Assembly: GCF_001462395.1 (NCBI RefSeq)
Contig: NZ_LNTB01000001.1
Location: forward strand, 120,001 to 152,000
Direction of reading: 5' to 3'
Length of the DNA: 32,000 nucleotides
Origin: Pyrodictium occultum
GTDB lineage: Archaea > Thermoproteota > Thermoprotei_A > Sulfolobales > Pyrodictiaceae
In this document: one piece after another, positions 1-32,000 of the stretch
Layout: the number at the start of each line of letters is the position of its first letter
Position numbering within the stretch: position 1 is the stretch's first letter
The notes under the pieces: model-generated
The model's input: the letters and a program-made list of their open reading frames with translations, nothing else
Database searches by the model: none
Told to the model about the DNA's origin: nothing
Position numbers and translations under genes: made by a program

Positions 1-98
1 GCAGGGCTACCTGGGGGCGCGTAGAGGCTCTTAGCAGGCAGATGTAGGCCGAAGGCTATTGCCAGCCATACCAGGAAGAAGACCAGCGTCGCTAGCAT
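1..98 (-). CDS. 5' end of an unidentified ORF that runs out of the window (hydrophobic N-terminus, possibly a membrane protein)
   Basis: My own minus-strand translation from ATG at 98..96 gives MLATLVFFLVWLAIAFGLHLPAKSLYAPPGSP..., open to position 1. It is absent from the ORF track because it is truncated. No family can be assigned. Confidence 0.25.
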   Translation of the reverse strand, partial: MLATLVFFLVWLAIAFGLHLPAKSLYAPPGSP

Positions 99-525
99 AA
101 ACGCCCTCTTGTACCTCTCATAGTCGACTCTAGCTAGTGCTGACAAGTCACCTCGCACCGGCTCCCGACGTACTCTCGGTAGAAGTATTTAAAACTAATT
201 ACTCCAGTTGTAAAAGTATAAAGAGTTATAGAACATGTAGAATTATGTATGCGGATATATGCTAAGCTCACAAGGAAACAGAAGAAGCAGGATGAAGACC
301 GGGCCGGGCATCAACGTAGTATCGATACATCCTGGCCGAGGCGAACAATTACATCCGCTTGATTCCGGTGTCGCAGCGTGATAGGGATCAGGATAGCGTG
401 ATTAGGCAACGTATATTATGGAGTAACGCAGGAACGGCGTCAGGGAACAGCTGTAAACCAGGCCGTGGCGGGCATCTGCGCCATAATACGGTTGAAGCCA
501 GGGTTACGGCTGCGGCTTTGAGGGT

Positions 526-604
526 TGGTGCGGCGGCCGGGATTTGAACCCGGGATCGCCGGCTTGGAAGGCCGGCGTCCTAGTCCAGGCTAGACGACCG
601 CCGC
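526..604 (-). tRNA. tRNA-Gly, anticodon UCC, CCA encoded, no intron
   Basis: The reverse complement reads GCGGCGG-TC-GTCTAGCCTGGACTAGGAC-G-CCGGC-CTTCCAA-GCCGG-CGATC-CCGGG-TTCAAAT-CCCGG-CCGCCGC-A-CCA. It folds as a full cloverleaf with a 7-bp acceptor and 5-bp anticodon and T stems. The anticodon loop CTTCCAA gives TCC. Confidence 0.9.
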
Positions 605-795
605 GCTCCATGCCGATGTTGTCCCTAAAAGGCCGGCGGATTATATCCCTTGATGCCGGGGGCCTGTGCTGAGAAGAGGGTCTCTTGACCCCCGAAGACG
701 GGGATGAAGAGAGCCGGAAAAGCTGAGACCCTCCTCGCTTGAACCATTAGTGGTTAGCCTTAAGAGTCCCTGGCGGCGTGCCCCCTAGACATGGT

Positions 796-870
796 GCCGC
801 CGTAGCTCAGCGGGAGAGCGCCCGGCTGAAGACCGGGCGGTCCGGGGTTCGAATCCCCGCGGCGGCACCA
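796..870 (+). tRNA. tRNA-Phe, anticodon GAA, CCA encoded, no intron
   Basis: The sequence reads GCCGCCG-TA-GCTC-AGCGGGA-GAGC-G-CCCGG-CTGAAGA-CCGGG-CGGTC-CGGGG-TTCGAAT-CCCCG-CGGCGGC-A-CCA. This is a canonical cloverleaf, and the anticodon loop CTGAAGA gives GAA. Confidence 0.92.
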
Positions 871-1047
871 TCGGTGCCGCCCGGTCCGCATGCTCCCCTC
901 TGCTTCTCGCTTCCCAGCGTCTAGAGAGGCCCGGTGATGAGGACTTGCCCATGCGAGCCCCTCGAGGAGGGGCGTTGACGTGGTACCGTGGCGGCTGAGG
1001 CTTCTTGCAAGCCTCTTGCCTGCCCCTCGGGGTCCCAGGGCAGTGCT

Positions 1048-1055
1048 ACTTATAG
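1048..1055 (+). promoter_or_regulatory. TATA-like box (ACTTATAG) upstream of the S13 operon
   Basis: It is the only A/T-rich octamer in the GC-rich tRNA-Phe/S13 spacer and lies ~65 nt upstream of the proposed S13 start. The assignment is positional only. Confidence 0.3.
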
Positions 1056-1117
1056 AGGGGCTCACTCTGGCCGGGGCGCCTGGGGAGCAGGTATCGCGTG
1101 GACTGAGGTGAGCTGGC

Positions 1118-1567
1118 CTGAGCGAGCAGCAGTATAGGTACATTGTTAGAATAGCCGGCACGGACATACCGGGCGATATTAAGACTGTTTATGGGCTCTC
1201 GTTGATCAAGGGTGTTGGTGTTAACTTTGCCCTCGCTCTCTGCCGGCTCCTGGGCATAGATCCGAACAAGAGGATAGGCTTCCTCACAGACGCGGAGATA
1301 GAGAAGATAGAGAACGCTATAGCCAATCCCACCGCGGTGGGTATACCTTCCTGGATGCTGAACCGCCGTAAGGACTACGAGACAGGCAAGGATCTACACT
1401 TAGTAGGCGCTGATCTAATATACTATGTGAGGAGGGATATAGAGCGTGAGAAGAGGATTAGAAGCTGGAGGGGTATACGCCACGCCCTCGGCCTCAAGGT
1501 GCGCGGCCAGAGGACCGCTACCACCGGCCGCATAGGCATGACCGTTGGCGTGAAGAGGCGCAAGTAG
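1118..1567 (+). CDS. rps13: 30S ribosomal protein S13 (uS13)
   Basis: The track ORF 1202..1567 (TTG) lacks the conserved N-terminus. The frame is open back to the TGA at 1109-1111 and encodes (L)[34 protein letters not shown]..., the typical archaeal S13 N-terminus. The only plausible start is CTG at 1118, 6 nt after a perfect SD GAGGTGA (1105-1111). The product would be 149 aa, the normal length. Confidence 0.88.
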
Positions 1568-1580
1568 TGTTAAACTCGGG

Positions 1581-2126
1581 GTGGTGGCGATGGGTGACCC
1601 GAAGAAGCCGCGTAAGAAGTGGATGGGGCCTAAACACCCCTGGATCAAGGAGCGCCTGGTCCGCGAGATAGAGCTGATGGGCAAGTATGGGCTCCGTAAC
1701 AAGAGGGAGCTGTGGAAGCTAGAGACGCTAGCTAGGTACTTCAGGCACCGCGCACGCGGTCTTCTGGCCCTGCCGCCGGAGGTTCGCGAGAAGGAGGAGA
1801 AGGCCCTCCTATCCCGCCTCCACGAGCTGGGCGTGCTGCCTGAGAACGCTACGCTTGACGACGTGCTCGGACTTACGGCGGAGCACTTCCTCGAGAGGAG
1901 GCTCCAGACCATAGTATATAAGAAGGGGCTCGCACGCTCAATACATGAGGCGCGCCAGCTTATAGTACATGGCCACATAGCCATAGCAGGCCGTAGGATA
2001 AGGAGCCCTGGCTACCTCGTCAAGAGAGACGAGGAGGAGCTTATAAGCTACACACCTACCAGCCCCCTCGCCAAGCGGGCTGCGGAGGAGGGCGCTCAAT
2101 CAGAGGAGGCCCCTGGCTCCGAATAG
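1581..2126 (+). CDS. rps4: 30S ribosomal protein S4 (uS4)
   Basis: [11 protein letters not shown]... and the S4 RNA-binding domain ([18 protein letters not shown]) are present. The likely true start is ATG 1590 rather than GTG 1581. Confidence 0.93.
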
Positions 2127-2147
2127 CCGTGGATATAGCCAGCGGCG

Positions 2148-2567
2148 GTGGAGGGTGGTTCTGGAATGGCGTTCTCAGCTCGTGAGATAAAGTGGGGTGT
2201 TGCACACATATACTCCAGCTACAACAACACGATAATACACATCACGGACCTCACCGGGGCGGAGACAGTAGCCAGGGCCAGTGGTGGCATGGTGGTAAAG
2301 GCTGACAGGGAGAAGCCGAGCCCCTACGCCGCAATGCTGGCCGCCAGCAGGGCTGCGCAGCAGGCGATGGAGAAGGGCATAGCGGCGCTCCACATAAAGG
2401 TGCGTGCCCCCGGGGGCCACGGGCCAAAGACGCCTGGGCCTGGGGCGCAGGCCGCCATACGAGCGCTCGCCAGGGCAGGCTTCATCATAGGCAGGATAGA
2501 GGATGTGACCCCAATACCTCACGACACCACCCGTAGGCCTGGAGGCAGGAGAGGCCGCCGCGTCTAA
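2148..2567 (+). CDS. rps11: 30S ribosomal protein S11 (uS11)
   Basis: [24 protein letters not shown]... and the C-terminal [21 protein letters not shown] are the canonical S11 signature. It occupies the operon position after S4. Confidence 0.93.
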
Positions 2568-2711
2568 GAACGCGGCACCCCCATCTCCCCTTTCCGTGTT
2601 ATTCTGGCTCGGAGAGCCCTCGCGAGCCTGTCCCGCTTTAGGGCCTGGGGCGGTTTTCTCTCCCCGGCTCCATCGGCGCCGTGCTCCGGGCTGCTACGAG
2701 AGGTAAAGACC

Positions 2712-3551
2712 ATGGAGGTATGTGTGCTGGAGAAGGCGGGTAACCGGCTTAGGGTTATGGTTAGAGACGCGCCGCTCCCCCTAATCAATGCTATAAGGCG
2801 TGCATGCTTCACCGAGGTACCCGTGATGGCTGTCGACATTGTAGAGGTGTTTGACAACAATACTGTGCTATATGACGAGATGATAGCGCACCGGCTCGGA
2901 CTCATACCTCTCACGAGCAGCGAGGCCCTGCAGAAGTACAAGCGGCCCGAGGAGTGCAGGGACGCCAAGCTGGGCGACCCCGACTGCTACGTGGTTCTCC
3001 GCCTGGAGGCCGAGACGGGCCCCAAGGAGGAGCGGATAGTATACAGTGGAGACCTGGAGACCAGCGATCCAGGCGTGAAGCCGGTCTACGACAACATGCC
3101 CATAGTTGTGATGGCGCCTGACCAGAGGCTCAGGCTCCAGGCCTATGCTAGACTAGGCTATGGCAAGGAGCATGCGAAGTGGATGCCGGTGAGCGTGGCT
3201 GCGCATAAGTACCTGCCGGTGCTGGTCTTCGATTTGGAGAAGGCTAGCAATGAGTGCCTCGAGTGTATAGAGGCTGCCTACCCCCAGATAGTGGAGCAGA
3301 TGAGGAAGACCGGTAAGGGCGAGATAAGGATAGTCGATGATATAAACGCTTCTGCCCTCTACTGGTGCGCCACCAAGAAGTGTGGGGAAGCCGTACAGCT
3401 GCGCTTCGACGAGAATACATTCCTCCTAAAGATAGAGTCTACGGGTGCGCTCGAGCCCGAGGAGATCCTTCGCGAGGCAGCAGATGCCATTGCGAGGAAG
3501 GCTGAAAATCTGCTCTCAGAGATAGCGCGGCTACGCCGGGAGAGGAGCTAG
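2712..3551 (+). CDS. rpoD: DNA-directed RNA polymerase subunit D (Rpo3)
   Basis: The N-terminal dimerisation domain reads LPLINAIRRACFTEVPVMAVD ... NTVLYDEMIAHRLGLIPL. The inserted domain carries CxxC...Cx4C (CLEC, CATKKC), compatible with the Fe-S type domain 3 seen in some archaeal subunit D proteins. It has the conserved position after S11. Confidence 0.9.
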   Translation: MEVCVLEKAGNRLRVMVRDAPLPLINAIRRACFTEVPVMAVDIVEVFDNNTVLYDEMIAHRLGLIPLTSSEALQKYKRPEECRDAKLGDPDCYVVLRLEAETGPKEERIVYSGDLETSDPGVKPVYDNMPIVVMAPDQRLRLQAYARLGYGKEHAKWMPVSVAAHKYLPVLVFDLEKASNECLECIEAAYPQIVEQMRKTGKGEIRIVDDINASALYWCATKKCGEAVQLRFDENTFLLKIESTGALEPEEILREAADAIARKAENLLSEIARLRRERS

Positions 3552-3566
3552 CACGGGTGAACGCCG

Positions 3567-3938
3567 GTGCAGGCCGTGAAGAGGACCGGACCGACAAACA
3601 TACTGGTAAGAAAGACTATACGTGCGCTGAGGAGCGCCGCCCACCGGAATAACGCGCCCATATGGAGGTATGTGGCGGAGCTTATTGACAGGCCCCGTCG
3701 CCTCCGTGTAGAGGTCAACATAAGCAAGATAAACCGCTATACCAAGGCTGGTGACGTAGTAGTGGTTCCAGGGAAGGTTCTGGGCGCCGGCAGCATAGAT
3801 CATCCCGTGACCGTGGCAGCCCTAGGCTTCAGCAGCCAGGCTGTGGAGAAGATACGCGCCGCCGGCGGCAGGGTTCTGCACATACTCCAGCTGCTCGAGG
3901 AGAACCCCCGAGGCAGCCGGGTAAGAATCATAGTATAG
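3567..3938 (+). CDS. rpl18e: 50S ribosomal protein L18e (eL18)
   Basis: KRTGPTNILVRKTIRALR ... VVVVPGKVLGAG is typical of L18e. It has the conserved position between rpoD and rpl13. Confidence 0.88.
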   Translation: MQAVKRTGPTNILVRKTIRALRSAAHRNNAPIWRYVAELIDRPRRLRVEVNISKINRYTKAGDVVVVPGKVLGAGSIDHPVTVAALGFSSQAVEKIRAAGGRVLHILQLLEENPRGSRVRIIV

Positions 3939-3985
3939 CCTATTTATGTTCCCGGCCTGTCGAAGGGCTGCGAGGGGACTCCACA

Positions 3986-4468
3986 ATGGCGGTTAGGGTG
4001 GCTGCGCCCAAGCCCCCGGAGAGGGTGCTCTACATAGATGCTGCCAACCAGATACTCGGTAGGCTGGCTGCAGAGGCCGCGAAGAGGCTGCTGGAAGGCT
4101 ACCGCGTCTACATAGTCAACGCTGAGAAGGCGGTTGTAAGCGGCGACCCGCTCATGGTTATACGCAGCTACAAGCTCTGGTGGGAGATAAAGGTCCACGT
4201 CAACCCCTACAAGTGGGCTCCCCATAGGCCGCGGAGCCCGATAGCGATAGTGCGCAAGGCTGTGCTCGGGATGCTGCCTAGGAGCAAGCAGAAAGGGCGT
4301 GAGGCTGCCCGCCGTCTCCGCGTCTACATAGGTGTGCCGGAGGAGCTGAAGGGCAGGCAGTTCGTGAGGTTCGCCTTCGCCGATGCGAGAAGGCTTGGTC
4401 ACAAGTTTATACGAGTAGGAGAGCTGGCCCAGAGGCTGGGATGGAAGGGGGTGGCTCCTAGGCCTTGA
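3986..4468 (+). CDS. rpl13: 50S ribosomal protein L13 (uL13)
   Basis: IDAANQILGRLAAEAAKRLLEG..VYIVNAEKAVVSG and VLGMLPR are L13 motifs. Its stop overlaps the S9 start (TTGA). Confidence 0.92.
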   Translation: MAVRVAAPKPPERVLYIDAANQILGRLAAEAAKRLLEGYRVYIVNAEKAVVSGDPLMVIRSYKLWWEIKVHVNPYKWAPHRPRSPIAIVRKAVLGMLPRSKQKGREAARRLRVYIGVPEELKGRQFVRFAFADARRLGHKFIRVGELAQRLGWKGVAPRP

Positions 4469-4926
4469 GCAGCGAGTCCCGGGCGCCGAGGCTCCTGGGC
4501 GCCCACCTGCAGGCTGAGAAGCCAATACGTATAGTCGTATCGACGGGCAAGAGGAAGACCAGCATAGCTAGGGCCGTGATCAAGCCTGGGAAGGGCAGGG
4601 TCTGGGTCAATGGGGTCCCGGTGGAGATTTGGCCTATAGAGATGGCCCGCTGGAAGATGATGGAGCCGCTGCTCCTTGCGGGTGAGGAGATAGCCAACAG
4701 TGTTGATATACGTGTAACAGTTCGTGGCGGCGGTTACATGAGTCAGGCCGACGCAGTCCGCATGGCTATAGCAAGGGGGCTCGTAGCCTATACCGGGAGC
4801 GAGGAGCTGCGCAAGATCTACGAGGAGTACGACCGGTCCATGCTGGCCGGCGACCCGAGGCAGACGGAGCCAGAGAAGCCCATGAGGAGGAGCGCGAGGA
4901 GGCGCTGGCAGAAGAGCTACAGGTGA
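4465..4926 (+). CDS. rps9: 30S ribosomal protein S9 (uS9)
   Basis: STGKRKTSIARAVIKPGKGRVWVNG ... VRGGGYMSQADAVRMAIARGL ... the C-terminal RRRWQKSYR is the S9 signature. The TTG start overlaps the L13 stop. Confidence 0.92.
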   Translation: MSSESRAPRLLGAHLQAEKPIRIVVSTGKRKTSIARAVIKPGKGRVWVNGVPVEIWPIEMARWKMMEPLLLAGEEIANSVDIRVTVRGGGYMSQADAVRMAIARGLVAYTGSEELRKIYEEYDRSMLAGDPRQTEPEKPMRRSARRRWQKSYR

Positions 4927-4932
4927 CGCCCC

Positions 4933-5133
4933 ATGATTACCCCTATACGCTGTTTTACCTGCGGAGCCCCGCTCGCCCAGTACTGGGAGGAGTTCCGTAA
5001 GCGGGTTGAGGCTGGCGAGGATCCCACCAAGGTTCTAGACGATCTTGGCGTCAGGAGGTACTGTTGCAGGAAGACCCTGCTAACCCATGTGCCTGCCATA
5101 TACGAGGTGCGCAGGTTTAAGCGTGTGCTCTAG
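4933..5133 (+). CDS. rpoN: DNA-directed RNA polymerase subunit N (Rpo10)
   Basis: [14 protein letters not shown] ... [13 protein letters not shown] is the Rpb10/RpoN zinc-bundle signature in a 66-aa product. Confidence 0.93.
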
Positions 5134-5196
5134 CTCCTTTAGGGGGCGAGCCGCCACGCCTATATTGCTCCTTCCGGATGGACCCCCGCCGGGTGC

Positions 5197-5847
5197 GTGG
5201 TTATGAGCCAGGAGGCGGGCAGGCAGCAGGGTACTGGTAGGACAGTCGAGCTGCTAGTACCGCTGGAGCGCTACCTCTCAGCAGGCATGCACATCGGCAC
5301 GCATATCTGCACAGCATACATGAGGAGGTTCGTCTACCGCGTTAGGCCCGACGGCCTCTACATACTCGATATAAGGAAGACCGACGAGAGGCTCTGGGTG
5401 GCTGCTAAGTTCCTCGCGCGCTTTGACCCCTCAAAGATAGTGGCTGTCTCTGTGAGGCAGTACGGGCAGAGGCCGGTGCAGAAGTTCTGCACCTACATAG
5501 GCTGCAAGGCGCTCACGGGGAGGATTCTTCCGGGCACCTTTACCAACCCGAGCCTAGAGTGGTACATAGAGCCTGAGGTGATAGTGGTAAGCGATCCACG
5601 CGCTGACAGCCAGGCTGTGGACGAAGCGGCGAGGATGGGTATACCTGTAGTCGCTCTGGCCGACACCGATAACAGAGTCGAGAATATCGACCTCGTGATA
5701 CCGGTTAACAACAAGGGTAGGAGGAGCCTGGCTCTAACCTACTGGATACTCGCCAGGGAGATACTAAGGGAGCAGGGTAAGCTCCAGCCCGGCCAGGACC
5801 TGCCGGAGCCTCCGGAGGCCTTTGAGTTCAAGGTGCGCCGGCGCTAG
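5197..5847 (+). CDS. rps2: 30S ribosomal protein S2 (uS2)
   Basis: LSAGMHIGT...[20 protein letters not shown]...[27 protein letters not shown] is the S2 fold signature. ATG 5203 is an alternative start. A TATA-like CTATATT lies at ~5160. Confidence 0.92.
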
Positions 5848-5999
5848 GGCTTACCCACCTGCCCTCCCTCAGCGCCTAGATCTATTTCCCTCTAAGCTCA
5901 GCGTTGTTCTGCGGCAGAGTTATCCAGCTCCCGAAAACCCTACCATAACGTAGGGGCTGCACAGATACCCCCTCTAGGCGCGCATAGCCTCTATGAGGG

Positions 6000-6887
6000 G
6001 TGACGGTGATGGCCGCCTACACGAGCCGGGTTGCAGGCGGAAAGAGGCTCCCCGCCGTGGCGGGGCTATTCTACGAGGCCGACCCCAAGGCGCTGAAGGC
6101 CCAGATAGAGTGGGCCTTCCGCCACCCACTAGGCCCGCGCAAACTCCCCGAGGTAAGTAGTGAGAGGAAGCCGGTGAGCAAGGGCTTCGTAGTGCCTCAC
6201 GCAGGCTACATGTATAGCGGCCCTGTGGCCGCGCATGCCTACTACCAGCTGGCTCTGGAGGGTCCTGCCGAGACCTACGTGATAATTGGGCCTAACCACA
6301 CGGGGCTCGGCGAGATAGTCTCGGTGTATCCGGGTGGCGTCTGGGTTACTCCTCTTGGCGAGGTAGAGGTTGACGCCGAGCTGGCCAGGGCCATAATAGA
6401 GGCTAGCAGCTACGCTGCGCCCGACGAGCTAGCGCACCGCGAGGAGCACAGCGTCGAGGTCCAGGTGCCTTTCCTCCAGTACCTCTTCGGCAACCGGTTC
6501 CGCATAGTGCCCATAGTGGTGTATGAGCAGACGCCCAGGGTCTCTGAGGACCTTGGAAGGGCGATACTAGAGGCTGTGGAGAAGACTGGCCGTGATATTG
6601 TAGTCCTGGCTAGTAGCGACTTCACGCACTACGAGCCGCACGACGTCGCCTCGTCGAAGGACAAGCTGGCTATAGATGCTATACTCGAGCTCGACCCCGT
6701 GAAGCTCTACGAGACCATAACGAAGTATAATATAACGATGTGCGGCCCGGGCGCTGTGATGGCTATGCTGTACTATGCCCGTGGAAAGGGGGCCGGCACG
6801 GCCAGGCTGCTCCGCTACGCCACCAGCGGCGACGTAGCCGGGGATAAGAGCAGTGTCGTAGGCTACGCCGCCATACAGGTTTACTAG
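6000..6887 (+). CDS. MEMO1-family protein (AmmeMemoRadiSam system protein B-like)
   Basis: AGLFYEADP, VVPHAGYMYSGPVAAHAY, EEHSVEVQVPFLQY, SSDFTHY and the C-terminal VVGYAAI are family hallmarks. It sits in the conserved archaeal position between rps2 and the mevalonate genes. Confidence 0.85.
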   Translation: MTVMAAYTSRVAGGKRLPAVAGLFYEADPKALKAQIEWAFRHPLGPRKLPEVSSERKPVSKGFVVPHAGYMYSGPVAAHAYYQLALEGPAETYVIIGPNHTGLGEIVSVYPGGVWVTPLGEVEVDAELARAIIEASSYAAPDELAHREEHSVEVQVPFLQYLFGNRFRIVPIVVYEQTPRVSEDLGRAILEAVEKTGRDIVVLASSDFTHYEPHDVASSKDKLAIDAILELDPVKLYETITKYNITMCGPGAVMAMLYYARGKGAGTARLLRYATSGDVAGDKSSVVGYAAIQVY

Positions 6888-6947
6888 TCCTCTTTACTAG
6901 CCCTCCCGGGGACGCGTCGCTGCCGGGAGCGGGGGAGGCAGGAGGGT

Positions 6948-7751
6948 TTGTACGAGTTCCCGCTAGCGCTCGTTTTCGCAGGCGTCCCGCTGCCGGGGAG
7001 GGAGAACCCCTACATAATCCTGGTTTCGCCCAACCCCCTCGTCTACATAGACGTTGACATCGACGAGGCAGAGGTTTCCTCCGCCTCTGTCAGAGGGCTC
7101 CAGCTCGGCTGGCGCTACGAGCTCGCAGTCAAGTCCTTTGTGGACACCCTCTCGGCGAGGCTTGAGCAGCCGCTAAAGGTAGTTGTGGAGGTGGAGAGCC
7201 CCCTCTCCTACCCCCCGGCTGCATCCGTCTACGCCGCTACAAGCCTGGCGGTCGTCAAGGCCGTGGCGGAGGCCGCCGGCTACGAGCTAGACCAGCGGGA
7301 GGTGCTCGAGTCGGCGAGCAGCGTGGACGAGGAGGCCGGGGTGCTGCTCGACTACCTGGATGGGCTCCGGGAGGCGCTGACGACTGGTAGGAGCCTTGTT
7401 TACCGTAGAGGGGAGGAGCCGCTAGGGCTCTCAACCGGGGCTAGGCTTGAACTGGAGCTGGTGGGGGAGGAGGATATAGGCGAGGAGGCTAAGGAGGTCC
7501 TGGAGGATCCTATAGGCTCAGCTGTCACCAGGCTCAGCGGGCTAGCGGTTGTAGAGGCTGCTAAGAGGCTCCGGGAGGGCGATACAGACGTTTTCCGGCT
7601 GGTGCAGCGCGTGGATAACGCTGTATTCTACCTCCTCTACGGCGCAGAGACACCCAGGGCAGAGTGCAAGTGGACTCCATCGCTTCAGAGGGTATATGGG
7701 GTATGCAGGCCGGGGGCCGGCGTGGGCGACCCAGTGGAGTTCGTGTTGTAA
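6948..7751 (+). CDS. GHMP-kinase-like protein in the mevalonate-kinase syntenic slot, with all three kinase motifs degenerate; function uncertain
   Basis: The TTG start is preceded by GGGAGGCAGGAGGG. Its layout resembles GHMP kinases. The region PLALVFAGVPLPG replaces motif I (PGKxILxGEH). ESPLSYPPAASVYAATSLAVVKAVAEAAGYEL replaces motif II (PxGSGLGSSAA...). PGAGVGD near the C-terminus replaces motif III (TGAGGGG). At 267 aa it is shorter than the usual ~310-330. Confidence 0.45.
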   Translation: MYEFPLALVFAGVPLPGRENPYIILVSPNPLVYIDVDIDEAEVSSASVRGLQLGWRYELAVKSFVDTLSARLEQPLKVVVEVESPLSYPPAASVYAATSLAVVKAVAEAAGYELDQREVLESASSVDEEAGVLLDYLDGLREALTTGRSLVYRRGEEPLGLSTGARLELELVGEEDIGEEAKEVLEDPIGSAVTRLSGLAVVEAAKRLREGDTDVFRLVQRVDNAVFYLLYGAETPRAECKWTPSLQRVYGVCRPGAGVGDPVEFVL

Positions 7752-8485
7752 AGATAGGCGGCAGCGTGCTCACCGACAAGAAGAGCTTCAGGCTAAACTA
7801 CCGAGTGGTAGACCGCGTGGCCGAGGAGGTGGCAAGGGCGCTAGACGAGGGGACACGCCTCGGGATAGTCCTGGGCGGCGGCAGTTATGGGCACATCACG
7901 GCCCATAATGCTCAAAACCTCGGCGCCCCCGCGGCGGAGGCTCTCTCGCTGGTAGCCATGTACATGCTTGAGCTTGCTATGGGGGTAGCGGATATCCTCT
8001 CCTCCAAGGGGGTTAACCCGCTCATCTACCCTCCTCACAGCTTCTGCAGCCCCGAGGGCCTAGTCCCCCGGTGCAACTGGGCCGGCATAGAGCGTGACAT
8101 GGCCGTAGGCATAACACCTATCGTGTACGGCGACGTATACGCCTGCAGCGGGGGGTGGTGCATAGTATCCGGCGACGAGCTGGCTGTGGAGATGGCCTGC
8201 CGCCTCGGCAGCCCACAGCTGATATATGTCACTGATGTAGACGGTATCCTGGACCCTGGAGGAAGGCTTGTCGAAGAGGCCCGTCTGGAGGAGCTTGAGG
8301 GCCTGACACTGAGGGAGCCTGGGGACAAGGTGGATGTAACGGGCGGCCTTAGGAGGAAGATCAAGGCGGTGAAGGCCAACCGCTGCCCGGGGCTACACGA
8401 GGTGCTCGTGGTGAACGGGCTCCGCCCCGGCAGGATCTACAGCGCCCTCACTGGGCGCGGTGTAGGCACACGCATAATCCTCTAG
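7664..8485 (+). CDS. ipk: Isopentenyl phosphate kinase (amino-acid-kinase fold)
   Basis: VKIGGSVLTDKK, VLGGGSYGH and VSGDELAVEMA...YVTDVDGI are IPK-type motifs. It has the conserved position before IPP isomerase. The real start is probably ATG 7703 (MQAGGRRGRPSGVRVVKIGGS), which still overlaps the upstream ORF by ~49 nt. Confidence 0.85.
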   Translation: MQVDSIASEGIWGMQAGGRRGRPSGVRVVKIGGSVLTDKKSFRLNYRVVDRVAEEVARALDEGTRLGIVLGGGSYGHITAHNAQNLGAPAAEALSLVAMYMLELAMGVADILSSKGVNPLIYPPHSFCSPEGLVPRCNWAGIERDMAVGITPIVYGDVYACSGGWCIVSGDELAVEMACRLGSPQLIYVTDVDGILDPGGRLVEEARLEELEGLTLREPGDKVDVTGGLRRKIKAVKANRCPGLHEVLVVNGLRPGRIYSALTGRGVGTRIIL

Positions 8486-8532
8486 CACCCCGCGGGCCCC
8501 GAGGCCTCTTCAAGGGCTGGTGCACGGGTGGG

Positions 8533-9675
8533 GTGTCGTTGACGGCTACATCGCCCAGGAAGCTCGACCATATAAGGGTCACGGTAGACAGCATTGTAGA
8601 GCACGGCGTAACCACCCTGCTAGAGGAGGTAGAGATAGTCTACAAGGCTCTACCCGAGGCATCGTTAGACGGCATAGACATGGGCTTAAGGTTCCTGGGT
8701 AAGAAGCTCTCAGCACCGCTAATGGTAACGGGCATGACCGGAGGCCACGCCGCGGCTACGCGGATCAACTGCGCCATAGCCAGGGCGGTTGAGGAGCTAG
8801 GCCTAGCCATGGGGGTTGGGAGCCAGAGGGCCGCCATAGAGGACCCGGGTCTCGCGGAAACCTTCTCCATAGCTCGTAGGTGCGCCCCCTCCGCGGTGAT
8901 AGTGGCTAACATAGGTGTGCCGCAGCTGGTGAAGGGGTATGGCGTGGGAGAGGCCAGGAAGGCTATAGAGATGCTGGACGCTGATGCTATAGCAATACAC
9001 CTAAACGCTGCTCAGGAGGCCTTCCAGCCGGAGGGCGATACCGACTACCTGGGAGCGGTGGAGAAGATAAGAGAGCTTGTAGAGAAGCTGGACAAGCCAG
9101 TCATAGTCAAGGAGACGGGCCACGGCATCGGCATGGAGGCTGCCATGCTCCTCCGCTCAGCCGGCGTAAGGATAATAGACGTCTCGGGCGCAGGCGGCAC
9201 AAGCTGGGTCAGGGTGGAGAGCTACCGCGCCCGGGCCAAGGGTGACGAGATCCTAGCTGAGGCGGCGGAGTCCTTCTCCAGCTTCGGCATACCCACCGCG
9301 CAGGCAGTGGTGGAGGCCAGGTGGGCCGCCCCCGACGCCTGCATAATAGCTAGCGGGGGCATACGCTCGGGGCTCGACGCGGCCAAGGCCATAGCGCTCG
9401 GCGCCGACCTGGCCGGCGTAGCCCTCCCCGTGATAAACGCCTACGCTCGGGGCGGCGAGCAGGGGGTGAAGGCACTCCTAGAAAGAATAGTGGCCGAGAT
9501 CCGCGCAGCCATGTTCCTCACCGGGTCACGCAGCCTAGAGGAGCTGCGCAGCACGAGCCTCATCCTTAAACCAGGGCTGCGCAGCATCCTCGAGTCCCGG
9601 GGCGTGGATGTTCAGCTATACCTTAATGGCACCCGGCTACTGTACAAGCCTGGCAGCGGCTGCTCCCCCGTGTAG
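8533..9675 (+). CDS. fni: Isopentenyl-diphosphate delta-isomerase type 2 (FMN-dependent)
   Basis: RKLDHIRV, PLMVTGMTGG, GVGSQRAA, IVKETGHGI, DVSGAGGTSW and ASGGIRSGLDAAKAIALGA are TIM-barrel IDI-2 signatures. Confidence 0.92.
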   Translation: MSLTATSPRKLDHIRVTVDSIVEHGVTTLLEEVEIVYKALPEASLDGIDMGLRFLGKKLSAPLMVTGMTGGHAAATRINCAIARAVEELGLAMGVGSQRAAIEDPGLAETFSIARRCAPSAVIVANIGVPQLVKGYGVGEARKAIEMLDADAIAIHLNAAQEAFQPEGDTDYLGAVEKIRELVEKLDKPVIVKETGHGIGMEAAMLLRSAGVRIIDVSGAGGTSWVRVESYRARAKGDEILAEAAESFSSFGIPTAQAVVEARWAAPDACIIASGGIRSGLDAAKAIALGADLAGVALPVINAYARGGEQGVKALLERIVAEIRAAMFLTGSRSLEELRSTSLILKPGLRSILESRGVDVQLYLNGTRLLYKPGSGCSPV

Positions 9676-9725
9676 TCCGCTGCCGCGAGGCCCCGGTTAG
9701 AGGATGCTAGGCGAGGTCGAATGCC

Positions 9726-10730
9726 TTGCCCCAGCTGTCCGAGAGGCTTAGAAACTACATAGCTAGGGTAGCAAGCCTGGTCGACGGCTACATATACGCC
9801 CGGGTCTACGGCGAGCCGGAGGACCTATACAACGCGGCACTCCACCTGATACGAGCCGGCGGGAAGAGGCTACGCCCAGTAATAGTGGTGGCTGTCGCCG
9901 AGGCTCTGGGGGAAGAGGCTGAGAAGGCTCTACCCTTCGCAGCCTCGGTAGAGCTAGTGCATAACTTTACCCTCATCCACGACGATATAATGGACCGGGA
10001 CGAGTTCCGCCGCGGGGTGCCCACAGTCCACAAGCTGTGGGGGGAGCCGCTAGCGATAACTGCGGGCGACCTCCTCTACGCTAAGGCCTTCGAGACGCTC
10101 ATAGACGCCCGTGGCAGAGGGGTCCCGGCCGAACGAGTGGCGAGAGCCGTCCAGGTGCTAGCCAGGGCCTCGTCAACGATAGCGGAGGGCCAGGCCATGG
10201 ACATAATGTTTGAGGAAGAGGAGGAGGTAGATGTAGAGGACTACCTGAAGATGATACACAAGAAGACTGGCGCCCTCTTCGAGGCCTCGGCGGTCCTCGG
10301 CGGGCTTGTGGCGACAGACAACGAGGATATCCTCGCCTCCCTCGCGAGCTACGGCAAGAGTCTTGGCATAGCGTTCCAGATAAGAGACGATATACTGGGC
10401 ATTATAGGCGACGAGAAAGAGCTGGGTAAGCCCGTTGGAAGCGATATAAGGAAGGGCAAGAAGACCCTCCCCATAATCTATGCCCTCTCCCGCCTCGAGG
10501 GGGAGGCGAGGGAGAAGCTCTTCTCCGTGCTCGGGAACAACGAGGCCACGAGGAAGGAGCTGGAGGAGGCTGCCAGGCTCATACGGGAGAGCGGCGCCAT
10601 AGACTATGCGGAGAAGCTAGCAAGCCGCTATAGCGAGCAAGCTCTATCAGCGCTCCGCGTGCTCCCCCAAAACGAGTACCGGGAGATGCTTGAGGAGCTC
10701 GCAAGCTTCGCCGTCTCCAGAACGAGGTAG
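9726..10730 (+). CDS. idsA: Geranylgeranyl diphosphate synthase (trans-prenyltransferase)
   Basis: GGKRLRP, the first Asp-rich motif LIHDDIMDRDEFRRG, GQAMD, KTGALF and the second motif FQIRDDILG are present. Confidence 0.9.
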   Translation: MPQLSERLRNYIARVASLVDGYIYARVYGEPEDLYNAALHLIRAGGKRLRPVIVVAVAEALGEEAEKALPFAASVELVHNFTLIHDDIMDRDEFRRGVPTVHKLWGEPLAITAGDLLYAKAFETLIDARGRGVPAERVARAVQVLARASSTIAEGQAMDIMFEEEEEVDVEDYLKMIHKKTGALFEASAVLGGLVATDNEDILASLASYGKSLGIAFQIRDDILGIIGDEKELGKPVGSDIRKGKKTLPIIYALSRLEGEAREKLFSVLGNNEATRKELEEAARLIRESGAIDYAEKLASRYSEQALSALRVLPQNEYREMLEELASFAVSRTR

Positions 10731-10737
10731 TGTCGGC

Positions 10738-11250
10738 GTGCCGGGGGACGATAGCTGCCACAAGTACCCCTACCTTATACCCCAGCTCTTTATCGAGGGG
10801 CTCGAGTCCAGCGACTACCTTGTGCTGAGGAACGGTGTAGCTCAGCGCTCCAGGGGCTGCCCGGAGGGCGAGAGGTGCTTCGGCAAGGCCATCTACGGCG
10901 TGGAGCTGGAGAGTATAGTGGACCTGGTGGCCAAGAAGTCCAGGAGGAGCTTCATAGTGGTGCTCCCCCGGGAGTACCGGAGAGGCCTGCTAGTCGAGGC
11001 AGGCAGCCCCGTGGAGCCTATACCCTTGGAGGGTATGCGTGTAGTTCTCGAGGTATGCGAGGGCAGTAGGGTCGGTGTGCAGAGCACCCTGGGCTTCATA
11101 GCCACTAGGAAGCTGGAGGTACGCCGTATTCGCAGCCACGTGAAGGGTGTCGTCGTCTATATCTACTCTTCCCCTGAGGCAGGGCCTGATAAGAACATAG
11201 TGCTGGTAGCCCCCGAGGAGGTGGTGAAGGAGATTGACGTACAATCCTGA
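10738..11250 (+). CDS. Conserved hypothetical protein with a possible lipoyl/hybrid-barrel-like C-terminal half
   Basis: The track ORF starts at 10690 inside idsA. GTG 10738, just after the idsA stop, is more plausible. The C-terminal pattern GSRVGVQSTLGFIATRKLEVRRIRSHVKGVVVYI resembles single-hybrid-motif barrels, but the similarity is weak. Coding looks real from codon usage and tight packing, and the 3' end overlaps the gltX start by 17 nt. Confidence 0.5.
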   Translation: MPGDDSCHKYPYLIPQLFIEGLESSDYLVLRNGVAQRSRGCPEGERCFGKAIYGVELESIVDLVAKKSRRSFIVVLPREYRRGLLVEAGSPVEPIPLEGMRVVLEVCEGSRVGVQSTLGFIATRKLEVRRIRSHVKGVVVYIYSSPEAGPDKNIVLVAPEEVVKEIDVQS

Positions 11251-13009
11251 CGAGGTGCGCGAGCTGGCGAGGGCGTACGCGCTGCTCAACGCGGTAGAGC
11301 ATGGGGGGAGAGCGGCAGTAGGCCCGGTAATGGGCAAGATTATGGCTGAACGGCCCGACTTGAGGGCTCACGCTAGGGAGATAGCCGGCATAGTCCGCGA
11401 GATAGTTGCAGAGGTAAATAAGCTGCCTCTCGAGGAGCAGAAAAGGCTGCTGGAGGAACACTATAGCTGGGTTAAGGAGAGGCTTGCGAAGCCGAGAGAG
11501 CAGGAGAGGGGCCTGCCACCGCTCCCCGGCGCCGAGGAGGGTAAGGTTGTAACACGCTTCGCCCCTAACCCGGACTTCATAATACACTTGGGCAACGCTA
11601 GACCAGCAATACTGAGCTACGAGTACAAGGTCATGTACAAGGGCAGGATGATTCTCCGCTTCGAGGATACAGATCCAAGGACCAAGACACCGCTCCCGGA
11701 GGCCTACGAGCTCATAAAGCAGGATCTCAAGTGGCTCGGCGTCAGGTGGGACGAGGAATACATACAGAGCCTGCGCATCCCGATATACTACCAGGTTGCC
11801 AGGCAGCTGCTTGAGAAGGGCCACGCCTACGTCGATGATAGGCCCGCGGAGGAGTTTCGCCGGTACCGTGACGCTGGTAAGCTGGCGGAGTATCCTCCCA
11901 GGCTGAGGGCGCCGGAGGAGAACCTAGAGCTATGGGACAGGATGCTGGAGGGCTGGCTCTCCGAGGGCGAGGCTGTGGTCAGGATTAAGACGGACCCACG
12001 CCATCCAGACCCCAGCGTGAGAGACTGGGTAGCCCTCCGCATTATAGATACTAGCCGCCACCCTCACCCCCTCGTGGGGGACCGCTACGTTGTGTGGCCC
12101 ACTTACAACCTGGCAGCGGCAGTAGATGACCACATGATGGGTGTCACTCACATACTGAGGGCCAAGGAGCATATGCAGAACACTATCAAGCAGAAATACA
12201 TATACGGCTACATGGGCTGGAAGTACCCGAACGTCATTCACTTTGGTAGGCTGAAGCTGGAAGGCTTCATAATGAGCAAGTCTACACTTAAGAGGCTTCT
12301 CGACCAGGGTATAGGAGCCGGTCTTGACGACCCCAGGTTCGCCACTATAGCGGGGCTCCGGAGGCGCGGCATAACAGCCGAGGCCATAAGGAGGGTTATA
12401 CTCGACGTAGGCGTCAAGTACACGGATGCGAGCATCAGCTACGCTAACCTAGCCGCCGTCAACCGGGCTATAGTGGACCCGGCAGCCCGCAGGATCATGG
12501 CGGCCATACCCCCGCTGCCCCTCGTTGTAAATGATATACCCTGGGAGGAGCGCTGGCTCGAGATACCCTACCACCCATCCGGCAAGCTGGGATCGAGGAG
12601 GATACTGGTGAAGGGTCCATCCACGACCATATATGTGTCGCGGAGCGACCGAGGTCTACTGGAGCCGGGAAGAGTAGTGAGGCTGATGGAGGCCTTTAAC
12701 ATCGAGGTTGTGGATGCATCGGAGAGCCGCGTGGTGGCCAGGTTCCATAGCATGGGCCTCGAGGAGGCCAGGAAGCACCAGGCTCCAATAATCCAGTGGG
12801 TTCCCGGAGACGCTGCACTCCAGCTGGAGCTGCTAGTCCCCGAGGGGCTTGACCTGGTGCAGCGCCGCGGCCTCGTCGAGGCAGCGGCGGCGGAGCTGAG
12901 GCCTGGGGAGGTAGTGCAGCTTGTCCGCATGGGCTTTGCCCGCGTCGACGCGCTTGAGACGGAGGACGGCTCTGCAAGGAAAATAGTAGCTATATTTGCC
13001 CACGAGTAG
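11234..13009 (+). CDS. gltX: Glutamyl-tRNA synthetase, archaeal type
   Basis: It has the archaeal N-terminal helical module (YALLNAVEHGGRAAVGPVMGKIM). The class I core reads RFAPNPDFIIHLGNARPA (HIGH position reads HLGN), ILRFEDTDPR and the KMSKS position IMSKS. The product is 591 aa. Confidence 0.9.
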   Translation: MTYNPDEVRELARAYALLNAVEHGGRAAVGPVMGKIMAERPDLRAHAREIAGIVREIVAEVNKLPLEEQKRLLEEHYSWVKERLAKPREQERGLPPLPGAEEGKVVTRFAPNPDFIIHLGNARPAILSYEYKVMYKGRMILRFEDTDPRTKTPLPEAYELIKQDLKWLGVRWDEEYIQSLRIPIYYQVARQLLEKGHAYVDDRPAEEFRRYRDAGKLAEYPPRLRAPEENLELWDRMLEGWLSEGEAVVRIKTDPRHPDPSVRDWVALRIIDTSRHPHPLVGDRYVVWPTYNLAAAVDDHMMGVTHILRAKEHMQNTIKQKYIYGYMGWKYPNVIHFGRLKLEGFIMSKSTLKRLLDQGIGAGLDDPRFATIAGLRRRGITAEAIRRVILDVGVKYTDASISYANLAAVNRAIVDPAARRIMAAIPPLPLVVNDIPWEERWLEIPYHPSGKLGSRRILVKGPSTTIYVSRSDRGLLEPGRVVRLMEAFNIEVVDASESRVVARFHSMGLEEARKHQAPIIQWVPGDAALQLELLVPEGLDLVQRRGLVEAAAAELRPGEVVQLVRMGFARVDALETEDGSARKIVAIFAHE

Positions 13010-13106
13010 CCCCCCTTGCGGCATCCCCGCTAGTTTTGTAAACCCGAGACGAGGCGGTGGCCTGGAAGCGGAGCCGGCGACGACCGGCACGGGAGGAGGA
13101 TGAGCC

Positions 13107-13487
13107 ATGAGCAAGCCCTTCTACGTGAGGTTCGAGGTACCCGAGGAGCTAGCCGAGAAAGCCTACCAGGCTCTCGAGATAGCCAGGAAGACCGGCAAGA
13201 TAAAGAAGGGCACCAACGAGACCACCAAGTGTGTCGAGCGCGGCCTAGCCAAGCTGGTGCTGATAGCCGAGGACGTTGACCCGCCGGAGATAGTGGCACA
13301 CCTCCCACTCCTCTGTGAGGAAAAGAAGATACCCTACATCTACGTTCCCAGCAAGAAGAGGCTGGGCGAGGCCGCTGGGATAGAGGTTGCCGCCGCCAGC
13401 GCCTGCATAATAGACCCTGGTGAGGCCAAGAGCCTCGTGGACGAGATAATCAAGGCGGTTAACGAGCTGAAGGCCAAGGCCAGCTAA
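13107..13487 (+). CDS. rpl7ae: 50S ribosomal protein L7Ae (K-turn binding protein)
   Basis: [58 protein letters not shown] is nearly invariant L7Ae sequence. Confidence 0.95.
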
Positions 13488-13573
13488 GCCCCCTGGCCCT
13501 CCCTCGGGCCGTAGCCTGCAGCGGTTTTCTCCTCCAGGCCCCTCAGCAGCTCCCTGGTGCAGAGGGCGCATCC

Positions 13574-14359
13574 CTACCTGGCCCTGGTGGTCTCCGGTAT
13601 ACATGTCTCGGCCCTGGCGCTGAAGCCGCACCCGCTGCAGCTGAACCCTATGATGTACTTTGTGCAGTTGGCCAGAGGCTTCACGACCTTATCCTTCACC
13701 GTCTCCCCGCCGCAGGGGCAGGTCTCGAGATCCAGGTAGGCCACTGTCCCCCCAATGGTGGATTCTATTCTCACTCTCGCCTTCATGCCGAGGCTGGTGA
13801 GTTCCTCGGCGACCCAGTTGAAGTAGGCCAGGGTGTGGGGCTTCATGCTGGAGGCCAGCCTCTTGGCCGCGCGGGTGTAGAGTATGTAGTCTGACGCCAC
13901 GGCATAGCTCAGCGACTCCAAAGCAGCCTGAAGCAGGGCTTCGAGAGAGGCTGCATATCCCGTCGATATATTGAATAGAGTGAACGCGCCTATATGGGCA
14001 AGCGCGTCCGCATCTAGGATGATCATTGCGTACTGCGAGCTAGGAGAGCGCAGGTAAGCCTCCTCTGCCTCCTCGACAGCCCCGCGGACGTGATGGGCTA
14101 TGTGCTGTGGCAAACCCGCCTTAAGCACTTCTTCGGCCCCCTTCTTGTAGGCCAGCGCTGCAGCAGCTGCTGTCTCCTCACTGCAGCCTTCCAGCCTGCA
14201 GAGCCTGGCGGCGTAGAACGCTGCTAGGATAGCGTGAGGGCTAGCCCCTTCCAGCAGCCTGCTGGAGGCGGCACGAGGGATTCTGGAGAGGAGGGCCTCC
14301 ACCGCCTCGCGCGCCACTGCGCAGCCCCTCCAGGCCGCGGGCCCCTTGGAGGAGGGCAT
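13574..14359 (-). CDS. Hypothetical protein: alanine-rich helical domain plus a C-terminal Cys4 zinc ribbon
   Basis: The 261-aa ORF is convergent with rpl7ae. Its C-terminus has CPCGG...(24 aa)...CSGCG. The helical part has His/Asp patches (HIAHHVRG, ILDADALAHIGA) faintly reminiscent of HD-type hydrolases, but it has no HD dyad. The start is uncertain, because the ATG abuts the S28e TATA-like box. Confidence 0.5.
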   Translation of the reverse strand: MPSSKGPAAWRGCAVAREAVEALLSRIPRAASSRLLEGASPHAILAAFYAARLCRLEGCSEETAAAAALAYKKGAEEVLKAGLPQHIAHHVRGAVEEAEEAYLRSPSSQYAMIILDADALAHIGAFTLFNISTGYAASLEALLQAALESLSYAVASDYILYTRAAKRLASSMKPHTLAYFNWVAEELTSLGMKARVRIESTIGGTVAYLDLETCPCGGETVKDKVVKPLANCTKYIIGFSCSGCGFSARAETCIPETTRAR

Positions 14360-14411
14360 CTTGTTTTATAGCCCGGTATCCACTCACGGGGGCTCCGCGG
14401 GGTAGCCCAGG

Positions 14412-14666
14412 TTGAGCCAGCGCAGTGACAAGAGCAGGGACTTCAACATTATAGAGGAGATAGGATTCCCGGCGGAGGTCATACAGATCATAGGCCGTAC
14501 CGGCGTGCACGGCGAGGTAATACAGGTACGCGTGAGGGTCCTCGAGGGCCGTGACAAGGGCCGCGTGCTGACCCGCAACGTGCTAGGCCCGGTGAGGCTA
14601 GGCGACATAGTCATACTCCGCGAGACCGAGCGCGAGGCCAGGAGGCTAGGAAGGAGAAGGAGGTAG
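14412..14666 (+). CDS. rps28e: 30S ribosomal protein S28e (eS28)
   Basis: [60 protein letters not shown] is canonical S28e. It has a TTG start, and a TATA-like GTTTTATAG lies at 14363-14371. Confidence 0.92.
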
Positions 14667-14707
14667 TAGATGAGAAGCAGGGGCCAAGCCAGCCCAGGTC
14701 CCTGGAG

Positions 14708-14905
14708 GTGTTCAATGGCATGCCGGCCGTCCACACCTGCACATACTGTGGCCGCGAGATAGAGCCGGGCACTGGCCTAATGTACGTGAGGAATGATGGC
14801 ACTGTGTTCTGGTTCTGCAGCAGTAAGTGCTTCAAGCTCTGGAGGATGGGCCGCGATCCCCGCCGGCTCAAGTGGACTAGGCGCTATACTAGGCTCCGCC
14901 ACTAG
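14708..14905 (+). CDS. rpl24e: 50S ribosomal protein L24e (eL24)
   Basis: [33 protein letters not shown] is the L24e zinc ribbon. The likely start is ATG 14720 (MPAVHTC...). Confidence 0.92.
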
Positions 14906-14953
14906 CCATCCCGGGTTTTTCCCCGCCCGTGACGGGGCTCCTCGCCGTTCATG

Positions 14954-15823
14954 TCACTTCATGCCGGCTATCGCTAGGGCTGCGGCCACGAGCGCTCCCC
15001 CCAGGAGCAGCCGCCTCTCCACCCTCTCGCTGGCTAGAGGCGCTGCTAGAGCCTGGCTGGCCACCGGCGTCATAGCTATGCCTAGGGCGACGAGGCTCGC
15101 CGGCATAAGCGTCAAGGCCTCCAGGAAGGCTAGCGCGCCAACCACGTAGCCTAGCAGAGAGCTCAGCACGATCTCCCCCGCCACCCTCCCGGCCCCGCGC
15201 CAGGAGAGCATGGGGGGCAGGAGGACCAGTGTAGTGAACACGGCGCGGGCGCTGGCCACGCTGAGGTAGCCAGCTCTCGAGAGGGCAACCTGGTAGGCGT
15301 ACATGCTTCCGCCCCAGACTAGCGAGGTAGCCACAGCGGCTGCAAGGGCTGCCAGCCGCCTGTTCCTCGAGCCACCCGTCCTCCCGCCCTCGCTTGTAGA
15401 GACGATCCACACCCCTGCGACGGCCAGCACGGCCGCCAGCAGGACCTGGGGCCCCGCGACCCCCCGGAGGTAGTCGTAAGCCCCGGTCCATATGACGAAG
15501 AGGTAGGATACGGGCATCGCTACGCTAGCCCCTACCCCGCTCACGCTGTAGACGAAGAGGCTATCGCCCAGCACTGTGGCGACTACCCCTCCAAGCCACA
15601 CGCCTAGCTCGAACATGGGGTCGAGCCAGGGCGTCTTCAAGGGAAAACGCTCGTATATATAAGCGGGAGGTATAGTGGCCGCAGCTGCTATGAGCATGCG
15701 CCACCCGTTGAAGGCTAGTGGGTCGATGTGGCCTAGCTTGGCGGCAGCCCTGCTCACTATTACCGGGGCCAGGCTCCAGGCGGCGACGGTCACAGCTATC
15801 GCTGCTAGCCCTGCCGCCTCCAT
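14954..15823 (-). CDS. EamA/DMT-family permease
   Basis: The 289-aa protein is strongly hydrophobic, with about 10 predicted helices arranged as two similar halves. Its Gly/Ala-rich helices are typical of drug/metabolite transporter proteins. Confidence 0.7.
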   Translation of the reverse strand: MEAAGLAAIAVTVAAWSLAPVIVSRAAAKLGHIDPLAFNGWRMLIAAAATIPPAYIYERFPLKTPWLDPMFELGVWLGGVVATVLGDSLFVYSVSGVGASVAMPVSYLFVIWTGAYDYLRGVAGPQVLLAAVLAVAGVWIVSTSEGGRTGGSRNRRLAALAAAVATSLVWGGSMYAYQVALSRAGYLSVASARAVFTTLVLLPPMLSWRGAGRVAGEIVLSSLLGYVVGALAFLEALTLMPASLVALGIAMTPVASQALAAPLASERVERRLLLGGALVAAALAIAGMK

Positions 15824-15871
15824 GGGCCTAGCACCGCTGTGCAGCCCCAGGGCCCGGGTATAGGCGCCGTG

Positions 15872-16822
15872 CTAGCCCTGCCCCCTTCTAGCCAGCCTGG
15901 CCAGGAACCCCGCTATCGACGGGTAGTCCTCCTCGCCGTAGCCCATCATGTCCATAAGCGCGTAGTGATCTGCAACCGCCGCGGCTACGCCGCCGGGCAG
16001 GCCTGCTGCGGAGAGAGCTTCGAAGGCGTACCTGGCATCCTTCCCGGCCAGCTTGGCGGTGAAGCTGGCCTCGCCGCGGGGCCAGAGTCTCTCCCCGTAC
16101 CTCTCAATAATGGTCTTCAGCCAGGTCCTTCCGAGCACCTCCCTGACGAGGACCTCCGCGCCCACCCCGTAGGCCTCTGCGAGGGCGAAGGCCTCGCCGA
16201 GCCCGGCCACTATGGAGAGGAAGGAGAGGTTGAAGGCGAGCTTGGCGGCCGAGGCCCGGGGAGGCTCCCCGAGGTACACCACCTCGCCGAGATCGTGGAG
16301 GTGTGGCGCGCCGCAAGCCTCGCTGGAGCGGGAGCCGCAGAGTACAACCAGCCTCCCCTCCAACGCGTTGCGGGGGCCGCCGGCCACCGGCGCCTCGGCG
16401 TAGACGCCCCCGGTCCTCGAGACCAGGCTCTCCGCCGCGAGACTGTGCCCGGGTGTGACGGTGGTGTGGTTATACACGATCCTCCCGTCCAGGGGGCCGC
16501 TGGCCACACCCCTCTCCCCGGCTAGCACCTGGAGCGAGGCCTCGTCGTCGGAGACCACTATGTGCACGTAGCTGCACTGCTCGGCGGCCTCCCTGGGGGA
16601 GGACGCGACCCGGGCCCCTATCTCCCCGGCCAGCGCCTGGGCCCTGCCGGGGGTACGGTTCCACAGTACCAGCCGGTGGCCCCTGGAGGCGAGCCTTCTC
16701 GCGATAGCCGAGCCTAGGCGTCCAGTGCCAAGGACAGCTATGCAGCCGGTCACGGCCGGCCCCGGGGAGGAGCTGCGTGGGCTAGGAGCGTCCTTCTTAT
16801 AGCCCCTGGCGGCCACCGCCAC
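15872..16822 (-). CDS. NAD(P)-dependent beta-hydroxyacid dehydrogenase family protein (3-hydroxyisobutyrate / 6-phosphogluconate dehydrogenase-like)
   Basis: It has the Rossmann N-terminus [25 protein letters not shown] followed by a helical C-terminal domain ([29 protein letters not shown]). GTG 16753 ([11 protein letters not shown]) is a likely true start. Confidence 0.75.
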
Positions 16823-16827
16823 CCTGC

Positions 16828-17292
16828 ATGAACGAGCAGGGCAGCTGGCGGAGGCGCCCAGCCTTGGCGGTGGAGCGCACCTTCGTAATGATAAAGCCTG
16901 ACGGCGTCAAGAGGGGCCTAGTCGGGGAGATAATATCCAGGTTCGAGAGGAAGGGCCTCAAGATAAAGGCGCTGAAGATGAAGTGGCTCACCAGGGAGGA
17001 GGCGGAGAAGCTCTACGAGGTACACAGGGGCAAGCCGTTCTTCGAGGAGCTCGTGGACTTCATAACAAGCGGCCCTGTGGTGGCTATGATACTCGAGGGC
17101 GACAGCGCTGTTGAGGTTGTGAGGCTTATGATAGGGCCCACCGACGGCAGGAAGGCTCCGCCAGGCACCATACGTGGGGACTTCGCCCTCGACATAGGAG
17201 CCAACGTGATCCATGCCAGCGATAGCAGGGAATCCTTCGAACGCGAGTACAAAGTGTTCTTCAGCGACGAGGAGATAGTAGGCGACTACTAG
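16828..17292 (+). CDS. ndk: Nucleoside diphosphate kinase
   Basis: [47 protein letters not shown] and NVIHASDS (catalytic His) are present. A TATA-like TTCTTATAG at 16794-16802 fits a leaderless ATG 16828. GTG 16870 is an alternative start. Confidence 0.93.
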
Positions 17293-17411
17293 ACCCCCAG
17301 CCCTATTTACCCCGCAGCTCTATCTATGCCGCCGGCTCAGTTTGCTCCTCTCAGGGCTCCCTGGGGAGCCGGAACATCAATTTAGACTCTAGCGGCCACG
17401 TCGCCCTGAGG

Positions 17412-18656
17412 GTGCAGCGGGAGGCCATGCCTCCACCGGAGAGGCAGGCGGGCATAGTAGGGAAGACAAACGTGGGCAAGTCAACCTTCTTCGCAGCCGC
17501 CACGCTGGCCACAGTGGATATAGGCAACAGGCCCTTCGTCACCCTAGAGCCGAGCACAGGCGTGGGCTACGTGAGGAAACGCTGCGTCCACGTAGAACTC
17601 GGCCTGCCGCGCTGCGAGCCTGCCACCGGCTATTGCATCAACGGGTGGCGCTTCATCCCGGTAAAGCTCATAGACATACCAGGCCTCATCCCCGGGGCTC
17701 ACCAGGGCAAGGGCCTGGGCAACAGGTTCCTCGATGCGATAAGGAGGGCTGACGCGATAATACTTGTGGTAGACGCTTCGGGCTCCACCGATGCCGCAGG
17801 GAACCCCGTGCCTCCAGGCACCTACGACCCCGTCGAGGAGGTGCGCTGGCTAGAGAGGGAGCTGGACGAGTGGATATACGGTATACTACTCGATGGCTGG
17901 GACCGCTTCGCTATGAAGGTCTCGACCACGGGTGTCAGCGTTGTAGAGGCGCTCGCTCAGAGGTTGAGCGGCCTCAGTATAGGGAGAAGCCACGTCGAGA
18001 AAGCCCTGAAGACCAGCGGGCTTGAGGGGAAGAAGCTAACCTCCTGGACGAGGGAGGACCTGCGCAGATTTGCAACAGCTGTGAGGAGGTCTAAGCCAAT
18101 GCTTATAGCGGCTAACAAGGCTGATATACCGGAGGCGGAGGACAACATAAGGAGGATGAGAAGCGAGCTGAGAGACTACATAGTGGTGCCTACCAGCGCG
18201 GCGGCGGAGCTGGCTCTCCGCCGGGCCGCCCGCGCCGGTCTCATAGAGTATGTTCCGGGCGACAGCGATTTCCATATAGTCGACGAGTCCAGGCTCTCGG
18301 AGAAGCAGCTCAAGGCGCTCGAGTATATCCGGGAGAGGGTTCTCCGCAAATGGGGCTCCACCGGGGTCCAGGACGCTATAAACAGGGCGTTCCTGGAGCT
18401 GCTAGACATGATTGTCGTGTACCCTGTTGAGGATGCTAACAAGTATAGCGATTCCCGTGGGAGAATACTCCCCGACGCCTACCTCGTCCCCCGCGGCACC
18501 ACTGCCAGGGAGCTAGCTTACATGATCCACACCGACTTGGGGAGGACATTCCTCTACGCTATCAATGTCAAGACTAAGATCCGTGTAGGGGAGGACTACG
18601 TGCTCCAGGATAACGATGTGATAAAGATCGTGGCGGCGGCCGCCAAGAGGGGCTAG
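17412..18656 (+). CDS. Obg-family (YchF/DRG-like) P-loop GTPase with a C-terminal TGS domain
   Basis: G1 reads GIVGKTNVGKSTFF, G3 and the family motif read IDIPGLIPGAHQGKGLGNRFLDAIRRAD, and G4 reads AANKADI. The C-terminus YVLQDNDVIKIV is TGS-like. ATG 17427 is an alternative start. Confidence 0.82.
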   Translation: MQREAMPPPERQAGIVGKTNVGKSTFFAAATLATVDIGNRPFVTLEPSTGVGYVRKRCVHVELGLPRCEPATGYCINGWRFIPVKLIDIPGLIPGAHQGKGLGNRFLDAIRRADAIILVVDASGSTDAAGNPVPPGTYDPVEEVRWLERELDEWIYGILLDGWDRFAMKVSTTGVSVVEALAQRLSGLSIGRSHVEKALKTSGLEGKKLTSWTREDLRRFATAVRRSKPMLIAANKADIPEAEDNIRRMRSELRDYIVVPTSAAAELALRRAARAGLIEYVPGDSDFHIVDESRLSEKQLKALEYIRERVLRKWGSTGVQDAINRAFLELLDMIVVYPVEDANKYSDSRGRILPDAYLVPRGTTARELAYMIHTDLGRTFLYAINVKTKIRVGEDYVLQDNDVIKIVAAAAKRG

Positions 18657-18827
18657 GAAGGGTCGGACGGGGCGTACCCTTTCGCCACCCCGGCCCCGGC
18701 GCCCCCGGGCCGGCTCGGCCATGCGGGCAGGTCCTCACCCCCTCTAGGGCAGCGGGGCTGTAGTGTTTTTAACAGGGTATACGGCCTAGCCACTCTCTGG
18801 GCTATTAAGGACGGGAAGGGATAGGCG

Positions 18828-19508
18828 ATGGCCCGCGGCCTCTACCACTACCTCCGCGAGACGTGGAAGCAGCGCTACGAGGTACCGGAGCTGGCCGAGC
18901 TATGGAGGCGCCGCCTAATGGAGTGGCGCAGGCAGCCCAGCGTGGTAAGGATAGAGAAGCCTACCAGGCTCGACCGGGCAAGGAGCCTCGGCTACAAGGC
19001 CAAGCAGGGCATCATAGTGGTCAGGGTCCGCGTCCGCAAGGGCGGGCTTAACAGGCCTAGGCCCAATAAGGGCCGCCGCCCCAAGAGGATGGGTGTCTAC
19101 GGTTACGCCCCAGCCAAGTCTACGAGGCTCATCGCGGAGGAGCGTGCGGCCAGGAAGTATCCCAACATGGAGGTTCTCAATAGCTACTACGTGGCGGAGG
19201 ATGGCAAGTACAAGTGGTATGAGGTCATACTTGTAGACCGTAGCCACCCCGCCGTCTGCAGGGACAAGGACCTGGGATGGATATGTGAGAAGCAGCACCG
19301 TGGCCGCGCCTTCCGCGGCCTCACCAGTGCTGGCAAGAAGATGCGCGGGCTCCGGAAGACACGCGGGCTACGCGGCACCCACAAGTACAAGTGGAAGAAG
19401 AAGCAGAAGGAGCGCAGGCTCAAGAAGCGCCACGAGGCCCACCGCGGCGCCAGGCTCATTGCCCCCGACGAGATACGCGAGAAGTACCACCGCGGCGACC
19501 TCCAGTAG
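18828..19508 (+). CDS. rpl15e: 50S ribosomal protein L15e (eL15)
   Basis: [14 protein letters not shown] ... [27 protein letters not shown] ... YEVILVD ... RGLTSAGKK is canonical L15e with a lysine/arginine-rich tail. Confidence 0.93.
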
Positions 19509-19529
19509 CCTCCTACGCGGGCTGCTGCA

Positions 19530-19537
19530 GGTTTTTG
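19530..19537 (+). terminator. Oligo-T tract (GTTTTTG) downstream of rpl15e
   Basis: A T5 run lies 24 nt after the rpl15e stop. Archaeal terminators are typically oligo-T. The assignment is positional only. Confidence 0.3.
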
Positions 19538-19689
19538 CGTGCGCTAGCCTCTCTCCCGCACTTTCCCTCTGCCGGCCTCTCCCGGGTTACTGAGGGATTT
19601 TACCCCTACAGGGCTGGTGCCTGGAGGATCCCGGCAGGCAGCTTAGCGCTCTAGCCACGGGCCCTGGCCGCTTGGAGGCGTAGAAGCAG

Positions 19690-20145
19690 ATGGGTATGCC
19701 TACAAGGGTTATCAGAGTAGAGATAGCAGCCCATGCCCATGCCACGGAGGATGTGGAGAGAGTTGAGCAGGCAGTGCTCAATATTGTTCCTGAAGGCCTC
19801 AGAGGCAGGGTGAAGCTCGAGACCCGTACAGTGGAGGGCCACTACAACAACCCGATAACAAGGATCGTGGCGAGAATCGAGGGAAGGGACGCGGAGGAGT
19901 TTGTCCGGGGCCTAGCCAGGAGGCTTGATGAGCAGAGCAGGAGAATACTGGCAATGATGCTGGAGAACCGCTACGACCAGAGGCAGGGGAAATTCTACCT
20001 AAGGTTCAGCAAGCAGGACGCCTTCCTGGGCGAGCTGAGGCTCCACGACGGCGACGACGTGGTCCACGTGGTGATAACGCTCCGCGGCTCTCCGAGCCCA
20101 GAGAAGGCTCTCAAAGCCCTAGAGGAGCTGGGGCTTAAGGCTTGA
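19690..20145 (+). CDS. Conserved archaeal protein of the exosome superoperon (COG1325-like predicted RNA-binding protein)
   Basis: The 151-aa protein starts ...IRVEIAAHAHATEDVERVEQAVLNIVPE, typical of this small family. Its conserved position is between rpl15e and RNase P Rpp30, and its stop overlaps the next start (TTGA). Confidence 0.6.
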   Translation: MGMPTRVIRVEIAAHAHATEDVERVEQAVLNIVPEGLRGRVKLETRTVEGHYNNPITRIVARIEGRDAEEFVRGLARRLDEQSRRILAMMLENRYDQRQGKFYLRFSKQDAFLGELRLHDGDDVVHVVITLRGSPSPEKALKALEELGLKA

Positions 20146-20807
20146 AGTACATAGACCTATGCCTAAGGCCGCGCAGCTCTAAAGACGCGGCGGAGATGGC
20201 ATCTATGGCAGGCGTCATGGGGTATAGGGTCGTCGCTGTAGAGGCGGGGGACCCTGAGCACGCCAGGGAATACGCCAGGATCTTCCGGGAGGAGGGTATC
20301 GAGGCTCTCACCCGCGCCACGGTAGAGGCCGAGTCTTGGAGCAAGGCGGTGGGCCTAGTCAGGAGGCTTGCTCAGAGCTTTGACCTTGTGGCGGTGAAGC
20401 CCAGGACTGCTGAGGCGGCACGGCTGGCGGCCAGGCATCCTCGTATTGCCCTAGTAGTGCTGCCGCCGGGCATGGCCAGGTACATGGATAAGAGCCAGGC
20501 GCATCTCCTCCGCGAGGGAGGCGCAGCGGTGGAGATCCAGCTCCACCTCCTCCTCCATGGCGGTGACCCCCGCGGCGGGCTCCGCGGCTCCATGATCATA
20601 GCTAGGAGGGCCGCAGCCTACGAGGCCCCCTTCACCGTCACTAGCTGTGCTAGGACCCGGTGGGAGATGTGGCACCCCCGCGTGGTGCAGGCTCTCCTGG
20701 CAGCCTTTGGGCTGCCAGAGCTTGTGGCCAGGCTCGCGGTAACCGGATACCCGGCCGCTGTTGTGAACGCTAAGGCTAGGCGCCTCGACGCCAGCGGGGC
20801 TGCGTAG
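20142..20807 (+). CDS. rnp3: Ribonuclease P protein component 3 (Rpp30 homologue)
   Basis: MKYIDLCLRP... is followed by TIM/PHP-like alternating beta-alpha segments (YRVVAVE, FDLVAVKP, IALVVLP, AVEIQL). The product is 221 aa in the conserved superoperon position before Pop5. Confidence 0.75.
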   Translation: MKYIDLCLRPRSSKDAAEMASMAGVMGYRVVAVEAGDPEHAREYARIFREEGIEALTRATVEAESWSKAVGLVRRLAQSFDLVAVKPRTAEAARLAARHPRIALVVLPPGMARYMDKSQAHLLREGGAAVEIQLHLLLHGGDPRGGLRGSMIIARRAAAYEAPFTVTSCARTRWEMWHPRVVQALLAAFGLPELVARLAVTGYPAAVVNAKARRLDASGAA

Positions 20808-20810
20808 GCC

Positions 20811-21362
20811 TTGGACCCCTCCCTCGCCGCTCCAGCGGCTCTCGCCGCCTTGGTGGCAGGGCTCGCGGCATGGTGTAGCCTCTGGAGGAGGCGCCTTGAG
20901 GACCGGTATAGGATGCTTGAGGAGAGGCTGAAGGCTGTATCCAGGGAGATGGACAGGGTGCTGAAGGCTGCCAGCTACGCGCTCCAGAGCATGGAGGCCG
21001 AGGAGTTCCTGGAGAGGTTGCGTAGGAAGAGGCGGCGCCGCTACATAGCCTTCTACATAGTCTACGAGGGCGATGAGCCCCCCTCGCCCGAGGAGGTCGA
21101 GCAAGCGGTGAAGAGGGCCGTAGAGAGGCTGGCAGGCCAGCTAACAGTTGCCCTCTCGCGGCTCCAGCTAGTCTACTACGACCCCGAGAGAGCCGCCGGG
21201 GTGCTCAGAGCATCTCATGACACCAAGTACCTGGTGCTGGCCGCTCTCGGGCTCGTGAGGCGCGTTGGGGGCCGACGCGCGGTGATAATCCCCGTGAGGA
21301 CTAGCGGCACTATAAAGAGGGCTAAGCAGGCTCTTGCAGCTGACAAGCGGAGGCAGGTATGA
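20811..21362 (+). CDS. rnp2: Ribonuclease P protein component 2 (Pop5 homologue), with an in-frame ~60-aa N-terminal extension in the open frame
   Basis: The Pop5 core begins at KRRRRYIAFYIVYEGDEPPSPEEVEQAVKRAVERLAG...LVYYD...GVLRASHD...IIPVRTSGTIKRAK. The ATG at 20991 would give a normal ~123-aa Pop5. The TTG at 20811 gives 183 aa. Confidence 0.75.
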   Translation: MDPSLAAPAALAALVAGLAAWCSLWRRRLEDRYRMLEERLKAVSREMDRVLKAASYALQSMEAEEFLERLRRKRRRRYIAFYIVYEGDEPPSPEEVEQAVKRAVERLAGQLTVALSRLQLVYYDPERAAGVLRASHDTKYLVLAALGLVRRVGGRRAVIIPVRTSGTIKRAKQALAADKRRQV

Positions 21363-22132
21363 GGGCTGTGGGTGCACGGCCATACACGGTTATATTCTCG
21401 ACAGCCACCGTCGACGGGAGGATAGCATCCTCAACAGGCTACAGCATGCTGAGCTGCAGCTACGACTTGACGAGGCTCCGCTTGCTCCGCGGCGCCGCCG
21501 AGGCGGTGATGGTGGGGGCGTCCACCGTTCTGCTAGATAACCCCTCTCTCAGGAAGAGGCTCGAGCCCCGCAGCGACCGGTACTACCGGGTGGTGGTTGA
21601 CGGGCGGCTTCGGATCCACGAGGATCTACGCCTCCTCCGGGAGCCGGGGCCGCCGGTCATAGTGTTCACGGCCACCCGTGACCCTGAGAAGATTAGGCGC
21701 CTAGAGTCCCGTGGGGCCCGCGTCCACCTAGTCGGGGATGACGGCGTCATTGACCTCGGGGAGGCCATGAGGATACTTGTGACAGTGTACGGTGTCCGCC
21801 GGCTGCTTGTCGAGGGCGGGGGAGTGCTCAACTATAGCATGCTAAGGGAGGGCCTCGTGGACGAGCTTAGGGTAACCTACACCCCCTACGTATTCGCCGC
21901 GGGGAGGAGCGTGGTCGACGATCCAGAGGCCCGGGGCTTCGCCACAACCAGCGAGTCCCCCAGGCTGAGGCTAGTATGCATGGAGAAATGCCCCTGCGGC
22001 AACTGCGTCCATGCAGCCTACCGGGTGGAGTCTACCTGCTGCCCCCCTGCCTCCGGGCCCTACATAGAACCCTGCCTCTCCCAGAAGCTTAGAGGGCTTA
22101 CAACGAGGGCTGAGCAGCTCTACGAGTGGTGA
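21359..22132 (+). CDS. arfC: 2,5-diamino-6-ribosylamino-4(3H)-pyrimidinone 5'-phosphate reductase (RibD C-terminal-domain family, ArfC type) with a Cys-rich C-terminal tail
   Basis: RPYTVIFSTATVDGRIAS, AVMVGASTVLLDNPSL and RRLLVEGGGVLNYSMLREGLVDELRVTYTPYVF are reductase-domain motifs. No deaminase domain is present. The start overlaps the Pop5 stop (ATGA). Confidence 0.82.
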   Translation: MRAVGARPYTVIFSTATVDGRIASSTGYSMLSCSYDLTRLRLLRGAAEAVMVGASTVLLDNPSLRKRLEPRSDRYYRVVVDGRLRIHEDLRLLREPGPPVIVFTATRDPEKIRRLESRGARVHLVGDDGVIDLGEAMRILVTVYGVRRLLVEGGGVLNYSMLREGLVDELRVTYTPYVFAAGRSVVDDPEARGFATTSESPRLRLVCMEKCPCGNCVHAAYRVESTCCPPASGPYIEPCLSQKLRGLTTRAEQLYEW

Positions 22133-22138
22133 ACGGGA

Positions 22139-22876
22139 ATGCCGCTGCTGGTCGGTGTGATAGCGCTGCTAGGGTACAGGGAGTGGACCGAGAGCCTAGG
22201 CTATGACAGAGAGTGGGCCATCCAGGGGAGGCAGGCCGCCATATACCGGGCCGCCGTGGAGGCTGCAGCCCTGCATGGAGGCCACGTCATCCCGGCCAGC
22301 CACGATATAATGATCGCGCTGCTGAACGGTGTGCCCCTCAGGGCGGTGGAGAGCCTATACAAGGCCATGTCCCGAGAGTCCCCGGTCCCCGTGGCCATTA
22401 GGGTTACCAGCACCAGCCGCCCCGGCTGGAGCATGCCCCCTCTCGAGCCGGGTGTAGTCTTTGACGGGGAGCCGGAGGAGCCCGGCTCGGAAGTGGCAGC
22501 GATACATATAGACATGAACGGTGTCAGCTCGGAGAGACTCCGCAAGGGCTTCATAACCCCGTTCGCCGAGGTTGCGAAGCTTCACGCCCGGCTCGTGGAG
22601 AAGGCTCTGCCCAGGGGCTACATACCGGGCTATCTGGGCGGCGACAACCTGGTAGTTTTTGCACCAGCGGAGGAGCTTGAAGAAGCCCTGGAGCTTGTCC
22701 AGAGGCTCATAGATGGCGGAGGCTACAAGCTCGGTGTCGGCGTCGCCGCGTCGCCTAGGGAAGCGCTCGCCCGCGCCGCCCACGCGTTATCCGTGATAAG
22801 GAGTAGGAGGGACCTCAGCCTCTACATAATCGGGCCCGGGGAAAAGCCAGCGCTCAGGAGCCCGGGCCGCTGCTAA
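22139..22876 (+). CDS. arfA: GTP cyclohydrolase III (ArfA type)
   Basis: VAAIHIDMNGVS, YLGGDNLVVFAP and KLGVGVAASPREA match the corresponding blocks of the Methanocaldococcus enzyme as I recall it (IAHIDINN, FIGGDNFMAP, KAGIGIG). The product is 245 aa. Confidence 0.75.
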   Translation: MPLLVGVIALLGYREWTESLGYDREWAIQGRQAAIYRAAVEAAALHGGHVIPASHDIMIALLNGVPLRAVESLYKAMSRESPVPVAIRVTSTSRPGWSMPPLEPGVVFDGEPEEPGSEVAAIHIDMNGVSSERLRKGFITPFAEVAKLHARLVEKALPRGYIPGYLGGDNLVVFAPAEELEEALELVQRLIDGGGYKLGVGVAASPREALARAAHALSVIRSRRDLSLYIIGPGEKPALRSPGRC

Positions 22877-22929
22877 CTCCAGGGAGCCCACGCGCCCTAG
22901 AAGGCTCTCCGCGGGGTGCATGCAGGGTC

Positions 22930-23643
22930 TTGGCGGGCAGCCTGGATGAGGCTCTCGAGGCTCTCCGCAGGGGCCTCCCAGTGCTAGTCCACGATGACGA
23001 GGCCCGCGAGAACGAGGTAGACTACGTTATACATGCCTCAAGGGTTACAGTGGACCACATCTACGAGATGCGGATGCTAGCGGGAGGCCTCATCTGCTAC
23101 GCCATGCCGCTCCAGGCCGGCAGGCTCCTCGGGCTGCGCTACGGCTACGAGATCATAGCAAGTATACCGGAGCTGGCGCCGCTGGCCAGCCGCACCCTGG
23201 GGTACGGCGACCAGCCAGCCTTCTCCATATGGGTTAACAGCGTGCGCGCGAGGACCGGTATACGGGACCGCGACCGAGCCACCACTATAAGGGAGCTGGA
23301 CCGGGTGCTCTCGATGATTGTGGATGGCAGGGTGGGGGAGGCCCGCCGCTACTTCCTGGAGAACTTCGTGGCGCCCGGCCACGTGCCCATACTCCTGGGC
23401 CGTAGGCTCCGCGAGAGAAGGGGGCATACGGAGCTCTCCCTCCACCTGGCAATGCTGGCTGGGATGACGCCTTCAGTCGTAGTGGTGGAGATGCTTTCAA
23501 AGGGGGATGTCCTCAGCGTTGAGGAGGCAGGGAGACTCGCCAGGGAAAAGGGGATCCCCCTGGTCGAGGGTAGCGAGATAATAGACCTGGTGGAGAGGCT
23601 TGGTGAAGATCTGTATTGTAGATACAACCTTTGCCAGGGTTGA
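22930..23643 (+). CDS. ribB: 3,4-dihydroxy-2-butanone 4-phosphate synthase
   Basis: EALRRGLPVLVHDDEARENEVDYVIHAS ... GHTELSLHLAMLAGMTP are DHBPS motifs. It has a TTG start. Confidence 0.88.
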   Translation: MAGSLDEALEALRRGLPVLVHDDEARENEVDYVIHASRVTVDHIYEMRMLAGGLICYAMPLQAGRLLGLRYGYEIIASIPELAPLASRTLGYGDQPAFSIWVNSVRARTGIRDRDRATTIRELDRVLSMIVDGRVGEARRYFLENFVAPGHVPILLGRRLRERRGHTELSLHLAMLAGMTPSVVVVEMLSKGDVLSVEEAGRLAREKGIPLVEGSEIIDLVERLGEDLYCRYNLCQG

Positions 23644-24067
23644 CATGGCTAGGCACGCTATAGACGTGCTCCTAAACCTGATGCCGGGCGCCAGGATAGT
23701 GCGCCGCACCGTGCCGGGTATTAAGGACATACCAGTAGAGATCAAGAGGCTGATGAAGAAGGAGGACTGTGATGCAGGCATGGTTTTCGGCTGGGTGGGC
23801 AGGACGCTTAACGATAAGATAAGCTACGGGGTCTACAGCCTGGCCATGCAGCTTGTCCAGCTCGAGCTCGAGAAGCATATAATAGATGTAACCGTCCACG
23901 AGGACGAGGCCGAGAGCGAGGAGGAGCTATACCGGATAGCCGTTGACCGGGCGCGGAAGCATGCGGAGAACCTCTACCTGCTCCTCTACCGCCCCGACGT
24001 TCTCACCGAGCGCGCCGGGACGGGGAGGAGGCAGGGCTATCCAGACGCAGGCCCGATAACATGGTAA
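23600..24067 (+). CDS. ribC: Riboflavin synthase, archaeal type
   Basis: KICIVDTTFARVDMARHAIDVL is the signature N-terminus of archaeal (lumazine-synthase-like) riboflavin synthase. The product is 155 aa and overlaps ribB by 44 nt. Confidence 0.85.
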   Translation: MVKICIVDTTFARVDMARHAIDVLLNLMPGARIVRRTVPGIKDIPVEIKRLMKKEDCDAGMVFGWVGRTLNDKISYGVYSLAMQLVQLELEKHIIDVTVHEDEAESEEELYRIAVDRARKHAENLYLLLYRPDVLTERAGTGRRQGYPDAGPITW

Positions 24068-24081
24068 CCCCTGGGCTCCTC

Positions 24082-24089
24082 CTTAAAAT
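24082..24089 (+). promoter_or_regulatory. TATA-like box (CTTAAAAT) in front of ribH
   Basis: It is the only A/T-rich octamer in the ribC-ribH gap. Its centre is ~35 nt before the ribH TTG (24121), compatible with a short-leader transcript covering ribH and the amidohydrolase. Confidence 0.35.
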
Positions 24090-24120
24090 CCTCGGGCGTA
24101 GCGCCTAGCCTCGGGGTGTC

Positions 24121-24594
24121 TTGAGAGTGGCTGCGGGGGAGGGAGTGAGGCTGGCTATAGTGGTGTCCGAGTTCAACCACGATGTCACCTACCTTATGCT
24201 CCAGCGCGCGCTCAGCCACGCCAAGTTCCTCGGGGCCACGGTAACCTATGTGGCTAGGGCGCCGGGCGCCTACGATATGCCCCTCCTGGTTGAGAAGCTG
24301 CTTCGCAAGGACGATGTAGACGCTGTCGTGGCCCTCGGCGCCATAATAACCGGCGCCACCAAGCACGACGAGGTTATAGCGCATCAGATAGCCAGGAAGC
24401 TCATGGACCTCGCGGAGAAGTATGGGAAGCCTGTCACCCTCGGAATCTCCGGCCCCGGGATGAACAGGATGCAGGCGCTTGAGCGCGTCGACGACTATGC
24501 GCGCCGCTCAGTGGAGGCCGCCGTCAAGCTAGTGAGGAGGCTTAGGGCGCTTGATGAGGCCCAGTACGAGGGGGAGACGGTCTACATCGAGTAA
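24121..24594 (+). CDS. ribH: 6,7-dimethyl-8-ribityllumazine synthase
   Basis: RLAIVVSEFNHDVTYLML, APGAYDMPLLVEKLL and VVALGAIITGATKHDEVIAHQ are lumazine synthase motifs. Confidence 0.9.
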   Translation: MRVAAGEGVRLAIVVSEFNHDVTYLMLQRALSHAKFLGATVTYVARAPGAYDMPLLVEKLLRKDDVDAVVALGAIITGATKHDEVIAHQIARKLMDLAEKYGKPVTLGISGPGMNRMQALERVDDYARRSVEAAVKLVRRLRALDEAQYEGETVYIE

Positions 24595-24598
24595 GAGT

Positions 24599-25720
24599 GT
24601 GCAGGTGGAGGTGCTGGCCGCCCTAGCCGGCGGCGAGCTCGAGCCAGTGAGCAGGCCATGCATAGACCTGGACGACGAGGGCGTGGTAAGAGGCCTGGGG
24701 AAGGGCTGCAGCCCCTCGAGACGGCTGCTCCCGGGGGTTGTCGTCCTCCCAGCGCTCTGCAACGCTCATCTCCACATACTCGACGCCTCTATAGCCGAGG
24801 CCGGGGAGACGCTGCCTCTCAACGAGCTGGTGGAGCTGCCCACGGGGCTGAAGTACCGGCTCCTTTCCAGCCTAGGCGACGAGGAGATAGCTGAGAGGGC
24901 CTCCACGGTCGCCGCCCGCGCTGCATCGGAGGGGGCGCTGTACGCCGGCGTCTACGCCGAGCTGGGGGCGAGGGGCGTAGAGCTGGTCAGGAAGATAATG
25001 TCCGCGCCCGGCTCCTCGGCCAGGATACTGGCCCAGCCGGAGTCGAAGAGCCTGGAGGCCTACAGCCGGCTCCTCCGCGAGGTGGGAGGCGTCGGGCTGG
25101 ACACGGCCCTCGACCTCGCCCCCTGGGAGCTTAAACAGCTCGCCGGCGAGGCGAGGCGCATAGGCGGCCACGTGCACGTGCACGTATCCGAGACACCTGA
25201 GCTCTACCGTTCCAGGGACTACGAGCTGGTCCTCGAGACCCGGCCCTCCGCAGCCATCCATCTCACTTACCTGAGCCCCGAGGAGCTGACGGAGCTGGCC
25301 AGGGCCGGGATAGGCTTGGTCTTCTGCCCCCGTTCCAACATGTACCACCTGGGCCGGCTCCCGGCGCTAAGCCTCATCCCGGCCCTGGCCAGGGAGACCA
25401 TGGTGGCGCTCGGCACCGATAACGCCGCCTGGGTACCCCCTAGGGTTGCGGAGGAGATGGCGTTCGCGTACATAGCCGCCCACTCGCCCGGCAGAAGCAG
25501 CGCCGAGGCCCTGGCCGAGACACTCCTTCGGGCAGCCACCCTGGACTGTGCTAGGCTCCTCGGCCTGGAGGCGGCGGCGGTGGAGGAAGGCGCCCCCGCA
25601 GACAGGCTCCTGGCGGCTGCGCTCCCCGAGGCCCAGTGGAGCGGCTCGCTCCGGGTCACCCTGGTGAAGAGGCTCTCCGGCGCCCCAGTATCGATTCTAC
25701 AAGCTCTTCTAGCCGGGTGA
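24599..25720 (+). CDS. Amidohydrolase-superfamily protein with the deaminase-type catalytic set (guanine/cytosine-deaminase / TRZ-ATZ-like branch)
   Basis: The track ORF starts at 24551 inside ribH. GTG 24599, 4 nt after the ribH stop, is the likely start. The motifs (track numbering) are NAHLH (H73, H75), HVHVSE (H211-x-x-E214), AIHLTY (H237) and LGTDNAA (D290). Confidence 0.75.
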   Translation: MQVEVLAALAGGELEPVSRPCIDLDDEGVVRGLGKGCSPSRRLLPGVVVLPALCNAHLHILDASIAEAGETLPLNELVELPTGLKYRLLSSLGDEEIAERASTVAARAASEGALYAGVYAELGARGVELVRKIMSAPGSSARILAQPESKSLEAYSRLLREVGGVGLDTALDLAPWELKQLAGEARRIGGHVHVHVSETPELYRSRDYELVLETRPSAAIHLTYLSPEELTELARAGIGLVFCPRSNMYHLGRLPALSLIPALARETMVALGTDNAAWVPPRVAEEMAFAYIAAHSPGRSSAEALAETLLRAATLDCARLLGLEAAAVEEGAPADRLLAAALPEAQWSGSLRVTLVKRLSGAPVSILQALLAG

Positions 25721-26348
25721 CCGCTTCTCCGAGCAGCCTCTCCCCAAGCCTCCTCGAGGCCGGGACGGGCTCAGCCGGGTAGATGCCGGGGACGTCCCTA
25801 GCCACCCAGGGCTGGAACCCAGGCGAGCTACGGAGGCACTCCTCCCCCAGCTCCTCTACCGGCTTGACGCCCTTGGAGTGGCCACAGGCTAGGAGGATGC
25901 TCGCTTCCACACAGTCCGCGTGGATCAACGCCTCCCTGCCGAGGGCCCTGGAGACTGTATCCCAGAAGTTGAAGAGGTAGGCGTCATGGCCGCGGCCCCG
26001 GAGCACCCTGGCAGCCAGGTAGGCGGCGTGGAAGGCGCCTCCGTGGAACACAGCGAACACGAGGCTGCGGGCGCCCTGGAGGATAGAGGAGCCAGCCTCG
26101 ACGAGGTAGCGTATGAATGTCTCGGGCGATAGGGATACGCGGAACCCCTCATGCTCCATTGCTGTCGAGTACGGTATTGGAGGGGCTACAGCCGCCCCCC
26201 GGGGGAGCCTCAGCCTCTCAGCCACGCACCTGGCTATCAGCAGGTCCGAGCCCAGCGGCAGCACCCCATGGTTCTCGATAGACGCTATCGGCTGTACCAC
26301 TAGCTCCACCCGCTCCCCGGGCCCGAGAAGCTCCAGCAGCGCTGCCAA
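25656..26348 (-). CDS. arfB: Creatininase-family amidohydrolase, probable 2-amino-5-formylamino-6-ribosylaminopyrimidin-4(3H)-one 5'-phosphate deformylase (ArfB type)
   Basis: PIASIENHGVLPLGSDLLIA, VFHGGAF and IHADCVEAS are the creatininase-fold metal-site blocks in a divergent form. Its context in the riboflavin cluster supports the call. The 3' end overlaps the convergent amidohydrolase by 65 nt. Confidence 0.6.
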   Translation of the reverse strand: MAALLELLGPGERVELVVQPIASIENHGVLPLGSDLLIARCVAERLRLPRGAAVAPPIPYSTAMEHEGFRVSLSPETFIRYLVEAGSSILQGARSLVFAVFHGGAFHAAYLAARVLRGRGHDAYLFNFWDTVSRALGREALIHADCVEASILLACGHSKGVKPVEELGEECLRSSPGFQPWVARDVPGIYPAEPVPASRRLGERLLGEAVTRLEELVESILGRRRASSPG

Positions 26349-26494
26349 GAGCCTTGCCCTGCCCCGGCCACCGGGCGTAACTAGAATTAACGATTGCCCG
26401 CCGCCAGCAGGGGCTGCGGGATGAGGACGCCGTCCCAGACAGAGCGGCCCACCCGGATGAAGATCTCACGACGATCCGACCGCTGCGACGTAGG

Positions 26495-27346
26495 GTGAGC
26501 CGGCTGCGCCGCTCCTTAATACCCCCATTACCTGTGCCCAGTAGTGAGGCTCCCGGCTCCAGCTGCACGCCCCTAAGCATCGCTCTGGGGGAGAGATGCG
26601 CTGTGGACGTCGAGGGTAGGAGCAATTCACTGCTTTCGCCCTCCGAGCTTCTCCGCTACGAGCGGCAGATACCGATATTCGGGGTCGAGGGCCAGGAGAG
26701 GTTGAAGAAGGCTAGCGTGCTGGTGGCTGGGGTAGGCGGCCTGGGCTCCTTCGAGGCCCTCTACCTGGCGGCGCTCGGTGTAGGGAAGCTAGTCCTTGTG
26801 GACGGCGATGTGGTGGACGAGTCCAACCTCAACCGTCAGGTGCTCTACACGGTGGATGACCTAGGTAGGCCAAAGGCCATAGCCGCCGCCGAGAAGCTTA
26901 GACGCTTCAACCCCAATGTCGAGATAGTAGCTGTATCCGAGCGTATAACCGAGGACAACGTGGATGGACTCGTCTCCGAGGCCGACTACGTTATAGACGG
27001 CCTCGACAACTGGGAGGCAAGGTTCATACTCGATAGGGCCGCCTACCGGAGAGGTAAGCCCTTTGTACACGCGGGGGTCTACGGGCTCCAGGGCCAGGTC
27101 ATAGTTGTTGTCCCCGGCGAGACCCCTTGCCTCCGCTGCCTCCTGCCCCCCTCCCTCAAGACTCCGGCCAAGATACCTGCAGTGGGCCCCGTGGTCGCGC
27201 TCGTCGGCTCAATAGCCGTGACCGAGCTTATGAAATTGATCACCGGTGTGGGAGAGGTCAGCAAGGGGCGCATGATAATAATAGACGCATACAACATGGA
27301 TTTAATGAGGGTTCATCTTAAGCAGCGTGCAGGCTGCAGCTGCTAG
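26495..27346 (+). CDS. ThiF/MoeB/HesA-family E1-like adenylyltransferase
   Basis: LLRYERQIPIFGVEGQERLKKASVLVAGVGGLGS, LVDGDVVDESNLNRQ, DNWEARFILDRAAYRRGKPFVHAG and PCLRC are present, plus a terminal CSC. The true start is probably GTG 26603, since the first ~36 residues are low-complexity. Confidence 0.85.
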   Translation: MSRLRRSLIPPLPVPSSEAPGSSCTPLSIALGERCAVDVEGRSNSLLSPSELLRYERQIPIFGVEGQERLKKASVLVAGVGGLGSFEALYLAALGVGKLVLVDGDVVDESNLNRQVLYTVDDLGRPKAIAAAEKLRRFNPNVEIVAVSERITEDNVDGLVSEADYVIDGLDNWEARFILDRAAYRRGKPFVHAGVYGLQGQVIVVVPGETPCLRCLLPPSLKTPAKIPAVGPVVALVGSIAVTELMKLITGVGEVSKGRMIIIDAYNMDLMRVHLKQRAGCSC

Positions 27347-27355
27347 CCCCCGCGG

Positions 27356-27385
27356 CTATTAATGGCCTAACTATTAATGGTCTAA
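27356..27385. repeat. Tandem 15-nt direct repeat, CTATTAATGGCCTAA / CTATTAATGGTCTAA
   Basis: I read it directly from the sequence. The two adjacent copies differ at one position and lie in the 87-nt gap upstream of thiI. Each copy contains the A/T core ATTAAT. Confidence 0.8.
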
Positions 27386-27433
27386 ATCTGGACAGCCTGC
27401 CTTGTCGGAGCCGGCCGCCTCCGGGACCGCGCC

Positions 27434-28600
27434 ATGGAGGATAGGGTTGTTCTCGCCAGCGTCTCAGGCGAGATAGTCCTCAAGTCCGAGAGGACTAGGC
27501 CTAGGTTCGAGCAGAGGCTCATAAGGAACATACTGGATGCCTTCTCCAGGAGCGGCGTCGGCTGTAGGAGGGTGTGGATACACGCCGCCCGCCTCTACGT
27601 CTCCGGCTGCAGCGACGGAGAGTTAGAGAAGGCTGTGGATACGCTTACCAGGGTCTTCGGGGTCCATTGGGCTACGGTGGCTCACGTGGTAGAGTATAAG
27701 GTGCTCGAGGACTTGGCTGAGCGTGTCAGGGAGATAGCCGGGGACTGGGTGCGCGGGAAGAAGTTCGCCGTCCGCGCCAGGAGGAGCGGGGCTGAGGGCT
27801 TCACAAGCCTCGAGGCTGCCAGGGTGATAGGCGCCGCCCTCTACCCGCTCTCCGCCGGCGTAGACCTGGAGAACCCCGAAGTGGAGGTCCATGTAGAGAT
27901 CCGGGGCAGGAGAGCCTACGTCTACCGGGAGACGCGGAGGGGCCCCGGAGGCCTCCCCGTGGGTGTTGAGGGGAGGGTACTCGCCCTCTTCTCCGGCGGC
28001 CTCGACTCCCCCGTGGCGGCCTGGATGGCCGCTAAGAGGGGCGCGGAGGTGGACCTGCTCCACTATGTGCTCGCCAGCCCCGCCTCGCTCGGCGACGCGC
28101 TCCGTGTGGGCTACCGGCTCGCCGGCTCCTGGCTCTACGGCTACCGGCCAAGGCTCTACGCCATCGACTTCCGCCCCGTCACCAGGGCTATAGCGGGCCT
28201 CGTCGAGCGTAGCTACGCCCAGCTCGTCCTCAGGCTAGCCATGTACGTGGCCGCGGAGAAGATGGCCCTGGAGCTGGGGTACGACGCCCTCTACACGGGG
28301 GAGAGCGTGGGCCAGGTCTCGAGCCAGACGCTGAAGAACCTCAGCGCCCTCGCCCGCGCCAGGCCCCTACGGGTCCCGCTTATCCGGCCCCTCGCCGGCC
28401 TGGACAAGGAGGAGATAGTGGATCTTACGAGGCGGATAGGGGTCTATGAGGAAGCGTCCAGGACGAGGGAGTACTGCCGCCTAGCCAGCGGCCCGGCCAC
28501 CACCCGGGGCAGCCCCAGGAAGCTCGCAGAGGAGTACGCCAAGGTTGAGAGCGTGGTGGAGCAGAGCACTAGGCAATATATTGAGATTCCCCTCGTCTAG
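27434..28600 (+). CDS. thiI: tRNA 4-thiouridine / thiamine sulfur-transfer protein ThiI (THUMP + PP-loop, no rhodanese domain)
   Basis: The N-terminal ferredoxin-like/THUMP part reads GEIVLKSERTRPRFEQRL, FAVRARRSG. The PP-loop reads LALFSGGLDSPVAAWM, followed by TGESVGQVSSQTL and RPLAGLDKEEIV. The protein ends after the PP-loop domain at 388 aa. Confidence 0.88.
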   Translation: MEDRVVLASVSGEIVLKSERTRPRFEQRLIRNILDAFSRSGVGCRRVWIHAARLYVSGCSDGELEKAVDTLTRVFGVHWATVAHVVEYKVLEDLAERVREIAGDWVRGKKFAVRARRSGAEGFTSLEAARVIGAALYPLSAGVDLENPEVEVHVEIRGRRAYVYRETRRGPGGLPVGVEGRVLALFSGGLDSPVAAWMAAKRGAEVDLLHYVLASPASLGDALRVGYRLAGSWLYGYRPRLYAIDFRPVTRAIAGLVERSYAQLVLRLAMYVAAEKMALELGYDALYTGESVGQVSSQTLKNLSALARARPLRVPLIRPLAGLDKEEIVDLTRRIGVYEEASRTREYCRLASGPATTRGSPRKLAEEYAKVESVVEQSTRQYIEIPLV

Positions 28601-29258
28601 CCCTGCGCCTGCACTCGTAGAACCTGGCCATGGGGTCCGAGAGGAGCGTCTCCGGCTCCGCGGCCAGCTCCAGCAGCTTGGCTGCAGGCCTGTAGGCCAC
28701 GCCCTCAATAATCCTCGGCGCCCCATAGTCGGAGGCGAGCACGGGCACCAGGAGCCTCGGTTCGACCCCGATTCCGGGGAGATCCTGGCAGCCCTCCTCT
28801 GCCTCCCGGCGCAGCAGCCTCGCGAGCCTCCTCGCCCAGGCCACCAGCCTCTCCGGCGGCTCTCTACCCTCCACGGGGAGGATGACGTAGACTATACCGT
28901 CCCTCCTAGAGGCTATAACCACGTGGAACGGGCCAAGCACAGCCCGTCTCACCGAGGCAATGATACTCCTCCTGGAGGCCAGTGCCTCCAGGACCCTGCG
29001 CAGCTCCCTACCCGTCTCAGCCTCCTCCCAGCCGCCACCCGTGTAGCAGACACGGCTCCCCGACACCACTACTAGCCTCCTCTCCTCAAGCTCCGTCAGC
29101 GCCTCCTCAACCTCGCTCGGGGCCAGCCTCGTCTCCGCCGCCAGCTCCGCCAGCGTAGCGCAGCCTCTCCTAGAGGCCAGCCTCCTCAGCGCACGCAGCA
29201 CCCGCCCGCGGCGCCGGAGCCCCTGCCAGCCATACCCCCTGGCCCCCGCGCAGCCCAT
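28569..29258 (-). CDS. Hypothetical protein with an N-terminal winged-helix DNA-binding domain
   Basis: The track ORF extends to 29408, but its first 50 residues are Pro/Arg/Ala low-complexity. Met at 29258 gives MGCAG...RVLRALRRLASRRGCATLAELAAETRLAPSEVEEALTELEERRLVVV (wHTH-like). I do not recognise the ~150-aa C-terminal domain. The 3' end overlaps thiI by 32 nt. Confidence 0.5.
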   Translation of the reverse strand: MGCAGARGYGWQGLRRRGRVLRALRRLASRRGCATLAELAAETRLAPSEVEEALTELEERRLVVVSGSRVCYTGGGWEEAETGRELRRVLEALASRRSIIASVRRAVLGPFHVVIASRRDGIVYVILPVEGREPPERLVAWARRLARLLRREAEEGCQDLPGIGVEPRLLVPVLASDYGAPRIIEGVAYRPAAKLLELAAEPETLLSDPMARFYECRRRARRGESQYIA

Positions 29259-29407
29259 GCTCAGCAATGGGGCCTCAAGGTCATCGCAGCGCTCTTCACG
29301 AAGGACGCGGTCATCACCGCCCCCGGAGGGCCTGCGCGCGGCTGGAGGCCTAGGCCGAGCGTGAGGAGCTGCATGGTATGGGTGTTCCGGCGCGCAGAGC
29401 CCCCTCA

Positions 29408-29557
29408 CCCCAGAGGCCCCAGAGGGCCTGCGGGGCAGTCAGGGGCCCGGCGGCACCCGAGAGGCCCGGGAGTATGATAACGTGCCCCTCTGGGTATAAA
29501 CAGCGCCGCGCGGGGCCTCTGGGGCGAGAAGACTCCGCATCAGCCAGCGCCTCTAGG
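29408..29557. repeat. Cluster of direct and inverted copies of a CC(C)AGAGG(C)CC core; potential nested stems
   Basis: The direct copies are CCCCAGAGG at 29408 and 29417 (tandem) and CCCGAGAGGCCC at 29456. The inverted copies are CCCCTCTGGG at 29485-29494, GGGGCCTCTGGGG at 29512-29524 and GCCTCTAGG at 29549-29557. Positions 29408-29420 are the exact reverse complement of 29512-29524 (13 nt). Positions 29418-29426 pair with 29486-29494 (9 nt). Confidence 0.8.
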
Positions 29558-29627
29558 CTGCTCGGTTTTCGGACTCGTCTTCACCGGCCCAAGCGTATCT
29601 CGGCCAGCTATTTCGTGCCAGATAAGG

Positions 29628-29635
29628 CTTTTTAT
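29628..29635 (+). promoter_or_regulatory. TATA-like box (CTTTTTAT) upstream of psmA
   Basis: Its A/T-rich core is centred ~47 nt before ATG 29679. The ORF-track ATG at 29634 lies inside this box and is therefore unlikely to be the start. The box is nearly symmetric and could also serve the minus strand. Confidence 0.4.
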
Positions 29636-29678
29636 GTGTAGACATGCTGCCCCAAGGGCCTGGAGGGTCGATGCAGGT

Positions 29679-30410
29679 ATGTCCTTCCCTGCGCCGCCAG
29701 CGATGATGGGATACGACCGTTCCACGTCAATGTTCTCGCCTGACGGCCGCCTCTTCCAGGTAGAATATGCTATGGAGGCTGCCAAGCGCGGCTGGACGAT
29801 GGTGGGCGTGAGGACCGCGGAGGGCGTGGTGATAGTTGCTGAGAAGAGGAAGACAAGCCCCCTCATAGATATAGGGCAGCTGGAGAAGGTGTACATGGTC
29901 GACGAGCACATAGGCGCAGGCTTCGTTGGCTTCGGGAGCGACGGGCGCGTGCTGATAGACTACGCCCGGCTGCTAGCCGTCCAGTACAAGTTCGTCTACG
30001 GTGAGCCCATACCCGTCGAGTACCTGACCCGTCAGGTGTGCGACCTGATGCAGGTCTACACCCAGCACGGCGGCGTGCGCCCCTTCGGAGTGACACTTAT
30101 GATAGCCGGCGTGGACGAGGCCGGGCCCAAGCTCTACGTAGCCGAGCCGAGCGGCCAGTACATAAGCTACAAGGCCCACGGCCTGGGCCAGGGCGGTAGC
30201 CAGGCAGTGGAGGTGCTCCAGAAGGAGTACCGCGACGATATGAGCCTGGAGGAGGCGATACTGCTCGGCATGAAGGCGGTCACAACCGTGATGGAGGGCA
30301 AGCCGTCCACCGAGACCCTGGAGGTCGGCGTAGTAGAGGCCAAGACGCGGAAATTCAGAAAACTGTCTAAAGAGGAGCTCCAGAAGTTCCTAGAAAAACT
30401 CGGTGCCTAG
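29679..30410 (+). CDS. psmA: Proteasome subunit alpha
   Basis: [38 protein letters not shown] is the canonical alpha-subunit N-terminus, preceded by a TATA-like box. The track start at 29634 would add 15 atypical residues. Confidence 0.93.
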
Positions 30411-30415
30411 CCGCT

Positions 30416-31132
30416 ATGACGCGCCGGGGCAGCAAGGGCGAGCACGAACCAGTCGTCGCGAGGCTTGAAGTCGGCGGCAAGCGTTTTGAGGTCCTCGTAA
30501 ACCCTGAGCTAGCCTTCGAGTATAAGCAGGGTAGGCAGGTAAACCTTGAGGAGCTCGTTATAAGCGACGCCGTCTACACCGATCTCCGCCGCGGCCTCCG
30601 AGCCTCCCCCGATCTTCTCCGCAAGGTTTTCGGGACAGACGATGTCGTGAAGATAGCTGCGGAGATAGTTAAGCGGGGCGAGCTGCAGCTCACGGCGGAG
30701 CAGCGCAGGAGGCTCATAGAGGCTAAGCGCCGCCAGATCATAAACTACATCGCGCGCAACGCCATTGACCCGCAGACGAAGCTCCCCATACCCCCTGCTA
30801 GGATAGAAGCCGCTATGGAGCAGGCGAGGGTCGGCGTAGACCCGTTTAAGAGCGTCGAGGAGCAGGCTCAGCAGATAGTGCGCGCCATAAGCCGGATAAT
30901 CCCGATCAAGATAGCCAAGGCGCTGCTGCGCATCGTAGTGCCTCCAGAGTACTCGGGCCGTGTGGCCGGCTCTCTCTCCAAGCTTGGAGAGGTAAAACAT
31001 ATGGACTGGCGCAGTGACGGCAGCCTCGTGGCCGAGCTGGAGATCCCGGCTGGGCTGCAGCAGGAGGTTATGGACAAGCTAAACAAGCTCACCCGTGGTA
31101 ACGTTGATGTCAAGGTAGTGAGCGTGGTGTAG
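30416..31132 (+). CDS. SBDS-family ribosome maturation protein
   Basis: [26 protein letters not shown]...VFGTDD...[10 protein letters not shown] is the FYSH/SBDS N-terminal domain, and a three-domain length of 238 aa fits. It has the conserved position between psmA and rrp4. Confidence 0.88.
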
Positions 31133-31133
31133 C

Positions 31134-31856
31134 GTGGCGCGCATATATGTTCAACCCAAGTCGATAGTTTTGCCCGGTGACGTACTGGCTGAGGGAAATG
31201 ATGTGATAGTAGACTCCATATATATTGAGCGCGAGGGCAACACCTACTACGCCACAATAGCCGGCTTGGTGTCTGTGCAGCAGCTCGAGGACGGGAAGTA
31301 CAAGATAGGGATAATCCCGCTAGAGGGCGCCTATATACCGAGGCCCGGCGACATAGTCATAGGTCTGGTCAAGGATATTGGGCTGACCCACTGGGAGGTC
31401 GACATAGCATCCCCCTACAAGGGCATCTTGACGGTGCAGGAGGTTCTAGATAGGCCTTTTAACCCTGCCGTGGACAGCCTGGAGAGGTACCTCGATGTCG
31501 GCGACTATATAGTGGCTAAGGTTGTGGCCTTTGACCGTGCCAGGGACCCGCTCCTAACCATTAAGGGGAAGGGCTTGGGCCGCGTGGTGGAGGGCTCCAT
31601 TGTTGAGATTAAGCCCAGCAGGATTCCCCGCGTTATCGGCAGGAAGGGCTCAATGGTAAACATGCTTATGAGGGAGTCTGGCTGCGAGATAGTCGTTGGC
31701 CAGAATGGCCGTATACTTGTTAACTGCCCTAACAAGGACCTGGAGGAGATAGTTATTCTCTCTATAAAGAAGATTGAGGCGGAGGCCCATACAAGCGGGC
31801 TGACCGAGAGGGTCCGGGAGTTTATACGCAGTGAAAGAGCCCGTAGGGGTGTATAG
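31134..31856 (+). CDS. rrp4: Exosome complex RNA-binding protein Rrp4 (S1 + KH domains)
   Basis: The S1 domain reads PRPGDIVIGLVKDIGLTHWEVDI. The KH domain reads RVIGRKGSMVNMLMRESGCEIVVGQNGRILV. It has a GTG start 1 nt after the SBDS stop. Confidence 0.9.
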   Translation: MARIYVQPKSIVLPGDVLAEGNDVIVDSIYIEREGNTYYATIAGLVSVQQLEDGKYKIGIIPLEGAYIPRPGDIVIGLVKDIGLTHWEVDIASPYKGILTVQEVLDRPFNPAVDSLERYLDVGDYIVAKVVAFDRARDPLLTIKGKGLGRVVEGSIVEIKPSRIPRVIGRKGSMVNMLMRESGCEIVVGQNGRILVNCPNKDLEEIVILSIKKIEAEAHTSGLTERVREFIRSERARRGV

Positions 31857-31859
31857 GCC

Positions 31860-32000
31860 ATGGCTGGTGGTGGAGGCGAGAGACCCGTCCTCATACGCTG
31901 GGAGGAGCGGGATGGGCAGCGGGTGCCCGTCCGGCATGACGGCAGGCTGGCCGAGCAGCTGAGGTCGATAAGGATGGAGGTCGGCGTGCTAGGCAATGCT
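31860..32000 (+). CDS. rrp41: Exosome complex exonuclease Rrp41 (RNase PH family), 5' part only, runs out of the window
   Basis: My own translation from ATG 31860 gives [47 protein letters not shown]. The DGR...LR.I..E.GVL.NA block is the Rrp41 N-terminal signature. It has the conserved position after rrp4. Confidence 0.85.

What the first reader, a model, noticed from the sequence alone, without database searches (positions are those of the whole stretch)
24599..25720. Deaminase-type amidohydrolase joined to ribH in a near-complete archaeal riboflavin cluster: candidate for the unassigned pyrimidine deaminase
The island encodes ArfA (GTP cyclohydrolase III), a creatininase-family ArfB candidate, ArfC (reductase domain only), RibB, RibH and archaeal RibC. 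That covers every assigned step from GTP to riboflavin in the archaeal (reduce-then-deaminate) route. The exceptions are hydrolytic deamination of 2,5-diamino-6-ribitylamino-4(3H)-pyrimidinone 5'-phosphate and the phosphatase step. No cytidine-deaminase-fold (RibD-N/Rib2-like) domain is visible anywhere in the window. Four nt after the ribH stop, a GTG opens a 373-aa ORF carrying the full catalytic set of the deaminase branch of the amidohydrolase superfamily. That set is HxH (NAHLH), HxxE (HVSE), a further His (AIHLTY) and the Asp of GTDN. This branch includes guanine and cytosine deaminases, which remove an exocyclic amino group from an amino-oxo-pyrimidine ring. That is the chemistry required at C2 of the riboflavin intermediate. 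A TATA-like box at 24082-24089 suggests ribH and this gene form their own two-gene unit. To my knowledge the archaeal deaminase has not been biochemically assigned. I cannot tell from here whether this family has already been proposed in comparative-genomic annotation.
Basis: partly seen in the sequence, partly recalled or inferred. Interest (0 to 1): 0.78.

Follow-up and report, generated by a model that had tools for sequence, protein, structure and literature searches.

The report
Predicted archaeal riboflavin pyrimidine deaminase gene
The gene after ribH in this Pyrodictium occultum riboflavin cluster is a real metal-dependent deaminase and a divergent relative of MJ0699, the family already proposed (but never tested) as the missing archaeal riboflavin pyrimidine deaminase, so the idea is well supported but not new.

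Summary
Window 24599-25720 (+) is a real gene, 100% identical to a Pyrodictium occultum 'amidohydrolase family protein'. It has the HxH / HxxE / His / Asp deaminase signature and a confident amidohydrolase-barrel model (pLDDT 96.6). It sits between ribH and a creatininase-type ArfB candidate, in an arfC-arfA-ribB-ribC-ribH cluster.

The protein is a full-length homologue of MJ0699 (hhalign E 5.8e-74), and NCBIfam PRK07213 is its only full-length hit. Relatives lie inside or beside rib operons in Nitrososphaerales, Bathyarchaeota, an Asgard MAG, Methanothrix and Pyrodictiaceae. Of 80 genome loci, 24 are directly adjacent to a rib gene. One relative is fused to a creatininase domain.

The hypothesis is not new. 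This family (MJ0699/HVO_2483, 'PyrD', SEED 'Pyrimidine deaminase archaeal predicted') was proposed in 2010, and papers from 2017 and 2021 still call it an untested prediction. I found no biochemical test in the searchable literature.

The window protein is a divergent member: 120.6 bits against a 294-bit cut-off. Substrate and reaction remain inferred. Interest is moderate to low: a sound rediscovery of a still-open, testable question.

The parts
24599..25720 (+). Amidohydrolase-superfamily deaminase gene (373 aa from GTG 24599). Alternative starts are TTG 24551 and ATG 24554, giving 389 and 388 aa. It is a divergent member of the MJ0699/PRK07213 family.
   Evidence: The AlphaFold2 model has pLDDT 96.6. 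Foldseek's best hits are COG0402-type deaminases with TM 0.75-0.78.
24761..24775 (+). NAHLH: the HxH metal ligands (H57, H59) at the end of strand 1.
   Evidence: H59 is invariant and H57 and N55 at least 90% conserved across 84 family members. The motif aligns with the NTHTH (HxH) motif of TM0936, which from recalled literature holds metal ligands H55/H57.
24845..24859 (+). GLKYR: a family-specific loop motif (G83 and K85 invariant). Inferred to contact the substrate, possibly its phosphate or ribityl group.
   Evidence: The TM0936 and OLEI01672 chains shown lack the motif at these columns. The functional role is inference only.
25181..25192 (+). HVSE: the HxxE motif (H195 metal ligand, E198 proton shuttle).
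   Evidence: (both invariant).
25259..25261 (+). H221 (in AIHLTY), the strand-6 catalytic His.
   Evidence: (invariant).
25325..25339 (+). CPRSN: a family-typical motif. C243 is invariant; R245 and N247 are at least 90% conserved. The three related deaminases shown aligned have Glu, Ala or Val where this family has Arg.
25412..25423 (+). GTDN: D274 is the strand-8 metal ligand.
   Evidence: (G, D and N invariant).
24121..24594 (+). ribH (6,7-dimethyl-8-ribityllumazine synthase), directly upstream.
   Evidence: PF00885, 125.9 bits; TIGR00114, 149 bits, above the cut-off.
24082..24089 (+). TATA-like CTTAAAAT in the 53-nt ribC-ribH spacer. A possible internal promoter for ribH plus the deaminase gene.
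   Evidence: A similar AT-rich box is present in Pyrofollis. Not statistically unusual, and untested.
25656..26348 (-). Creatininase-family ArfB (formamide hydrolase) candidate. It is convergent, and its 3' end overlaps the deaminase gene by 65 nt.
   Evidence: PF02633, 94.4 bits. The same pairing occurs in L005 and L006. P0183 is a creatininase-amidohydrolase fusion.
21359..22132 (+). arfC (archaeal pyrimidine reductase, RibD_C domain only).
22139..22876 (+). arfA (GTP cyclohydrolase III).
   Evidence: PF05165, 96.3 bits.
22930..23643 (+). ribB (DHBP synthase).
   Evidence: NF004437, 294 bits, above the cut-off.
23600..24067 (+). Archaeal ribC (riboflavin synthase).
   Evidence: TIGR01506, 192.9 bits, above the cut-off.

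Best explanation
The gene encodes a mononuclear-metal deaminase of the amidohydrolase superfamily. It belongs to the MJ0699/HVO_2483 ('PyrD', PRK07213-like) family.

**Most likely function.** It acts in archaeal riboflavin (and, where present, F420/FO) biosynthesis, after ArfA, ArfB and ArfC. It would hydrolytically remove the 2-amino group of 2,5-diamino-6-ribitylamino-4(3H)-pyrimidinone 5'-phosphate, giving 5-amino-6-ribitylaminouracil 5'-phosphate. After dephosphorylation, that product feeds RibH.

**Inferred mechanism.**
1. H57, H59, H195 and D274 hold one divalent metal.
2. The metal activates water for attack on C2.
3. E198 and H221 shuttle protons to the leaving ammonia.
4. The family-specific basic residues (K85, R87, R245, R358) are candidates for holding the ribityl phosphate.

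**Shown versus inferred.**
- Shown: the gene, fold, catalytic set, homology to MJ0699, and synteny and fusion with riboflavin genes.
- Inferred: the substrate, the reaction and the residue roles.
For: **Fold and catalytic set**
- Pfam Amidohydro_1.
- AlphaFold2 model with pLDDT 96.6.
- The nearest solved structures are COG0402 deaminases: MTA/adenosine, isocytosine and guanine deaminases, TrzN and AtzA.
- H59, H195, E198, H221 and D274 are invariant and H57 at least 90% conserved in 84 relatives.

**Family**
- The only full-length NCBIfam hit is PRK07213 (120.6 bits). All other hits are below 48 bits and cover only the C-terminal half or so of the protein.
- MJ0699 (Q58110 = P0402) scores 589 bits on that model.
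- Window protein versus MJ0699: 27% identity over 360 aa, E 8e-30.
- Profile-profile comparison: probability 100%, E 5.8e-74 over 351 columns.

**Context**
- The same cluster occurs in Pyrofollis.
- ribH-AH-creatininase occurs in an otherwise unrelated context.
- arfC-ribC-ribH-arfA-AH.
- arfC-AH next to cofH/cofG.
- Of 80 genome loci from many archaeal phyla, 31 carry a rib gene within 8 kb and 24 are directly adjacent to one. Examples are ribB-ribH-arfA-AH-arfC in Nitrososphaerales and ribB-ribC-ribH-arfA-AH-arfC-arfB in Bathyarchaeota.
- A creatininase-AH fusion is found on three contigs.

**Literature**
- The family was proposed as the archaeal pyrimidine deaminase from clustering and co-occurrence.
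- It is counted in 15 predicted RbkR (riboflavin regulator) regulons.
- RibD-type deaminase domains are reported as apparently missing in Archaea (PMC5397151; PMC8305020).
Against: - No member of the family has been assayed, as far as the searchable literature shows.
- The window protein scores far below the NF005552 cut-off (120.6 against 294 bits). It belongs to the most divergent clade.
- 49 of 80 genome loci show no rib gene within 8 kb. Most Halobacteria, ANME and Methanococcales loci are in this group.
- A few homologues occur in bacteria: Trueperaceae, Spirochaetales and Paenibacillaceae. From general knowledge, bacteria normally use RibD, so the family may not have a single function.
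- The rest of the P. occultum genome could not be searched for a CDA-fold deaminase or for paralogues.
Confidence: 0.7

Rival explanations
1. It is a deaminase for a different amino-substituted purine, pterin or nucleoside (for example guanine, 5'-deoxyadenosine, MTA/SAH, isocytosine or a pterin). On this view it serves salvage or damage control, and its position in the rib cluster is incidental or regulatory.
For: - The nearest solved structures and the weaker NCBIfam hits are such enzymes.
- Many family members are not linked to rib genes.
- Some members are bacterial.
Against: - Scores against all those families are tiny: 48 bits or less, against cut-offs of 320-617, and limited to roughly the C-terminal half.
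- The family has its own invariant motifs (GLK, CPRSN).
- Linkage to rib genes recurs, in different gene orders, across Thermoproteota, Nitrososphaerales, Bathyarchaeota, an Asgard MAG and Methanothrix.
- There is a fusion to a creatininase domain.
Confidence: 0.12
2. It is the riboflavin-pathway deaminase, but it acts in the bacterial order. It would deaminate the ribosyl intermediate (2,5-diamino-6-ribosylamino-pyrimidinone 5'-phosphate) directly after ArfB and before reduction, at least in this lineage.
For: - The gene is paired with the ArfB-type creatininase in the window, L005 and L006.
- It is fused to a creatininase domain in P0183. Such arrangements often join consecutive steps.
Against: - The reduce-then-deaminate order was established in Methanocaldococcus jannaschii (as summarised in PMC5397151).
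- In many other archaea the gene sits between arfA and arfC, or next to arfC.
- Gene order is weak evidence for reaction order.
Confidence: 0.1
3. It catalyses a different hydrolytic step of the pathway. It could be an alternative formamide hydrolase for the ArfA product, or a hydrolase acting on a pathway side-product.
For: - The amidohydrolase superfamily includes C-N hydrolases other than deaminases, such as imidazolonepropionase and formiminoglutamate deiminase, which appear among the weak hits.
- phmmer with the window's creatininase found no ArfB-like ORF next to the gene in the Nitrososphaerales clusters.
Against: - The window and several other clusters carry both a creatininase-type ArfB candidate and this gene.
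- The HxH/HxxE/H/D set is the deaminase signature (plus established knowledge of subtype III amidohydrolases).
- The deaminase is the only remaining C-N hydrolysis gap.
Confidence: 0.05

Closest known systems
[quoted passage not shown] 2017)
   Same: - Full-length homology (hhalign E 5.8e-74).
- The same catalytic residues and family-specific motifs: GLKxR, CPRSN and GTDN.
- The same habit of clustering with arfA, arfC, ribH and arfB.
- The same predicted reaction.
   Different: - Only 27% identity to MJ0699.
- It scores 120.6 bits against the 294-bit equivalog cut-off, so NCBI names it only 'amidohydrolase family protein'.
- It belongs to a separate, divergent clade (Pyrodictiaceae and relatives), with its own gene order: ribH-AH-arfB.
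- The family's function is itself untested.
COG0402-type subtype III amidohydrolase deaminases: TM0936 MTA/SAH deaminase, Pseudomonas and Xanthomonas adenosine/MTA deaminases (4dyk, 4dzh, 4gbd), isocytosine deaminase Vcz, guanine deaminase, AtzA/TrzN
   Same: - The (beta/alpha)8 barrel with a small beta-sandwich domain (TM 0.75-0.78).
- HxH, HxxE, His and Asp align residue for residue with the TM0936 motifs. From recalled literature these are H55/H57, H200/E203, H228 and D279.
- Hydrolytic removal of an exocyclic substituent from an N-heteroaromatic ring.
   Different: - 15-21% identity.
- About 370 aa rather than 400-470.
- Arg in CPRSN, where the three related deaminases shown aligned have Glu, Ala or Val.
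- The GLK motif has no counterpart in the two chains aligned over that region.
- The predicted substrate is a phosphorylated ribityl-diaminopyrimidinone.
RibD N-terminal domain / fungal Rib2 (cytidine-deaminase-fold pyrimidine deaminases of riboflavin biosynthesis)
   Same: The same type of reaction at C2 of the pathway pyrimidine. Rib2 acts on the same reduced (ribityl) substrate.
   Different: An unrelated fold and zinc site (H/C-A-E ... PCxxC). No such motif occurs in the window. If the prediction holds, this is a non-homologous (analogous) replacement.

Membership tests
Amidohydrolase superfamily, mononuclear deaminase group (COG0402-like) | (beta/alpha)8 barrel with an adjoining beta-sandwich domain | tested here: met
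   AlphaFold2 model with pLDDT 96.6 and pTM 0.94. The Foldseek top 50 are nearly all amidohydrolase-fold enzymes, mostly deaminases, with TM up to 0.78.
Amidohydrolase superfamily, mononuclear deaminase group (COG0402-like) | HxH (strand 1), HxxE (strand 5), His (strand 6) and Asp (strand 8) | tested here: met
   H57/H59, H195/E198, H221 and D274. All but H57 (at least 90%) are invariant in 84 relatives. They align to the corresponding TM0936 motifs.
Amidohydrolase superfamily, mononuclear deaminase group (COG0402-like) | Binds one divalent metal and releases ammonia from an amino-heterocycle | not testable with these tools
   Requires the purified protein.
NF005552 / PRK07213 (MJ0699 equivalog; predicted archaeal pyrimidine deaminase) | Score at or above the curated cut-off of 294 bits | tested here: not met
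   120.6 bits. For comparison: MJ0699 scores 589, Haloferacaceae P0079 scores 303.8, and Haloarcula P0034 scores 282.6. The protein is therefore filed as a divergent relative, not an NCBI equivalog.
NF005552 / PRK07213 (MJ0699 equivalog; predicted archaeal pyrimidine deaminase) | Full-length homology, with this model as clearly the best family | tested here: met
   The alignment covers residues 9-360 of the protein and positions 10-368 of 382 in the model. The next family scores 47.8 bits. hhalign gives probability 100% and E 5.8e-74.
NF005552 / PRK07213 (MJ0699 equivalog; predicted archaeal pyrimidine deaminase) | Family-specific conserved motifs (GLK, CPRSN, GTDN, C-terminal Arg) | tested here: met
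NF005552 / PRK07213 (MJ0699 equivalog; predicted archaeal pyrimidine deaminase) | Chromosomal clustering with riboflavin genes (the basis of the published prediction) | tested here: met
   The window itself; L005-L008; and 24 of 80 genome loci directly adjacent to a rib gene.
NF005552 / PRK07213 (MJ0699 equivalog; predicted archaeal pyrimidine deaminase) | Deaminates 2,5-diamino-6-ribitylamino-4(3H)-pyrimidinone 5'-phosphate | not testable with these tools
   Not shown for any family member in the literature I could search.
RibD-N / Rib2 CDA-fold pyrimidine deaminase | Cytidine-deaminase fold with H/C-A-E and PCxxC zinc motifs | tested here: not met
   No Pfam dCMP_cyt_deam hit for this protein or its nine neighbours. 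No such motif in six frames of the window.
Guanine deaminase (TIGR02967) and MTA/SAH/5'-deoxyadenosine deaminases (NF005557, NF006252, NF004995) | Score at or above the curated cut-off | tested here: not met
   30.6 bits against 375; 23.9 against 522; 42.1 against 617; 23.3 against 567. All hits are C-terminal only.

The most novel reading that the evidence does not exclude
In the Pyrodictiaceae-type clade the deaminase works physically or kinetically coupled to the creatininase-type ArfB. Three observations point that way: a conserved ribH-AH-arfB triad, overlapping 3' ends, and a natural creatininase-AH fusion elsewhere. On this reading it deaminates the ribosyl intermediate before reduction. 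Some archaea would then run the 'bacterial' order of steps with a non-homologous, amidohydrolase-fold deaminase.
Probability: 0.1. Interest if true: 0.55.

Novelty: new member of a known kind. Interest (0 to 1): 0.35.

Why it matters
In the papers read here, the C2 deamination is listed among the remaining gaps in archaeal riboflavin synthesis, with a family-level candidate but no biochemical proof; those papers also list a phosphatase gap and, in haloarchaea, an unconfirmed ArfB candidate. The same intermediate feeds the F420 chromophore FO.

Confirming this family would show that an amidohydrolase-fold enzyme replaces the cytidine-deaminase-fold RibD/Rib2 domain, which is a case of non-homologous displacement. 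It would also correct the generic 'chlorohydrolase' or 'amidohydrolase family protein' names seen on the homologues retrieved here.

The Pyrodictium protein adds a thermostable, divergent member embedded in an unusually complete rib cluster. That makes it a convenient protein to assay. The hypothesis itself has been in print since 2010, so the finding does not open a new question.

Tried and rejected
1. **Genome scan attempts.** The search for related loci with the broad alignments A1 and A2 failed because no stretch was conserved enough. A narrower four-sequence alignment, A3, worked. Its top 80 loci were ranked by similarity to a Methanosarcinales-like query, so Sulfolobales, Thermococcales and M. 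jannaschii itself were not sampled.\n2. **Finding MJ0699.** It was not named in any hit table. I reached it by querying with a Methanothermococcus homologue and then listing the members of the clusters found.\n3. **HVO_2483.** It could not be retrieved directly. The link rests on PMC8305020 pairing it with MJ0699 at 34% identity, and on a Haloferacaceae family member showing 33% identity to MJ0699.\n4. **Hyperthermus butylicus.** A look-up of its contig failed because the protein is not on record.\n5. **Supplementary tables.** Those of Rodionova et al. are not held.\n6. **Solved structures.** No close one exists.\n7. **The creatininase domain of P0183.** It is too divergent from the window's ArfB candidate for BLASTP, so only family-level identity (Pfam) supports the fusion argument.\n8. 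**Rejected readings.** It is not a chance ORF, a CDA-fold deaminase, a guanine deaminase, or a DadD-type deaminase.\n10. **Other checks.** The Rfam and tRNA scans showed nothing relevant near the gene.
Full report
**1. What is in the sequence**

The window is Pyrodictium occultum DNA. The ORF product is 100% identical to an NCBI 'amidohydrolase family protein' of that species, annotated at 388 aa.

The ORF runs from 24551 to 25720 on the + strand. Two upstream starts are also possible: TTG 24551 and ATG 24554, the latter being the NCBI start. A GGAGG lies 10-13 nt before them. Most homologues begin near the GTG position. The start is therefore unresolved, but this does not matter for function.

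- NAHLH at 24761-24775
- HVSE at 25181-25192
- H221 at 25259-25261
- GTDN at 25412-25423

- arfC, with a RibD_C domain only
- arfA (GCH_III)
- ribB
- archaeal ribC
- ribH
- a convergent creatininase-family gene, whose 3' end overlaps the ORF by 65 nt

A six-frame motif search found no cytidine-deaminase signature in the window.

The TATA-like CTTAAAAT at 24082-24089 exists. However, AT-rich octamers are common here, at about 114 in 32 kb. Pyrofollis has a comparable box before its ribH. An internal promoter is plausible but unproven.

**2. What the protein is**

Pfam places it in Amidohydro_1 (E 1.5e-19). Its only full-length NCBIfam match is NF005552 / PRK07213 'chlorohydrolase', at 120.6 bits against a cut-off of 294. 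Every other family scores 48 bits or less and matches only the C-terminal half or so of the protein. These include guanine deaminase, 8-oxoguanine deaminase, the MTA/SAH and 5'-deoxyadenosine deaminases, HutF and SsnA.

No close solved structure exists. An AlphaFold2 model built on 84 relatives is very confident, with pLDDT 96.6 and pTM 0.94. Its nearest PDB neighbours are COG0402-type deaminases and dechlorinases, at TM 0.75-0.78 and 15-21% identity:
- TM0936
- Pseudomonas and Xanthomonas adenosine/MTA deaminases
- the isocytosine deaminase Vcz
- guanine deaminase
- TrzN and AtzA

A profile alignment to TM0936 puts the family's HxH, HxxE, His and Asp on that enzyme's corresponding motifs. From recalled literature, those are its metal ligands and catalytic residues.

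Across 84 relatives, H59, D62, K85, E121, H195, E198, H221, C243, D274 and N275 are invariant. N55, H57, R245, N247 and R358 are at least 90% conserved. The GLK(H/Y)R and CPRSN motifs are typical of this family. The three related deaminases shown aligned carry Glu, Ala or Val where this family has Arg in CPRSN.

**3. Link to the published candidate**

The literature already contains this idea.
- Rodionova et al. 2017 (PMC5397151) state that RibD-type deaminase domains are apparently missing in Archaea.
- They report that a candidate archaeal pyrimidine deaminase, 'PyrD', was proposed by Osterman, Overbeek and Rodionov (2010). [quoted passage not shown]
- They note that the prediction remains to be tested. 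They count PyrD in 15 predicted RbkR regulons.
- Pfeiffer and Dyall-Smith 2021 (PMC8305020) name the genes, HVO_2483 and MJ0699 (Q58110), and again call for experimental confirmation.

I retrieved MJ0699 as P0402. It scores 589 bits on NF005552, so PRK07213 is the MJ0699 family.

The window protein aligns to MJ0699 over 360 residues, at 27% identity and E 8e-30. A profile of the window's clade aligns to a Methanococcales/haloarchaeal profile with probability 100% and E 5.8e-74 over 351 columns. A Haloferacaceae member is 33% identical to MJ0699. That matches the 34% quoted for HVO_2483.

An exhaustive HMMER search found 476 clusters (at 50% identity) with E of 1e-30 or better. Seventeen sampled members from different subclusters all had PRK07213 as their best NCBIfam hit. 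Their scores form a continuum from 83 to 589 bits. The window's clade (Pyrodictiaceae and relatives) is the most divergent.

**4. Genomic context elsewhere**

Rib-linked arrangements:
- Pyrofollis japonicus has the same cluster as the window: arfC-ribB-ribC-ribH-AH, with a convergent creatininase.
- An unrelated metagenomic contig has ribH-AH-creatininase on one strand, with otherwise different neighbours.
- Another contig has arfC-ribC-ribH-arfA-AH.
- Another has arfC-AH next to cofH/cofG. Those genes make FO from the same pyrimidine.

Among 80 species-representative genome loci spanning many archaeal phyla, 31 carry at least one riboflavin gene within 8 kb. Of these, 24 are directly adjacent to one. 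Typical arrangements are:
- ribB-ribH-arfA-AH-arfC in Nitrososphaerales
- ribB-ribC-ribH-arfA-AH-arfC-arfB in Bathyarchaeota
- arfA-AH-arfC in an Asgard MAG
- divergent arfC/AH in Methanothrix
- AH-Usp-CBS-arfC in Methanolobus

One representative, P0183, is a single 542-aa ORF on three contigs from several samples. It joins a creatininase domain to this amidohydrolase.

Set against this, most Halobacteria, ANME and Methanococcales loci are not linked to rib genes. A few homologues are bacterial.

**5. Most likely mechanism**

By analogy with subtype III amidohydrolase deaminases (established knowledge), one metal bound by H57, H59, H195 and D274 activates water. E198 and H221 move protons, and ammonia leaves.

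The substrate that fits the pathway gap is 2,5-diamino-6-ribitylamino-4(3H)-pyrimidinone 5'-phosphate, the ArfC product. The conserved basic residues (K85, R87, R245, R358) are candidates for binding the ribityl phosphate.

I put the probability of this reading at about 0.7. The rivals are:
- a different amino-heterocycle substrate (0.12)
- deamination of the ribosyl intermediate before reduction (0.10)
- another hydrolytic step (0.05)

**6. Verdict**

It reproduces a prediction published in 2010 that papers from 2017 and 2021 still describe as untested. I found no experimental test in the searchable literature.

What this window adds is a divergent, thermophile member that current NCBI rules leave unnamed. 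It sits in one of the most complete rib clusters seen, and I also found a creatininase fusion elsewhere that strengthens the pathway link.

Novelty: a new member of a known (predicted) kind. Interest: 0.35.

Noticed in passing
L004 6756-7979 and the equivalent position in L047, L049, L058, L060, L062, L076, L082 and L085: In haloarchaea, a 407-aa HD-domain phosphohydrolase lies upstream of the amidohydrolase gene on the same strand in all nine loci, mostly directly adjacent. It has PF01966 plus HD_assoc_2 and only faint similarity to dGTPases. In Haloarcula, cofD and a PTP-like phosphatase are also nearby. The riboflavin-pathway phosphatase (EC 3.1.3.104) is still a gap in haloarchaea (PMC8305020), so this conserved pair may be worth testing.
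   Followed up: partly
L089 6001-7629; L090 313-1941 (protein P0183): A natural fusion of a creatininase-family domain with this amidohydrolase family, as a 542-aa ORF on three metagenomic contigs. The organism is unknown, and none of its neighbours has a Pfam hit except a second amidohydrolase.
   Followed up: partly
L001, L017, L018, L025, L034, L042, L045, L056, L059, L061, L064, L068, L070, L071, L073, L074, L078, L084, L086 and L088, downstream of the match: A second conserved neighbourhood: amidohydrolase, universal-stress protein, then a 280-aa four-CBS protein (HhpR-like). It occurs in Methanosarcinales, Methanocellales, Methanoperedens and Methanothrix. In Hadarchaeales the Usp gene is absent. 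In Methanolobus the run continues directly into arfC. The meaning is unknown.
   Followed up: partly
window 22010-22132 (C-terminus of arfC): The ArfC reductase ends in a Cys-rich tail (CPCGNCVH...TCC...C). The tail is conserved in Pyrofollis but absent from other ArfC proteins aligned. It may be a small metal-binding extension. It is too short to be a CDA domain, despite containing a PCxxC string.
   Followed up: partly
window 25656-25720: The deaminase gene and the convergent creatininase gene overlap at their 3' ends by 65 nt. The overlap is 48 nt in Pyrofollis (L005). In L006 the two genes are co-directional and overlap by 29 nt.
   Followed up: no
window 24536-24556: Start-codon ambiguity. 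A GGAGG at 24536-24540 precedes TTG 24551 and ATG 24554 (the NCBI start), inside the end of ribH. The 16 extra residues are Ser/Arg-rich, and the closest homologue (P0002) has similar ones. That similarity may simply reflect the overlapping ribH frame.
   Followed up: partly
L063 9130-10395: In Methanothermococcus, a UbiD-family (prenyl-FMN-dependent decarboxylase-like) gene overlaps the 3' end of the MJ0699-type gene.
   Followed up: no
window 526-604 (-) and 796-870 (+): Two tRNA genes, Gly(TCC) and Phe(GAA), in an AT-rich stretch at the start of the window.
   Followed up: no
window 26495-28600: Directly beyond the rib cluster lie a ThiF/MoeB-type adenylyltransferase and a ThiI (THUMP plus PP-loop) gene. 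The same pair follows the cluster in Pyrofollis.
   Followed up: no
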